From Candidatus Bathyarchaeota archaeon (GTDB lineage: Archaea > Thermoproteota > Bathyarchaeia > Bathyarchaeales > Bathycorpusculaceae): a stretch of DNA of 64,000 nucleotides. Shown here in pieces: positions 1 through 64,000 of this stretch. The notes beneath the pieces were generated by a model, which ran no database searches, was not told where the DNA came from, and saw nothing but the letters and a program-made list of their open reading frames with translations. The DNA lies in assembly GCA_963833575.1 (NCBI GenBank), contig CAWHXY010000004.1, positions 1,088,001-1,152,000 of the forward strand, in the 5' to 3' direction. Within the stretch, counting starts at the first letter, position 1, and each line of letters opens with the position of its first letter. The position numbers and the translations under genes were made by a program.

Positions 1-1
1 C

Positions 2-928
2 CCACCAGCAGACGCTGAACTGCTCCTGCTTGGACGATGCAAATCCATCGCTGGAGTGCCTATAACTCCTGATGGAATCCCAACACCCGCATTAATTACA
101 ATGTCAGCTCTGCATTTAGCAGACATTCCCGTCATAGTTGCCAGCGGAGGAGTAAAAGTAAAACCACAAATTCCATTTCTAGACCTTGGCGGAAACCCGG
201 GAAGAGACATCCGAACAGGCAACTCTGTTGATAATGTTGCGGAAGTTATTGAGCGAGCAAAAACTGCAGGTGTAAACCTTTCCAAAGCAGTTGATTACCT
301 TGTTATAGGTGAAAGTATTCCTGGTGGAACAACAACGGCACTTGGCGTACTTTCAGCCTTAGGCATAAAAGCTGAAGGAAAAGTAAGTAGTACTCTGCCC
401 GAAAATCCCCATAGCCTCAAATCCCAAACAGTTAATACAGGCTTGGCGGCTGCGGGTGAAAGATTCGGTAGTTTAGCAAACGATCCAGTTAGAGCTATTT
501 CATGCGTTGGCGACCCAATGATGGCGGCTTTCTCAGGATTAGTAATCGGTGCAGGATCTCAAGTTCCTGTACTTATGGCTGGGGGAACCCAAATGAGTGC
601 AGTCTTAGCCTTGATAAATGTTTTAGATTCTAGCGTACTTTGTAACGTAGCTGTGGGCACAACTCGATGGGTTGCAAAAGACAAATCATCCGACTTAAAA
701 GGCATAGTTACACAATTTTGCGACGTGCCAATTTTAGCAGCTGATTTAAACTTCACATGCTCACGTTACCATGGTTTACAGATTTACGAGACTGGTCTTG
801 TTAAGGAAGGTGTCGGTGCTGGCGGTGCGTCAATAGCAGCGATGGCTAAGCTTGGCGGTGCAGTAACAAAAGACATATTGCTTAAAGAGATAGAACGTAA
901 TTATGCCTCTTTGATGGATTTGAAGTGA
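2..928 (+). CDS. cobT: Nicotinate-nucleotide:dimethylbenzimidazole phosphoribosyltransferase (archaeal CobT), 5'-truncated by window edge
   Basis: Frame open from base 2 (PPADAELL...); motifs GESIPGGTTTA, GDPM, LMAGGTQM, VKEGVGAGG; directly upstream of cobS/cobY. Confidence 0.9.
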   Translation, partial: PPADAELLLLGRCKSIAGVPITPDGIPTPALITMSALHLADIPVIVASGGVKVKPQIPFLDLGGNPGRDIRTGNSVDNVAEVIERAKTAGVNLSKAVDYLVIGESIPGGTTTALGVLSALGIKAEGKVSSTLPENPHSLKSQTVNTGLAAAGERFGSLANDPVRAISCVGDPMMAAFSGLVIGAGSQVPVLMAGGTQMSAVLALINVLDSSVLCNVAVGTTRWVAKDKSSDLKGIVTQFCDVPILAADLNFTCSRYHGLQIYETGLVKEGVGAGGASIAAMAKLGGAVTKDILLKEIERNYASLMDLK

Positions 929-935
929 GACGGGC

Positions 936-1691
936 TTGGTTGTTAAAGAGTTAAAAAACCTTTTTTCTTTCCTCACAATTTTTCCAGTATCAATGGATAA
1001 GGACATGCTTGTTGACTGCGCTGAGAACATGTGGTTTTTTCCCTTAATTGGAGCATTTATCGGTTTGTTAGCTGGAGTTTTCGGTTGGGTAGCGTACCAT
1101 TTCTTGCCCGGCATAGTTGTTGGCGGCTTAGTGTTGGCTTTATTGTTGCTAATTACTGGATTGCATCATACAGATGGCTTACTGGATTTTGGCGATGGAA
1201 TTATGGCTCATGGAACTTTTGAACATAAAATTGAAGTTATGCATGACCAGTTAACAGGGGCTGGTGGCCTATCTCTTGGCATAATGACTATGTTGATTTC
1301 CGCTTTAGCTATTGGCCAGTTAAGTGTAGGCCTAATAGTCAGCGGCATCATTGTGGTTGAGCTTTCCGCAAAACTTTCTATGGTTGTTATGGCTTGGGCA
1401 GGAAAATCAGTGCATGAAGGTATGAATTCACCTTTTCTTGAAGCCATGCATGGCGGAAAAGGTAACGTGCGTTTGGTTGTTGCCCTTATCATTTCGCTGG
1501 TAGTTGCTTTGCCGCTATTGCGTTGGGCAGGCGCTCTAATTGTTTTGGCCGCTATAGTCACAAGTTTAGTATTGACCGCGGTTGCACATAGACACTTTAA
1601 CGGAGTTACTGGCGACGTATTCGGCACATCAAACGAGATAACCCGAATGGTCTGCGTGATTGTCCTGTTGGCGGCGGTAGCATGGGCGTAA
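936..1691 (+). CDS. cobS: Adenosylcobinamide-GDP ribazoletransferase (cobalamin synthase)
   Basis: FLTIFP, TGLHHTDGLLDFGDG, GVTGDVFG motifs; multi-TM. Confidence 0.93.
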   Translation: MVVKELKNLFSFLTIFPVSMDKDMLVDCAENMWFFPLIGAFIGLLAGVFGWVAYHFLPGIVVGGLVLALLLLITGLHHTDGLLDFGDGIMAHGTFEHKIEVMHDQLTGAGGLSLGIMTMLISALAIGQLSVGLIVSGIIVVELSAKLSMVVMAWAGKSVHEGMNSPFLEAMHGGKGNVRLVVALIISLVVALPLLRWAGALIVLAAIVTSLVLTAVAHRHFNGVTGDVFGTSNEITRMVCVIVLLAAVAWA

Positions 1692-2296
1692 CCGCGCTTA
1701 TCATGGCTGGTGGAAAAGGCACCCGCATGAGAATCGCCGAAGAGAAACCACTCATTAAAGTCTGTGGCAAACCAGTAATCGAATATGTCATTACAGCATT
1801 AAAGGGTGCCAAGAAGATTGATTCAATCGTTGTCGCTGTAACTGATTGTACGCCTAAAACTGCCAAATATCTAAGTCAATTTCCTGTTAAAGTCATTGAA
1901 ACACCCGGCAAAGATTATGTCTCCGACATGGGGTATGCCAGTCAAAACCTCAAACTCGGTGTCTTTTTAGCCATCGCAGCTGACCTTCCATTGGTTACAA
2001 GTCAAGCTTTGGATACCATAATTGAACGATACGAGAGCTGCGGCAAGCCAGCACTAACAGTTGCTGTTTCGCTTGAAACCAAAACCAAACTTGGCATGAG
2101 CATGGAATATTCATTCAAAATGGATAACAAAGACGTAGTTCCTGTCGGGATCAACGTTATTGACGGGCATAAACGGTACGGCGACGAATGGCTCGACCAA
2201 GATATCTATCTGCTCGATCTAGACGAGTTAGCCATCAACATTAACACTGTAAATGAATTTCAACTAGCTGAACGGCTTCTCGCTAAGAAAAAATAA
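1682..2296 (+). CDS. cobY: Adenosylcobinamide-phosphate guanylyltransferase (NTP transferase)
   Basis: IMAGGKGTRM..EKPL, ADLP, NINT motifs; overlaps cobS end. Confidence 0.85.
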   Translation: MGVTALIMAGGKGTRMRIAEEKPLIKVCGKPVIEYVITALKGAKKIDSIVVAVTDCTPKTAKYLSQFPVKVIETPGKDYVSDMGYASQNLKLGVFLAIAADLPLVTSQALDTIIERYESCGKPALTVAVSLETKTKLGMSMEYSFKMDNKDVVPVGINVIDGHKRYGDEWLDQDIYLLDLDELAININTVNEFQLAERLLAKKK

Positions 2297-2340
2297 TCTT
2301 TCATTTGATTTGGTACCTGAATAATCTCTGATTGCAGTAG

Positions 2341-3222
2341 TCATAATTTATTCGTTGTTTGCTTACTTTCAAGAACTTGCTTTAATGTTTCTTTCATTCT
2401 TCTTGCATCCACATCTAGGTTTGGTGTTTCGCATATAAGTGTCGGATGCATCTCAAAATCGGCAATCACCTCAGCCAACAATCGAAAGTCAGGGCCATAC
2501 CGTTTCTCGTCAAGTGTATGATGTTCCTTTTCTCCCTGACTCGTAAACTCGATGGCTGAGAAATGGCAGTGCATGTTTCTGAGCGTTTCTGTTCCAAGTT
2601 GCTGCTCGACCTTTTCTGCGATTGCTCTGAAATCTTCAATTGTCTTCAAGCAGCCAAGCCCCCTTGCATGTAGGTGCCCCCAGTCTATGACGAGTTGTGT
2701 ACCTTCTACTTCTTCGTTGATGGTTAGTATTTCGTCTAGGCTTCCGACTTGGAATTTTCTTCCCATTGTTTCAGGCCCCAGCTTCACCTTCAAACCGAGG
2801 CTTTGCATTTCAGCGTTAACTTCTTTTAGAGCATCTAAGCATGTTTTGAACGCAAAGTCCTTTTCAAAAAGTCCGTAGAATCCCGTGTGAAAAACCATGA
2901 CGTAAGCTCCCATCCAGTCAGCTGCGGTTGCACATGCAATTAAGCGGCGTTTGCTCGCTTCAACAACTTCTTTTTTTCCAGACAGATTAATGTAGTATGA
3001 GCCATGCATACTGAGCATAACATCGTTTTTCCTTGCCTCTTCGCCGAGCTTTTGTGCATTCTCTTGTTTTATCTGCGGTTTTTGACCCCACTGAACTGCT
3101 TCATACTCAAAAGCGTTCAAGCCCTCTTCACGCAAAAGCTTTGGCACGTCAGATGTAGTTGCTCCCATTAGTTTGAACATGGGTGGAACTCCTGCTGGAC
3201 CAAACCGAGTATTCTCTGCCAT
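2341..3222 (-). CDS. Endonuclease IV-family TIM-barrel AP endonuclease
   Basis: RFGPAG, HGSYYINL, PETMG, DWGHLHAR, HCHFS, GEKEH, ICETP; ATG at 3222 preferred over TTG at 3243. Confidence 0.85.
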   Translation of the reverse strand: MAENTRFGPAGVPPMFKLMGATTSDVPKLLREEGLNAFEYEAVQWGQKPQIKQENAQKLGEEARKNDVMLSMHGSYYINLSGKKEVVEASKRRLIACATAADWMGAYVMVFHTGFYGLFEKDFAFKTCLDALKEVNAEMQSLGLKVKLGPETMGRKFQVGSLDEILTINEEVEGTQLVIDWGHLHARGLGCLKTIEDFRAIAEKVEQQLGTETLRNMHCHFSAIEFTSQGEKEHHTLDEKRYGPDFRLLAEVIADFEMHPTLICETPNLDVDARRMKETLKQVLESKQTTNKL

Positions 3223-3369
3223 CTTAATCCTTCTATATTCCAATTTAGAACATTTGCAAGAAGTAGATTAAGGCGCCGCTGACAGTGGCTAAAATTCAAA
3301 CAATCGACGTTGGCAAGATTCACTTTTTCTTACAAAAGCTGCAATCTCTGAAATTGTTAGCGAATTATT

Positions 3370-4155
3370 TCAATGTATTAATTGAGTTATTGTTGGAATT
3401 GACACGTAAAAGTGGATGTAAACGGCAGCTGCCAAAATTCCGATAGTAATTGCCAACAAGGCGAAATCTCCTCGATGAAATTTGAGCAGATAGAGGTTGG
3501 TGCGTTTTTTTGTGGCGCCCCACGCTCGAGACTCCATTGCTTCCGCTAATTCGAGGCTTCTGCGAATAGCACTGACAATCAATGGGATAAGCACTGGTAC
3601 ATAATTTCTAATTCTCTTCAGTAACCCGCCCTTCTCAAGTTCGAGTCCTCTGGCTTTTTGTGCATCCATGATTGTTTGAGCTTCTTCTGCAAGAACAGGA
3701 ACAAATCTTACAGCTGTAGTGAAGGCGAAGGCAAACTCGTATGGTACTCGCGATTCCTCCAGGGCTAAGCCTAAGTGGTCAGGTGAAGTAGTTAGGAAGA
3801 AAACTGAGAAAGACTCGACAAGCACAACGAAACGGAGAGTTAGTGCAGCTGCGTTTTCAACGATTGGTGCTGTCAAGTGGTAGCCTGAAGTGAAAAAGGA
3901 TGTTGCAATGTTAATTGCGAAAATGAGTATTGCCAGAAAAGAGGCACCTCGCAGGGAACGAATCCATTGTCTCTGAACTTTTGCAAGCAAAACAAAAGGC
4001 ACCTGCAAGAGGAAGAGCAAGAGTAACGGAATTATTTGGGAGAAAAGAATAGCACATACAAAAATCGAAATTACATAGACAAATTTTATTCTTGGGTCTA
4101 AATTGTGGATAGGAGAGTAAACTTTTCTAAATCTTAAGCCATCAAAAACACTCAT
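3370..4155 (-). CDS. ecfT: ECF transporter transmembrane T component
   Basis: LDPRIK, RFVP, AQKARG, AMESRA motifs. Confidence 0.9.
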   Translation of the reverse strand: MSVFDGLRFRKVYSPIHNLDPRIKFVYVISIFVCAILFSQIIPLLLLFLLQVPFVLLAKVQRQWIRSLRGASFLAILIFAINIATSFFTSGYHLTAPIVENAAALTLRFVVLVESFSVFFLTTSPDHLGLALEESRVPYEFAFAFTTAVRFVPVLAEEAQTIMDAQKARGLELEKGGLLKRIRNYVPVLIPLIVSAIRRSLELAEAMESRAWGATKKRTNLYLLKFHRGDFALLAITIGILAAAVYIHFYVSIPTITQLIH

Positions 4156-4157
4156 TT

Positions 4158-4979
4158 CTATGTTTTACTCTCCCGTGCTTTCAGGATTATTTCTTTGGCT
4201 TCGTAAATGTCAATAATATTTTTCGGAAAACCCAAAGGCGATAACTTTGTGAAGATTTGGGCTATCTGTGGTAAAACAATAGACGCCAACTCTAACAATG
4301 CCGGATCTGTAAGAATATCTTTTCCAACACCGTCAGCTACAATCTTGCCATCTTTCATCAAAATAACTCTAGGATTGCTTTCCGCTACAAACTCAACATC
4401 GTGCGTAACAATAACAACAGTTTTTCCTTGCGTTTGCATCTGCAAAATAAACTGACGGAGCTTTTCCTTTTGCTCATGATCTTGCCCAATTGTAGGTTCA
4501 TCCAAAATCAGTGTTTTCGGATCCCAAGCCAACACGGAAGCCAATGCAACACGTTTCCGCTCGCCTCCGCTGAGAAGAAAAGGTGATGTTTTTCGGTATT
4601 GGGTTAACGATAGGAGCTCCAAAGCCCAAGTTACTCTATTTTCAATGACGTCGGCGGCAAACCCAAAATTCTTCAGTGCAAATGCGATTTCGTCTTCGAC
4701 TGTTTCGCTGAATAATTGATGATCTGGGTTTTGGAAAACAAATCCGACGTTTCTGGATAGGGCTGCCACACTTGTTTTAGTTGTTTCAACTCCATCCGCA
4801 CGAACTTTTCCTACTCTGGGTTTCAAAAGACCGTTGAAATGCTTTACTATCGTTGATTTTCCTGCGCCGTTTTGTCCCATGATGGCGACGAATTCGCCGT
4901 CTTTGATTTTTATTGAAACGCCCTTCAAAGCTTCTACTCTGTTAGGGTAAGAAAAATGGACGTCTATTGCCTCAATCAA
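4158..4979 (-). CDS. ecfA2: ECF transporter ATPase
   Basis: GQNGAGKS, FQNPDHQLF, LSGGE, DEPT. Confidence 0.9.
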   Translation of the reverse strand: MIEAIDVHFSYPNRVEALKGVSIKIKDGEFVAIMGQNGAGKSTIVKHFNGLLKPRVGKVRADGVETTKTSVAALSRNVGFVFQNPDHQLFSETVEDEIAFALKNFGFAADVIENRVTWALELLSLTQYRKTSPFLLSGGERKRVALASVLAWDPKTLILDEPTIGQDHEQKEKLRQFILQMQTQGKTVVIVTHDVEFVAESNPRVILMKDGKIVADGVGKDILTDPALLELASIVLPQIAQIFTKLSPLGFPKNIIDIYEAKEIILKARESKT

Positions 4980-5826
4980 TTGGCTTTAGAGCCTCCAGCA
5001 ACTGGTCTGCTAATTCTTCGGAAGATAATGGGATAGTGTCGCTCAGGTTTAAGCCGTCTTTTTTTAGCATTTCATATAGTAATGTTGCTTTGGGAATTCC
5101 AACGCCGATTAAACGTGTTTCCTCTGAGCTAAGGATCTCTCGCGGTTTTCCTTCAAAACGAACTTGCCCTTGGTCCATGACGATAAGGTGGTTTGTGTAT
5201 TTTGCTGTTAAGTCTAATCTATGTTCCACAAGAATGACTGTTATTCCCTGTTTCTGGTTTAAATCGTATATTACTTCGAAAATTTTTTCAGCGCTTAACG
5301 GATCAAGAAAAGATGTAGGTTCATCTAACACGATGATTTCTGGTTCCATCGCTAAAACAGATGCTATTGCAACCCTTTGTTGCTGGCCTCCCGAAATCTC
5401 GTGAGGCGACCGTTCCCGTAAATCATAAATGCCCGTTAAGTTTAGTGCCCAATCAACTTTTTTGCGCATTTCCTCTCGAGGGAATCCCATGTTCTCCAAT
5501 CCGAAAGCCACATCTTTCTCGACGGATAATGCAAACAATTGGTTTTCTGGGTTCTGAAAAACCAAGCCTACATGTTTTGCCATTTCGTAAGTATGATGTT
5601 TAAGTGTGTCTATGCCTGCAACAGAGATTTCCCCTTTCAATTCCCCTTGATAGAAATGCGGAACGAGCCCGTTGAAAGTTCGGCACAAAGTTGTTTTACC
5701 ACAGCCGCTTGGTCCAGTAATTAAAACAAACTCTCCCTTCTCCACTTTGATGGAGACATCCAAAATTGACGGTTTGGATGCGCCTGGATAAGTGTAGGTG
5801 AGGTTTTTTGTTTCAATTACAGCCAT
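4972..5826 (-). CDS. ecfA1: ECF transporter ATPase
   Basis: GPSGCGKT, FQNPENQ, ISGGQQQR, DEPT. Confidence 0.9.
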   Translation of the reverse strand: MAVIETKNLTYTYPGASKPSILDVSIKVEKGEFVLITGPSGCGKTTLCRTFNGLVPHFYQGELKGEISVAGIDTLKHHTYEMAKHVGLVFQNPENQLFALSVEKDVAFGLENMGFPREEMRKKVDWALNLTGIYDLRERSPHEISGGQQQRVAIASVLAMEPEIIVLDEPTSFLDPLSAEKIFEVIYDLNQKQGITVILVEHRLDLTAKYTNHLIVMDQGQVRFEGKPREILSSEETRLIGVGIPKATLLYEMLKKDGLNLSDTIPLSSEELADQLLEALKPID

Positions 5827-5981
5827 TTTTTGTGCCTGCTCACCTTAAGCGTGAGAGTTTGCTCATTTAAGCGTAGCTACGCATTTTTGATAATTTGTTT
5901 TCTTTAGGTTCTGTTCCCTTCGTATGCGATAAATTTTCATTTTAAGAATTGGATGATATTTATGTCGGTTTGAAAAGGGCC

Positions 5982-6197
5982 TTAATAGTTGGATGATTGC
6001 TTATCTGATGTATTTGTTGCAGAAATTAAAAAGGCAATAAAACTAGAAAAGAAACATCCGATTGGAAGAATGTATAGAGTTAGTAATAGTCTACTTTCAT
6101 CCAAAAAAATATCCTCAACACCCAAAACAAACAAACCCATAAGCATAAGCAAAATACCAATTTTGGTATACTTTGATATTTTGCTAAGGGCTATCAT
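5982..6197 (-). CDS. Small two-TM membrane protein, unknown function
   Basis: 71 aa with two hydrophobic segments; AT-rich. Confidence 0.45.
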   Translation of the reverse strand: MIALSKISKYTKIGILLMLMGLFVLGVEDIFLDESRLLLTLYILPIGCFFSSFIAFLISATNTSDKQSSNY

Positions 6198-6436
6198 ACT
6201 TAATGAGTATGATACTTAATCCTAAATATTTTTGGGCTATGGTTTTAGTTTTTTCTTTTGAAGTTGATTTGGTTTAGGTTATCGTGGAAAACGTGGCTCT
6301 GGTTATTGTAATCGGATTAGGAGGGCAAGAAGGGTTCATTCTAGGCGGATTAATCATGCTATAACTACTAATTCAAATTTTGTGAAAAAATGTGTGATTT
6401 TATTTCGATTGTTTAAAAAACTGCGTTTTTTTCTGT

Positions 6437-7429
6437 TTAAGACTGTGGTATGGAATGCTTCAACAATTTTAGGCATTGTTTTAGTGTGGGTTCTATTTCG
6501 CCTGTGCCGCTTACGCCTGCCGCCATTGCGTGTCCTCCGCCGACTCCATGCAACCATTCACCAAGCGGCGTCGCAATATCTTTCCCTAAGTTTACTCCTG
6601 TCTCGGCGAACTGTCGCGTGCTTCGTAGGCTAATCTCGATTTTGCCGTTTTTCATTCCTGCAACAGCCGACACATGAGCCCCTAAATCTACTAGAGCCTT
6701 GGCTCCTGAAGCTTGATAAGCACTAACATGGGAAAGCGCAATTATCCACTCTCCAACTCTTACGATTTTGGCCCTTTTACAAGCTTTCAACTTTGCAAGC
6801 CGCTCAGAAGTATCGATGGGTAGAGCAAATAATGCCAAGGTTTCCTGCACGTCTATTCCCGCAGTTACCAATTTTGCTATAATTTGCAATGTTGCAGCGC
6901 TTGATAACGCAAAATGTCGTGTATCAAAAGCTATGCCAATAAATAATGCCTTAGCCTCGTTGAGGTTTGGCTTGATTTTTGCTTGAGTAAAAAGTTTGTA
7001 AACTATTTCGCAGTTAGCTGCAGCCTTCTCATTTATGATGCATAGTTTGCATATTTTGGTGGTTTCTGGGTTTGCTGAATGGTGGTCAATAATTATTTTT
7101 TGAGCTGGAGACTTCTTTATTATTTCAGCGACTTGATCAAGTTGCTCGACAGTGTTGGTGTCCAAGAAAATTATGATTTCTGCTGATTCAATGTTAGGTT
7201 TTAGGTTGACGGTTATTGGCATGTGTTCAAGAAGCACTTTGGAAGGTTTGTTTACGCCTTGTGGGCATCCAATTTCAGTTACAATATCAGGTTTGAACCG
7301 TTTGAGTAAACATTGTAATGCGTAAGCTGAACAGATCGCGTCCGCATCGGCACTGCGGTGACATAGCAAAAGCACAAAGGCTGGATTGGTTTGCTCCAGA
7401 ATTCTGAGTAATTTTTGGAAATCGTTCAT
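6437..7429 (-). CDS. DHH/DHHA1 family phosphoesterase
   Basis: H..AD.DA, IDHH, DT, GGGH..AAG motifs. Confidence 0.9.
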   Translation of the reverse strand: MNDFQKLLRILEQTNPAFVLLLCHRSADADAICSAYALQCLLKRFKPDIVTEIGCPQGVNKPSKVLLEHMPITVNLKPNIESAEIIIFLDTNTVEQLDQVAEIIKKSPAQKIIIDHHSANPETTKICKLCIINEKAAANCEIVYKLFTQAKIKPNLNEAKALFIGIAFDTRHFALSSAATLQIIAKLVTAGIDVQETLALFALPIDTSERLAKLKACKRAKIVRVGEWIIALSHVSAYQASGAKALVDLGAHVSAVAGMKNGKIEISLRSTRQFAETGVNLGKDIATPLGEWLHGVGGGHAMAAGVSGTGEIEPTLKQCLKLLKHSIPQS

Positions 7430-7722
7430 TTTAGTTTTCTCAAGTAGTTTTCAATGGCTTTATGGGCTTCGTTTGTCGCTTCTTTAACCAACGCCTCTGC
7501 ATCAACACCTTTTGCTTCGGAGCTTAAGGCAAGGTCTGCTTCAACAGTAACACTGCAGGGTTTTGACCCCGTAGCTTCAACGCTAATGTCTAAGCGTTCA
7601 ACCATTTTAGAAGAAATTTTAGAGAGAACGTATTTTCTCGCAGCATTCTCTGCTGTCGAGCATAAAGTTTCTATTTGCTCCGTGGTTAGCTCTGGTATTC
7701 CCAGCTCTACCACAAGCTTCAC
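7426..7722 (-). CDS. DUF3194-like protein
   Basis: Size, sequence pattern and conserved position downstream of prefoldin beta. Confidence 0.65.
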   Translation of the reverse strand: MKLVVELGIPELTTEQIETLCSTAENAARKYVLSKISSKMVERLDISVEATGSKPCSVTVEADLALSSEAKGVDAEALVKEATNEAHKAIENYLRKLK

Positions 7723-7724
7723 CT

Positions 7725-8096
7725 TTAAGACGATGGCTGAGAAACTGGACTTAGGTCTTCTTGGAGTTTTGTCTGGGCTTCTTTTATTTGGCTTTTCATT
7801 CTTTCTTCTTGTCTTGCCAGAACGGTGCTTCTTGTGTCCAAAAGCTCTTTTCTCTCAACTAGATCTTCGGTTACTTTTGGTTTTTCTGCTTTTACCAGTA
7901 ATGAGCCGATTGCTTTGTAAATTACTGAGTCATCAGCAGTTTTCTGAAGTTCAGCTATTGTCTGCTCTACTTCAGTTTTTTCCATTTCAACTTGCTGTTT
8001 TTGTGCTAAAATTGATTGTAATGTCTGCTGAAGTTGTTGCAGTCTAAGAAGCCTTTCTTGTACATTAGGCGGTAACTTGGAAAGTTCGTCACTCAA
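7725..8096 (-). CDS. pfdB: Prefoldin beta subunit
   Basis: LPPNVQ..L..LQQLQQ coiled coil, IYKAIGSLLVK hairpin. Confidence 0.93.
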   Translation of the reverse strand: MSDELSKLPPNVQERLLRLQQLQQTLQSILAQKQQVEMEKTEVEQTIAELQKTADDSVIYKAIGSLLVKAEKPKVTEDLVERKELLDTRSTVLARQEERMKSQIKEAQTKLQEDLSPVSQPSS

Positions 8097-8174
8097 ATTT
8101 TCATACTTCCGTATCAGCCAATACGATAAGCTATTAATTAAGTATTTCCAACAAGGAAAACAGTAACATAAATT

Positions 8175-9479
8175 CTAAGAAATTGTCGAGTTCCAATAGT
8201 AAATGCTTTTGTAGCCAATTTTAGTGACTGGGTAGGTTGCGTCATCATAAACTATGTCAAGTCTAGCGCCGTATTGAACTAAGAGTTTGCTTGTAATTGT
8301 TGCTGTTTGTTGTGTTCTGTAATCACTTGTCCAGAAACCCCAAATGGTATCGTTAGGTTGACGCATACCCCAACCAAAATTCTTGGGCAGAATTAACACG
8401 GCTTCTGGAGAGCTTAAATCGGTAAATTTCTTTTGTGTTACATCATTCCAGAATCTTTGCATTGCATTAAATTGATCATTGGTCATTGTTCCATACTCAT
8501 TTCCTTTATCGTACGGGTAGTCAAAAATTGTGATGTATCTTGCTCCAGCTTCATAAGAAGTTAACATTTGATTGTAAATTTGATCTCCGCTGTCAAGGTA
8601 CGGTGTTTCGTTATATTTCCAAGTTATCATTGTACCCCAATCTTTATTCTCTAATCTTGCTGCTCCCTTAACCTGAGCTATTTCCTCTGTTACACTATTG
8701 TTTGAGCCTAGCTCCGCGAAAAGAGTGTTATATCCTCCTAAGTAATCAAACCAGTATAACGAATAATCTGAAGTGTACGCTTTAATTCCATTGGCGTTTA
8801 AAGCTCTAAGACCAGGGTCTAACTTCAGAACGTCATCAACGAAAAACTTTGCTTCCAAATCATAATCCAGAGGTTTAGTGTCATTACTCATAGCGTTTAA
8901 CATGTTTGAATAAATTTTTTGTAAATCCTGTGCTATCACGTAATAAGGCGTACTCGTATTCGTTCCCATTTGGCTGAGTTTAGGTGCCCAGTATTCGTAC
9001 CAAGCTGACCAATTTCCGTCAAGCTGTATCCCTGCCGGCTCGTCATTATAATAAATCCCTAAAAATTTGTCACCCCACATATCCGTCCAACGTTGCTTAG
9101 TGCTATTCAACGGCTGATCCCAAAACCATGTTTTCTCATTGGTTTCTAAAACGTCATCAATTCCAAGATTAACGATTACGCTAAGGCCTTTAGAAACAGC
9201 ATAGCTACAGATTTCTTCAACACTTGATTGGTTTCGGCTAATGGGATTTCTTCCAGAATCCAAAACAAAGAGGTTTGTATAACCTGAAATCTTGTCAATA
9301 AGGAGTTTAGCTTCTTGAGTGGTGTTTCCGCCGAAAGCAACCCCAACGTAAGGCATAGGTTTACTTTGTGCCTGATCATGGTTTATGTAAAATACGTCGA
9401 AGGCTAAGGCAGAAATAGCCAGTATAACGATGAGGAAGATTGGAACTAAATACTTCCTAACCTGTTTGACTCTACTCAT
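8175..9479 (-). CDS. Secreted/membrane-anchored hypothetical protein, possible glycoside hydrolase-like barrel
   Basis: N-terminal TM/signal segment, Trp/Tyr-rich, FLGIYYNDEPAG motif, many N-x-S/T sequons. Confidence 0.6.
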   Translation of the reverse strand: MSRVKQVRKYLVPIFLIVILAISALAFDVFYINHDQAQSKPMPYVGVAFGGNTTQEAKLLIDKISGYTNLFVLDSGRNPISRNQSSVEEICSYAVSKGLSVIVNLGIDDVLETNEKTWFWDQPLNSTKQRWTDMWGDKFLGIYYNDEPAGIQLDGNWSAWYEYWAPKLSQMGTNTSTPYYVIAQDLQKIYSNMLNAMSNDTKPLDYDLEAKFFVDDVLKLDPGLRALNANGIKAYTSDYSLYWFDYLGGYNTLFAELGSNNSVTEEIAQVKGAARLENKDWGTMITWKYNETPYLDSGDQIYNQMLTSYEAGARYITIFDYPYDKGNEYGTMTNDQFNAMQRFWNDVTQKKFTDLSSPEAVLILPKNFGWGMRQPNDTIWGFWTSDYRTQQTATITSKLLVQYGARLDIVYDDATYPVTKIGYKSIYYWNSTIS

Positions 9480-9664
9480 GCCTAAGCCTTACCTCACAGT
9501 GTTAAATGGCAAACCTTAATGTTTTTCTATAAAGCATCCTAAAGAAAAACAATTTTCAGAAGAGCAACAATCAATTTTCGTTTTTTGACAACGGATTTTT
9601 ATTATTCTTTCGGACTTCTTTTGTGAAGTCTTTTAAGCAACCCAACGTTAACCATTTTTGAGGA

Positions 9665-10042
9665 ATGCAAGTGGAGCGCGCCAAAGTTACAAAAGAAGAG
9701 ATAGTTGAACGAGACATTCATTTTCTAGCTGTTTATGTTGAATCAAAAAATTCGTGCATGATAATGCTAAGCGAAAAAGAAGATAAGCTTGGTACTTTGG
9801 CAATCGCTGTTCCAAAAGCCAAAGACGCAGTTGGTACAGCTACTTCATCGATTCTTTTAGGTGACAAAAACGAAATTTCTGCAAGAATGTTTGCTGAATA
9901 CGTGGCTTCTAAGAAGGGAAAAATTGCCATGGTTTCCGTTTACCTTGAAAAAGTCGGCGAGATACAAGCGCAAGAATTCTTTATGCATCTTATTGATAAG
10001 TTGATTAAGAGTGAAAGCCAAAGAGAGCCAGTGGCAATATAA
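9665..10042 (+). CDS. Proteasome assembly chaperone (PAC3/PAC4)-like protein
   Basis: LGTLAIAVP...SSILLG...ARMFAEYVASK.GKIAMVSV pattern resembles PSMG4-type fold. Confidence 0.5.
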   Translation: MQVERAKVTKEEIVERDIHFLAVYVESKNSCMIMLSEKEDKLGTLAIAVPKAKDAVGTATSSILLGDKNEISARMFAEYVASKKGKIAMVSVYLEKVGEIQAQEFFMHLIDKLIKSESQREPVAI

Positions 10043-10075
10043 CTACAACTCTTTTTCCATCTTCCGTGAAACGCA

Positions 10076-10570
10076 ATGATCTGCAAATTAACTGCTGACG
10101 ATTTCCAGGATATTCTGACTGTGGTAAATGATGCAGCAATAGCCTACAAAGGTAAAATCCCAATCGATAGATGGAAAACTCCTTACATGACCGCGCAAGA
10201 ATTAAACGAGGAAATCCAAAACGGCATAGAATTTTACGGTTGGAAAGAAAACAAAATTATTCTAGCCGTAATGGGAATTCAACGGGTTAACAATGTCACG
10301 CTAATTAGACATGCCTATACGCTGACAAGCCAACAGAGAAAAGGCCTTGGAGAAAAATTGCTCCAATATTTGCTAAAGTTAGCTGAAACAGCGAAGGTTT
10401 ATGTGGGAACTTGGGAAGCTGCGGATTGGGCGATAAGATTCTATCAAAAACATGGATTCGAGCTTCTTTCAATAGAGGAAAAGAATAAGCTGTTGAAGAG
10501 ATACTGGAGCATTCCGGAGCGGCAGGTCGAAACATCGGTAGTACTTGAACTAAAAAGGCAAGCAAGATGA
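10076..10570 (+). CDS. GNAT family N-acetyltransferase
   Basis: QRKGLGEKLL acetyl-CoA motif, AIRFYQKHGF. Confidence 0.88.
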   Translation: MICKLTADDFQDILTVVNDAAIAYKGKIPIDRWKTPYMTAQELNEEIQNGIEFYGWKENKIILAVMGIQRVNNVTLIRHAYTLTSQQRKGLGEKLLQYLLKLAETAKVYVGTWEAADWAIRFYQKHGFELLSIEEKNKLLKRYWSIPERQVETSVVLELKRQAR

Positions 10571-11628
10571 AAGAAACACTTCTCTTGAAAATTAACCCAG
10601 AAAACCCAGACTTATCTAAAATACAAACAGCTGCCCAGATCATCCAGAACGGCGGTTTAGTGGCTTTTCCGACTGAAACTGTTTATGGATTAGGGGCAGA
10701 CGCACTAAATCCGACAGCAGTTTTAGCACTTTTTGAGGCTAAGAGGAGACCTTTAGATAACCCGCCAATTGTTCATATCGCCGATCCACGCGAAGTTTAC
10801 AAGCTTGCTGAGGACGTCTCAAAGAAGGCTGAGTTGCTTATGAGTAAATTTTGGCCTGGCCCTTTAACTCTGGTTTTCAAGCGTTCAAACATTGTTCTGG
10901 ATGTGACGGTGGCTGGATTAGACACTGTTGCTATTCGAATGCCAAAGCATAAGGTAGCTCTTGCACTTATCAAACAAAGCCGGTGTTCCATAGCTGCGCC
11001 AAGCGCAAATCTTGCGGGAAAACCCAGCCCAACAACCGCCAAACACGTTTACGAAGATCTTAACGGAAGAATCGACGCCATTCTCGACGGAGGACCAACA
11101 AAAATAGGCGTGGAATCCACTGTTTTAGACCTAAGCGTTGATCCTCCCGTGCTTCTTCGTCCAGGAGGAACAACTTTTGAAGCTATAAAACAGGTTCTTA
11201 GCGACGTGAAGCTTCACCCTTTTGTGCAAGCAGAAAAGGAGTTGCCCCTTGAAAAGATGCGGTCTCCTGGAATGAAACATAGACACTATGCACCTAAAGC
11301 TGAAGTCATTTTGGTTGAAGGCAGTGTATCAAAGATTAAAGACAAAATCCAAGAAATAGCTAGTGATTATGCTCTTAAGGGCCTAAAAGTAGGCATTTTA
11401 GCAACAGATGAAACCCAAACCTCATACAAAGCAGATGTGGTTACGAGTGCTGGTAGCCGCTCTAACTTAGCAACTGTTGCCCAAAGTCTATTCCGTCTAC
11501 TTAGGGAAATTGATGAGCGAAACGTTGATGTGATAATCGCTGAAGGGGTGCCTTTTGAAGGAATGGGTTTAGCTGTAATGAACAGGCTTCGCAAAGCATC
11601 AGGCTATCATATAATAAAAGCAGAATAG
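10567..11628 (+). CDS. sua5: Threonylcarbamoyl-AMP synthase with C-terminal SUA5 domain
   Basis: AFPTETVYGLG, KRRP.DNP, WPGPLT, APSAN, PGMKHRHYAP. Confidence 0.95.
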   Translation: MKETLLLKINPENPDLSKIQTAAQIIQNGGLVAFPTETVYGLGADALNPTAVLALFEAKRRPLDNPPIVHIADPREVYKLAEDVSKKAELLMSKFWPGPLTLVFKRSNIVLDVTVAGLDTVAIRMPKHKVALALIKQSRCSIAAPSANLAGKPSPTTAKHVYEDLNGRIDAILDGGPTKIGVESTVLDLSVDPPVLLRPGGTTFEAIKQVLSDVKLHPFVQAEKELPLEKMRSPGMKHRHYAPKAEVILVEGSVSKIKDKIQEIASDYALKGLKVGILATDETQTSYKADVVTSAGSRSNLATVAQSLFRLLREIDERNVDVIIAEGVPFEGMGLAVMNRLRKASGYHIIKAE

Positions 11629-11826
11629 CCTGTAATCGATGAATTAATGGCGAAAAGAAAACTTTTTTCCTTTTGCAGAACAGCTGTTGGCGCAGACTAA
11701 CAGTCACATACTCTTAAATTTTGGACAAACTTGAACTATTGGTATCCATCGAGTCCGGAAATGAGTTGATTTTTCCATTTAGGAATTTCTCAAAATAGAG
11801 AATTAATGAGGAGGTGAAGTGAAGTA

Positions 11827-12384
11827 GTGTCAAGGTCTTATGACCATGATAAAGATTATCTCGAGAAAGTAAAACCAGATTACATGGATGAACTTTCTTC
11901 AAGAGATATGAGAAACATTGATGATCAGGGTTACACGGGCGTAACATTGGAAGATGAGGAAGATGAGCAATGGACCAGTGAAAACCAGTCGCCGATAGCT
12001 GGCAAAATGTCAGGCTCTATGGAGGAATTAGAACGGGTACAGGGACCCGAATTTTCCAAAAGTGATGAAATTCTTGAATGCCTCAAAAACTCTCTTGATT
12101 GCTACCAAGAATGCACCGAAACCCTGACAAGATGCACAGCAATGGGAGGAAAACACGCTGAACCCAAACATCTGAAACTGTTAATGGACTGCGCCAGAAT
12201 ATGCGTTACAAACGCAGATTTTATGCTAAGGAACTCAAATTATTACCAACAAACCTGTAGCATAACTGCCAACATATGTGATGAATGTGCTGACTCATGT
12301 GACACGTTTGACGAAGACTTCATGAAGCAATGTGCAAACGTATGCAGAAGCTGTGCTGAGTCATGTCGAGACATGGTCCGATAA
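11827..12384 (+). CDS. Four-helix-bundle Cys-rich copper storage protein (Csp3/DUF326-like) with acidic N-terminal extension
   Basis: 14 Cys in CxxxC/CxxC spacing over the C-terminal ~105 aa; no signal peptide; GGAGGTGA upstream. Confidence 0.8.
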   Translation: MSRSYDHDKDYLEKVKPDYMDELSSRDMRNIDDQGYTGVTLEDEEDEQWTSENQSPIAGKMSGSMEELERVQGPEFSKSDEILECLKNSLDCYQECTETLTRCTAMGGKHAEPKHLKLLMDCARICVTNADFMLRNSNYYQQTCSITANICDECADSCDTFDEDFMKQCANVCRSCAESCRDMVR

Positions 12385-12440
12385 TATAGGCTATTTTCAA
12401 ATCAATTTGTTATTTGTTACCAACTTAAGGTGGTGATTAT

Positions 12441-12599
12441 GTGCCTCCAAGAGGAATAGAAAATCCAAAGCGAAAACGGCAATATGAACATATTAAAGAG
12501 TCAGAGCTGAAGCGCGGTGCATCGGAAGAAGATGCAGAGCGGATTGCCGCAGCAACTACTAATAAAACCCGAAAAGAAAAGGGTGAAACAGAAACGTAA
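12441..12599 (+). CDS. 52-aa small protein MPPRGIENPKRKRQYEHIKESELKRGASEEDAERIAAATTNKTRKEKGETET (not in ORF track)
   Basis: GTG start after AAGGTGGTGA RBS; KRxRQYEHIKES...AERIAA.T.NK matches a small bacterial family usually labelled 'plasmid stabilization protein'. Confidence 0.75.
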   Translation: MPPRGIENPKRKRQYEHIKESELKRGASEEDAERIAAATTNKTRKEKGETET

Positions 12600-12721
12600 A
12601 ATTGCCAGCTTATTTTCTTGAGCTAGTGTTCGTTAATTAGTTAAGTTGATGAGAAAAATTTATATTTAAATATATGATTGTTGAATTCCGTTATTATCAA
12701 AAATAGAAAATTGGTGAAATT

Positions 12722-14398
12722 ATGTCTCAAGGTGGAGGAAACATTCCAGTTCTAGTACTTAAAGAAGGTACAAACAGAAATAGCGGCCGCGAAGCGCTAA
12801 AAAACAACATTATGGCGGCAAAAATTGTCGCTGAATCGGTAAAAAGTACGCTTGGACCATGCGGTATGGATAAAATGCTCGTTAACAGCATGGGCGACGT
12901 TTCTATAACTAATGACGGCGCAACCATAATGAAAGAGCTAGACATTCAACATCCAGCGGGAAAAATGCTTGTGGAAGTTGCAAAGGCTCAAGACAACGAA
13001 GTTGGCGACGGAACAACAACTGCAGTGGTTTTGGCGGGCGAACTACTTTCAAAAGCTGAAAGCTTAGTTGACAAAAACGTTCATCCAACGGTTATTATTG
13101 AAGGTTATAAGAAAGCTAGCGAGAAAGCTCTCGAAATTTTAGATAAAATCGCAATCCCGATTTCCTTTGAAGATGACAAAACCCTAAGGGATATAGCCAT
13201 CACATCATTATCTAGCAAAGGCATTAACGTTGCAGAAGATCACTTCGCAAAAATCATCGTTGAAGCTGTAAAACAAGTTTCAGAAAAAATCGACGGCAAA
13301 TACGTTGCAGACATAGATCTGATAAAAGTCATTAAAAAACATGGCAAAAGCCTAGACGAAACAGAACTTGTCAAAGGCATGGTTATCGACAAAGAAATCG
13401 CAAGCTCACAAATGCCCAAAATCATTGACGGTGCCAAAATCGTCTTGTTAAACGCTAAGATGGAGATTGAAAAGACAGAGTTTGACGCTAAAATAAACAT
13501 AGAAAGTCCAAATCAAATGCAGGCTTTCCTAGACGAAGAAGAACGCATGCTCAAAGAAATGGTTACTTCAGTTACAAAAGCCGGCGCCAATGTTCTTTTC
13601 TGCGAAAAAGGCATTGACGACATGGCACTTCACTTTCTTGGCAAAGCTGGAGTTTTAGCAGTTAAGAGCGTAAGCAGCAGCGACATAGAAAAGTTATCTA
13701 AAGCTACAAGCGCAAAAATAGTTGCCAGCGTAAAAGATATCTCGGCTGATGTTCTTGGAAAAGCTAAACGTGTTGAAGAAGTAAAAATCGGCGACGACAA
13801 ACTTCTTTACGTCCGAGAGGCCAAAAATCCTAAAGCAGTAACCATCGTTATCCGAGGCGCATCCAATCAAGTTATTGATGAAGCAGAACGCTCACTACAC
13901 GACGGCTTATGCGTTGTTCGCAATGCAATTGAAGACGGCAAAATCGTCGCAGGCGGCGGCGCACCAGAAGCAGAACTATCCAAAAACCTACGCGCCTACG
14001 CAGTAAAAGTCGGAGGACGAGAGCAGCTTGCAGTAGAAGCATTTGCAGACGCAGTTGAAGCAATCCCACTAACTCTAGCAGAAAATGCAGGCTTAGACCC
14101 CATAGACATCATGGTAGCACTCCGAGCACAACACGAGAAACCAGACAGCCAATACTTCGGCATCGAAGTCTCAACAGGCAAAATCAAAAACATGCGCGAG
14201 CTACTAGTCCTCGAACCACTCCGGGTAAAGCAACAAGTAATAAAATCAGCCACAGAAGCAGCAAACATGATAATGAAAATCGACGACTTAATCAGCGTCA
14301 AAGGCGGCAGCAAGATGCCACCAATGCCTCCAGGAGGAATGGGAGGTATGGGCGGAATGGGTGGCATGGGCGGTATGGGCGGCGGAATGCCCTACTAA
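12722..14398 (+). CDS. Thermosome (group II chaperonin) subunit
   Basis: [29 protein letters not shown]; C-terminal GGM tail. Confidence 0.97.
14333..14389 (+). repeat. 9-bp coding repeat encoding the (GGM)n chaperonin tail
   Basis: GGNGGNATG units in frame with thermosome. Confidence 0.85.
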
Positions 14399-14516
14399 AA
14401 ACCCTTCTTTACTCTTTTTTAATTTTTAAGACGCAAGTTTTCGTCATTTTTCGATTAGATATTTTTAAGTAAAGTTATTATTCACACGCATAGACATTGT
14501 TCGGTATCTCGGAGAG

Positions 14517-15272
14517 TTGGCTTTGAAGCATGTTAAGATAACCGCGTTTGATTGTCCTGATGCTTATTTCAAAACGTTAAACCTTATCTGGAAGGAAGGG
14601 GACGATTTTAAAGTAGGTTACGGCTCCGAAGTTACCGACACCAAGAAACTCAACTTATCAATAGAAATTTCCCATCCTGAGAACCGCCCGATTGTTAGTG
14701 ACAAAGCACCCTGCGACATGAAATATGTGCAGTGGTATGCCTTAACTTACCTTTGGTGCGGCGAAGGAAAACAAGATGAAATTTACACTTATGGCAGCAG
14801 GTTACGTGAACCCGTAGATCAAGTTGAAGAAGCAATCAAAAACTACGTAAAAGAGCAAAGGGACAGGCAAGTTACTATGGTAGTTAGGTTACCTGACGAC
14901 ATTTACAAGATTAATCCAAAAACAAAGGAGAGACATGAGCCGCCCTGCTTAAGCCTCATAGACACGGAAATTCTTAACAGCAAAATGCATTTAACATGTT
15001 ACTTCCGTTCATGGGATGCTTACGCCGGTTTACCAGCTAACATTGCGGGGTTGCAGATGTTTAATGAGGCTTTTGTTTCTGAGATTAACGAGCGGGCAAA
15101 TCTTGGGTTGCAAACAGGCAAATTGATTTTTCACTCCAAAAACTGTCATATTTACAAGCGACAATTCAACCTCGTTAAAGAACTCTTAGAGCCCAAAGAT
15201 AAAGCCAGCAGAATGGCAATGGGCATGCAAGAAACCCCAAAAGAGTTATCGGCGAGAAGTTTTGAGCGATAG
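14517..15272 (+). CDS. thyA: Thymidylate synthase (archaeal ThyA type)
   Basis: YTYG.RL, PPCL catalytic Cys, FRSWD...G.PAN, CHIY. Confidence 0.85.
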   Translation: MALKHVKITAFDCPDAYFKTLNLIWKEGDDFKVGYGSEVTDTKKLNLSIEISHPENRPIVSDKAPCDMKYVQWYALTYLWCGEGKQDEIYTYGSRLREPVDQVEEAIKNYVKEQRDRQVTMVVRLPDDIYKINPKTKERHEPPCLSLIDTEILNSKMHLTCYFRSWDAYAGLPANIAGLQMFNEAFVSEINERANLGLQTGKLIFHSKNCHIYKRQFNLVKELLEPKDKASRMAMGMQETPKELSARSFER

Positions 15273-15585
15273 ACTGGTTCGGGTTAGCAAATGGTTAGAA
15301 TTCAAACGTTTAGTTGACGAGTTGAAACCCAACTCGATTGTTTACAATATTGAGCAAACTGGAATTTCAAAAACAAGGGAGTTTACAAGCTTACGGCTAA
15401 TAATCCCAGCTAAAAACTATTATGTTTATGTTGATTTCCCAAAAGGCGACGCATTGAGGGAAACAGGAATTTCAATTCGCAAAGACGCAACCGGAACGCG
15501 CTGCATAGAAGATGACGACATAAGAGCCTTTCTTAAAAAAGAACTCGACGAGAAGCTGCCTGTTTATTCTTACTGGATAACTTAA
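15262..15585 (+). CDS. Hypothetical protein, translationally coupled to thyA
   Basis: 107-aa ORF overlapping thyA stop. Confidence 0.65.
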   Translation: MSDRLVRVSKWLEFKRLVDELKPNSIVYNIEQTGISKTREFTSLRLIIPAKNYYVYVDFPKGDALRETGISIRKDATGTRCIEDDDIRAFLKKELDEKLPVYSYWIT

Positions 15586-15588
15586 AAG

Positions 15589-16971
15589 CTATTTTATTGT
15601 TGGGTAGCCAAGGTTTGTCCAAGCTGTCATGCCGCCGAGAACGTTGTTGACGTTTTTGTAGCCTGCTTTTTCCAGTATGCTTGCGGCGGTGCTGGCGCGG
15701 TTACCTACTGAACACGTTACTGCGATCGGCTTGTCTTTTGGCAGAGAACCCGTTTTATCTAATAAGTCAGCGAAATGAATGCATTTTGCGCCGTCTATTA
15801 TCCCGTCTTCTTTCCACTCGTTTGGTTCACGAACGTCCAAAACAATAACTTCCTCTTTTTCGAGCTTATTTTTAAGATCAAAGGCCGATATGGTGCCAGT
15901 GTTGGTTATGGGGTTGCCTGCTTCTTGCCACTCGTTCATGCCTCCACATAGGTAACCGCACATATTATCAAACCCTAACCTGCGTAGCCTTGGAACAACA
16001 CTGCTAATGTCGCTGGGTCGTTCTAGAATAAAAACGATGTATTGTTTGGTGTCAAGAAGCCACCCGGGGTAAACGCTGGTTCCGCCAAGCCACATGCTTA
16101 GCGAATTAGGAATATGTGACCCCGCGAAAGCATAAGGCATCCGTGTGTCCATTATCATGACGATGGGTTCTTGAATTTTTTCTTCAAAAGCCGCAAGAGA
16201 AAATGGCTTCGGATACGATAACTCGCTAAGCAAAGGCGGTCCGTTTAGGTTATGCTTTTCCATCTGACGGAAATATCGCGGCACAACCAACTCTTCATTA
16301 CTCATCTTCTCAACAAAACTTTCCCTGCTTAACTGCAGATAGGGATTAGTTTTTTTCTCGTACCCGATGGTGGTTGGCTCTTGTCCGTTTATGCTGTGAC
16401 CGCAAACGCTTCCAGCACCATGAGCCGGATAAATAAGAATATGATCGCCAAGAGGTAAAAGCTTCTCAAAGAGGCTGTTATAGAGTTTTTCAGCTTGAGT
16501 TGATTGAACTGTTTTGCCATAAAGATCTGTTCTTCCCACCGAACCAGCGAAAAGAGTGTCGCCGCTAAAAGCCATCAATGGATCATCGCTCACCGAAGAG
16601 TTGGCAACGTAACATAACGATTCATTTGTGTGCCCCGGAGTATTGAGGACTTTTATTTTGATGCTGCCAACTTTTAAGGTGTCGCCTTCGGCTAAGTTGT
16701 GTTCTCCATACTTGAACGGTAAAGCGTTGCTGTGACCTATTTCTGCTTCGGTCAGGTTTTGGAGTTCAAGCGAGCCGACAACATAGTCTTCATTTCGGTG
16801 AGTTTCAAGAATATATTTGATTTTTATGCAATCTTTTTCGGCAAGTTGAGTGTAAATTTCACAATCGCGGCGTGGATCAATAACTACCGCTTCATTCTCG
16901 TCTGATAAGTAGTAACTATTGTGGGCTAAACCTTCCGACTTTATTATTTCTAGTTTCATCTTATTCGCCAA
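15589..16971 (-). CDS. MBL-fold hydrolase fused to two rhodanese domains (persulfide dioxygenase/sulfurtransferase-like)
   Basis: ETHRNEDY, TPGHT, GDTLF.GSVGRTD, PAHGAGSVC; C-terminal DVREP...CSVGNRA. Confidence 0.9.
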   Translation of the reverse strand: MANKMKLEIIKSEGLAHNSYYLSDENEAVVIDPRRDCEIYTQLAEKDCIKIKYILETHRNEDYVVGSLELQNLTEAEIGHSNALPFKYGEHNLAEGDTLKVGSIKIKVLNTPGHTNESLCYVANSSVSDDPLMAFSGDTLFAGSVGRTDLYGKTVQSTQAEKLYNSLFEKLLPLGDHILIYPAHGAGSVCGHSINGQEPTTIGYEKKTNPYLQLSRESFVEKMSNEELVVPRYFRQMEKHNLNGPPLLSELSYPKPFSLAAFEEKIQEPIVMIMDTRMPYAFAGSHIPNSLSMWLGGTSVYPGWLLDTKQYIVFILERPSDISSVVPRLRRLGFDNMCGYLCGGMNEWQEAGNPITNTGTISAFDLKNKLEKEEVIVLDVREPNEWKEDGIIDGAKCIHFADLLDKTGSLPKDKPIAVTCSVGNRASTAASILEKAGYKNVNNVLGGMTAWTNLGYPTIK

Positions 16972-17114
16972 AACAAAGTTGTTGTCAACCAGTCTTTTTG
17001 TCGGGAGACAAAAATTAGCTGACCCTACAAATATTACAGAATAGATTATAATTTATTTCTTTCCAACGTTAAATCTTATAGCCTTCTAACGAAATATTTG
17101 TGTAGGGGAAGAAC

Positions 17115-17624
17115 ATGGGTCACACTGCAACTTGGAAAGTTCTCGAGGACTTGATGATAGAGGTTAGGAAAAAAGGAGCAATCGTACCTCCTAACGTTCT
17201 TAACGATTTAAGAAGCGCCAAGCTCATGATTAAAATTTCAGAAACAGAAGGTAGCAGAGGCGATGCTGAACAAAAAGTAGAAGAATACCTTGGAAGCGTT
17301 GAGTCATCCCTTATTAATGAAGCTCAAAAAACACTAAGCTCTGAAACAGCTGATCAATGGCTCAGGCGTATAGAAGAAGCCGCTGCAGAAACAAGTGAGG
17401 AAAAAATAGAGGAAAACGCGTTTATCACAGGAGTTCCCAGAGACCAAAAATGGGTAAGAATTGAACCCCACGGTAATTTCACTTCGGAACGGATAAAACA
17501 GATGGTCAAAGAAAACAATCTCTCAGTTAACGCACAAAAAGACGGGCGCCTAGTAGTCTATGGACAACCAGAAGATATCAAAGGGGTCATCAAAAAAATG
17601 ACGACAGAAACAAACAAGAAATAG
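17115..17624 (+). CDS. DUF2096-like archaeal protein
   Basis: WKVLEDL..E..KKG..VP...DLRSAK and G.PRD..WVR patterns. Confidence 0.6.
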   Translation: MGHTATWKVLEDLMIEVRKKGAIVPPNVLNDLRSAKLMIKISETEGSRGDAEQKVEEYLGSVESSLINEAQKTLSSETADQWLRRIEEAAAETSEEKIEENAFITGVPRDQKWVRIEPHGNFTSERIKQMVKENNLSVNAQKDGRLVVYGQPEDIKGVIKKMTTETNKK

Positions 17625-17770
17625 TGGCAAATTAGGTCTTCACCGGCAAAATGCTCAACTCAATTCTAATTATGGATATTTTTGGAAAATCGTTCTTCAA
17701 AAACTCTAAATTATTAGAAAAAGAATTATACTATGGCGTTTATAAAATAATCATAAAATAGTGGTAATTT

Positions 17771-18016
17771 ATGAAATTTGCAGAAATTGCTGTCTTGCTA
17801 AGAGAAATTGTTGATAGGTGTCCCGGTTTAGATGGGAGTACTATTTCGTTGATTCCACAGAAGGCCATGTATCCATTGTACAAGGGATACCACATTCACA
17901 TAAAGGCAAACTTTACTAAAGAAAGTATGAGTGGTCTGAGGAAAATAGTAGAAGGTCATGACCTAGTCATGCAGATAAAGAGCGATTCAGTTGTGGTTTA
18001 CGAGACCAGGTCATAA
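17771..18016 (+). CDS. Small hypothetical protein
   Basis: 81-aa ATG ORF with TATA-like TTTATAAA upstream. Confidence 0.55.
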   Translation: MKFAEIAVLLREIVDRCPGLDGSTISLIPQKAMYPLYKGYHIHIKANFTKESMSGLRKIVEGHDLVMQIKSDSVVVYETRS

Positions 18017-18078
18017 TCGCTTTGTTATTTAGTAATTTTGTTTCGATATGTTTTTTATGATAAGTCGCTAATGCAGTA

Positions 18079-19332
18079 TTGGGAACCATTTTGGTAAAAT
18101 TGCAAGGATTCCAAAAACTTACATTAACAGATCAAGCCCTACAACGCTGGCTTAATGTGCTGCAAATCGGTAAACCTCAAGTAGAAATGGTGTCTTTGCA
18201 GGATGCCTTAGGTCGTGTTTTAGCTGAGGACTTAATTGCACAAGATTCTTTGCCACGATTTGATAAGTCAGCTATGGATGGGTACGCATTAAAATCCGCT
18301 GAAACAATTGGGGCTTCACAATCAAAACCAGCAATTTTCCAATTAACTGACAACCAAGAAATAACAAGCAAGCAAGCTAAGCAAGTTTGGACTGGAAATC
18401 CTATCCCTAAAGGTGCAAACGCTGTAGTGATGCTTGAAAACACTCAAAAAATTGATGGAAAATTGGAAGTTTGGAGCCAACTAGCGCCTTCGGCGAACAT
18501 TTCTAAAATAGGCGAAGACATCAAAAAAGATGAGGTCATGGCCAAAACTGGCACTCGTTTAACTCCTTACCACATTGGACTATCTGCTGCATTAGGATAT
18601 ACTGAACTAAAGGTGGCGAAGAAACCAAAGATTGGCATTTTAGCCACAGGAAACGAACTTGCAGAAGTGGGCACTCAGCTTTCAGGTGGCTTAATTTATG
18701 ATTCAAACAAAGTAATGATTTCAGCTGTTTGCCGGGAACTTGGGGCAGAAACAACTGATTTTGGCATAAGCAAAGACGACATCGACGAAATCGCTATTGT
18801 AATCAAAAAAGCCTTAGAAACACAAGATGCTGTCATTACAACAGGTGGTACAAGTGTTGGAGGATTAGACTTGGTGCCTGATGCGGTAAATAAGATTGGA
18901 AAACCCGGCGTAATTGTTCATGGTGTTGCACTTAGACCTGCGATGCCGACAGCTGTTGCTGCTCTGGAAGGTAAACCTGTTCTGATTTTGTCAGGCAATC
19001 CTGTAGCAGCGCTAATTGGTTTTGAAGTTTTTGGTAGACCAATGGTTTGCTCGATGCTTGGCATGACCAAAACAGAGCCAAGACCCATGTTGAAGGCTAC
19101 TTTAGCCCGAAGAGTTGCTAGTGTTCTTGGAAGAAAAACTTACGTCAGGGTTTGTGTAGTCTTTAAGGATGGCGAATTTATGGCTGAGCCGGTTAGTGCC
19201 AAAGGTTCAGGATCAATATCTACTATGACTCAAAGCAATGGGTTTGTTATTGTTCCGGAAAATCGTGAAGGCGTCAGCGAAGGCGAAACAGTTGTAGTTC
19301 ACCTGTTTGGTATTTTGGAGGTTCAGAATTAA
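18079..19332 (+). CDS. moeA: Molybdopterin molybdotransferase MoeA
   Basis: SAMDGYA, TGNEL, TTGGTSVG, LSGNP. Confidence 0.93.
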   Translation: MGTILVKLQGFQKLTLTDQALQRWLNVLQIGKPQVEMVSLQDALGRVLAEDLIAQDSLPRFDKSAMDGYALKSAETIGASQSKPAIFQLTDNQEITSKQAKQVWTGNPIPKGANAVVMLENTQKIDGKLEVWSQLAPSANISKIGEDIKKDEVMAKTGTRLTPYHIGLSAALGYTELKVAKKPKIGILATGNELAEVGTQLSGGLIYDSNKVMISAVCRELGAETTDFGISKDDIDEIAIVIKKALETQDAVITTGGTSVGGLDLVPDAVNKIGKPGVIVHGVALRPAMPTAVAALEGKPVLILSGNPVAALIGFEVFGRPMVCSMLGMTKTEPRPMLKATLARRVASVLGRKTYVRVCVVFKDGEFMAEPVSAKGSGSISTMTQSNGFVIVPENREGVSEGETVVVHLFGILEVQN

Positions 19333-20579
19333 TGTTTAGGAAACTTATGACATTTGATGAGGCGCAACGAGAGATTAGAGACCAGTTTAAACCCTTTTTT
19401 TTAGGGGAAGAAGAAGCTGTATTACTTGAAGCTTACAATCGGGTTTTAAACGAAGAAATAGTTTCAACGCTTGATATTCCACCGTTTAATCGTTCAACTG
19501 TTGATGGCTATGCAGTGAAGGCTGAAGATACTTTTGAAGCAGACGAAAACCAACCAGCAATTTTGAGGGTTTCTGGCACCGTGAACATCGGTGAGCAACC
19601 AAAGGTCGTTTTAGCCAAGGGTGAAGCGGTTGAAATTGTTACTGGCGCACCAATTCCTGAAGGAGCAAATGCCGTTGTAATGGTTGAAGATACTGAGAGA
19701 GAAAGCGACGAACTACATGTTTTCAGCACAGTGACCGTTAATGAGAATGTAATGAAGAAAGGATCAGACATAAAAGAAGGCACAATGGTGCTGAAAAAAG
19801 GACAAGTTTTGGGTTCTTCAGAGATCGGTGTTTTGGCTGCTTTGGGTTTAACTAAAGTTAAAGTTTTAAAAATGCCCATAATTGCTGTTTTGTCAACAGG
19901 CGGAGAGATCATAGAGCCGGGCAAGTTCTTGCCCGCAGGAAAAATCTATGATATCAACGCATATAGCTTAAGCACCGCGGTAATTGAAAGCGGAGCGAAA
20001 CCAGTTTACTTCGGTGTTGTTCCAGATGATAAAGCAGCCTTATCTAAAGCTTTACTGAATGCTGTCGCTTCATCAGACATGGTGATTACTTCAGGGGGTG
20101 TCTCAGTTGGTCCACGAGACTACACACCTCAAATCGTTGATTCACTGGGCAAGCCCGGAATAGTTGTTTATGGTATAGCAGTTAAGCCTGGTAAACCCAC
20201 AACTGTTGGGTTTTTAGGAGATAAACCTGTTTTTTCTTTGCCTGGTCATCCCACTTCTGCTTTGTTAATTTTTTACTTGCTTGCCAGACCTTTAATTTTG
20301 CAGTTAGCTGGCCGACCAGTAACACCAATGAAAATGGTTAGAGCTTTTGCTGGCTCACGGATGTTTAGTGCGAAAGGGAGACGAACATTTGTTATGGTTA
20401 AGTTAGAATTCGACAAAGATCTCAGGTTGCTTGCTGAACCCGTAGAGTCTGGTGCGTCTGGAGCGATCACAACTTTAGCGAAGGCTGACGGATTTGTCGA
20501 AATTCCTGAAAATCAGCAGTTTGTTGATGCAGATGAAGAAGTTGCTGTTATGCTTTTCCGCAATTCTGCAAGGGCCTAA
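19332..20579 (+). CDS. moeA: Molybdopterin molybdotransferase MoeA, second paralog
   Basis: STVDGYA, TSGGVSVG, KPGKP, LPGHP. Confidence 0.93.
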   Translation: MFRKLMTFDEAQREIRDQFKPFFLGEEEAVLLEAYNRVLNEEIVSTLDIPPFNRSTVDGYAVKAEDTFEADENQPAILRVSGTVNIGEQPKVVLAKGEAVEIVTGAPIPEGANAVVMVEDTERESDELHVFSTVTVNENVMKKGSDIKEGTMVLKKGQVLGSSEIGVLAALGLTKVKVLKMPIIAVLSTGGEIIEPGKFLPAGKIYDINAYSLSTAVIESGAKPVYFGVVPDDKAALSKALLNAVASSDMVITSGGVSVGPRDYTPQIVDSLGKPGIVVYGIAVKPGKPTTVGFLGDKPVFSLPGHPTSALLIFYLLARPLILQLAGRPVTPMKMVRAFAGSRMFSAKGRRTFVMVKLEFDKDLRLLAEPVESGASGAITTLAKADGFVEIPENQQFVDADEEVAVMLFRNSARA

Positions 20580-20584
20580 GGAGT

Positions 20585-20926
20585 TTATTTCTTAAGCAAG
20601 ATTGAAACTGAAAATACTACTATCAAGGCTGTGTAAGCAATCATGGATATGCCCACTAAGGCATTGCTAAATCCTACCGCGTACAGAGTGTACAATGAAA
20701 AGGCTAATCCGGCAACAAGTAAAATGAACAGTAGCCAAGGTGCCCAGCCTCTATTAGTGAAAAGACCATAAGCCACGATTAAACTTAGAATACCAAGTAA
20801 CCCCAATTGTGGTGCAAAAGAAGTTAAAGGCAAAAATACCAAAAGGATTATTCCTGAAACTGCATAGAAAGCTAGAGATGCTAATTCGATTCGATTGAAA
20901 CTTTTTAGTTTAGTCGCTATGGTCAA
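20585..20926 (-). CDS. Small four-TM membrane protein
   Basis: 113 aa, four hydrophobic segments. Confidence 0.7.
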   Translation of the reverse strand: MTIATKLKSFNRIELASLAFYAVSGIILLVFLPLTSFAPQLGLLGILSLIVAYGLFTNRGWAPWLLFILLVAGLAFSLYTLYAVGFSNALVGISMIAYTALIVVFSVSILLKK

Positions 20927-21162
20927 TTGAATTCGCCTTTTACCTTAAGCAGTATGGGTATAACTAATAAATTTTTGGAATGCTGCTACAGCAAGTTAAA
21001 ACTATTTATGTGAGATTATAAACCTGACAATTCTTGGCTAACTCGATTGATTATTTACGAATTTACTTTGTTTCAAACGGGTTTTTCTTTTTGTTGAAGT
21101 CATCGAAAAGGTTTAGAGTAGGATTTGGCGAATACCACAGATGAGAGGATTGAAATTAAGAT

Positions 21163-22062
21163 ATGAGTTATCTTGACCTTTTCACTTCGCAAACAAACGT
21201 TTTCAGCGGCATGCAAAAGACTTTTGAAGAAGCGAAATACGTTATTTTCGGGGTGCCATTTGATGCAACAAGCTCTTATCGCTCAGGGGCAAGGTTTGGA
21301 CCCAACGCGATCAGGCAAGCATCCCTAAACATTGAAACCTACAGTTTCCGCAGCGGAATTAACATTGAAGATTTAGCCATCTATGATGCTGGAGACTTAC
21401 ATGTTTCATCTGACGTGACAAAAACGGTTGATATGACCCGTCTCGTGGTTGAAGATATTTTAAACGCTGGAAAAATCCCAGTTGCTATTGGCGGAGAACA
21501 CACAATTACACTTGGAATTGCAAAAGCTCTTAGCGCCAAAGCAGCCAAAACGGCAGTGATAAGTTTTGATGCGCATTTAGATTTACGCTGTGAATTTTTA
21601 GGTTCAAACCTGTCGCACACTACGTTTATGCAGTTGATAAACGAGGAAGTGACGCCAGCGAAAATAATTGAAATTGGCACCCGTTCAGTTTGCAGAGAAG
21701 AACTAGCTTACGCCAAGAAGACGGGGATAGAATTTTTCACTTCACAACAAATCATTAAGAAGGGTTCAGAGCAGGTTGCTGAACAGTTGAAAGAGAAACT
21801 TGCGTGTTACGATAACTTGTATTTGACTGTGGACATGGATGTGCTTGATCCAGCGTTTGCTCCTGCAGTGCAGAACCCTGAGCCTGAAGGCATCACCACA
21901 ACCCAGCTACTGGATCTTGTTTTGGCTCAATGTAGCAAACGCGTTATAGGCTTTGACGTAGTAGAAGTGGCACCGATTTATGATCAGGGCGTCTCTGCAG
22001 TTGTTGCAGCTAAAGTCATATTTGAAATGCTTTGTCAACTGGAAAAATCTGGAAAAAAATAA
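21163..22062 (+). CDS. speB: Agmatinase
   Basis: GGEHTIT, DAHLD, DMDVLDP ureohydrolase motifs; GARFGP. Confidence 0.92.
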   Translation: MSYLDLFTSQTNVFSGMQKTFEEAKYVIFGVPFDATSSYRSGARFGPNAIRQASLNIETYSFRSGINIEDLAIYDAGDLHVSSDVTKTVDMTRLVVEDILNAGKIPVAIGGEHTITLGIAKALSAKAAKTAVISFDAHLDLRCEFLGSNLSHTTFMQLINEEVTPAKIIEIGTRSVCREELAYAKKTGIEFFTSQQIIKKGSEQVAEQLKEKLACYDNLYLTVDMDVLDPAFAPAVQNPEPEGITTTQLLDLVLAQCSKRVIGFDVVEVAPIYDQGVSAVVAAKVIFEMLCQLEKSGKK

Positions 22063-22256
22063 TGATTCGCAACTGTTAACGTCAATGATAGTTGACGCAG
22101 CATTGTTCTAATCCGTTAATTTTTTCAAAATTCTTTTTGCCCCTGTTTATATTGTAACTTCAAGGTGTTTTAGCCCATTTTGGAAAGCCATAAATAAACG
22201 TTGAATGTGTATAAATTGAGATTAACCAAGAAAAGTAACTTTAGATATAGAAACCT

Positions 22257-24572
22257 TTGGAGAGATGGCTTAAAGTGGGGGAAGGAATTAAAGACAAACT
22301 TAGTGACCGTATGGAACCGTTACGTATTACGGTTAGCCACGGTTCAATAATTGCAATCGCTGCATTGGCGCTAATATTGTTTGTAGCTTTTGTTATTCGT
22401 ATTTTACCTTTACGCTGGGAAAATCTCTCTGGAGGCACAGCACTCCTTAACGAATTTGACCCCTATTATCAATTTGGAATTACCCAGCATATGGTTAATT
22501 TCGGTTTGCTTTCACCTTATTTGGGCACGGGTTGGGTTAACACTCAACTTTGGTATCCATGGGGATATAACATGGCTACCTCGTTGCCATCAACTCCCAT
22601 TACAGGAGCGGTGCTGTATGACATTGTCAAGGTGTTTGGTGCAAACATTGATTTAATGACGTTTTGCTCGTTGATACCGCCATTTATTGGTGTGCTTTCA
22701 TGTTTAGTAGTTTATTTCTTAGGCAAGGATATGGGTGGTAAAGCAGTTGGTTTACTAGCTGCGCTATTTTTTGCTCTAGAACCATCAATTGTACAAAGAA
22801 CTTCTCTCGGGTTCTTTGATACCCAAGTTGTAGGTACACTCGGTCTAGTACTGTTTATCTTTCTATTCCTAAGATCAATTGACAACAATAGATCGATACG
22901 TGCTTCAGTATTGTACTCCTTAAGCGCTGCCGCAGCTTTAGCATATTTCATAGGCGGTTGGGGAGGAGCATACTACATACTTGGTTTAACCGTCTTGTTC
23001 GTCTTTGTCGTAATCTTACTAAAGAGATACAGTCAAAGACTTTTGCTGAGTTACAGCATAACTTTCGGGTTAGGATTATTTATTGCAACGAAGATTCCAT
23101 ATATTTCCCTTAGCTACTTAACTACATATGCGGTTCTTCCAATTGCCGCAGGATTCCTTTTGCTTCTTGTCGCAGAGACTTTACGTCAGAACCTGTCTGC
23201 TAAAACAAAACTCACACTTGCAGTTTCAGCAATAGTCGTAATTGCCGGCTCTTTTGTTGTTCTGGCGCTAACTGGATATCTAGGAAGAATTGCAGGAAAA
23301 TTCGATACCGTTATCGATCCATTCATAAGAGCCTCAGCACCCATCATCAATTCAGTCGCAGAACAGCAAATTTCCGCCTGGGGAAATATCTACATCGAAC
23401 TAGGCATTGGAATATTGTTCTTCCTCGTCGGTTTATACCTGATAATAAGAAACCCGACTACAAAAAACGTTTTCTTAATAGTATTTAGCATTACAGCGCT
23501 TTACTTTGCAGCTTCAATGGTGCGTTTGCTTGCGATTTTTGCGCCTGCGTTCGCAATAGTAGCAGCAATAGGCATTTTGGGCATAATTAAACCGTTTTAC
23601 ACTTTACTACAGGAGAGTCCACGTACAATCGCTAAAACAAAGCGTAAACTAGCACGAGTAAGCAAAGAATACAGTGGTGTTGCAATTTTCTTGATATTTA
23701 TGATATTGGTAACAAACTTTGCTTTCTCGCCACAAACAGGTGGAGTGCCAAGAGCCATTAACCAAGCTTTCATCCCAACTGCGATTAGTGCTTCAAGCCT
23801 TCCGATAGGTGGTGCAAGTCTAAGTCAACCTGTAAGTGCATGGCTTAATTCGGTAGATTGGCTAAAATCTAATGTTCCCTCAAATAATGTGGTGGTTTCA
23901 TGGTGGGACTATGGGTTCTGGCTATCTTACCTTGGAAACGTTACAACATTAAATGATAATACCACAGAAAACACGACACAGATTGAAAACGTAGGCTTCA
24001 TCTATATGGCTCCCGAAAACGACTCAATGAAAATGCTAGCTACTTACAATGACTACAACAATCCTGCTCGCGTTAACTACATTATGGTCTTCACAGTCTT
24101 ACAGATCAGCCAATCAAGCAGCGGTGGCTCATCATACGTTGCTAGCCCTGCAGGATACGGCGATGAAGGTAAATGGGTATGGATGGCAAGAATTTCAGGT
24201 GGCGCCAAAGACAGGCTAATAAATGATGGCTTCATGAACGCGTCCGCAGCATGGACAGACGAAAAAGCTTTCGGATCAACTTCCACGACGACCGGACAAT
24301 GGCAATGGAACCTCCAAGGCGAAAACAGCACAGTCTACGAACTCATGAACTATGCAGAAGTAACATATTGCAACAACATAAACAGCTTAAACGTGGGCTA
24401 TACAATCACGCCAAGCGCAACAACTTCACCTCCAACCTACTTCCAAGAAGCATACTTCGGTGGTTTAGACACATCACCAGGCCAATACGGCGGATTAGTA
24501 CCATTAGTAGCTATCTACAAGATCGACTGGAATGCATACTATAACGCAACCGGCACAACAGGGCCAACCTAA
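22257..24572 (+). CDS. aglB: Oligosaccharyltransferase catalytic subunit (STT3/AglB)
   Basis: EFDPYY, SVAEQ, WWDYG motifs; large multi-TM N-terminal domain. Confidence 0.95.
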   Translation: MERWLKVGEGIKDKLSDRMEPLRITVSHGSIIAIAALALILFVAFVIRILPLRWENLSGGTALLNEFDPYYQFGITQHMVNFGLLSPYLGTGWVNTQLWYPWGYNMATSLPSTPITGAVLYDIVKVFGANIDLMTFCSLIPPFIGVLSCLVVYFLGKDMGGKAVGLLAALFFALEPSIVQRTSLGFFDTQVVGTLGLVLFIFLFLRSIDNNRSIRASVLYSLSAAAALAYFIGGWGGAYYILGLTVLFVFVVILLKRYSQRLLLSYSITFGLGLFIATKIPYISLSYLTTYAVLPIAAGFLLLLVAETLRQNLSAKTKLTLAVSAIVVIAGSFVVLALTGYLGRIAGKFDTVIDPFIRASAPIINSVAEQQISAWGNIYIELGIGILFFLVGLYLIIRNPTTKNVFLIVFSITALYFAASMVRLLAIFAPAFAIVAAIGILGIIKPFYTLLQESPRTIAKTKRKLARVSKEYSGVAIFLIFMILVTNFAFSPQTGGVPRAINQAFIPTAISASSLPIGGASLSQPVSAWLNSVDWLKSNVPSNNVVVSWWDYGFWLSYLGNVTTLNDNTTENTTQIENVGFIYMAPENDSMKMLATYNDYNNPARVNYIMVFTVLQISQSSSGGSSYVASPAGYGDEGKWVWMARISGGAKDRLINDGFMNASAAWTDEKAFGSTSTTTGQWQWNLQGENSTVYELMNYAEVTYCNNINSLNVGYTITPSATTSPPTYFQEAYFGGLDTSPGQYGGLVPLVAIYKIDWNAYYNATGTTGPT

Positions 24573-24597
24573 ATAGCGCAAAAACAAGGGAGCAAAA

Positions 24598-25446
24598 TTG
24601 TTTCCAAAGGTTCCTGATCAACATAAAGTTGGTCAACCTTTAATTTCCAACGGTTTAGGCGTGCTCTACGTCCTATTCACAACCGTCTATCTTTTCATTC
24701 TGTATTTTTTAAAAATACCAAATGCTTCTGCCCCGTTCACGCTTGCCGGATGTATTCTCTTTGGCGGTTTCATGGGATTACTTGATGACTGGGTAGACTT
24801 GAAATGGCGATACAAAGCATTTATGCCTTTAATTGCCGCGTTGCCGTTGATAGCCTTCGCGCAAGAAGCGCAAGCAAGAACATCTATAGCATTACCTTTC
24901 ATTGGAACCATCCAGTTCGGTTCGTTATACTTCTATGTAATTATCCCTCTAATTGTTATGATAATTACAAACACAGTGAATATGCTTGGCGGCTTAAACG
25001 GTTTAGAAACAATATGCCCAGCTGTAGTCATATTGGGCTTAATGACAATATCGCCACTCTATGTTCTAATGGTTGCACCCCTATTATTTTGGCTAGTTCT
25101 AGGCTACCTTAATTTTAACGGAAAGATTTTTGTGGGCAACTCAGGATCTTTTGCCATAGGCATAACTATAGCGTCATTCGCCGTTATTTCCGACTTAAAA
25201 CTAAGTCTCCTCGTCATGATTTTGCCATATATCTTCAATTCATCCCTAATACTATTGACAATTTTCTTCACACACAAAAGAGCAGCTCTAAGATTTGACG
25301 GAAAAAAGCTAGTCTCTGAACACAAAAAAAGCTTGGTCACTTTAATTACTTATCATCGACCTTTAACTGAGCGTCAAGTAGTCATTATAATAGCCGCAAT
25401 AGTTGCACTTTTTACTTTGCTTGGTGTTATTATCGAATTTTTATAA
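24598..25446 (+). CDS. Polyprenyl-phosphate GlcNAc-1-phosphate transferase (MraY/GPT family, AglH-like)
   Basis: GLLDD, TNTVNMLGGLNGLE, KIFVGNSG motifs; adjacent to aglB. Confidence 0.85.
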   Translation: MFPKVPDQHKVGQPLISNGLGVLYVLFTTVYLFILYFLKIPNASAPFTLAGCILFGGFMGLLDDWVDLKWRYKAFMPLIAALPLIAFAQEAQARTSIALPFIGTIQFGSLYFYVIIPLIVMIITNTVNMLGGLNGLETICPAVVILGLMTISPLYVLMVAPLLFWLVLGYLNFNGKIFVGNSGSFAIGITIASFAVISDLKLSLLVMILPYIFNSSLILLTIFFTHKRAALRFDGKKLVSEHKKSLVTLITYHRPLTERQVVIIIAAIVALFTLLGVIIEFL

Positions 25447-25451
25447 GTTAA

Positions 25452-28157
25452 TTAGCCGAGAAACCTTTCAAGCTTAGTTAAGCCAATAATTTCGTCAAAA
25501 CTTAAGCCTAACGCATCAAGAACTTGATCAAAAGTCGCACGCAAATAAGCGATATACTTGTCAACATCAACTTCATTTCTAGAAGTTAATTCAACAGGTT
25601 TCACATGCGGTTCTCGAATAACCTTAACAAAACTAATCAAATCGCCAGTATGCAGCTCTTTTCCGCTTTCTTGAAGGATTCTTGCAGCTTTCACATGTTG
25701 AGGCGTTGTCTTAGTATAACTTGCAAGTTCATCTCCCAGTGCTACATGGAATGCAAGCTCATTAATGTCAGCCCATTCGCGTCGTTTTAGCCGAGTGTGT
25801 CGTTCCTGAATGATTTTGGCAATTTCTTTTCTTGCATTTTCGAAATCAGATGGAGATTTAACCCTTGCAAGACTGTCTTTCATTTTGTTAAAAGCTTCTT
25901 TTATGAAGATTGGAATATGTTTTTTCTTACCCGTCAAACCTTTTACATCTACAGTGCCGTCTTCCAAAACGCCAAGGTAGTTCTTTTTTCGCGAGCTAAA
26001 GACTGCATATCGATAGACTTTGTCAACATCGATGCCCATATTCAATTCATGCTCGGTGTAGCGGACAACTTCCTCTATCTGTTCTTTAGAAGGGTTTTTG
26101 AGAAAAAGGCTGTCGGTGTCGCCGTAGAGAACTTTTATGCCTACCGATTCAGAATGCTTGAGTATTTGGGTAATAGAGTACCTGCCGATGGCTGCTGTTG
26201 CTTCAGCTACCGGGGGACAGTAAAGGTCGAAGCTGTCTGCGCCAAAGACTCCGTAACTTGCATTCAAAATGACTTTAAGTGCTCCTTGGGTAGTGTTGTA
26301 CCAGCTTCTAAGTTCGGGCGATAGGGTTTTGTCCTTTGATCGCTGTTTATACCATTTCACCCGCAAATCTCGCAGCGAACCTATGAGTAAACTCTCTAGT
26401 GCCCGCTTTTCAGTGCACACCCAATGCTGCGTGTCAGGAATTGTGTGGACTTTGCAGCCGTGGTGTTGGCAATCAATTGACTGATAGCCGAGGTTCCAGA
26501 CTTTGATAATAGATGGATACAGACTCGGGAAGTCCATGACCGCGACGTTAAAGTGCACACCAGGTGTTGGTTCGACTACTATGGCGCCTTTGTATTTTTT
26601 GCCTTTTATTACAGCGGTGGTGGAGGTTTTGCCTTTTTTTGTTAAAATATCTTCTGCGTTTGGTATGAGCATGTTTCTTTTTCGGTGTTCACGATGCATG
26701 AAGTTGCGGATCCAGCGGCTTACACCCTGGCGGCTTACATCTTCCATGGGCATGCTGCTAATTCTTGTAAGCACAAGCATCAGTTTCATTGCTGAATCGT
26801 CATCAAAACTAGTTAGTTTGAAAGTAATTTCTGAATCTCGAAGGCAATAGGCTGCAAGCTCAGAGTAAGTTAGATCTCCAAAGGCTTTTTCTAAATGAAT
26901 TTTTTGGACGCCTAAAAGCGCATTGCCCACATCGTCTAGGCTTACGTCTTTGTAGCGACCGCCGTAAGCGTAGATTTGAACTGACCTGTTGAAGAAAAAC
27001 TTGTATAGATCTATGTGGACACCGTATTTTAGAAGGCAGACCCGTTTACCGACCTCTATTGGAATTTCGCTTCTTCTAAAGCCCAGATTCATAGCTCGAT
27101 GGGTAAGGTAGCGGAGGTCAAAGTCGTCTCCATTGAAAGTTAAAATAAACGGGTAATCCGAGAGCACTGCAAATGTTTTTTTAAGTAAGTCTTCTTCGGT
27201 TTCGCAATATTCGACATCTACGTCTGCTGCCAGATGTTGGTTGCCTTCTCGCAGACCTTCACGCTTGAGAATTAACACTTTTTTTTCACCATCTGAACTG
27301 TAAACTGACACTGCGATTACTGGGCAAGCTCCTTCTCGAGCGTCAGGCATTCTGGTGGATAGCGGTGAATATACTTCTATGTCTATGGCAGCTCTGCGGA
27401 ACTTTGGGGCAGGATACTCTAAGAGTTTTGCCCACATTTCAGCAAAGTCTCGTTCTTCATCTGTGCAGTCGTTGAAGAGAGTTTTTATTTTGTTCAGGTT
27501 TTCTGTGGCTTCTTCAAGCACTTTTGGAACTAAATTGCCGTCTTTAACCTCATAAATCATGCCTGGCAAAAGTTGACGGTCATAGATGTACGATTGATAG
27601 TACTTTATTTTTGACTCCCAAACTTTAGTATCGCTATCCTCTATTCTGCATCCGCAAACAATGGGGTAATCTTCAGGAATTATATCTCTGATTGTGCCAG
27701 CTGGTCTTCCCCCAATTGCTAAAGGATCTTTTGTGGTGATTTTGACAAGGTCAATAACTTTGTTTTCCAAAGGGTCAAACTTTTTTATTTTTTCAAAAGC
27801 GTAGAAACCTTCATGTTTTACTATTCGATCAAATTTCCTCAATTTTTCTATTGTCAAGTTGGTTAAACAGTATGGTTTGTGGCCTGTGTTATCATACCAA
27901 AAGTATATTTCGCCTGATTCAGGCTCATAAAGCTTGATAATTGCTTTCTTTTGACGCCCATCATAAGAGGCTGAAACAAAATATGATGGTGGCAGATTAT
28001 CGGGCGCTATGGGTGGAAAAGCCCGAGTTTTCTTAGTTTTTTTTGGTTCAACTTTAGCAGTAAGAGGGGATGAAGGAGCTGGAGCTACCGCTTTAGCCTG
28101 TTCTTTTACTACAGGTTTAGCTTGCTCACTGCAGTAGTCTAAAAGAGTTCGCGCCAT
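25452..28157 (-). CDS. Family B DNA polymerase (PolB1 type)
   Basis: DIEV exonuclease I motif, FNGDDFD, DFPSLYPSII, KVILNASYG, YGDTDS, KKNY; ATG at 28157 (MARTLLDY) preferred; no intein evident. Confidence 0.95.
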   Translation of the reverse strand: MARTLLDYCSEQAKPVVKEQAKAVAPAPSSPLTAKVEPKKTKKTRAFPPIAPDNLPPSYFVSASYDGRQKKAIIKLYEPESGEIYFWYDNTGHKPYCLTNLTIEKLRKFDRIVKHEGFYAFEKIKKFDPLENKVIDLVKITTKDPLAIGGRPAGTIRDIIPEDYPIVCGCRIEDSDTKVWESKIKYYQSYIYDRQLLPGMIYEVKDGNLVPKVLEEATENLNKIKTLFNDCTDEERDFAEMWAKLLEYPAPKFRRAAIDIEVYSPLSTRMPDAREGACPVIAVSVYSSDGEKKVLILKREGLREGNQHLAADVDVEYCETEEDLLKKTFAVLSDYPFILTFNGDDFDLRYLTHRAMNLGFRRSEIPIEVGKRVCLLKYGVHIDLYKFFFNRSVQIYAYGGRYKDVSLDDVGNALLGVQKIHLEKAFGDLTYSELAAYCLRDSEITFKLTSFDDDSAMKLMLVLTRISSMPMEDVSRQGVSRWIRNFMHREHRKRNMLIPNAEDILTKKGKTSTTAVIKGKKYKGAIVVEPTPGVHFNVAVMDFPSLYPSIIKVWNLGYQSIDCQHHGCKVHTIPDTQHWVCTEKRALESLLIGSLRDLRVKWYKQRSKDKTLSPELRSWYNTTQGALKVILNASYGVFGADSFDLYCPPVAEATAAIGRYSITQILKHSESVGIKVLYGDTDSLFLKNPSKEQIEEVVRYTEHELNMGIDVDKVYRYAVFSSRKKNYLGVLEDGTVDVKGLTGKKKHIPIFIKEAFNKMKDSLARVKSPSDFENARKEIAKIIQERHTRLKRREWADINELAFHVALGDELASYTKTTPQHVKAARILQESGKELHTGDLISFVKVIREPHVKPVELTSRNEVDVDKYIAYLRATFDQVLDALGLSFDEIIGLTKLERFLG

Positions 28158-28308
28158 CCCCAATGTGACCTTAGCTTTCCTATGGCGCAAGGAGACTAAA
28201 ATCTTTACTTACTAAAAATTCTAAATTTACCTTTTGATTACAAGATCAAAATACGCATTTAAAGATGAAATAATTCATAACTATTTGATAAATTTTGATG
28301 TTATGATC

Positions 28309-28455
28309 TTATGCCGTTCGAAGAAAAGGCTCATGCATCGTTTGGATGTGGTTGTTAACCTCTTTTTTGCCATCGAAGATTTTGCCACACTCTGCGCACA
28401 TATATTGTCCTGCTTTGGTTTGAGAGGTACTTCGACGTTTAACCGTTTGACTCAT
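28309..28455 (-). CDS. 48-aa C2H2 zinc-finger microprotein (not in ORF track)
   Basis: MSQTVKRRSTSQTKAGQYMCAECGKIFDGKKEVNNHIQTMHEPFLRTA: Y-x-C-x2-C-x3-F-x8-H-x4-H. Confidence 0.75.
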   Translation of the reverse strand: MSQTVKRRSTSQTKAGQYMCAECGKIFDGKKEVNNHIQTMHEPFLRTA

Positions 28456-28770
28456 TAACTATCATCCTAAATTAGATAAGAGAAGAAAAAAGTTGCATAA
28501 ACTAATTTGTGCGGACATTTCATTACGCACTTTATTAGTTTTTATGTTCTTTCCCCTCAATTAGTTCCCAACGGCGTGTTCCAACTTTCACTATCCATTT
28601 ACCCAGCTTCAGGTACCGACATTTTTCCTCCTTCTTAATTTCGTCTTCTTGACAAACCCTTTACCTCTCATTTTAAGAGCTTAAAATAAGGGCTATTTCC
28701 ATGAAGTTACGCTCTCCACTTTTGAATTCTTATTTAGAAGCACTACCTCTTTTCTATTGCGTGAAAATTA

Positions 28771-30117
28771 TTGCTGAAAGATGCCTGGACAATCGCGATT
28801 GAAACCCTAAGCTGGATGGATATGCAAAAACTAAGCGAACGCTTAGCCTTAGCAAGAACCGTCAAGCAACTCGGCGCAAAAGATCCAAACGCAATACGCT
28901 ATGCATACGGTTTAGTCGTTGAGACTACAAGACGCAGAAACCTCATAGATAAATTCGTCAACACGGTAGTGGCGCCTAAAAAAATCGGCGAGTACAGTTT
29001 AGGCATCCAATCTTTTTTGAGACTTTATGTTTACCAAACACGTGTTACCAAGAACTGGATTAAGATTAATTTGCAAGAAGCAACTCATGTCGCTAGTTTA
29101 GGCAGAGCAATTTTGGGATGGGAAACTCTTCGTGAAATTGAGCCGTTCTTGGGCTTTTTCCTAACTCAACAGCTGAAGCCTATCTTGGCAGGGGCAAACG
29201 ATGTGGAGAAAGTTAGTTTGGAAACTTTTCATCCTTCTTGGTTTGTCAAGTATTGTTATAAGCTCATGGGACGAGACCAAGCCATCGCTTTTCTTGAAGG
29301 CAGTGTAACTCCGCCGCCAACGTACATCAGACTCAATACGCTGGCTGCAACAGAAGAAGCAATCTTGCAAAAAATCGATGCCGAAGGCGTTAAACTAGAA
29401 AAAGCTCAGTCCTTAAAATACACTTACAAAATCGCGGAAATGAAGCAGCCATTAAACACTTTGTCCAGCTACAAAGAAGGTTTATTATATATCCAAGATA
29501 AAGCAAGCTGCTTCGCCGCAGAAGCCGCAAATCCCAAACCAGGTAACACGGTTTTTGATATTTGTGCTGCCCCAGGCGCTAAAACGACTTATTTGGCTCA
29601 ATTAATGCAAAATGATGGCGCGATTTATTCGGTAGATTTCTCAAATAGACGAATGAAAGTATGGAAAAAAGAGACAGCTCGCATGGGCATCAAGATTGCC
29701 TGGCCACTAATAGCGGATGCCTGCGGTGCTTTGCCATTTAACATGCAGGCAGATTTGGTGATTTTGGACCCGCCATGTACAAGTACAGGTATCTTTGCCA
29801 AGCAGCCTTCAGCTAAATGGCGCCTTAGACCCAAATCGGTGGAGAAGATGGCTGCTATTCAATGGCGAATGATTAACAATTGCGCAGAAAAAGTTGCAGC
29901 AGGAGGAGTATTAACTTATTCTACATGTAGCATAACAGTGGAAGAGAACGAAATGATCATTGAGCGGTTTCTGAAGGTGCATCCTGAATTCACGTTAGCC
30001 GAAATGGAGCCTAAAATCGGGTTACCTGGACTAAATGAACTAACAAAATGCCAAAGACTCTACCCACACCTACATCAATGTAACGGCTTTTTTATAGCGA
30101 AACTGCAAAAAGTATAA
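28771..30117 (+). CDS. RsmB/NOP2-family RNA m5C methyltransferase
   Basis: IQDKAS, DICAAPGAKT, LDPPCTSTG, YSTCS. Confidence 0.92.
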   Translation: MLKDAWTIAIETLSWMDMQKLSERLALARTVKQLGAKDPNAIRYAYGLVVETTRRRNLIDKFVNTVVAPKKIGEYSLGIQSFLRLYVYQTRVTKNWIKINLQEATHVASLGRAILGWETLREIEPFLGFFLTQQLKPILAGANDVEKVSLETFHPSWFVKYCYKLMGRDQAIAFLEGSVTPPPTYIRLNTLAATEEAILQKIDAEGVKLEKAQSLKYTYKIAEMKQPLNTLSSYKEGLLYIQDKASCFAAEAANPKPGNTVFDICAAPGAKTTYLAQLMQNDGAIYSVDFSNRRMKVWKKETARMGIKIAWPLIADACGALPFNMQADLVILDPPCTSTGIFAKQPSAKWRLRPKSVEKMAAIQWRMINNCAEKVAAGGVLTYSTCSITVEENEMIIERFLKVHPEFTLAEMEPKIGLPGLNELTKCQRLYPHLHQCNGFFIAKLQKV

Positions 30118-30127
30118 GAACGAAAAA

Positions 30128-30709
30128 TCAATCTGTCGACCCAAAATCTCCAAGCGTTCTCTGTGGCGTTTCTTTAGCGAATAATGGGTAGGTTATTTGT
30201 GTGCCTTCCACATGAGCCATCTCGCTAAGCTGGTGGTTTAGGCAGCTGTTTGAACTAATAATATGTTGTACTTTTATGCGCCGAACCACGAGGGCGTCGG
30301 AGATGAGGCTTCGGTGGCATCGCCAGGGAAGGGCTTCAGCGCACATTAATGCCAGACAGTTTTCCCGAGCAAGTGCAACGATTTTTAATAGGTTGTCGGT
30401 GAACTCTTGGGTTTGCATGTAGTCTGCGTAGCCGCGGAAGCCCAGGTTTTTCCATGCCAAGTTTATGGAGTCATGTTTGGGTCTGCGTAGGCCGCCGATT
30501 TCTGGTATGTGGATGTATTTTATGTTATAGGTTTTGAGTGTGTTTGGTAGGGTTTCTTTGTTAAATTGTGGGTTGTGTCGGCTTCTTGGCACAGTTCGCA
30601 CATCCACTAACAATGTGACGCCGTAAATTTTTAGTAACTCAACAAACTCGTTCATGGTTCTTATGGAGTGACCGATCGTGAAAACAGTTAATTGACGATC
30701 CTTTGCCAA
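30128..30709 (-). CDS. DUF488 family protein
   Basis: FTIGHS, DVRTVPRSR, GGLRR, MCAE..PWRCHR; TTG at 30709 likely start. Confidence 0.88.
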   Translation of the reverse strand: MAKDRQLTVFTIGHSIRTMNEFVELLKIYGVTLLVDVRTVPRSRHNPQFNKETLPNTLKTYNIKYIHIPEIGGLRRPKHDSINLAWKNLGFRGYADYMQTQEFTDNLLKIVALARENCLALMCAEALPWRCHRSLISDALVVRRIKVQHIISSNSCLNHQLSEMAHVEGTQITYPLFAKETPQRTLGDFGSTD

Positions 30710-30794
30710 ATAGGGCCCTTCAGACAGTGATAATGCGTTATTAAAATATAAGATTTCAACAAATCTTGGTGCGGGGATGGTAAACCAGCGTCTC

Positions 30795-31073
30795 TTACGC
30801 AGGTTCAATCGTTGCTTCTAACGGACAGCCTGCTAGGCTTGTTTTTTCATCCTGAAAGAGGCTTAGAATCAACTTTGAAACAGTTATACGTCCATCTTTA
30901 CGCATTTTTGCATAAAAAAACTGCCAGCCCTTATGCAAACCCAAAAAATTTATTCCAGCCTTCAGCGCCTGGTCACTTTCCATTTTAAAACGCCACCGTA
31001 CCAACTTTGGAATCTGCACAGTATTTTTGCTCTGAAGATTCACAGTAAAAGTTACTTTCTCAGTAAGGGGCAT
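30795..31073 (-). CDS. AbrB/MazE-like (swapped-hairpin) DNA-binding protein with duplicated motif
   Basis: Two AbrB-type motifs, LQSKNTVQIPKLVR and MRKDGRITVSKL; TATA-like box 23 nt upstream of ATG. Confidence 0.65.
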   Translation of the reverse strand: MPLTEKVTFTVNLQSKNTVQIPKLVRWRFKMESDQALKAGINFLGLHKGWQFFYAKMRKDGRITVSKLILSLFQDEKTSLAGCPLEATIEPA

Positions 31074-31095
31074 ACAGATTCTTGCATCTAAACAA

Positions 31096-31110
31096 TACTT
31101 AAGCCTTTAG
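31096..31110 (-). promoter_or_regulatory. Putative BRE/TATA (CTAAAGGC TTAAGTA) for leaderless AbrB-like gene
   Basis: TTAAGTA at 31102-31096, ATG at 31073. Confidence 0.55.
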
Positions 31111-31180
31111 AAACGCAAAACAACGCCAATCAACGCAGAAAAACGCATAAACACCCGCCCCAACGCAGAACAACGCAAAA
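31111..31180. repeat. Tandem array, 7 x 10 bp, consensus MAACGCARAA (unit 5 degenerate)
   Basis: aaacgcaaaa caacgccaat caacgcagaa aaacgcataa acacccgccc caacgcagaa caacgcaaaa. Confidence 0.9.
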
Positions 31181-31354
31181 ACCCCTAACCTGCAAATACA
31201 TCAAACCCCAAACCAAAAAAGCAACCCAAACCACAAAGAACAAAATTTGCCCGACAAATTTTTTCTAAGCGAGCTATCAGTCTGCCATTTTTAAGTAGAT
31301 ACTTCTGTTTAAGGGAGCTAAAATAAATTCTTCCTGTTTTAAGTGAGTCTTGAG

Positions 31355-31528
31355 CTATCTGCGCTTAGGCAGTGGCTTAACTTCAACATCTATCGGCAAC
31401 AATGAAAGTTTTCTACTGCATTTTGGACATTTTCCGCCATTTTCAGAAATAATTTCATCTGGAGGCTTAAGTTCATTGCCTTCGTATAATACGTGAGAGC
31501 ATCCGTGACAAATAACACGTTGTGGCAA
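31355..31528 (-). CDS. 57-aa Zn-ribbon microprotein (not in ORF track)
   Basis: TTG start after GAGGA; MPQRVICHGCSHVLYEGNELKPPDEIISENGGKCPKCSRKLSLLPIDVEVKPLPKRR with two CxxC. Confidence 0.78.
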   Translation of the reverse strand: MPQRVICHGCSHVLYEGNELKPPDEIISENGGKCPKCSRKLSLLPIDVEVKPLPKRR

Positions 31529-31677
31529 CCCAAATCCTCGTCTAATTACAGGTCATGGCATATTTATTGATTGCTTAAAAGTCAGCCAGTAACTGAACCA
31601 GAGTCTGCAAGGCTGCAACTGAATAAAGCTTATTTTAACAGGAAGATTATTTGGAGTGTTAAGTGTGATTCAAGGCT

Positions 31678-33753
31678 TTGGCAAAATACACCTTAATAAT
31701 AACTGAAAAACCTGACGCCGCAAATCGAATAGCCGACGCTTTGGACGAGAATGGACATGCCAAAAAAATGTTTGATAGCGGGGTTCCATTTTACCAAGCA
31801 TTTAGAAACGGAGAAATAGTTGTTGTTCCCGCTCTTGGACATTTATACACGGTGGCAAGCAAAGACAAAACCAAACGTGATTACCCAATTTTTGAATATC
31901 AATGGGTTCCACGCTATTTAGCTGAACGAGGAGCATCAAAGATTCGTACTTGGCTAAAAGTAATTGCTAAACTAGCAAGTGATGCCGAAAAATTTGTGGA
32001 CGCTTGCGACTTTGACATTGAAGGAAGCATAATTGGCTACTCCATCCTCAAATACGCTTGCGGCGGCAATGATGAGAATGCTAAACGAATGAAATATTCA
32101 ACACTCACAAAAGAGGAACTGCAAGAATCATACGCCAACCTTTTGCCTCATTTAGATTTTGCACTTATTGAAGCTGGATTAACAAGACATGAAGTAGATT
32201 GGCTCTACGGCATAAACTTATCCAGAGCCCTTACAACAGCTGTAAAAAATAGCAGTGGACAATACGCAACGCTCAGCACAGGAAGAGTGCAAGGACCAAC
32301 CCTCAAATTTTTGGAAGATCGCGAAAAAACCATAAAATGCTTTGTGCCTACTCCTTACTGGACCATAACTGCTAAAATAAAAATACATGACAAGTCTTTC
32401 GAAGTGGAATATGAAAAAATTCTCGAAAACAAGCAACAAGCAACCGAAATAGTAACTGCTTGCAAAACCAAGGAGGGCCTAATAGAGACAGTAACGGTTG
32501 AGGAATTTGAGCAGAATCCACCTGTGCCTTTTGACTTAGGTAAGCTTCAAAGTGAAGCATACAGAATCTTCCATTATTCACCCATACGTACTTCAAACAT
32601 CGCTCAACACCTTTACTTAAGCGCATTAATTTCCTATCCACGCACCAGCAGCCAAAAACTTCCCCCCACAATCGGCTACAAAACCATAATGAGAAAACTA
32701 AGTAAGATGGCAATGTACTCACAACTGGCAACAAAACTGCTTTCCAAATCCATGCTAAAGCCACATGAAGGTCAAAAAGTTGATTCAGCCCACCCTGCAA
32801 TTTACCCAACAGGAAATCAACCGGAAAAACCACTTGGCACTCCAGAAAAAAACATTTTTGATCTTATAGTCCTTAGGTTTCTAGCAGTATTCGGTGACCC
32901 GGCAATTCGCCAAAATGTTAAAGCCACAATAAGCCTTAATGGGCAACGTTTTCAGCTCAGCGGAACACGAACGTTAAGTGATGGGTGGCTTCAATTTTAC
33001 AAACCATACATTCAATTACAAGATGTTACTCTGCCAACTTTAGTTGAAGGGCAAAAAATTGATGTTAAAAAAGTATTATTGAAAGAAAACTTTTCTAAAC
33101 CTCCAGTACGATACAATCCGCGAAGTTTGCTTTTGAAAATGGAAAAAGAGGAAATAGGAACCAAAGCTACGCGGGGAGCAACCATACAAACGTTATTTGA
33201 CCGAAAATATCTTCATGGAGAAGACAATTTTGTCGTTTCTGCTCTAGGCTTTGAAGTTATCGAAATCTTGGCAAAATATTGTCCAAACGTTGTTTCTTCT
33301 CAATTAACTAGGAAGCTTGAATCAAAAATGAGTGAAATTCAACTGGGAAGAGAAACAAAACAAGCCGTACTACAAAACGCCATTGAAATATTAAATCCAG
33401 TCATAACAGAGCTTAAAGAAAAAGAATCAGTTATCGGTAGACAGCTAGATCAAGCGCTGAAAAAGGCTAACCAGGACGAAAGAGTAGTTGGAGCATGCCC
33501 AAAATGCATTGAAGGAAAACTAGTAATTTTGCGGTCGAAAAAAACTGGGAAACGCTTCGTAGGCTGCACAAACTATTTTCAACTCAAGTGCAACGTAACC
33601 TATCCCTTACCCCAAATTGGGTCAATAAAACCGTTAAGTAAGCCGTGCAAAACCTGTGGTTGTCCGACTGTGTACGTATTAACAAGGGGTAAGAAGCCTT
33701 GGAAATTATGCTTAGATCCTAATTGCCTCTCGAAAGGAGCCAAAATAAATTGA
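31678..33753 (+). CDS. topA: DNA topoisomerase I (type IA) with C-terminal Zn ribbons
   Basis: ITEKP, GHL, CDFDIEG TOPRIM, GRVQ, ISYPRT catalytic Tyr, GTKATR. Confidence 0.96.
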   Translation: MAKYTLIITEKPDAANRIADALDENGHAKKMFDSGVPFYQAFRNGEIVVVPALGHLYTVASKDKTKRDYPIFEYQWVPRYLAERGASKIRTWLKVIAKLASDAEKFVDACDFDIEGSIIGYSILKYACGGNDENAKRMKYSTLTKEELQESYANLLPHLDFALIEAGLTRHEVDWLYGINLSRALTTAVKNSSGQYATLSTGRVQGPTLKFLEDREKTIKCFVPTPYWTITAKIKIHDKSFEVEYEKILENKQQATEIVTACKTKEGLIETVTVEEFEQNPPVPFDLGKLQSEAYRIFHYSPIRTSNIAQHLYLSALISYPRTSSQKLPPTIGYKTIMRKLSKMAMYSQLATKLLSKSMLKPHEGQKVDSAHPAIYPTGNQPEKPLGTPEKNIFDLIVLRFLAVFGDPAIRQNVKATISLNGQRFQLSGTRTLSDGWLQFYKPYIQLQDVTLPTLVEGQKIDVKKVLLKENFSKPPVRYNPRSLLLKMEKEEIGTKATRGATIQTLFDRKYLHGEDNFVVSALGFEVIEILAKYCPNVVSSQLTRKLESKMSEIQLGRETKQAVLQNAIEILNPVITELKEKESVIGRQLDQALKKANQDERVVGACPKCIEGKLVILRSKKTGKRFVGCTNYFQLKCNVTYPLPQIGSIKPLSKPCKTCGCPTVYVLTRGKKPWKLCLDPNCLSKGAKIN

Positions 33754-33974
33754 AATGCAAACTTTGCAATAGAGAAGTAGAAGACAATGGTTTTTGTGTC
33801 TTACATCTAAAGGCTTATAATAATATTATAGAGAAATTCGTTTTTTGGAAGCAAGCATCTAATATTTCTTGGGCTGAATATTTAGTTGAGCTTCAGAAAA
33901 ATTCATTAACAGGAGAATGGGCTAAAGAAGTAATAAAAGACTTAATCGTGGAGCAGAAGGGAAATGTCAAATAA
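33750..33974 (+). CDS. Small Zn-binding hypothetical protein
   Basis: TTGA overlap with topA stop; CKLC...C..H motif. Confidence 0.65.
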   Translation: MKCKLCNREVEDNGFCVLHLKAYNNIIEKFVFWKQASNISWAEYLVELQKNSLTGEWAKEVIKDLIVEQKGNVK

Positions 33975-34389
33975 AATCAAGAAGAACTCATCGTCATTGT
34001 CTTATTCGCTGAGTCGATTGTTCCGCAATATCTCAACAAACGCACCTTCAATAACTATACTAACTGTAGCCGGACTTGCTTATGCCATATTTATTTTCGG
34101 TGGAGGATTGTATACACTAATTATGCGTCCAATTCCAGCTTACGTTAGCGGTAGCCAATTCTTTTTCGTGTATCCAGGTATAAGTCAACAATTCGTTTCC
34201 GATACTGTCGTTTCAGCGATATTGTATGCTCTTGGCTTCATCGGTCTGCTTATAATTTATCAAAGTTCAAAGAGCGCCTATAAACCCAGGCAAGCTTACA
34301 TGATGCTAGTCATAGGGGTAGCGCTCCTCTTCTTATCGTACATATTCCTGGAAGGCGTAATCAATTTCAAATCAACATATCGAGGTTAG
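33964..34389 (+). CDS. OSTC/DC2 (OST3/OST6 family)-like oligosaccharyltransferase accessory subunit
   Basis: Three TM; GGGLY...RP, QFVSD...SAILYALGFIGL, KPR..MMLVIG pattern parallels eukaryotic DC2. Confidence 0.6.
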   Translation: MSNKIKKNSSSLSYSLSRLFRNISTNAPSITILTVAGLAYAIFIFGGGLYTLIMRPIPAYVSGSQFFFVYPGISQQFVSDTVVSAILYALGFIGLLIIYQSSKSAYKPRQAYMMLVIGVALLFLSYIFLEGVINFKSTYRG

Positions 34390-34558
34390 ACCGCGGTCTA
34401 ATCTCTTAAAAATCCCTATTGGCATCCATTTGACAAGCGGTTTTTTGATTCGTTAGTATTTCTTACAATCACCCAACTTGGCTTACATAATTTGTTTTTC
34501 ACGTACTCGAGCGACGTGTTGCCTTTCAGGCTTTAAATCTGCTTTTTTAAAGTTTTGG

Positions 34559-35077
34559 TTACCAAGGGTTTCTTTTTAACTTCATTTTGTATGCCAAGTA
34601 ATTCGTGAATAGATGAATTGGTGGCGTTATCAGCAAAACTGTGACTGCCAACTCCCAGCTTATAATTGCCAAGGGAATCGAAAACACAATTGCCCCAACC
34701 ACAAAATCTACTTGATCGACAATCGGTAGCAATCCTCCAGGCGCAATACCCACTCTTCTCTTAATGAAAGCACCGGTTAAATCTCCCAAAAGTGCACCCA
34801 AAGGAATTAGCACACTAAACAATACTGGGTAATTTTGAAACCCAAAAACTAAGCCTTCGACTAACCCAACGCCTATACCAACAGCCCAACCGAAAAAAAA
34901 GCCCCTAAACGTTTTGTTATTGCCAAAAATACGTTTTCCATCATAAAAACTCCTTCCGAAATCCATTTTGGATCCACCTCCGGCAAGTACTGGGGTAGCG
35001 TTTGCGCAGTAGGCTGGAAATATGAATTTCAGTGCTGCAAAGATTAACAGTATTATGTCCATGAGGTTAACCATCAT
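34559..35077 (-). CDS. carS: CDP-archaeol synthase (DUF46)
   Basis: PAYCANATP, DGKRIFGNNKTFRG, GDL.GAFIKRR, DQVDF. Confidence 0.92.
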   Translation of the reverse strand: MMVNLMDIILLIFAALKFIFPAYCANATPVLAGGGSKMDFGRSFYDGKRIFGNNKTFRGFFFGWAVGIGVGLVEGLVFGFQNYPVLFSVLIPLGALLGDLTGAFIKRRVGIAPGGLLPIVDQVDFVVGAIVFSIPLAIISWELAVTVLLITPPIHLFTNYLAYKMKLKRNPW

Positions 35078-35775
35078 TCGTGGAATTCAGCATCAGATAT
35101 TCCTGTTTCGCCTATTTGTACATAACAGGTAGTTTCCTTCGGGTTTTTACGTGTTTGCTCAAGAACTACTTTAAGATTTTGAGGGTAAGTGGTAGGTTTC
35201 ATCGAAATTATTGTATCAGCCCAGAATTTTAATACTCTAGTTGCAACTGGGGCAACAGAACTACTATTTTCGCTGTCAAAAACTGCTCGGACTTGGCTTG
35301 TTATTATAACTGGGATTTTACAGATTTTTGTTGTTTGCGCTAAAATAGCTAGTTGCCGATTTAACTCGCGATTAACGCTAAACGTTTTTCCAGCTGTCTC
35401 AGCGACTCTGGCTCCATACAACGATGTGAAAGTGTCAATTATGATTAAGCCAAAGTTTTTAGCTGTATATTCTTGAATACGATCTATAATTGCCGTTTGT
35501 TCTTTGAAATCTTTTGGTTTGATCAAGATAATTTGCTCAGCAACTTGGTCGAATTTGTCTCCTGAAAGTTGTGAGAGTCTTTTACTTGAAAAAGTATTGT
35601 CACAATCGACAAAAAGGGTTTTATAGTTTTGTAATCCGCAATTGAGGGCGCATTGGATGGATAGCGTTGTTTTTCCAGTTTCGGGTTCACCATAAATTAA
35701 GCTAATGCTTTCTGGTGAAATGCCTCCGCCGATATTGCTATCAATGCCTCTGCAGCCTGTGCTGATTTTAATCAA
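35074..35775 (-). CDS. RadB-like RecA-family ATPase
   Basis: ISTG...D, GEPETGKT, IIIDT, TSQV; lacks RadA N-terminal HhH. Confidence 0.8.
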   Translation of the reverse strand: MIKISTGCRGIDSNIGGGISPESISLIYGEPETGKTTLSIQCALNCGLQNYKTLFVDCDNTFSSKRLSQLSGDKFDQVAEQIILIKPKDFKEQTAIIDRIQEYTAKNFGLIIIDTFTSLYGARVAETAGKTFSVNRELNRQLAILAQTTKICKIPVIITSQVRAVFDSENSSSVAPVATRVLKFWADTIISMKPTTYPQNLKVVLEQTRKNPKETTCYVQIGETGISDAEFHE

Positions 35776-35853
35776 GGTTTCTCACGTCAACATTATAAAC
35801 TTGAACCTAGTAATGTTTTTGCACTTAAACGTATACTAGTAAGGTTTGATTTA

Positions 35854-36507
35854 GTGGAAGAAAAAGTTGCAGTCGCAACGGTAGAGGGAAAAGCTTACTT
35901 TCTAATTGTTAATAAGCTGAGAGAACGAAGTATCCCATTTTTAAGTTTGGTTCCAGGCGATCATGTGGCTGCTGAAGTTAAAGTTGTTGTCACAACTGAG
36001 ACGGAGAAGCATTTAATCATACATTCCAGGAAAATAACCTTCCCCGGTGAGCATGGGTTGGATACTTTAATTGACGAAGTTGAGAAAATACTTCAAGGAA
36101 AAGAAGCATATGCAAAAATAATCGTCGGCATTGACCCAGGGGAAGCAATTGGGTTGGTAGCAATCGCTGACGGAAAAGTCATCGAAGAAAATAACTGTTT
36201 CAACAAAAAAGAGGTAATTGACACAGTAAGCAAGATAGTAAGAAACGTTAATTTTTCTGTGACAACTGTTTTGGTCAAAATTGGGAACGGTGTTCCAGTT
36301 CACAAAGATTTACTTGAAGCACTAGATGAAGCATTACCGCCAAAAATTGAACTAGAAGTTGTAAATGAAGCAGGAACAAATATTCCATTAAAAGAGAATA
36401 AACGTAGTCGAGGAATCAGACATATTTCTTCAGCGAAAAGGATCGCTGGAAGAACGGGGTATATTTTTTCAAGGAGAAAGAGAATTGCAACAAACAGTCG
36501 AATCTAA
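35854..36507 (+). CDS. Hypothetical protein with RNase H-like (YqgF/DUF460-like) domain
   Basis: IIVGIDPG..IGLVAI, KIGNG, VNEAGT motifs. Confidence 0.6.
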   Translation: MEEKVAVATVEGKAYFLIVNKLRERSIPFLSLVPGDHVAAEVKVVVTTETEKHLIIHSRKITFPGEHGLDTLIDEVEKILQGKEAYAKIIVGIDPGEAIGLVAIADGKVIEENNCFNKKEVIDTVSKIVRNVNFSVTTVLVKIGNGVPVHKDLLEALDEALPPKIELEVVNEAGTNIPLKENKRSRGIRHISSAKRIAGRTGYIFSRRKRIATNSRI

Positions 36508-37576
36508 TAACACATTGCTGGTTGATGGTCCGGCATCAGTCCAAGTTGTTTTTGGGAAAGTTGAAGTGTTCGGTTTTCAAATAAAGATAGAGTCAAGAAT
36601 TGTTGTTCGTGAAGCTAAGCGTCTGCCATTCTTTGTACGTGAAAAAGCAGTTTTTGACATTTCATTAGGAGTTAACGCAAGTATAGACAAAGTTGCAGGC
36701 AGAAGTACAATCCCGCAATCTTGGAACAAACCTATTGAAACAATTCTAAGCGCCCAAAAAAAACCATTAGTTATTTTAATTTTGGGTAAAGCTGATTCGG
36801 GGAAAAGCAGTTATTGCACTTACTTAGTAAATAAGTTGGTTAACGAAAAATGTAGAGTTGCTGTTTTAGATGGCGATTTAGGTCAATCAGATATTGGTCC
36901 TTCGGGTACCGTTGGTTACGCCATAACTTCCAAACCTGTATCGGATTTGTATAATTTGAAGTTGGAGAATGCTTCTTTTGTAGGCGTTACGTCGCCGATA
37001 TTGGCAATGAAAAGCGTGATTGAAGCGTTAACTGCAATGAAGGCTCAGATTTTAGAACAAGCGATTGATTTTGTAGTTGTCAACACCGATGGTTGGGTCG
37101 CAGGTGATGTTGCGGTGAGATATAAGATCGAATTAATTAACGAAATGAAGGCCGATCTCATAGTCGGTGTCCCGCTAGAAAATGAACTTGAGCCATTAAT
37201 CGCTAATATAGAAGGAACTCCAATAATTCTAGTTGAGCCATCCTCTTCACTCAACCCAAGAAATCCAGAAAAACGTAAAACCCTAAGGGACATGACCTAC
37301 ACAAGATATCTCAAAGACGCCAAACTGCAATGTTACCCTCTGAGTCAGTTAGTAATTGAACCAAGAGCTTCGCTTCCAAAGAACCAAGAACCAGAAAAAG
37401 GACTGCTTGTCGGGCTATACGCTTTAAAGAACGAATTTTTAGGCATTGGTGTGTTACGTGAGATTAACCAAGTGCGAAAAGTCCTAAAAGTTCAGACTGC
37501 AGTTTCAGCTAAACCGCAGAGGATCGTTTTTGGAAAAGTTTTTTTGAACATGAAGTTGCATGAAATTCAAGATTGA
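36485..37576 (+). CDS. Clp1/Nol9-family polynucleotide 5'-kinase
   Basis: GKADSGKS, DGDLGQSDIGP, VNTDGW, R..EKRK.LR. Confidence 0.88.
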   Translation: MQQTVESNNTLLVDGPASVQVVFGKVEVFGFQIKIESRIVVREAKRLPFFVREKAVFDISLGVNASIDKVAGRSTIPQSWNKPIETILSAQKKPLVILILGKADSGKSSYCTYLVNKLVNEKCRVAVLDGDLGQSDIGPSGTVGYAITSKPVSDLYNLKLENASFVGVTSPILAMKSVIEALTAMKAQILEQAIDFVVVNTDGWVAGDVAVRYKIELINEMKADLIVGVPLENELEPLIANIEGTPIILVEPSSSLNPRNPEKRKTLRDMTYTRYLKDAKLQCYPLSQLVIEPRASLPKNQEPEKGLLVGLYALKNEFLGIGVLREINQVRKVLKVQTAVSAKPQRIVFGKVFLNMKLHEIQD

Positions 37577-39501
37577 TTTCTGAAGAAATTCTTGATTTCA
37601 TTGCCTAAGGCATTTCTTTCGTTCGGCAACGTTTTCATCCCATTGGTTATCCATGGAGGTAGGAAGCTTCGACAATAGCTTGTCGAGAAACGATAGTCCA
37701 AGAAAATTATGGCACCTCGATCATCAAGAGTCCTTATAGGTCTCCCTGCTGCCTGTGAAGCTTTTTTCATAGCTGGCAGCATATAACCATATTCTCTTCC
37801 AAGCCCGGGAAAACATTTATCGTAATAATCAATCTGAGCTTTCACCCTTGGTGTCGGCTCCGCATAAGGTACGCCTAACACTATTACAGAATTCATTTGG
37901 TTGCCTGGAAAATCCACGCCTTCCGAGGTTCTTCCCCCTTGAACACCGAGAAAAACAGCGCCGCCTCGACCACCAAACGCCTTGAAGTCGGAGACCATTT
38001 TCTCATTCGCTTTCGAAGTCATGCCTCTCCGTTCATGAAATAGGGGTTTTTGTAAAGAATTCTCTAAACCTTCTGAGAGAAGCGCGTTCAATACTTCGAA
38101 TGAAGCAGTGAAAATTCCAGTGTTGGTTGGGGTATTCTCTGAAACCTCGTTTATCCGTTGAATCATCGTTTGGTACATTGCCGGGGTTCTTTTTTCCATC
38201 GCGGTGGTAACTCCTAAACAAACAGCTGAGAACACATGTTCTTTTGGAAATGGCGAGGATACAATACATTTTACGGTGTTTTGTGGAAGTTTTGTGATTC
38301 GTGCGTAGGCTTCCAGAGGCTGGAGGGTGCCAGACATTATAACGTTGGAGTAGGTTGATGCGAATACGGGCTCTGTGATTTTCGAGGGATCCAATGCTAC
38401 TATCTGGAGTTTTGTCGTCTTATTTTTTTCTTTGTTTAGATATCGGCTTGCAACGTTTATGAATGAGTTGTCGCCTAATGTGTCGACCCATTTGAGTAGA
38501 AAATCTCCCATCGCGTGGATATAGGACCTTGGATTCTTTCCTTCTGCTAGCAAACTTTTCTTAATGGCGCCGCCTGCTTCATGTAGACTTTCAAAAAACT
38601 CCCGGGGATTAGAGATGTTACCGTGCTTTTGAATGATTTCAATAATTCGATCCGGAGAAATTATCTCTTCCCTATAAACGTGGTCAGTTAATTTTTCAAC
38701 TTCAGTTCTAAAAAATTGTGCAAAAGCTTCAATGTCCTTGTTGCCGAACCTGTTAGCTTCTAATTCTGCCTGTTTCATTACAAAAAGCGATAAGGTGCTG
38801 CCTGAGATGTCAACAGCTGTTTCGGGTAAGTTATGCGCCTCGTCAACGATTAAAATTACTTTTTGAAGTTCTGTCTCTATGTTTTTTAGAAAAGCATTTC
38901 GAATTACGGGGTCAAAAACGTAAAGGTAGCTTAAGGCTACTACTCTAGCGTCAGATAGAGCGGATTTTACGAGTTCATATGGACAAATTTCTTTTTTTCT
39001 GCAGATTGATAGGATTTCGGATGCCATATACGGTCGAACTGCAACTTGTTGTTGAAGTTGAATATACTCGTATGTTCGTTCATCAACATGAGTGTAGTAA
39101 GGGCATCTGCTTTTTGCCTTCAGTAATTCGCAAACTTCCATTAACGATTTTGAGTCAAAAGCGCCTCTAGCAGCAAAAACGTTAAGGCACATTTCATTGC
39201 GTCCGCGAATTGAAACTCCTGTAACCGGTTGCTGTCTGTGAATGGCTTTTAATTCTTCTATTACTCGGTCATGTTGCCTATGGGTTCGGGCCACGTAGAG
39301 TATCTTCAAATTTTTCTCCATAGCTACCGGTAAACAAGCAGAGAGAGCCGAGATAGTTTTTCCTAAACCGTTGCTTCCTTCGATGAGGACTGAACGTCTC
39401 TCACGAACAGCGTTATAAACTGTTGAGATAAATTCGTCTTGATGTGGACGTACGTTTGAATAGGGGAAATACTTTGTAACTGCTGATGGTAACTTACTCA
39501 T
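37567..39501 (-). CDS. xpd: XPD/Rad3-family Fe-S DNA helicase
   Basis: RPHQ Q-motif, GSNGLGKT, four Fe-S Cys, DEAHN, SGTL, SEGVDF, QAAGRPIR. Confidence 0.92.
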   Translation of the reverse strand: MSKLPSAVTKYFPYSNVRPHQDEFISTVYNAVRERRSVLIEGSNGLGKTISALSACLPVAMEKNLKILYVARTHRQHDRVIEELKAIHRQQPVTGVSIRGRNEMCLNVFAARGAFDSKSLMEVCELLKAKSRCPYYTHVDERTYEYIQLQQQVAVRPYMASEILSICRKKEICPYELVKSALSDARVVALSYLYVFDPVIRNAFLKNIETELQKVILIVDEAHNLPETAVDISGSTLSLFVMKQAELEANRFGNKDIEAFAQFFRTEVEKLTDHVYREEIISPDRIIEIIQKHGNISNPREFFESLHEAGGAIKKSLLAEGKNPRSYIHAMGDFLLKWVDTLGDNSFINVASRYLNKEKNKTTKLQIVALDPSKITEPVFASTYSNVIMSGTLQPLEAYARITKLPQNTVKCIVSSPFPKEHVFSAVCLGVTTAMEKRTPAMYQTMIQRINEVSENTPTNTGIFTASFEVLNALLSEGLENSLQKPLFHERRGMTSKANEKMVSDFKAFGGRGGAVFLGVQGGRTSEGVDFPGNQMNSVIVLGVPYAEPTPRVKAQIDYYDKCFPGLGREYGYMLPAMKKASQAAGRPIRTLDDRGAIIFLDYRFSTSYCRSFLPPWITNGMKTLPNERNALGNEIKNFFRNQS

Positions 39502-40168
39502 AATTTTCCCCTGAACTCCTTGATGGACAATAAATATTCACTGGGCACTCATGACATTTTGGATGTCTGGCTTTGCAGTATTTTCTGCCGTGTGCAATTA
39601 ATAGCAAATGGACTTTTAAGTAATCTTTCTGGTCAAATAATGATTGAAGCCTAAAGCGAACAATATCATAATCGCCGTTTGTGGATACCCAACCGAGCCG
39701 TTTCGATATCCGATTCACATGTGTATCAACTGGAATAGTGGGTTGGTCCGCTGAGAAAAGCAACACAACATCTGCTGTTTTTGGGCCAATTCCAGGCAAT
39801 TTAGTCAGAGTCTTTCTTGCATCATTCAAAGGCAAAGACAAAATTGTTTCCAGGGAACCGCCAAATTTTTCCAGAATAATTTTTGATATATTCTTTATTG
39901 TTTTGGCTTTGTTTTTATATAGTCCACCAACATGAAGGCAATCCTCAATCTTGCTTGTTTCCGCTTCTGATAATGTTGGAGGTGTTATCTCGAACTTGTC
40001 CGAGAGGTTTTTGAAGGCTCGCTCAGTGTTGTTGTCATTGGTGTTTTGTGAAATAATTGTAATGATTAAGGTTTCAAATGGGTCGTTTTTTGGTTTTACC
40101 AACTTAGGCAAGGCCAGACTTTTACATAATATTTGCAAGATTTCTAAAGCGTTAATCTGGACCGACAC
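39494..40168 (-). CDS. nth: Endonuclease III
   Basis: ISQNTND, LPGIGPKTA HhH, VDTHV, C-x6-C-x2-C-x5-C. Confidence 0.92.
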   Translation of the reverse strand: MSVQINALEILQILCKSLALPKLVKPKNDPFETLIITIISQNTNDNNTERAFKNLSDKFEITPPTLSEAETSKIEDCLHVGGLYKNKAKTIKNISKIILEKFGGSLETILSLPLNDARKTLTKLPGIGPKTADVVLLFSADQPTIPVDTHVNRISKRLGWVSTNGDYDIVRFRLQSLFDQKDYLKVHLLLIAHGRKYCKARHPKCHECPVNIYCPSRSSGENYE

Positions 40169-40395
40169 TTTTCGCCTTCACCGTATGGAAAATATTTGCC
40201 ACAGTATTGATGTGCCAAGTTATAAATATCATATATGTGCAAAAACGCAGATTTGTTATGCACAAAGTGACATTGAATAAATCGTAATCCTTGAAACGTT
40301 TTAGAAATGAAGTATTAAATCAAGAGGAAAGGTTTTTAGTGTAGTTATTATATGAGACTGTGAAAAGTGTATAGTGGAAAATTGAGGTTAACATT

Positions 40396-41124
40396 ATGTC
40401 AGTGTTTGCAGCCCCAGGAGCTTATGACCGTGCAATAACCGTTTTCTCACCTGATGGAAGGCTTTTCCAAGTTGAATACGCTATGGAATTAGTGAATCGT
40501 GGAGCCACCATTTTAGGTATCCAATCTCCAGAAGGTTTAGTGCTTGGTTCAGAAGAAAATATTGAAGTCCTTGAAGAAGCAGGTTACTCGTGGAAAATCT
40601 TCAGGGTAGATGACCATATTGGTGCAGCCATAGTTGGTTTAAGTTCAGACGCCCGAATACTCATTGATCAAGCAAGAATATACGCTCAAAGTAACAAACT
40701 AACTTACGATGAACCCATAGATGTAGAAGTAGTAACTAAACGTATCTGCGACATCCAGCAAATGTATACACAGCATGCAGGTGTTAGACCCTTCGGTGTT
40801 TCAATAATTTTCGGGGGCGTAGACAAAACTGGAACAAGAGTTTTCGGTACACATCCCAGCGGAACATATAGAGGATACAAAGCCACAGCATTAGGTGCAG
40901 GAAGAGAAACGGTTCTGTCAATCCTGAAGGAAGAATACAACGAAGACCTAACTTTAAACAAAAGCATCAAACTCGCAGTAAAATGCCTTGTGAAAGCCTT
41001 GGAAGCAAGACAGTTGCCGCCAAGAATAAAAATCGCAGTCATACCTGTAGCAACCAAGAAACTAGAAATGTTAAGCGATGAAACCGTAGAAGGCTACATC
41101 AAAGAGCTGGGTTCAAGCAAGTGA
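40396..41124 (+). CDS. psmA: Proteasome alpha subunit
   Basis: [26 protein letters not shown]. Confidence 0.97.
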
Positions 41125-41131
41125 AAATTCG

Positions 41132-41821
41132 ATGAGTGAAAAGTTCACCGTCGCACGCTTAACTAAAGAAAATGAACATTTCGAAATTCTGGTAAAACCC
41201 CAAAAAGCATTAGACTATCGAAACGGCAAAATCGCGGGGATTTCGGAAGTTTTGGCTGCTGAAATAATCTTTTCAGACGCAAACAAAGGTACTAAAGTTT
41301 CCGAAGAGGCAATGCATAAAGCCTTCGGAACAACGGACTCACTAAAAATTGCGGACTCAATCCTGAAAAAAGGAACACTCCAACTTACCACTGAGCAAAG
41401 ACGCAAAATGGTTGAAGACAAAAGAAGACAAATAATTGATTTTATTTCAAGGCAAGCCGTTGACCCGAAAACAAATCTGCCACATCCTCCACTTCGCATA
41501 GAGAATGCGATGGAGCAAATTCGGTACCCTATTGATCCCTATAAGCCAGTGGAAGAACAAGCAAAAGACATAGTGAAACTGTTGCGGCCAATTTTGCCCT
41601 TAAAGATAGAGCAAGTGACAGTCGCGGTGAAGATCCCTGCTCAATACTCAGCAAGAGCTTACGGAACAGTTAAAACTTTGGGCACTATTAAACGTGAGGA
41701 ATGGCGTGGAGACGGTTCATGGTATGGCGAAATAGAGTTGCCTGCTGGATCATACGCCTCGTTGCTAAACAAACTTGGCGACGCAACTAAAGGAAATGGA
41801 GAAGCAAAAATAATCTCTTAA
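41132..41821 (+). CDS. Ribosome maturation factor SBDS/Sdo1
   Basis: [26 protein letters not shown]. Confidence 0.95.
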
Positions 41822-41846
41822 AAAATAAAATTGGATGGTGAAATTA

Positions 41847-42557
41847 ATGCCGATATTCTTTGAAAAAAAACAGCTTGTGACACCGGGAGAAATGCTCGCT
41901 GAAGGCGACTATTTACCGGGTGAAAATACGTATATGCAAGAAGGCAAAATCTACGCCCAACGAATTGGACTTGTAGATGCCGATAATAAAAAAGTAAATG
42001 TTGTTGCACTTCGGGCTTTTTATGTGCCTAAAATGGGTGACATTATAATTGGAACCGTTTTGGAAGTAGGATTTAACGGTTGGACTGTTGATATTAAATC
42101 ACCCTATACAGCGCTCCTACGTGCATCAGATGTGTTAAGCAGACCCTTTAAGCCTCAGAATGACGAGTTATCAGCAGTTCTTAACGCTGGTGATTTGATT
42201 GTTGCAAAAATCGCTTCATACGATAGAGCACATGATCCACAGCTTACTGTTGGAGAGCCTGGGTTAGGAAAAATAACTCGTGGACAAATTCTTCATGTGA
42301 CACCCACAAAGATTCCTCGTGTAATCGGTAGAAAAGGTTCAATGATTTCAATGATAAAGCAGGAAACAGGTTGTCAAATCATTTTGGGACTTAACGGTGT
42401 TGTTTTGGTCACGGGAAAAACGCTTGAGGAAGAGGAACTTGCCATAACTGCGATCAAAAAAATTGAAGATGAATCCCATACAAGTGGCCTTACAGATCGC
42501 ATAACACAGTTGCTTAAAGAAAAGAAAGTTAAAGTGGAGGAAAATAAGAATGAATGA
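41847..42557 (+). CDS. rrp4: Exosome RNA-binding subunit Rrp4
   Basis: VTPG, S1 and KH domains (RVIGRKGSM). Confidence 0.95.
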
Positions 42558-43287
42558 AAAAACTGAAAAATTAATCGATAAGAAAGGCATCAGATTAGAT
42601 GGCAGAAAAGCCGATGAACTTCGACCTTTGAAGCTTCAGGTTGGCGTTTTGTCAAACGCTGATGGTTCAGCCTATATTGAACATGGAAAAAACAAGATTT
42701 TGGCCGCAGCATTCGGTCCAAGAGAAATGCACCCGAAACATTTGTCTCAACCAGACAAAATGGTTCTGCGTTGCCGCTATCATATGGCTCCATTTTCAGT
42801 GCAAGAACGTAAATCACCTGCTCCTTCAAGAAGGGAAGTCGAACTTTCAAAAGTAATAAAGGAATGTTTAGAACCGGCATTGTTCTTGGAACTTTATCCA
42901 CGCACTGGCGTTGATGTCTATATTGAAGTATTGCAAGCTGACGGTGGAACACGATGCGCGAGCATAACCGCTGCTGCGCTTGCAATTGCCGATGCTGGGG
43001 TTCCAATGCGTGACTTAGTGGTGGGTTGTGCTGCAGGAAAAATTGACGATACCGTTGTCTTAGATTTGTATGATGCTGAAGACAAACTTGGTGCGGCAGA
43101 TGTTCCGGTAGCCTATATGCCCAGTTTGAATGCAGTTACATTGCTTCAGATGGATGGTATACTTACGACTGACGAATTTGAGAAGGCAATGAATATGGCC
43201 ATTGATGGATGTAAAAAAATCTATGAAATGCAGAAGGAAGCGTTAAAAACGAAATATATGGTTGTTAAGGAGGAAGGTGAAGAGTAA
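42550..43287 (+). CDS. rrp41: Exosome catalytic subunit Rrp41
   Basis: [26 protein letters not shown]. Confidence 0.96.
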
Positions 43288-44078
43288 TGTCATCACTTGT
43301 TACTCGGGTTAAACTAAAGCAGATTGAACAGTTAATCGAGAAAGGAAAACGCTTAGACGATAGAGGCTTACATGATTACAGACCGCTCAAAATTGAGCAA
43401 GGCTTAATTGAACGCGCTGAAGGTTCAGCTAGAGCTTTCCTTGGCAAAACCGAGGTTCTTTGTGGAGTAAAAGTTGAAACCGGAGAACCTTTCCCAGACA
43501 CACCTAATGATGGAGTAATGACTGTTAACGCAGAGCTTGTTCCATTAGCTTCGCCGAATTTTGAGCCCGGACCACCAGGCGAAGACTCGGTTGAATTAGC
43601 AAGAGTTGTTGACAGGGGAATACGTGAATCACATGCTATTGACACTGAAAAACTGTGCATTGAACCAGGCAAGAAAGTCTTTGTTGTCTTTGTCGATGTC
43701 TACGTATTAAATCATGATGGAAACTTGATTGATTGCTCTGCTTTAGCTGCCATGTCTGCTTTGATGAACACCAAAATGCCTAACTACGAGTTTAAGGATG
43801 GGGAACTGAAGATGAAGCAAGGATACGTTCCATTACCGATGAAAAGTCACCCCGTAACAGTTACCATGGGCAAAATCAGCAATAATCTAATTGTTGATCC
43901 TTGGATTGAAGAAGAGCAAGTAATGGACTCACGAATATCAATGGCAATCAATGACGACAATAACATATGCGCTATACAGAAAGGCGGCTCAGGCTATTTT
44001 ACACCGCAACAGATTTTAGAAGCATCAAAGATTGCTCAAGAGAAATCTGCGGAAATACGCAAAAAACTTAATTGGTGA
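43287..44078 (+). CDS. rrp42: Exosome subunit Rrp42
   Basis: FEPGPP, ELARVVDRGIRES, HDGNL.D. Confidence 0.96.
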   Translation: MSSLVTRVKLKQIEQLIEKGKRLDDRGLHDYRPLKIEQGLIERAEGSARAFLGKTEVLCGVKVETGEPFPDTPNDGVMTVNAELVPLASPNFEPGPPGEDSVELARVVDRGIRESHAIDTEKLCIEPGKKVFVVFVDVYVLNHDGNLIDCSALAAMSALMNTKMPNYEFKDGELKMKQGYVPLPMKSHPVTVTMGKISNNLIVDPWIEEEQVMDSRISMAINDDNNICAIQKGGSGYFTPQQILEASKIAQEKSAEIRKKLNW

Positions 44079-44419
44079 AAAAAGTGCCCAAAACAAAGAA
44101 AGTAGGTCCAACTCGAGGTTTAGGACCACGCTACGGTTCAACAGTTAGAAAACGCTACATTAAAGTAATCACTGAACTCAAAAAACCCCACAAATGCCCA
44201 AACTGTGGCTTCGTACGGGTAAAACGTGAAAGCGTCGGCATCTGGAAATGCAGTAAATGCAGTTTCACTTTTGCTGGCGGAGCATATACTCCAGTAACTA
44301 AATTAGGAGTTGTTGCTAAGCGTGCAGCTAAAGGGTTGCCAGTAGAGGAAGCTACTAAAGAAGCGGCGAAAGCTGAATCTGAATCAGTTGAAGCGGTAAC
44401 TGAAGAAGAAACCGACTAA
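44072..44419 (+). CDS. rpl37ae: 50S ribosomal protein L37Ae (eL43) with acidic C-terminal tail
   Basis: GPRYG..VRK, CPNC, GIWKC.KC, GGAY.P. Confidence 0.95.
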   Translation: MVKKVPKTKKVGPTRGLGPRYGSTVRKRYIKVITELKKPHKCPNCGFVRVKRESVGIWKCSKCSFTFAGGAYTPVTKLGVVAKRAAKGLPVEEATKEAAKAESESVEAVTEEETD

Positions 44420-44462
44420 ACTTTCTTTTCTTTAATTTATTTTTTGTTTGAGTATTTTTTTT
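44420..44462 (+). terminator. Oligo-T archaeal terminator region after rpl37ae
   Basis: Several T5-T7 runs immediately after the stop. Confidence 0.5.
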
Positions 44463-44580
44463 GCAAAGTAGAACTATTTTGAGTTTTTGTTAGAGAACAG
44501 CAACAGTTGAATTGCGCGATTTTCTGAACAGTTTGGATTAGATTGCTTTTTTGAATCAAAGCTTAAATCATCTGCAAATA

Positions 44581-44650
44581 GGGACATTATTAGACAATTT
44601 TAGACAAAATTAGACAATATTAGACATTATTAGACAAAATTAGACAATAG
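44581..44650. repeat. Tandem array, 7 x 10 bp, consensus TAGACAWWAT
   Basis: gggacattat tagacaattt tagacaaaat tagacaatat tagacattat tagacaaaat tagacaatag. Confidence 0.93.
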
Positions 44651-44963
44651 ATAACTTTAAAACCTAAAAATGCTCTCCAAGAGAACAACACTCATTCTTC
44701 GATTTTCTTTTTTTGAGGTTCGAAGGTCAATAGAGCGTAGAACCAGTTTAAAATCATACCATTCAGTCAATTGTTCAGCCGAACGGCTGTAACCCAATAT
44801 AATGCTGCTTCTCTCTGTTCTTGCGGCACCTGCGGGTACCGTTAAATAATCATCAGAAATGGCAGATTAGCGACGGAGGTAAATGTTCCCACGGATTTTT
44901 CCCGAGCCTTCACAAGTCAGCAATCTTAAACTGTTATTATGTTCTATACTACTCTGTTACCAA

Positions 44964-45440
44964 ATGACACAATTATTGGAATGGAGCAAAACTAGAGTTC
45001 CGCAACGTCATGAATCTGGTTGTGTTCAAACAGGTTATGAGTGGCTTATTCGTTATTTGAAGATTCAAGGGGTAAATCTTGGGACCTTTCAGGAGGATTT
45101 TGACCTTGGGTAAAATAATAGTTTTGACTCTGTTTCAGCGAAGATTAGACGTGTATATCCTGCAATTAATATCAAAGTAAAAAGTTTCACCAAGGGAATA
45201 GACAAAGTGAACAGGATTAAATTCCTTTTAGAAGAACAAAAACCTTGCCTGATTTCATTAGCTCTGGGTAACGGTCAGGGTTGGCATATAATGCCTGTTG
45301 TACGGGTCGATGAGACTATGCAACTAATACATCATGCGGATGCTGAAGGAAACTACACTTGGGTTTTTCCTGTTGCAGAAATAGTTTGGAGACATGATTA
45401 CTTGCAAGGTGGGCATGATATATCGTGGATTGAACCATGA
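44964..45440 (+). pseudogene. C39-like cysteine peptidase interrupted by one in-frame TAA (45111-45113)
   Basis: Track ORFs 44883..45113 and 45207..45440 share a frame with an open linker; VPQRHESGC (Q..C) and GWHIMPVV (H). Confidence 0.6.
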
Positions 45441-45563
45441 AATAAATTATGAATATTGGATATTTCCAGTTAGTTAATTCCATCAAATAAAATATCTAAT
45501 ATTAAAATGGAAAATCATCATCTCATAGTTTCATCAGATTTATTATTCGCTGTCTTCATTTTT

Positions 45564-46121
45564 TTATCGTTGTACTCTCATCATTGGAAATTTGTACTTC
45601 TTTTTCTTGCCAATCATGTAACCAATGAAACCGCCAACTAACCAGCAAATGATGAGGCTGGTTAAGGAAAATAAATCAAAAGTTGTGTTTGATATTTCCC
45701 ATCTAAATCCACTTGTATTTGAAACGGACATCATTATGGCCCAGAAAACAAAACCAAGTATTGCTGCTCCAACTGTTACGTAAATTGCTTTGCCTAAGGA
45801 AAGGTTACTTTGCTCAACCTTCTGTGTGTAGTTATCTGATTCAAGTTCTGGGAAGGCAATCATTTCATCTAAAACATAGTGACCCTTTTCTGTAAGTTTA
45901 TACTGCAAGTCTGCTTGTTTAGATACTACATGCTCTCCGTCAATTGTTAGTTTTTCAAGAGTATTTAGTTGATTACTCAGTTCTTGTGTGTCCTCAATCT
46001 TCAAATTGTTTCTTAAATCATCAAAGCTTAAGCTGTCAAATTCACCAAGTTTCAGAAGTATTTTTTGGCTCAAAGCATCCTTCAGGATTTCATGCAATTG
46101 AGCAAACCTTTCATCACTCAT
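45564..46121 (-). CDS. Winged-HTH domain protein with two C-terminal TM helices
   Basis: LKD...QKILL.L...LSFDDL...YKLTEKG wing motif, then two hydrophobic segments. Confidence 0.7.
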   Translation of the reverse strand: MSDERFAQLHEILKDALSQKILLKLGEFDSLSFDDLRNNLKIEDTQELSNQLNTLEKLTIDGEHVVSKQADLQYKLTEKGHYVLDEMIAFPELESDNYTQKVEQSNLSLGKAIYVTVGAAILGFVFWAIMMSVSNTSGFRWEISNTTFDLFSLTSLIICWLVGGFIGYMIGKKKKYKFPMMRVQR

Positions 46122-46256
46122 AACACTGAGTTTTTACCTAAGTACAATTTTAGCTTATCTCAAAAGAATTCAGCTTTGGAGCAAAAGCTGGAAAGTCTTT
46201 ATTGGCTGTATTTACTTATTCCACGGCACTTGTTTCCATAGACTAGCTTAAGAAGT

Positions 46257-46709
46257 TTAGAGAGTGGGTGGTTTTTTCTTGAGAGATTCACGCATTTCTC
46301 GTATAGTTTCTTTATTATTTTCGGTTTTTAGATTTTCTTTCGCGTTTTCTTCGTTTACTTCTTTGTTGTGTCTGTCAACTCGATCATTGACTGTTTCTAC
46401 CAACTGCATAACTAATTTGATGTCTTCTTGGAGTTTTTTTGGATTAGTAATAATTGAAATTGTGTCCTCTTTCAAACTGTCTGGATAGTTGACTTCAAAT
46501 TTCGGGAAAGAATCCTGCGAGTTTTTGAGTATAGCTAATGGTTTACCTATTTTTTTCAATTCCGCTTGAAAAAGTTCTTGCCAATCCTCTTGCGGAACGC
46601 TATCTAAAGGCAATTCAACAAAAAATTTGTCATCTTTTGTGGATAATTTTCTTATGTTTAACGATTCAGGGTCAATTGCTTTTAGATTTGCCTTCTGAAT
46701 CAGGTCCAC
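46257..46709 (-). CDS. Hypothetical protein with C-terminal coiled coil
   Basis: 150-aa ORF, charged helical C-terminus. Confidence 0.6.
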   Translation of the reverse strand: MDLIQKANLKAIDPESLNIRKLSTKDDKFFVELPLDSVPQEDWQELFQAELKKIGKPLAILKNSQDSFPKFEVNYPDSLKEDTISIITNPKKLQEDIKLVMQLVETVNDRVDRHNKEVNEENAKENLKTENNKETIREMRESLKKKPPTL

Positions 46710-46831
46710 GATTGTTCGCCCTCAAGCATATGAGTTTGAATCCCCCTTTAAATTTTTGTGCAAACACAGCATTTGCGTTAGGACACATTAATTAGACGTA
46801 ATGGCAAAGTGTTATTTGAGGTAAAAATGAA

Positions 46832-47035
46832 ATGCCAATAGTTCAAGTTTCTGTTTGGGAAGGAATGACTCTTGAGAACAAGAGGAAAACAGTTGAGGGA
46901 ATAACTAAGGTTTTTGTAGATTTAGGGGTTCCTAAGGAAGCAGTTGAGATTGTGATTTATGAAGCGCCAAAGAGTAATTGGGCAACTGGTGGACAATTGC
47001 ATTCAGAAAGACATGCAAGTACGCCATCGCTATAA
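46832..47035 (+). CDS. 4-oxalocrotonate tautomerase family protein
   Basis: N-terminal Pro (MPIVQV), KRK.VEGIT, NWATGG; GAGGT RBS. Confidence 0.9.
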   Translation: MPIVQVSVWEGMTLENKRKTVEGITKVFVDLGVPKEAVEIVIYEAPKSNWATGGQLHSERHASTPSL

Positions 47036-47040
47036 ACTCG

Positions 47041-47230
47041 GTGGTTAAGAAGAAAACAAAAACTAAGATGGTTCAGGTTTCCTGCATGGACAGTACACGG
47101 AGTGGTTTGATTGTTTATGTTTGTAAACCGTATCCTTGTCATCAACCGCGCTGACAACCAAGATTAGGTGCCCGCAATGTCTGCATCTCATGGATAATTT
47201 TCTCGTTAGAATTTGTTATAAGTCTGCTGG
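47041..47230 (+). pseudogene. Probable decayed, frameshifted second copy of rpl37ae
   Basis: VVKKKTKTKMV...TRSGLIV..KPY /frameshift/ STALTTKIRCPQC aligns by eye with MVKKVPKTKKV...PRYGSTV.KRY...TELKKPHKCPNC. Confidence 0.4.
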
Positions 47231-47783
47231 AAAAACATCAGAAGATACTCGTTTTGAACCCCATGAACAAGCTTATTCTGAAGAGTCTTGGTTCTTTGTT
47301 AGGCTAAAGCGCGCAGGAGACAGATCTTCAAAGAAAGGGGTGACTATACATACGCGAACTCATTTCTCGCGATGAAAAAAGCGTTAAGCTTAAGTATTAA
47401 CAAAAATAAAGTCACTAAAACACCTGATTTAGGAAGTTAGCTTATGCGTTTGGCGTGGATTTTGCTGATTTTGTCGATTATTCTCAATTGATTTTCATTG
47501 CTTTACTGATTTAGGATTTGAATTGGTTGCAGGCTGCGTCACCGTTCGTCAACACTCGTCACATTCGGCCAAAAAGCATCATCTTCAACATTTGGCTGTT
47601 TGTTCGTCCTTGAAAAAATTACTGACACGCAATTTAATAACAAACGAGGATCATTTAAGCTCTAAGACTTCATTTAGTCGAGTGACACGACACATTGATG
47701 TAAAAAAAGGTATTATCCTTGTTGCTGGGCAATCTAAAGATAAATTTTGTTTATTACTTTGAACTTCTTGTTTAAACTTAGGT

Positions 47784-48056
47784 GTGTTTATGACGTTTAG
47801 GGCAAAGGCTGTCGTAAGCTTAAGATTCTCGTCAGAAAAACAGCTAACAACGCTTCTTAATGCTTTGAAGCCTGAGACCAAGGCGTTATCTACCAGGCGA
47901 GCTAACGTAAAATTAGACATAGATGGCCTATTTCTCTTGCTGACGATTGATGCCGAGGACACGGTTGCTTTACGCTCAACGCTAAATGCTTACTTGAGGT
48001 GGATAAACTCAACAATTAACGTAATAGCGATTGTTGAACAGGCGACCTTAAAGTGA
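47784..48056 (+). CDS. pcc1: KEOPS complex subunit Pcc1
   Basis: ALKPE, I.AED.VALRSTLNAYLRWI. Confidence 0.88.
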   Translation: MFMTFRAKAVVSLRFSSEKQLTTLLNALKPETKALSTRRANVKLDIDGLFLLLTIDAEDTVALRSTLNAYLRWINSTINVIAIVEQATLK

Positions 48057-48134
48057 AATGCTTAATCCTCAGATTGCAAAGAAAATCAGTTCTCTCGTAA
48101 ATTTGAGAAGGCGTTTTTTTTTGACTGGTAACTT

Positions 48135-48392
48135 TTATTTGTATTTTACTTTAAGCATCATGATTACGAGTGCTTGGATGAAAGCTAGCGAATTCGCAAG
48201 AATAATCACGACGTCGTTTCGGTAGACTCCATAAACAAACCATAACAGAACGCCACCGCAATAAAGCATGAACATTCCAATGCTGATATCTTTGGTTGAT
48301 TTTGTTTTCCAAACTTTAATTAACTGTGGAAGAAGTGCGACTGTGGTGAAGGAAGCGGCAATTAAGCCAATGATTGTTGTGGTATCCATCAT
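48135..48392 (-). CDS. SemiSWEET (PQ-loop/MtN3) transporter
   Basis: TT.ALLPQ.IK..KTKSTKDIS, W..YG, AN motifs; three TM. Confidence 0.9.
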   Translation of the reverse strand: MMDTTTIIGLIAASFTTVALLPQLIKVWKTKSTKDISIGMFMLYCGGVLLWFVYGVYRNDVVIILANSLAFIQALVIMMLKVKYK

Positions 48393-48580
48393 GCTCTTGT
48401 CTCTAACGTGTAGGCGATTGGTATTTACATTTCGCTTATCAAAAGGGAACTATCATGGGGAAACAAAATAATCTGAATTGCTGTTTGACGGTTGATGTTG
48501 GCATCTCGTCAAAAAGGTTTAAATAAATACTGACTTATTCCCTATATGCTTTAACATAAAAAAACGGATGAAAACTTAGC

Positions 48581-49072
48581 ATGTCACAGGAATATCGTTA
48601 CATTCTGCGTATTATGGGCACCGATGTTCAAGGTACCCTTAAGACTTCTTACGCAGTCGCACAAATAAAAGGTGTAAGCATGAGCCTCTCAAACGCAATT
48701 TTGAAAAAGGCAGGAGTGAACCCTGACCTCCGAGTAGGCTTCATAACAGAATCAGATATTTCAAAAATAGAAGACGTTATCCAGGAACCAGCGAAATATA
48801 ACCTACCGGTCTGGATGTTTAATAGGCGAAAAGACACGGAAACTGGAAAAGACTTACATCTTTTGAGTGCTGACCTTGCTTTAAGAACAAAACAGGATAT
48901 TGATGAAGCTAAAAACATCAGGTCGTGGCGTGGATACCGCCATGCATACAGCCTGAAAGTCCGTGGGCAACATACAAAAACCACTGGAAGAGCAGGCAAA
49001 GCTTTAGGAGTAAAGAAGAAGACTCTCATGCAGAAGCCTGGTGGAGCACCCGCAGCTGAAGGAGGCAAATAA
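48581..49072 (+). CDS. rps13: 30S ribosomal protein S13
   Basis: [17 protein letters not shown]...LKVRGQ.TKTTGR. Confidence 0.97.
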
Positions 49073-49074
49073 TC

Positions 49075-49665
49075 GTGGGCGATCCAAAGAAGCAGCGTAA
49101 AAAGTTTGATACGCCACGATTCCGATGGCGTAAAGATATTCTCCAAGAAGAACTCAAGCTTCTAGGGCAATACGGCTTAAGGAATAAGCATGAGCTTTGG
49201 CGGCTAAAAACTACTCTATCAAAAACCAGAGGTATCGCTCGTTCTCTTATCAGTAAAACTCCTGAAGAAAGAGCAAAAATGGAAAATGAGCAAGTGGTCA
49301 AGCTCAAAAAACTTGGAATATTGCAAGAAACAGCCGTACTGGACAATGTTTTAGACTTAACCATAGAAGATATTTTAGAACGTCGACTTCAGACGATTGT
49401 TTTCCGCAAAGGTTTAGCACGAACAGTCTTCCAGTCACGTCAATTAATTACACATGGGCACGTAACAATTAATGGTCGACGAGTAACAATTCCCGGCTAC
49501 TTAGTACTTAAAGCTGATGAACCAAATGTTGTCTATTCCCCAGAGAGCGCAGTTGCAAACCAAGCCCACCCGCTGAGGGCTGGGTTGTCAGTGGTGGCTA
49601 AACAGCCAGAAATTAGGCAGCCTACCAGAGGCCGAAGAGGCGGACGAGGAGGCGGAAGATTCTGA
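49075..49665 (+). CDS. rps4: 30S ribosomal protein S4
   Basis: [30 protein letters not shown]. Confidence 0.97.
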
Positions 49666-50069
49666 GCGCCAGCAATAGTAAACGTAATGAGAAATGGGCT
49701 ATCGTTCACATCTTTAGCTCTTACAACAACACCTTGATCCACGTGACTGACATTTCAGGCGCAGAAACAATCGCCCGCACAAGCGGCGGTATGTTCGTCA
49801 AAGCAGACAGGATGGAATCTTCACCATACGCTGCTATGCGTGCAGCCACAGGTGCGGCTGAAGTAGCCCGAGATAAAGGAATAACCGCTATTCACATCAA
49901 AGTTCGAGCGCCAGGCGGTTCAGGACCAAGAACTCCAGGACCAGGTGCACAAGCAGCCATACGTGCTTTAGCGAGATTCGGTTTCAGAATTGAACGCATT
50001 GAAGAGGTTACACCGATTCCCCACGACGGCACAAGAAGGCCTGGGGGCAGAAGAGGAAGAAGAGTCTAA
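49662..50069 (+). CDS. rps11: 30S ribosomal protein S11, probable non-canonical CTG (or ATT at 49659) start
   Basis: Conserved [15 protein letters not shown] lies upstream of the track's TTG at 49734; [18 protein letters not shown]. Confidence 0.93.
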
Positions 50070-50160
50070 TCTCAATTTCCCTTCTTTATTAACAGAAAAA
50101 TTGAAATAATGCACCAATATCTCTATTGAAACGCAAGGTAATTATAGTAACCTTATTGGA

Positions 50161-50988
50161 GTGTCTCAGCAAGTGAAAATTGAAATCATTGAAAAAAACG
50201 ATAACAACCTCCGGTTGATCGTTCGTGAAGCAGATGTTCCGTTAATGAATGCTCTGCGTCGAATAGCACTCGCTGAGGTTCCATGCATGGCAATTGAAGA
50301 AGTTGTCATGATTGAAAACTCTTCGATTTTACAGGATGAAATAATCGCTCACAGATTAGGATTAACCCCGCTAAGAACTGATCTTGATGCTTACAGTACC
50401 CCCGAAGAATGCAAATGCCAAAGCGAATTTGGCTGTCCTTCATGTCGGGTTACACTTACACTAGATGCTGAAGCTAAAGATGGAACAAGAACAGTTTATT
50501 CAGGAGAAATCGTTTCCGATAACCCAGAAATTATTCCAGTTTCAGATAGAATTCCAATAATAAAATTAGCGAAAAACCAAAAACTAAAGCTTGAAGCTTA
50601 CGCACGGCTTGGCAGAGGCAAAACACACGCAAAATGGCAACCTGTTTCAATGTGTGCCTACAAATATTTCCCAAAAATAAGTACTCCAACTGAGAAATGT
50701 GAAGAATGCACAAAATGCGCTGACATCTGCCCCAAAAAAGTTTATTCAGTTAATGATGCAAAGATTGCTGTCAGAGACATTTTAGCATGTAATCTTTGCA
50801 TGGACTGTGTTGAAGCTTGCCCCAAGAAACCATCTCCATTAACGGTTGAATGGGAAAAGAACGCTTTCATAATGAATATTGAGTCAACAGGTGCGCTTCC
50901 GCCAGAACGTATACTAAAAGAAGCAACCAAACAATTAGGTAAAGAACTAAATGAACTTGAAGAATTATTAAAGGCTGAACCACAATGA
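50161..50988 (+). CDS. rpoD: RNA polymerase subunit D (Rpo3) with ferredoxin-like insert
   Basis: NALRR....EVP, AHRLGL.P, HAKWQP; two CxxCxxCxxxCP motifs. Confidence 0.95.
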   Translation: MSQQVKIEIIEKNDNNLRLIVREADVPLMNALRRIALAEVPCMAIEEVVMIENSSILQDEIIAHRLGLTPLRTDLDAYSTPEECKCQSEFGCPSCRVTLTLDAEAKDGTRTVYSGEIVSDNPEIIPVSDRIPIIKLAKNQKLKLEAYARLGRGKTHAKWQPVSMCAYKYFPKISTPTEKCEECTKCADICPKKVYSVNDAKIAVRDILACNLCMDCVEACPKKPSPLTVEWEKNAFIMNIESTGALPPERILKEATKQLGKELNELEELLKAEPQ

Positions 50989-51347
50989 AGGAAACTAATA
51001 GTACAAACCCAGAATTGATCACGCTTATCCGTCTTCTAAAGAAAGAAAGTAGAGAAAAACAAGCAGGCATCTGGCTAGACATAGCTGAATACCTTTCTAA
51101 AACACGTAGTCAACGCATCTCTGTTAACTTGAGCACTGTAAACAGGAATACAAAGCGAAGTGATGTGGTTGTGGTTCCAGGCAAACTTCTGGGGTCAGGC
51201 AGTATAGACCATGCAGTAACAGTAGCGGCATTTGGTGCTTCCCAGAAAGCGAAAGATAAGCTTTTTGTTGCAAAAGCAAAATACCTTTCAATTCCTGAGC
51301 TCATGGAGAAGAATCCTAAGGGCGCAAACGTAAGAATTATTCGGTGA
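50985..51347 (+). CDS. rpl18e: 50S ribosomal protein L18e
   Basis: TNP.L, VNLS, VVPGKLLGSG. Confidence 0.95.
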   Translation: MKETNSTNPELITLIRLLKKESREKQAGIWLDIAEYLSKTRSQRISVNLSTVNRNTKRSDVVVVPGKLLGSGSIDHAVTVAAFGASQKAKDKLFVAKAKYLSIPELMEKNPKGANVRIIR

Positions 51348-51793
51348 AAAAAATGCAAACAATAAAACCCACAGTAGTAAATGCTGAAGGATTAATAGTT
51401 GGTCGAATGTGCAGCAAAGTTGCCAAACGATTACTAAATGGCGAAGAAGTCATTATTCTTAATGCTGAAAAAGCAGTGTTTTCAGGTAAAAAGAAAAGCA
51501 AAATCTTAGAAGCTCATATATTCCTTGAAGTTGGCGCTCCAGAACGAGGTCCATTCCATTATCGAAGACCTGACCGTTTTCTACGAAAAACCGTAAGAGG
51601 TATGGTTCCGTTCAAGCAGCCTAAAGGCAAAAACGCTTACAAAAGGCTAAAAGTATTCATGGGTGTACCTCTTGAGCTTAAAAATCAACAAATGATTACA
51701 TTCGAAGAAGCTTCATCTGCCAATCTGAAGGGTCCACATTTTACCCTTGGAGAATTAGCAAAAGAAATCGGATGGAGAAACAGGATGGAATAA
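51344..51793 (+). CDS. rpl13: 50S ribosomal protein L13
   Basis: GRMCSKVAK.LL.G, GPFHYRRPD, VRGMVP. Confidence 0.95.
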   Translation: MKKMQTIKPTVVNAEGLIVGRMCSKVAKRLLNGEEVIILNAEKAVFSGKKKSKILEAHIFLEVGAPERGPFHYRRPDRFLRKTVRGMVPFKQPKGKNAYKRLKVFMGVPLELKNQQMITFEEASSANLKGPHFTLGELAKEIGWRNRME

Positions 51794-51795
51794 TT

Positions 51796-52206
51796 ATGCC
51801 CGCAAAGAAAGTCTTAGTTGTTAGTGGAAAAAGAAAAACCGCAGTTGCCCGAGCCGTAGTTAGACAAGGCGTTGGTAAAGTGCGAATAAATATGACTCCA
51901 GTTGAAATTTACGAACCAGACATTGCACGCGCAAAAATAATGGAGCCGCTACTGCAGGCAGGCGGAGAAGTCTGGCAACAATTGGACATGGATGTTCAAA
52001 CCAGCGGCGGAGGCTACATGGGTCAAGCAGAAGCAGCTCGTATGGCAGTTGCAAACGCACTTCTAAAATGGACAAAGAGCACTCATCTGCGAACAGTCTT
52101 CAGTGAATATGATAGAACCATGATTGCAGGGGACAGCCGAGCTAAAGAAACCAAAAAGTTCGGTGGAGCCGGCGCGCGATCAAAAGAACAGAAAAGCTAT
52201 AGGTAA
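51796..52206 (+). CDS. rps9: 30S ribosomal protein S9
   Basis: SGKRKTAVARA, GGG..GQAEA.R, QKSYR; ATG at 51796. Confidence 0.96.
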   Translation: MPAKKVLVVSGKRKTAVARAVVRQGVGKVRINMTPVEIYEPDIARAKIMEPLLQAGGEVWQQLDMDVQTSGGGYMGQAEAARMAVANALLKWTKSTHLRTVFSEYDRTMIAGDSRAKETKKFGGAGARSKEQKSYR

Positions 52207-52220
52207 GGTGAAAAAACAGA

Positions 52221-52451
52221 ATGATAATTCCCGTAAGATGCTTCACCTGCGGCAAACTGGTTGGAGACCAATGGGAAGAATTCACCCGCCGAATCAAAAC
52301 AGGCGAAAATGCAAGTGACATCTTAGATAGCCTTGGCTTGAAACGGTACTGTTGCAGACGCATGCTACTCTCAAATGTCGAAATTATCGACGAGGTTCTG
52401 CGCTTCTACGAAGAAGCAGAGAAAAGAAAAGAAGCACGCAACTTCTATTAA
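52221..52451 (+). CDS. rpoN: RNA polymerase subunit N (Rpo10)
   Basis: [18 protein letters not shown]. Confidence 0.97.
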
Positions 52452-52576
52452 TTTTCTTTCATTTTTTCAAATAAATAATTGTTTTTGTTTCATGTCATTT
52501 TTTTAAAATACTGGGCATGATAATTCTTCCTACAAAGCATTAAAGCGAAATACACGCAACAGAACATAGATACCCA

Positions 52577-53173
52577 ATGAGCCCTAAATGGTTTTCAAAC
52601 AAACCGTCAGGTCCACCTAACGCAAAAATTGAGTTAACTGCGCAAAAACCCCAATACTGTTTAGGAGAACAAGTAAGCGGTACAGTAAAAATTTCTTCAG
52701 ACGAAGAATTCGAAGTTAACCAAGCTGTTGTTTGCTTGACTTGCAATGAAAATATCAAAAAGACACGGATTTCGGGAACTCAATATGGCACTTTTCAAAG
52801 CGAATATTGGGACGGTGGCGTCATATATACTGCCTCTTGCAAATTATTTGGCGCTGCACATATGCCCATAGGGTTTATCGCGACCTATCCTTATGCATTG
52901 ACTATTTCTGATGCGGCTTTGGAAACGCTCTACAGCGTTGACCATTATGTCAAGTGGTTGTTGAATGCAACTCTGGTAGCGAATGGTCGCCCAAGCATTC
53001 AAACAACAACATATGAAATACAGGTTAGACGACCGCAAATAAGCCAAACTTCACCCGCTATTGTTAAGGAGATAGAGCGAGAAATTGTATTGATACCCTG
53101 CTCTTACTGCAGTGTACTGATGCCTCAAACAGCAATCTTTTGTCCAAATTGTGGAGCTCGTAGAAAAACGTAA
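52577..53173 (+). CDS. Arrestin-N/Spo0M-like beta-sandwich protein with C-terminal Zn ribbon
   Basis: Y..GEQVSGTV.I, YPY.L.I, VKW.L.A.L...GR; C-terminal CSYC...FCPNCG. Confidence 0.55.
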   Translation: MSPKWFSNKPSGPPNAKIELTAQKPQYCLGEQVSGTVKISSDEEFEVNQAVVCLTCNENIKKTRISGTQYGTFQSEYWDGGVIYTASCKLFGAAHMPIGFIATYPYALTISDAALETLYSVDHYVKWLLNATLVANGRPSIQTTTYEIQVRRPQISQTSPAIVKEIEREIVLIPCSYCSVLMPQTAIFCPNCGARRKT

Positions 53174-53387
53174 AGAGTGATTTGATGGTTAAGTTTTCTT
53201 TGAATTGATCAATTAAAGTGCTAAAGTATTTCTAGAACATGTTTAGGCGCTGTACTGGATTCTTTTGAAACATCAGGTTGACCGAGGAGATAGATTGTAT
53301 TATGGGAAGAAAGAGCTGCGTAAAAAGCAAGCGTTAAGGACAAAGGCGAAGGTCAAAAACAAAAGTTTAGAAACTGGAAAAAAGAAC

Positions 53388-54191
53388 CTATTGTGAGTAT
53401 AGTTTCTCGTATGGTCTTTTTGAGATTGGCAGTATTTTCTTGAATTTTCCCGCCATGATTTCTTCGGGGGCAACGCCGAAGTGGTTGCAGTATTCGTTAA
53501 CTAAGCTCTCAATCTTTTTTAAGTCGCGTTTCCCAACATCCATTATTTTTGCTCCATTTACTGGTTCAAGTATTTCTCCGCGTTCATAGATGACACCGCC
53601 ATGCATTCCTGTGCCGACAAATTTTGCGTTGCATTTTTCTCCTTGCTTTAGGTTTAAGCCTAAGATGACCATTACTCCGCCTGCCATGTACTCTGCCAAG
53701 AAGTCGCCTGCCGAATGTCCGATGACGATTTGTGGGATTTTGTGTTGGTACTCTTTCATGTGAATGCCAACACGGTAGCCAACGTAGTCGCGAATGAAGA
53801 TTTTTCCCCCTCGCATAGAGTTGCCTGTAACGTCTCCAGCGTGTCCATGTATAATTATCTGTCCTTCGTTCATTGTATTGCCCGATCCATCCTGCCCATT
53901 GCCGTGCACCACAATTTTTGGTCCGTTCATGAAAGCACCAAGGTCATTTCCCGGGGTTCCATAGATGTCAATTTGGATATTTTTGTCAAGGTCAGTGCCA
54001 ATGTATCGTTGCCCACAGACGTTTCTTATCTCAATTCTTTCAATGCCGTTGGCACAGATTGCTTGTCGCAGTAAACAATTGAGGTCTCTGTAGTAGAGTC
54101 CTTCAGCATCAACTTTTAAGACATTGTTTTCTTTTGTAATTTTTGGAAGATATTTGTGGTCAATTTCTAACTTCGGTTTTTGTTCAAGCAT
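53388..54191 (-). CDS. Glutamate synthase domain 3 (GXGXG beta-helix) protein
   Basis: GQRYIG, GTPGNDLGAFM, AEYMAGG, GTGMHGG. Confidence 0.9.
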   Translation of the reverse strand: MLEQKPKLEIDHKYLPKITKENNVLKVDAEGLYYRDLNCLLRQAICANGIERIEIRNVCGQRYIGTDLDKNIQIDIYGTPGNDLGAFMNGPKIVVHGNGQDGSGNTMNEGQIIIHGHAGDVTGNSMRGGKIFIRDYVGYRVGIHMKEYQHKIPQIVIGHSAGDFLAEYMAGGVMVILGLNLKQGEKCNAKFVGTGMHGGVIYERGEILEPVNGAKIMDVGKRDLKKIESLVNEYCNHFGVAPEEIMAGKFKKILPISKRPYEKLYSQ

Positions 54192-54195
54192 CGTT

Positions 54196-55707
54196 TTACT
54201 CTCCCGCCAATTTTACGCCCAAGATTTTAGATTCAGCCCGGCTTAACCCAACTCCTCTAAGCGCCAGTCGGTTGCCTCGTAAGCTTTCAATAGCGTTTAT
54301 ACCCATGCCGCCCATCATGTCTTTAATTTCTAAGCTCCAGCTGTTAAGCATGTTAACGAGGCGTTTTGAAGCAATGTCGGGGTTTATGCGTTTGCTAATC
54401 CATGGATCGCTTGTAGCAATACCCCAAGGGCATTTGCCTGTATAGCAACGCTGGCAAACTGTACAGCCCATAGCTATCAGAGCTGCCGTTCCAATGTACA
54501 CAGCGTCAGCTCCCAGTGCTACAGCCTTAAACACGTCAGCGCTACTTCTGATACCGCCTGCTATCACGACGGAAGCTTGGTTGCGTATGCCCTCCTCTCG
54601 TAAGCGTTGATCAACTTGCCCAAGAGCTAACTCGATGGGTATGCCTACGTTATCTCTAATTACTTTGGGTGCTGCACCAGTCGCGCCTCTGACACCGTCA
54701 AGAGCAATTATGTCTGCCCCAGCCCTAACCATACCGCTGGCTATTGCCGCTGAATTGTGAACTGCTGCGATTTTCACTGAAATTGGTTTAGTATAGTTTG
54801 TAGCTTCTTTTAACGCGTAAATTAATTGACGTAAGTCTTCGATTGAGTAAATATCATGCTGTGGGTAAGGCGAAAGCGCATCGGTGCCTTCAGGAATCAT
54901 GCGTGTCTTGGCTACGTGCTCAGTTACTTTTTCACCTGGCAAGTGGCCGCCTATTCCTGGTTTTGCACCTTGGCCAATTTTGATTTCTACAGCTGCCCCA
55001 GCGTTTAGGTATTTCGGATGCACGCCAAATCGTCCTGATGCAACTTGAACGATAGCATGTTCGCCATATTTGTAGAGGCTTTGGTCTAAGCCGCCTTCGC
55101 CAGTGTTAAAGTAAGTGCCGCATTCAGTAGCTGCGCGAGCTAGGGATTCGTGAACGTTTAGGCTGATTGCACCATAAGACATGGCTGAGAACATTACAGG
55201 GATATCAAGGCAGAGTTGTGGTGTAAGCTGGGTTCTTAATGATAGTTCACCGTTTTCCATCTGCATTTCCAGTTTGTCTGGTTTTGTACCAAGATAAGTT
55301 CGAATTTCCATTGGTTCACGTAGCGGATCTATGGATGGGTTGGTTACTTGACTCGCGTTTAGGAGTAGTCTGTCCCAGTAAGTGTAGTCTGGTTTGTCAC
55401 AACCCATTCCCGTTAAGATTACTCCGCCGCTTTCTGCTTGTTTTTTCACATCGCGGATTGCGTCAAATGTCCAATTGGCGTTTTCTCTATTGACATTGGG
55501 GTTCTTTCTTATTGTAATTGCGTGGGTTGGGCAGAATGTTACGCAGCGTTGACAGTTAACGCAGTTCTCGTCTTTACTGAAAACTGTGTCTGTGTCGGCG
55601 TCGTAGTAATGGGTTTCGTATGTGCACTGGTTAATGCATACTTTGCACCGTATGCAACGTTTCTCGTCGCGTTCAACTAGGTACTCGGGGATTACGTAAG
55701 TTTTCAT
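54196..55707 (-). CDS. Glutamate synthase FMN-binding domain protein with N-terminal ferredoxin
   Basis: MSYGAIS, NTGEGG, QVASGRFG, KIGQGAKPG.GGHLPG; 2x CxxCxxCxxxC; C-x2-C-x2-C-x4-CP. Confidence 0.93.
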   Translation of the reverse strand: MKTYVIPEYLVERDEKRCIRCKVCINQCTYETHYYDADTDTVFSKDENCVNCQRCVTFCPTHAITIRKNPNVNRENANWTFDAIRDVKKQAESGGVILTGMGCDKPDYTYWDRLLLNASQVTNPSIDPLREPMEIRTYLGTKPDKLEMQMENGELSLRTQLTPQLCLDIPVMFSAMSYGAISLNVHESLARAATECGTYFNTGEGGLDQSLYKYGEHAIVQVASGRFGVHPKYLNAGAAVEIKIGQGAKPGIGGHLPGEKVTEHVAKTRMIPEGTDALSPYPQHDIYSIEDLRQLIYALKEATNYTKPISVKIAAVHNSAAIASGMVRAGADIIALDGVRGATGAAPKVIRDNVGIPIELALGQVDQRLREEGIRNQASVVIAGGIRSSADVFKAVALGADAVYIGTAALIAMGCTVCQRCYTGKCPWGIATSDPWISKRINPDIASKRLVNMLNSWSLEIKDMMGGMGINAIESLRGNRLALRGVGLSRAESKILGVKLAGE

Positions 55708-56846
55708 TGTGTTTTTCCTCCGGCTAAAACCTCAAGGGTTTTAGGGTTCATGTTTTTTAGTCTTGCAACAACTGGTTCTCCGCCTCTGGGTGCCCAGAAA
55801 TGGTCAAGGTGAGGTGAAACAAGGCGCATAGCTGATTCTTCAGATGATAGATACATGTAGTCGCCGTTTGTGCCAGCAACCATTGGTCGCAGTTTGATTC
55901 TGTCGGTTAGTCCTATCATTTCGCCGTGGTGAGCAATAATTATGCTAAAAGGTCCATTCATCAGTAAGCTGCCGTAAGTTTGACGAAGCGTTCTTAGCAA
56001 CTGCGCTTTTTTGGGTTCCATTTGGTCTATTTCCTCCCAGAGTGGCGCAGATAGGATTTGGGCAACTATCTCAATTGGTAGGTTTTCTCTTCGCATTAGT
56101 AAGTCAACTGTATATGCTAGCACTTCAGTGTCTGTTTGCATGGTGCATTTGTAACCATACATTTCTAAGTAACGGCGATTTATGCCGTAAGATGAAAGTT
56201 CACCGTTGTGCACTACTGTCCAGTCTAATATGTTGAATGGATGTGCTCCTCCCCACCAGCCTGGAGTATTTGTCGGGAATCTGCTGTGGCATGACCACAA
56301 GTATCCTTGGTAATCTTCTAGACAGAAGAAATCTGCAACGTCTTCTGGAAAGCCAACGCCTTTGAATACACCCATATTTTTGCCGCTTGAGAAAACAAAT
56401 GCTTTTCCCGTTTCAGTGTTAATGCGCATGATAGTTTCTATCACGTAATCTTCTTCGGTTTGATTTTCGGGTCGAAGTTTTTTGGGTTGAACAAAATATC
56501 GCCAAACTAATGGCGGATTGTGAACGTTGGCTGGTCTTGTTTGCATTTCTTCTTCGTAAATTGTGTCAAATTTTGAAGCGAGTATACGATCAGTTTTTTC
56601 TTTCGAATCTTTGCTTAGGTACATTATGTGGAAAGCGTAGTGATCTTTGAATTCTGGGTATATGCCGTAAACTGCAAAGCCGCCACCTAGACCGTTGCCG
56701 CGATCGTGCATGTTCGTAATCGCTTTGACTGGATCCTTTGAGCTAAAGCGTTTGCCTTCCGTATTCATCATGCCGAAAAGAGCGCAGCCTGAGAAATCCT
56801 TGTCATCTCCAAATGGATTGATTATTTTTCTGTCTTGTTGGTTCAT
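55704..56846 (-). CDS. Glutamate synthase glutamine amidotransferase (class II) domain protein
   Basis: SGCALFG Ntn Cys after short propeptide, HSRFPTNT, HPF, HNGE, TDTE, DRIKLRP. Confidence 0.92.
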   Translation of the reverse strand: MNQQDRKIINPFGDDKDFSGCALFGMMNTEGKRFSSKDPVKAITNMHDRGNGLGGGFAVYGIYPEFKDHYAFHIMYLSKDSKEKTDRILASKFDTIYEEEMQTRPANVHNPPLVWRYFVQPKKLRPENQTEEDYVIETIMRINTETGKAFVFSSGKNMGVFKGVGFPEDVADFFCLEDYQGYLWSCHSRFPTNTPGWWGGAHPFNILDWTVVHNGELSSYGINRRYLEMYGYKCTMQTDTEVLAYTVDLLMRRENLPIEIVAQILSAPLWEEIDQMEPKKAQLLRTLRQTYGSLLMNGPFSIIIAHHGEMIGLTDRIKLRPMVAGTNGDYMYLSSEESAMRLVSPHLDHFWAPRGGEPVVARLKNMNPKTLEVLAGGKTQ

Positions 56847-56847
56847 T

Positions 56848-58128
56848 TTATTGCACCACACTCATTTTTCTCTGAAGCCCGACCGGCAAATTTGCCCAGC
56901 TGAAGTCGTCTGAGAGGATTTCTTGCTTGAATTTTTTTACGTTTATTGCATTTTTCATTAGGTAGAATAATATGCCTGCGCGTTCAATGCTGTTGACAAG
57001 CGTTATGCCCACGATAACGTTGTTTCTGAGAACCAGTTTTTTGTAGATGTTATGTTCAAAGTCTTGGTTAATGAGCACTTCCAACGTTGGGTCTTCTTTT
57101 GGGTTAGCTAAACCTATTGAGACGAGGGGTATGCCAAAGTATTTGAGGCTGCTCATGTTTGTGCCGCCGCCGTAGGTGGTTGTTTTGCCTGCCATATTGT
57201 AGCCTGCAACTTGTCCTTCCAAAACTGCTAAGGGCCAAAGGGGCAAGGTGCGGTTTTGGTTAATTATAAAGTCATAAGCCTCAGCAACATCACCACTGGC
57301 GTAAACGTCAGGTACGCTTGTCTGCATTAGATTGTCAACCACTATTCCCCTGTTAATTTTTACAGCACTTCCAGCAACCAAATCTGTGCGCGGAATAACC
57401 CCGATAGCCATGATAACAAGGTCACACGCGACTTGTGCTCCTTTAGTTAATAGCACTCCGCCGACGACACCGTCGTTGTCTGGTTTGCCCAAGATTTTCT
57501 GGACAGATTGGCCTGTAACAACATTGACGCCTGCTTTCTTGACAACAGCTTCTACAATATCTGAACCTTTAGCATCTAAGAGCAAGCTGAGAATTTTATC
57601 TTGCAACTCAACCATTGTAACTTTCAAGCCACGTTTAACGAGTGCCTCTGTTACGCTTATACCGATAAGTCCCCCTCCTATCACTACTGCAGCCTTGGCG
57701 TTTATCGCGTCAATTTTAGCGATAATCCGCTGGGCATCCCCAATAGTGGTAAATGTGAATACGCCATCCTTGTCTGAGCCCTCGGTCTTTGGAACGAAGG
57801 GTTTGCCGCCTGTTGCAAGTAATAGCTTTTCGTATGAGACTTTTTCGCCGCTTTCAAGCTGGACCGTTTTTTCAGTAAGGTTTAGAGCTATGGCTTTTTT
57901 GCCCATTAAGGTTTCTACGTTGTTTTCTTTCCAGAATTCCTCGGTTCGGCAGTTGATTTTTTTCATGTCTGCTTTGCCGCTGACAAAGTCGCTAATCATG
58001 GGGCGGCTGTAATGTGAGCATGTTTCATCTGTGATTACTGTTATGGTTCCAGTTGGGTCTACTTCTCTTATTGCTTCAACTGCGCCTAAGCCTGCTGCTG
58101 AAGCTCCCACAATTACGTACTTTGACAT
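56848..58128 (-). CDS. FAD-dependent NAD(P)H oxidoreductase
   Basis: IVGASAAG, LLLATG, IGGGLIG, YASGDVAE. Confidence 0.9.
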   Translation of the reverse strand: MSKYVIVGASAAGLGAVEAIREVDPTGTITVITDETCSHYSRPMISDFVSGKADMKKINCRTEEFWKENNVETLMGKKAIALNLTEKTVQLESGEKVSYEKLLLATGGKPFVPKTEGSDKDGVFTFTTIGDAQRIIAKIDAINAKAAVVIGGGLIGISVTEALVKRGLKVTMVELQDKILSLLLDAKGSDIVEAVVKKAGVNVVTGQSVQKILGKPDNDGVVGGVLLTKGAQVACDLVIMAIGVIPRTDLVAGSAVKINRGIVVDNLMQTSVPDVYASGDVAEAYDFIINQNRTLPLWPLAVLEGQVAGYNMAGKTTTYGGGTNMSSLKYFGIPLVSIGLANPKEDPTLEVLINQDFEHNIYKKLVLRNNVIVGITLVNSIERAGILFYLMKNAINVKKFKQEILSDDFSWANLPVGLQRKMSVVQ

Positions 58129-58129
58129 T

Positions 58130-58576
58130 TTACGGTTTCACCTCTTTGAATACTAATGCTTGATTTGGGCAATTGGCAACGCATGCTGGCTCGTCGAAGC
58201 CTTGGCATAAATCGCATTTAGTGACTACGTGTCCTTCTATGTCCATTTTTATGGCGCCATAGGGACAAATCATTATACAGGTCCAGCAGCCCATGCATTT
58301 GTCTTTGTTGTGGGTTACTTGTCCTGTTTTTTCGTCTTTTTGCATTGCTCCTGATAAACAAGCGGTTACGCATGGGGCGTAGTCGCAGTGGCGGCATTGG
58401 ATTGCGAAAGACACGGGTTTGTTTCTCTCTACTGTTACTCTGCTTATTGGTTTGGGTCGTTCGCTATTGTAGGCTTTGACTATGTCTTTTGATTTTGAAT
58501 GTTGGACTGTACAGTATACTTCGCATAGTCCGCAGCCTATGCATACTTCTTGTTTTGCGATTATTCTTTTCACCAT
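58130..58576 (-). CDS. 4Fe-4S dicluster electron-transfer protein (CooF/HydN-like)
   Basis: CIGCGLCEVYC, CRHC..APC...C, CMGCWTC...CP, KCDLC; ATG at 58576 after GAGG. Confidence 0.9.
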   Translation of the reverse strand: MVKRIIAKQEVCIGCGLCEVYCTVQHSKSKDIVKAYNSERPKPISRVTVERNKPVSFAIQCRHCDYAPCVTACLSGAMQKDEKTGQVTHNKDKCMGCWTCIMICPYGAIKMDIEGHVVTKCDLCQGFDEPACVANCPNQALVFKEVKP

Positions 58577-58601
58577 AATTATGCCTCTTTGAATTTTGTG
58601 T

Positions 58602-58721
58602 TTAGCGTGGACAAGTGAGTATGTGAATATGTAGTTCCACGTTGTTTGTGCAAAAAGCACCGTTGGTTGTAGTTGATCGGTTACAAGTTGTAGCGATTAT
58701 TTTGCAGGTGTTGAATGCCAT
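58602..58721 (-). CDS. Possible 39-aa leader peptide of the glutamate synthase operon (not in ORF track)
   Basis: MAFNTCKIIATTCNRSTTTNGAFCTNNVELHIHILTCPR between putative TATA (~58767-58773) and first gene. Confidence 0.3.
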   Translation of the reverse strand: MAFNTCKIIATTCNRSTTTNGAFCTNNVELHIHILTCPR

Positions 58722-58809
58722 TTTTATCACTTTTTGGTTAGAGTTAGCGCATTTAATGCATGTATTCTATATAACTTTGTTGTTAATCATTTATATGCCA
58801 CTTCATGAA

Positions 58810-58833
58810 ATATGTTTAATATACGAAACATAT
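58810..58833. promoter_or_regulatory. Perfect inverted repeat ATATGTTT-N8-AAACATAT, candidate operator
   Basis: Lies just downstream of TTTATAT (~58790) and upstream of likely start of PhoU-like gene. Confidence 0.5.
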
Positions 58834-58838
58834 ATCTG

Positions 58839-59951
58839 GTGAGTGACTTGGCAGAAAAAGATCTAGGTTATAGACGAGTCCAATGCACTGGACGAGGCTC
58901 ATACATAATCTCATTGCCCAAAGAGTGGGTCCAAGACCTAGAACTAAAACGAGGCAGCGAAATAGCATTCAACATCCAACCAGACTCCACATTAACACTA
59001 GTTCCACGGAAGATTCAGGAAAAAGAAGGAAGAGGCAACGCAGCTAAACCTAAAGAATACTACATTAGCATTGACCCAAAAGAAAAAATACAATCTACTT
59101 TACGCATGACCCGCGCCTTATACGCAATAGGTGCCGACATAATTAGAGTCCACTTCAAAAACTCCCAAGATGCAGCAAAATACAAAAACGAAATAAAAAA
59201 CTTAGCCAGAGACAATTTCTTAGGTTCAGAAATAATCGATGAAACACCAGACGAAATCACACTGCAAATCCTAATCAAACACTCAGAATTCCCAATCGAA
59301 AAAGCAGTTAGACGAATGGCTATCGTGGCACTCGCAGCAAACAGAGATGCCATCGCCGCTCTAAAAGATAGAAGCACCTCTTTGTTTGACAGCGTTATCA
59401 ACTCTCACAACGATGTAAACCGTCTAGGACTCTACATTGTTCGCCAACTGAAGTATGGAATAGAGCGAAACCTATACCGTGAACTTGGTTTTCGAACGCC
59501 CAAAGAATTCCTGCTTTATCGCATAGCCGTAAACGATGTTGAAAGCATAGCCCAAAATGCTCTGAACATAATTAACAACCTTGGTTCCTTGCAAAAACTA
59601 ATCAACGATGAAACTCTTTTCATAAAAGACCCTATAGATGAAGAAATATACAATCAACTTGTCAATTACAGCACACAAGCACACCAACTCTACGATGACT
59701 CAATAAAAGCGCTCTTTAAAAGAGAATACAAAGATGCAGAAAAACTAATCTCTAAACGTGAATCATTAAAACCGCTGGAAAACGAGCTAATTATGCTGAT
59801 GTCAAGCAAAAAAATGGATCCAAACATAGCCTCTGTCCTGCGCTTGATTTTTGATAGTTCAAGACGCATTATGGATTACAGTGGAAACATGGCTGAGTTA
59901 ACACTCAACCGAACCGTAGAAGAACTATGCTCAACACTAGCGTACAAATAG
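58839..59951 (+). CDS. PhoU-family regulator with N-terminal AbrB domain
   Basis: RRVQCTGRGSYIISLPKEW AbrB motif plus two PhoU-like helical repeats; start uncertain (58812/58839/58848). Confidence 0.85.
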   Translation: MSDLAEKDLGYRRVQCTGRGSYIISLPKEWVQDLELKRGSEIAFNIQPDSTLTLVPRKIQEKEGRGNAAKPKEYYISIDPKEKIQSTLRMTRALYAIGADIIRVHFKNSQDAAKYKNEIKNLARDNFLGSEIIDETPDEITLQILIKHSEFPIEKAVRRMAIVALAANRDAIAALKDRSTSLFDSVINSHNDVNRLGLYIVRQLKYGIERNLYRELGFRTPKEFLLYRIAVNDVESIAQNALNIINNLGSLQKLINDETLFIKDPIDEEIYNQLVNYSTQAHQLYDDSIKALFKREYKDAEKLISKRESLKPLENELIMLMSSKKMDPNIASVLRLIFDSSRRIMDYSGNMAELTLNRTVEELCSTLAYK

Positions 59952-59982
59952 TTGCGCAATCTCCTTTTTCATAGTAAAATGG

Positions 59983-60091
59983 TGGTGCTCCGGCCGGGAT
60001 TTGGACCCGGGTCCGCGACTCGAGAGGCCGCTATACATAGTCCCTTAGTAAGAAGTCTTAGTAAGGTTTGACCGGACTATACTACCGGAGC
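59983..60091 (-). tRNA. tRNA-Glu (anticodon CTC) with 31-nt intron in the D-arm (60067-60037); CCA encoded
   Basis: Acceptor GCTCCGG/CCGGAGC, anticodon arm GCGGC-CTCTCGA-GTCGC, T arm CCGGG-TCCAAAT-CCCGG; bulge-helix-bulge-like junction GGTC/GACT. Confidence 0.92.
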
Positions 60092-60228
60092 ATTAGCAAA
60101 AAGGTGTGGTCTAACAAATAAATATCTTTTTATGGGTTCAGTAATTCTGCAAGAAATTAAGTTTCAAAGAAATACCTGAAGATACCAATCAAGACAGCGT
60201 TCTAAAAGAAGCAATTCTTGCTTGAATT

Positions 60229-60582
60229 TTAGGTTTCTTCATCAACATTTAAGAACTGTTTTATCTTTGCCATAATTTCCTGCAAACACTTCTGCGTGAG
60301 AGGGGGGTCATAAGGGATTCGGAGCACATCCCAACCTTGCAACTCCAAAAGCTCATCAATTTCACTGTCACGCGCTAATTGTTTATCTTTGCGATGAACG
60401 GGATTACCATCAAGATAAACAATTTTTCTTTTTTCAACCCAGCAAAAGTCAGGAACGGTAGATTTCAAAATAATAGGTTTTTGTGTAATCATACCGTTCG
60501 TTAATCCAACAATGCTTAGTGTTTGGAAAACAGCCATTTCTGCTTGGCTGACTCTAGGATGCATGTTTGCTTTGTAACTCAA
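60229..60582 (-). CDS. Vsr/DUF559-like PD-(D/E)XK endonuclease domain protein
   Basis: S.AE, PDF, YLDG..VH, RD..ID..L...GW.VLRI. Confidence 0.75.
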   Translation of the reverse strand: MSYKANMHPRVSQAEMAVFQTLSIVGLTNGMITQKPIILKSTVPDFCWVEKRKIVYLDGNPVHRKDKQLARDSEIDELLELQGWDVLRIPYDPPLTQKCLQEIMAKIKQFLNVDEET

Positions 60583-61090
60583 CTTGCATTCACTACCTTT
60601 GCGAGCACCTACTCAAGCGACTATGAAACGAGTCGACTCATACTGATCCTCGGAAAAGATCGTTCACGTGCGGCACGTTTAAAGAAAATAGTGGATGAGC
60701 CAATTGTAGCTTTAAAGATTAAACTTTGAGACATTCTTTTTGTTCTTCCTGCTTATAGACAAAACAGGAATACATTTCTAACCCTATTTAAAGCGTTGGA
60801 GAAACGACATCATCGACCAGGGGAGGGTATAGTAAAAGTGAAAAAGCATAAACCCTTTAGGCATAGGTGCTTGTTTGATTTCTTTTTTTGTCTAAGAATT
60901 TTGGTTGCTAAGTAATAATAAAGGTCATTGTAAATATTTGGACAGCAATATCTCCTATATACATGGTGGCCATGTTAAAGGGAAAAAAAACAGATACAAA
61001 CATAACGCTAAGACTTCTTAAGCGCCTCTAAAGGCCAATAATAAATTCTATACTGAAAAGCGATGTATTAAGTGCAAGAAATAACTAGAA

Positions 61091-61210
61091 GGAGGCTTGG
61101 CGGATCGCTCATGTTAATCCAAGTCGCGAACCAAAATGAGACCTGATTTCTCAGGCTGTGGCGATTCGCGTCCCGTTTAACGGCTGACCAGCCAAGCATG
61201 GGTGTACCTC
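61091..61210. ncRNA. Candidate structured non-coding RNA, family not recognised
   Basis: Nested helices GCTTGGC/GCCAAGC, GGAT/ATCC, CGCGAA/TTCGCG, CCTGA/TCAGG, CCGT/ACGG; possible CTCAT/ATGAG pseudoknot; no ORF. Confidence 0.55.
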
Positions 61211-61359
61211 TTGGATGGCTATTTCTCGCAAATTAACAACTCGTTACCAAGTATAAATGGAATTGTGGTTGTATTGAGTCAACAACAAGCATGCAAGCTT
61301 TAGTTTGGATTTAAAGTCAAAAGTGTTAAATGATTAGGAAGGAGCGCTTACTTCCAGGA

Positions 61360-61575
61360 TTATGCGGATATTACTTCTTCTTGTTCTTCCAAAACTAAGG
61401 GCATAATTCTTATTTGATCATTTTCAGGTAGCTTATACTTAGTTTTGCTCGTCCTCTTTTCTTCCCCAATGCAGGACATACAGAATCCCATCAAGAAAAT
61501 GCACATTAACAATGGAAGAAGCATAATCGTTAAGCCTTTGCTTCTTTTACGAGTTTGAGCTATCAAACTTTGCAC
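61360..61575 (-). CDS. Small single-TM hypothetical protein
   Basis: One hydrophobic segment followed by charged tail; start uncertain. Confidence 0.35.
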   Translation of the reverse strand: MQSLIAQTRKRSKGLTIMLLPLLMCIFLMGFCMSCIGEEKRTSKTKYKLPENDQIRIMPLVLEEQEEVISA

Positions 61576-61704
61576 CTGGTTCCTCTTTCTGTTGATAGCG
61601 TTAAAAGCTTTGATTATTGAAAATATAGATTCAAAATCACTATTCGATGTGACAAGAAGTAAATAAGAAAAGAAACAGGTAAGACTCTTTGACTGGTCTG
61701 GATT

Positions 61705-63999
61705 TTAACTTTCAGTTTTTTTCTGGGGCTCAGAGGTAGCATATTGGTTGAGTTTGTTTGCCATGTCTTTGAGTTGCTTGTCAACAAGATAGTTTACTGT
61801 GCCTTCCTCAAAAGTTCCGTCTGATTTTCTTGAGCCGGCTTTTGTTCCTGTAAGAAATTCTATCCCTTCGTCAATTGTTCTAACTGCGTAAATATTGAAT
61901 TTTCCTGTTTTTGCAGCTTCTACGACTTCTTCTTTCAGCATTAGGTTTTGCACGTTACTTTCAGGTATCATTACTCCTTGTTGTCCAGTAAGCCCTTTTA
62001 GCTTGCAGACTTCAAAGAATCCTTCGATTTTTTCATTTACTCCGCCTATCGCTTGCACTTCTCCCTTCTGGTTAACTGAGCCGGTAACAGCTATATTCTG
62101 CCTAATCGGAAGTTCAGAAAGCGCGGATAAGATCGAGTATAATTCAGTACTTGAGGCGCTGTCACCTTCCACACCTTCGTAATTCTGTTCAAAAACTATT
62201 CTGGCGGAAAGACTCAGTGGCTTATCTCTCGCGTATTTATCGTTTAAAAACCCGCCAAGAATCAAAACCCCTTTCGTATGCATGGGTCCACCCATCTTTG
62301 CTTCTCTTTCAATATCGATAACGCCTCCTCTTCCCAACCCTATGCTTGCTGTTACGCGTGAAGGGTTGCCAAAGGCAAAATCGCCAAGACCCATAACAGA
62401 TAAGCCGTTCACTTGCCCGATGCTTTGGTCTACCGTGTCAATTAAGAAGAAGCCGCGTTTTATCATTTCCTGGATTTTTTCTTGGATGAGTTTTGATCGA
62501 TAAACTTTTTCTTCTATGGCCTTTTTAATATGCTCTCCGCTTATAAACTCAGCATTATCTTTTACTGCATAAAAGTTAGCTTCGCGAATTATATCTGCAA
62601 TGTGTGAGAATTGAATCGATAGTTTGTATTGGTCGTCCGCAACTCTTGAACTGTATTCAACTAGTTTCGCTATTCCTGTACCGTCAAGGTGTTTAAGATT
62701 TTCTTTTTCGCAGATTGAGCAAACCCAAGCGGCATACTGATTCACTTTATCTTCGGTTCTATCCATTACCGTGTCAAATTCTGCTTTTATCTTGAAAAGC
62801 TCTCTGAAATCAGTGTCTAATTGGAACATCATTTGATAAATGTAGGGATCTCCAATGAGGATTATTTTGGTTGACAAAGGAATTGGTTGAGGTTTAAGGG
62901 TTTTAACGCTCAGAAAACCGTAGCGTTCTTCTGGTTCCTCGATAACTATGTTTTCGTCTCTGAGATCTCGTTTCAAACCGTCGTATGAGAACGGGTTTCT
63001 TAACAGCTCTTCAACTGGAATAATCAAGTATCCGCCATTGGCTTTATGTAAAGCGCCAGCTCGAATCATGGAGAAATCAGTGGTTAAAGCGCCAAATTGG
63101 GCTTCTTTTTCTGTTCTCCCAAGCAGATTATGGTAAGTGGGATTGCCCTCCACAATTACAGGTGCGCCTTTTGTTTCAGAGTTATCAATAATGACATTAA
63201 CCTCATATTTCTTGTAGGGATCTTCTTTCATCCAAGGCATGGCGAATGGAAACTGTTCTTGAGATTCGCCTCCCCCTCTTTTCACGAATTGACTCAAATT
63301 ATCCAAAATATCGTTCTCAATAGCCTTTAGGTAAGCTGTTACCTCAGGAGTGCCTCGGTGCTTTTCGTTCATGCTTTCTTCTTGGTTGCCGATAGCGTAA
63401 AGAGCAACTTCTTTGTTTAGGTTCTTTAACGCTTCGTGGATTTTTCGCTCCATATCTATGAGTTGTCGCATTGTATTTCGGAATTCTGTTTCCAACCCTT
63501 CTCTTTTTTCTTGAAGTTTATCTTTAGTTTTTTGAGGCAATGCTAACATTTCTTCTTCGCTGAGCGGTTTGCTGTCTAACACAGGAATAAGAAGCAGTCC
63601 GATAGGCGTAGTTTGGATTACGAAACCTTCCCTTTGGGCCTTGATGCTTAATTCGTCAATCAACTGTTTTCTCTGTGTCTCCAATACTCGAAGTGTAGAT
63701 TCTCTTTTGGCAGCATAATCTTCGCTTTCAAAAGCCTTAGGCAAAGCGTTCTTTATATTTTCAATAAAATTCTTCATGTCCTCGCGAAATTCTTTTCCTT
63801 TTCCAGGTGGGAACTGAATAGCTTTTGGTTCGTACTGATTAGCGAAATTGTTGACGTAGCACCAGTCAGGTGGAACTGGCTGGATTTTAGCTTGTGCTTC
63901 TACAAAGTTTTTCACCGCGGTTTTTCGTCCTGTTCCAGGGTAACCTGCTACATACACATTAAATCCGTGGTTCTTAATGCCAAGACCGAATTTTAACGC
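61705..63999 (-). CDS. Lon-like (S16) protease with AAA-like domain, 5'-truncated by window edge
   Basis: Frame open to window end (ALKFGLGIKNHGFNVYVAGYPGTGRKT); GQVNGL, EGDSAS catalytic Ser, GGVNEKIEGF. Confidence 0.92.
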   Translation of the reverse strand, partial: ALKFGLGIKNHGFNVYVAGYPGTGRKTAVKNFVEAQAKIQPVPPDWCYVNNFANQYEPKAIQFPPGKGKEFREDMKNFIENIKNALPKAFESEDYAAKRESTLRVLETQRKQLIDELSIKAQREGFVIQTTPIGLLLIPVLDSKPLSEEEMLALPQKTKDKLQEKREGLETEFRNTMRQLIDMERKIHEALKNLNKEVALYAIGNQEESMNEKHRGTPEVTAYLKAIENDILDNLSQFVKRGGGESQEQFPFAMPWMKEDPYKKYEVNVIIDNSETKGAPVIVEGNPTYHNLLGRTEKEAQFGALTTDFSMIRAGALHKANGGYLIIPVEELLRNPFSYDGLKRDLRDENIVIEEPEERYGFLSVKTLKPQPIPLSTKIILIGDPYIYQMMFQLDTDFRELFKIKAEFDTVMDRTEDKVNQYAAWVCSICEKENLKHLDGTGIAKLVEYSSRVADDQYKLSIQFSHIADIIREANFYAVKDNAEFISGEHIKKAIEEKVYRSKLIQEKIQEMIKRGFFLIDTVDQSIGQVNGLSVMGLGDFAFGNPSRVTASIGLGRGGVIDIEREAKMGGPMHTKGVLILGGFLNDKYARDKPLSLSARIVFEQNYEGVEGDSASSTELYSILSALSELPIRQNIAVTGSVNQKGEVQAIGGVNEKIEGFFEVCKLKGLTGQQGVMIPESNVQNLMLKEEVVEAAKTGKFNIYAVRTIDEGIEFLTGTKAGSRKSDGTFEEGTVNYLVDKQLKDMANKLNQYATSEPQKKTES

Positions 64000-64000
64000 T

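Follow-up and report, generated by a model that had tools for sequence, protein, structure and literature searches.

A previously unseen family of small non-coding RNAs with a near-invariant 5′ arm on a covarying rod-like hairpin in a few genera of Bathyarchaeia

Bacterial 5′-seed sRNAs, such as RybB and OmrA/OmrB, are encoded by stand-alone genes with their own promoters and combine a conserved unpaired 5′ end of ~10–16 nt with a variable structured body, a short terminator hairpin and a U-rich 3′ end, the scaffold being shared among paralogues. These RNAs act by short trans pairing of their 5′ end, sRNA seeds being usually 7–16 nt long. The sRNAs of methanogens and haloarchaea, including sRNA154 and sRNA162 of Methanosarcina mazei, are small, are transcribed from their own promoters and carry conserved single-stranded or loop modules, among them anti-ribosome-binding-site modules; CU-rich loops are a usual pairing module of regulatory sRNAs. 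Sm-class snRNAs, such as U7, join a 5′ antisense arm to a stable hairpin and a U-rich element of the A-U(4–6)-G type, whereas the bacterial 6S RNA is an abundant rod with a large central bubble and a 5′ end that closes the rod. Archaeal guide RNAs are likewise small and built of hairpins, and guide via unpaired sequence: C/D box sRNAs are 50–70 nt long, with box C (RUGAUGA) close to their 5′ terminus and box D (CUGA) close to the 3′ terminus, and in H/ACA sRNAs the hairpin with its large internal guide pocket also contains a K-turn or K-loop and is directly followed by an ACA box. In sediments, peat and animal guts, few uncultured archaea are as abundant as Bathyarchaeia; our full-text search of the library available to us found nothing in print on their non-coding RNAs.

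Here, we describe a small non-coding RNA gene, independently transcribed from the minus strand, in a 64,000-nt stretch of a Bathyarchaeota genome (hereafter, the window, to which all coordinates without a contig prefix refer). The RNA is about 150–175 nt long, running from ~61229 down to 61056–61085, where we infer both ends, and consists of a 32-nt unpaired 5′ arm, a 103-nt rod-like hairpin (61197–61095) and a U-rich tail. It founds an RNA family not seen before, confined, within Bathyarchaeia, to a few genera of a single family; a full-text search of the literature found no such RNA in print. The gene shares with RybB and OmrA/OmrB the stand-alone organization with its own promoter, the conserved unpaired 5′ end, the variable structured body, the U-rich 3′ end and the scaffold-sharing paralogues, and, as is expected of 5′-seed sRNAs, it is an independent transcription unit with a conserved unpaired segment in the position of the seed. 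It differs from them in belonging to an archaeon, in the length of the conserved arm (25–30 nt) and in having a 45-bp rod in place of the short terminator hairpin; with no Rfam match, the likeness is not one of homology. The resemblance to the methanogen and haloarchaeal sRNAs lies in size, promoter and exposed modules, and the CU-rich loops of the paralogues described below resemble the anti-ribosome-binding-site modules, but these RNAs come from a different phylum and show no detectable similarity to ours. Like U7, the RNA carries a 5′ arm, a stable hairpin and U-rich elements (ACUUUUGG in the tail and UUUUUGA in the rod); however, its elements come in a different order, the U-rich ones may be a mere terminator and internal loop, and we found no conserved RNA complementary to the arm. 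With 6S RNA it shares the rod-like shape, the abundance and the approximate size; in contrast to 6S, it has no large central bubble, its 5′ end is unpaired instead of closing the rod, and no Rfam 6S match was obtained at E values up to 10.

Comparison with known RNA classes yielded no assignment. None of the 4227 models of Rfam 15 matched anywhere in the 64-kb window at the gathering score, and even at E values up to 10 the region 60700–61500 produced only three matches at chance level, of 21, 17 and 13 bits where 44, 47 and 36 were required; five paralogue loci gave no Rfam match at E values up to 0.1. RNase P RNA and SRP RNA, to neither of which the first-pass annotation of this DNA could match the block, are encoded elsewhere in the genome by copies that score above threshold, at C7:213171–213472 (184.1 bits) and C7:449530–449844 (151.6 bits), respectively, and ARAGORN found no tRNA or tmRNA genes in the window. 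The RNA is not a C/D box sRNA either: it is ~150 nt or more in length, has no UGAUGA, let alone RUGAUGA, and its only CUGA lies in the cap, a non-conserved part that many relatives have replaced. The H/ACA class was considered and rejected, there being no ACA 3′ of the stem in the consensus tail and no large pseudouridylation pocket among internal loops of 1–8 nt.

The gene coincides with a block that had been singled out, in a gene-free gap, for its higher GC content. Both observations were borne out: the GC fraction is 0.53 at 61100–61199 against 0.30–0.41 in the flanks, and there is no credible ORF around the block. On the minus strand, the hairpin (61095–61197) comprises ~45 bp; the consensus has 37 pairs. 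Its base is the 12-bp P1 (61186–61197/61095–61106), followed by P2a (61183–84/61107–08), P2b, which pairs GUUAA with UUAAC (61177–81/61113–17), P3 (61172–75/61120–23) and P4 (61162–70/61125–33); a U-rich asymmetric internal loop (61134–61141) separates P4 from a cap helix (61151–55/61142–46) that varies among relatives and here closes a GAAA loop (61147–50). The unpaired motifs of the rod, GUUAAC and UUUUGA, are kept in sequence.

Covariation among homologues, which the first-pass annotation had proposed as a check, supports this structure. We realigned 90 sequences to a covariance model and took the 37-pair consensus from single-sequence folds. In this alignment, which was fitted to a subset of the same pairs, 90.8% of 3308 cells are paired and 28 of the 37 pairs show compensatory, double-sided changes, with 217 double-sided cells compared to 72.5 ± 14.1 in shuffles; none of 500 shuffles reached the rod on any of five measures. 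Slid controls were 25–47% paired, a comparison flattered by the rod having been drawn from the same sequences as were tested. RNAalifold, applied to 91 distinct sequences, recovered 22 pairs, and compensatory changes occur in 16 of these. Three helices of the previously proposed fold are part of the rod and were upheld in the 90 homologues, namely the closing stem 61095–61101/61191–61197 (98.7% of cells paired), the long arm, approximately 61125–61133 with 61162–70 (89.7%), and the CCTGA/TCAGG cap (93.6%).

Which strand encodes the RNA had been left open, and folding energy was to be compared with that of dinucleotide shuffles. The minus strand of 61090–61205 folds at −44.7 kcal/mol (z = −4.22), with none of 200 dinucleotide shuffles as good, whereas the plus strand, at −36.4 kcal/mol (z = −0.42), is equalled by 63 of 200; thus, the expectation of a better-than-shuffled fold holds for the minus strand and fails for the plus strand. 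Furthermore, the 90-row alignment contains 468 G-U cells against 79 A-C cells, and canonical pairs amount to 90.8% when it is read as the minus strand but 79.0% when read as the plus strand. Given this excess of G-U over A-C, the strand, which was not derived from reads, is assigned as minus.

The most conserved part of the RNA had been overlooked; it lies mostly beyond position 61210, where the originally flagged block ends. The unpaired 5′ arm (61198–61229) contains a near-invariant 25-nt core, AAAUAGCCAUCCAAGAGGUACACCC (61200–61224), and in the minus-orientation alignment the ~30 nt 5′ of the hairpin are nearly constant, reading GCGAG, AAAUAGCCAUCCAAGAGGUACACCC and A. In 62 of the 90 rows the core is invariant by construction, since those loci were found through it; the sole fair test is provided by 28 loci that were found by BLAST with the hairpin and were not selected for the motif. 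Among these, the core is exact in 25 and carries one substitution in the other 3, and mean pairwise identity is 99.1% in the core, 65.7% in the hairpin and 82% in the tail. In single-sequence folds the arm is mostly unpaired. A helix between arm and tail, AGAGGUA/UACUUUU, could form in 95.1% of cells; we rejected it as a 5′–3′ helix, the G-to-A variants of the arm (9 rows) being uncompensated in the tail, and it shows no covariation because both sides are nearly invariant. Given that the 25 fixed bases exceed what a seed needs, protein recognition or a structural function fits the arm at least as well as pairing does.

Upstream of the arm lies a TATA box of the archaeal type, TTTATA (61252–61257), within a segment, CATTTATA, that is near-invariant in the 28 loci and stands 21–24 nt 5′ of the conserved GCGAG in their minus-orientation alignment. 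In archaeal promoters, ~25 nt are expected between the TATA box and the start. The box being at this distance, transcription is predicted to start at the G of GCGAG (61229), and contigs from RNA libraries reach 61228 on this side and no further. The promoter suggested earlier, TATTAAG at 61066–61072 on the plus strand, did not survive: it varies among relatives and falls within the 3′ tail that is transcribed as part of the minus-strand RNA. Further upstream, conserved columns of the 28-locus alignment delineate an imperfect inverted repeat, GCTTGTTGTTG-N9-ACAACCACAATTC (61260–61291), a candidate binding site for a regulator, judged from sequence. A similar motif, TTGTWGT-N(6–12)-ACARYCACA, occurs at 8 places in the same genome, in each case directly 5′ of TATA-like elements and in some cases 5′ of protein genes; examples besides the window are C4:183924, C4:527248, C6:344692 and C7:616785, and the ORFs that follow include, as named by eye, a KGG-repeat-like small protein, a fasciclin-like protein and a phosphoglycerate-mutase-like protein. 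The motif may be a regulon operator common to the RNA gene and other genes, and its sharing between promoters hints at a regulon to which two of the three paralogues belong.

The 3′ tail (61056–61094) starts with a conserved CCUaCUUUUaGUUAC (CCUCCUUCUAGUUAU here; the consensus 3′ of P1 is CCUACUUUUAGUUAC), continues through a variable stretch and ends in a U-run (61056–61059) that is likely, by its sequence, to be the terminator. In relatives, CCUaCUUUUaGUUAC is followed by variable sequence, a T-run and then a TATA-like element that belongs to the next gene. Parts of a 601-nt stretch that surrounds the RNA gene occur in 20 sequencing runs, 18 of which are recorded as RNA, from 17 studies, each run containing a small share of the words of the stretch. 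In four RNA libraries from four studies, all 7 contig pieces (records of 84–162 nt) fall inside 61066–61228, and the remaining 438 of the 601 bases, which include the promoter region and part of the upstream 71-aa ORF, have no cover. The contigs give neither the strand nor the exact termini of the transcript, and DNA may be present in an RNA library; the silence of the flanks in the same stretch nevertheless argues for a discrete, abundant small RNA, at levels that sufficed for assembly from metatranscriptomes. Two contigs from relatives extend 22–25 nt past 61082 with dissimilar sequence, which places the 3′ end beyond the first U-run.

In a DNA search, 27 of the 36 genomes compared within the genus carried the element, as against 0 of 24 drawn from eleven other families of the order. 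The conserved 5′ motif, used as an exact pattern to scan public genomes, returned 91 loci, nearly all in metagenome-assembled genomes of Bathyarchaeota/Bathyarchaeia from peat, wetland, soil and termite gut, with a few labelled otherwise; the window is therefore archaeal DNA, as the first-pass annotation had supposed. The genes around the element encode a LonC-like protease, a 71-aa membrane ORF without a family and a DUF559 protein; most relatives have the RNA flanked by the small membrane ORF and, ~100 nt away, the DUF559 gene, with all three on one strand, and the DUF559 gene is ~450 nt further away in this genome and two close relatives. The extra ~450 nt (60590–61050) are non-coding and present only here and in the two closest relatives (L009 and L010); ~300 nt of them are well conserved among the three genomes and include a TATA-like TTTAAATA.

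At the BLAST level, the window element is single-copy in its own 2.75-Mb genome. Model searches reveal three family members, the window copy and two paralogues at C7:288797–288906 (+) (L187/L193) and C7:263112–263229 (+) (L188/L203), with E values of 7e-42, 0.003 and 0.012 for the model R1, 5e-26, 4e-5 and 5e-4 for nhmmer, and 7e-17, 4e-12 and 9e-13 for a scaffold-only model; the weaker model matches cover the hairpin and tail only. Between the three types, P1 changes in a compensatory manner (GGCGGGUC/GAUCCGCC, GGCGAAUC/GGUUCGCC and GGCAAAUC/AUUUGCC), and the paralogues retain the GUUAAC elements, the U-rich stretch and a tail of the ACUUUU type. Their 5′ regions are unlike that of the window copy; the part that is invariant in them is a pyrimidine- or CU-rich apical loop, CUCUCUCCUCGCUCUUCC or CCCCCUCUCUCUUCC. 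BLAST found the two paralogues in part of the genus (9 of 40 and 15 of 40 genomes), and a sister genus has a variant of the window type, with ...AGCCAUCAAaCGUUGCAUC... in the 5′ arm and the loop CCCCUCAUUCCCC. With the scaffold model, the family extends to 7 of 121 genomes and 3 of 70 genera sampled within the taxonomic family. Weak model matches in other genera and families (L175–L180) were dismissed as chance, lying within protein-coding sequence. No protein-gene neighbour common to all three paralogues was found.

We searched for sequences with which the arm might pair. In the genome itself, which is 94% complete, every site complementary to the 25-nt core has at least 6 mismatches, or at least 4 when G-U pairs count as matches; the nearest are two sites with 6 mismatches and one with 4 under the G-U rule. 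Among 42,350 start-codon windows, the best RNAduplex value was −34.4 kcal/mol, and this candidate was discarded, the site falling within a membrane-protein ORF; a search of GATGGCTAT-type start contexts produced nothing coherent. For rRNAs, 37 tRNAs, RNase P RNA and SRP RNA, RNAduplex values stayed inside the genomic background, and the longest run paired with the arm in these stable RNAs, 10 nt, was equalled by 73 of 100 shuffled arms. The arm pairs weakly both with the two paralogues (B and C) and with the rod of its own RNA (−10.8 to −18 kcal/mol). The uL13 gene (51344–51793, plus strand) contains a 17-nt perfect complement to the arm, CATGGGTGTACCTCTTG (51658–51674, codons FMGVPLE); in 29 relatives, the closest two included, this site varies at synonymous positions, and because it is not conserved there we read the match as chance and rejected the uL13 mRNA as a target. 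A 15.9-kb viral contig (L222) holds, at positions 301–320, an exact copy of 20 nt of the core, a single match for which ~0.1 would be expected by chance on a rough estimate, that is, close to chance; the copy lies within an opposite-strand ORF (...SGVPLGWLIEEARTNL...), so that the mRNA of that ORF would be complementary to the 5′ arm.

We propose, tentatively and with somewhat less than even confidence, that the RNA is a trans-acting regulator that uses the 5′ arm for base pairing. The hairpin and the U-rich tail would form a stabilising, protein-binding scaffold, and the exposed arm would pair in trans, over short stretches, with several RNAs. A trans-pairing sRNA appears most likely because an exposed, conserved module sits on a stable scaffold that ends in a U-rich stretch and because the paralogues swap in a CU-rich loop; readings as the scaffold or guide of a ribonucleoprotein are nearly as likely, since the invariant stretch is long and no target was found. 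It is possible, if doubtful, that the RNA is a subunit or scaffold of a lineage-specific ribonucleoprotein, i.e., a stable housekeeping species and not a regulator, in which the arm and the internal loops with GUUAAC and UUUUGA would be protein-recognition or functional sites instead of antisense seeds. The fixation of all 25 core bases, beyond the need of short pairing, agrees with such a role, as do the conservation of unpaired rod motifs, the lack of a complementary target in the genome or among its stable RNAs, and the assembly of the RNA without flanks in several metatranscriptomes, which suggests abundance and stability. However, 3 of 70 genera of one family is a narrow range for a housekeeping ribonucleoprotein, the exchange of the 5′ arm for a CU-rich loop in the paralogues resembles the swapping of pairing modules, and the loci have no co-located protein gene in common. 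It is improbable that a ribonucleoprotein not yet described from Bathyarchaeia uses the RNA as its guide subunit, with an arm that recognises one fixed nucleic-acid sequence; if true, the rod, with protein bound to the U-rich elements, would present the arm, the paralogues with CU-rich loops would be sister guides built on this scaffold, and the particle would be an archaeal counterpart of U7- or snRNA-like ribonucleoproteins or of an RNA-guided enzyme.

The other explanations that we considered are much less likely. An element acting in cis, as a 5′ leader or riboswitch of the DUF559 gene or as the 3′ UTR of the upstream gene for the 71-aa membrane protein, would account for the position between these two genes on the same strand in most relatives, ~100 nt from DUF559, but it is very unlikely given the RNA's own conserved TATA box, the T-run and second conserved TATA-like element, TTTATTAAGG, that precede DUF559, the ~450 nt added before that gene in this genome and two close relatives, the ending of contigs on either side of the RNA, and paralogues in unrelated contexts; on these grounds the riboswitch or cis-leader was set aside, and nothing points to the cis-element that had been suggested earlier. 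Still less probable is that the conservation reflects a DNA-level site, for integration or binding, or a plus-strand micro-peptide (M/V/L-GVPLGWLFLA...). The plus strand does read ATG GGT GTA CCT CTT GGA TGG CTA TTT CTC GCA AAT TAA, and in most relatives the variable start base yields ATG, GTG or TTG; yet the 25 bases of the core show zero synonymous variation where the same GVPL codons in uL13 vary freely, a 1-nt insertion, GAGAAAAUAGCC, breaks the frame in several relatives, and some relatives have no start codon at this place. Against both the peptide and the DNA site stands the adjoining hairpin, which is selected on the minus strand. The least credible explanation is the one advanced in the first-pass annotation, a multi-branched RNA with a pseudoknot, on either strand and possibly a ribozyme. 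Its closing stem, long arm and cap are real, and an alternative conformer is conceivable, given that the side hairpin GGAT/ATCC is pairable in 85.5% of cells; this hairpin, however, shows a single double-sided change, and the other one, CCG/CGG, is paired in just 33–65% of cells of the 90 homologues, whereas the competing long-range pairing that makes one rod is 94–95% paired, with double-sided changes in 10 of 15 pairs. The CTCAT/ATGAG pseudoknot does not exceed the shuffle level (70.0% paired versus 67.2% in shuffles, with 2 double-sided changes, a number matched by 500 of 500 shuffles), the plus strand folds as shuffles do, and nothing indicates a ribozyme, no Rfam ribozyme family matching even at E values up to 10. 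The structure is a single rod. The general claim of a novel archaeal non-coding RNA with its own promoter stands, resting on the lack of Rfam matches, the Bathyarchaeia relatives, the covarying structure and the cover in RNA libraries, and is corrected in strand, promoter site, multi-branched fold and pseudoknot.

Whether as the trans-acting regulator that we favour or as part of a ribonucleoprotein, the RNA offers an entry point to RNA-based regulation or to a new ribonucleoprotein in Bathyarchaeia, once enrichment cultures make experiments feasible. A near-frozen 25-nt arm on a freely covarying scaffold is an unusual pattern that implies a strongly constrained partner, and the RNA could be used as a marker transcript of the clade in metatranscriptomes.

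Several other features of the window and its surroundings are worth recording. The gene at 58812–59951 (plus strand) encodes a 379-aa protein that joins an AbrB/MazE-like N-terminal domain to PhoU domains (Pfam E values of 2e-7 and 1e-10). A run of ORFs at 50161–52451 (plus strand) resembles an RNA-polymerase/ribosomal-protein cluster and comprises an RpoD-like protein of 275 aa, an L18e-like protein, uL13, a uS9-like protein and an RpoN-like protein, all but uL13 named by eye. Finally, the rRNA genes of this genome are unlinked: the 16S gene (C4:51208–52702, minus strand) and the 23S gene (C4:1159452–1162476, plus strand) lie ~1.1 Mb apart, and the start of the latter is ~10 kb past the RNA gene and no longer within the window.
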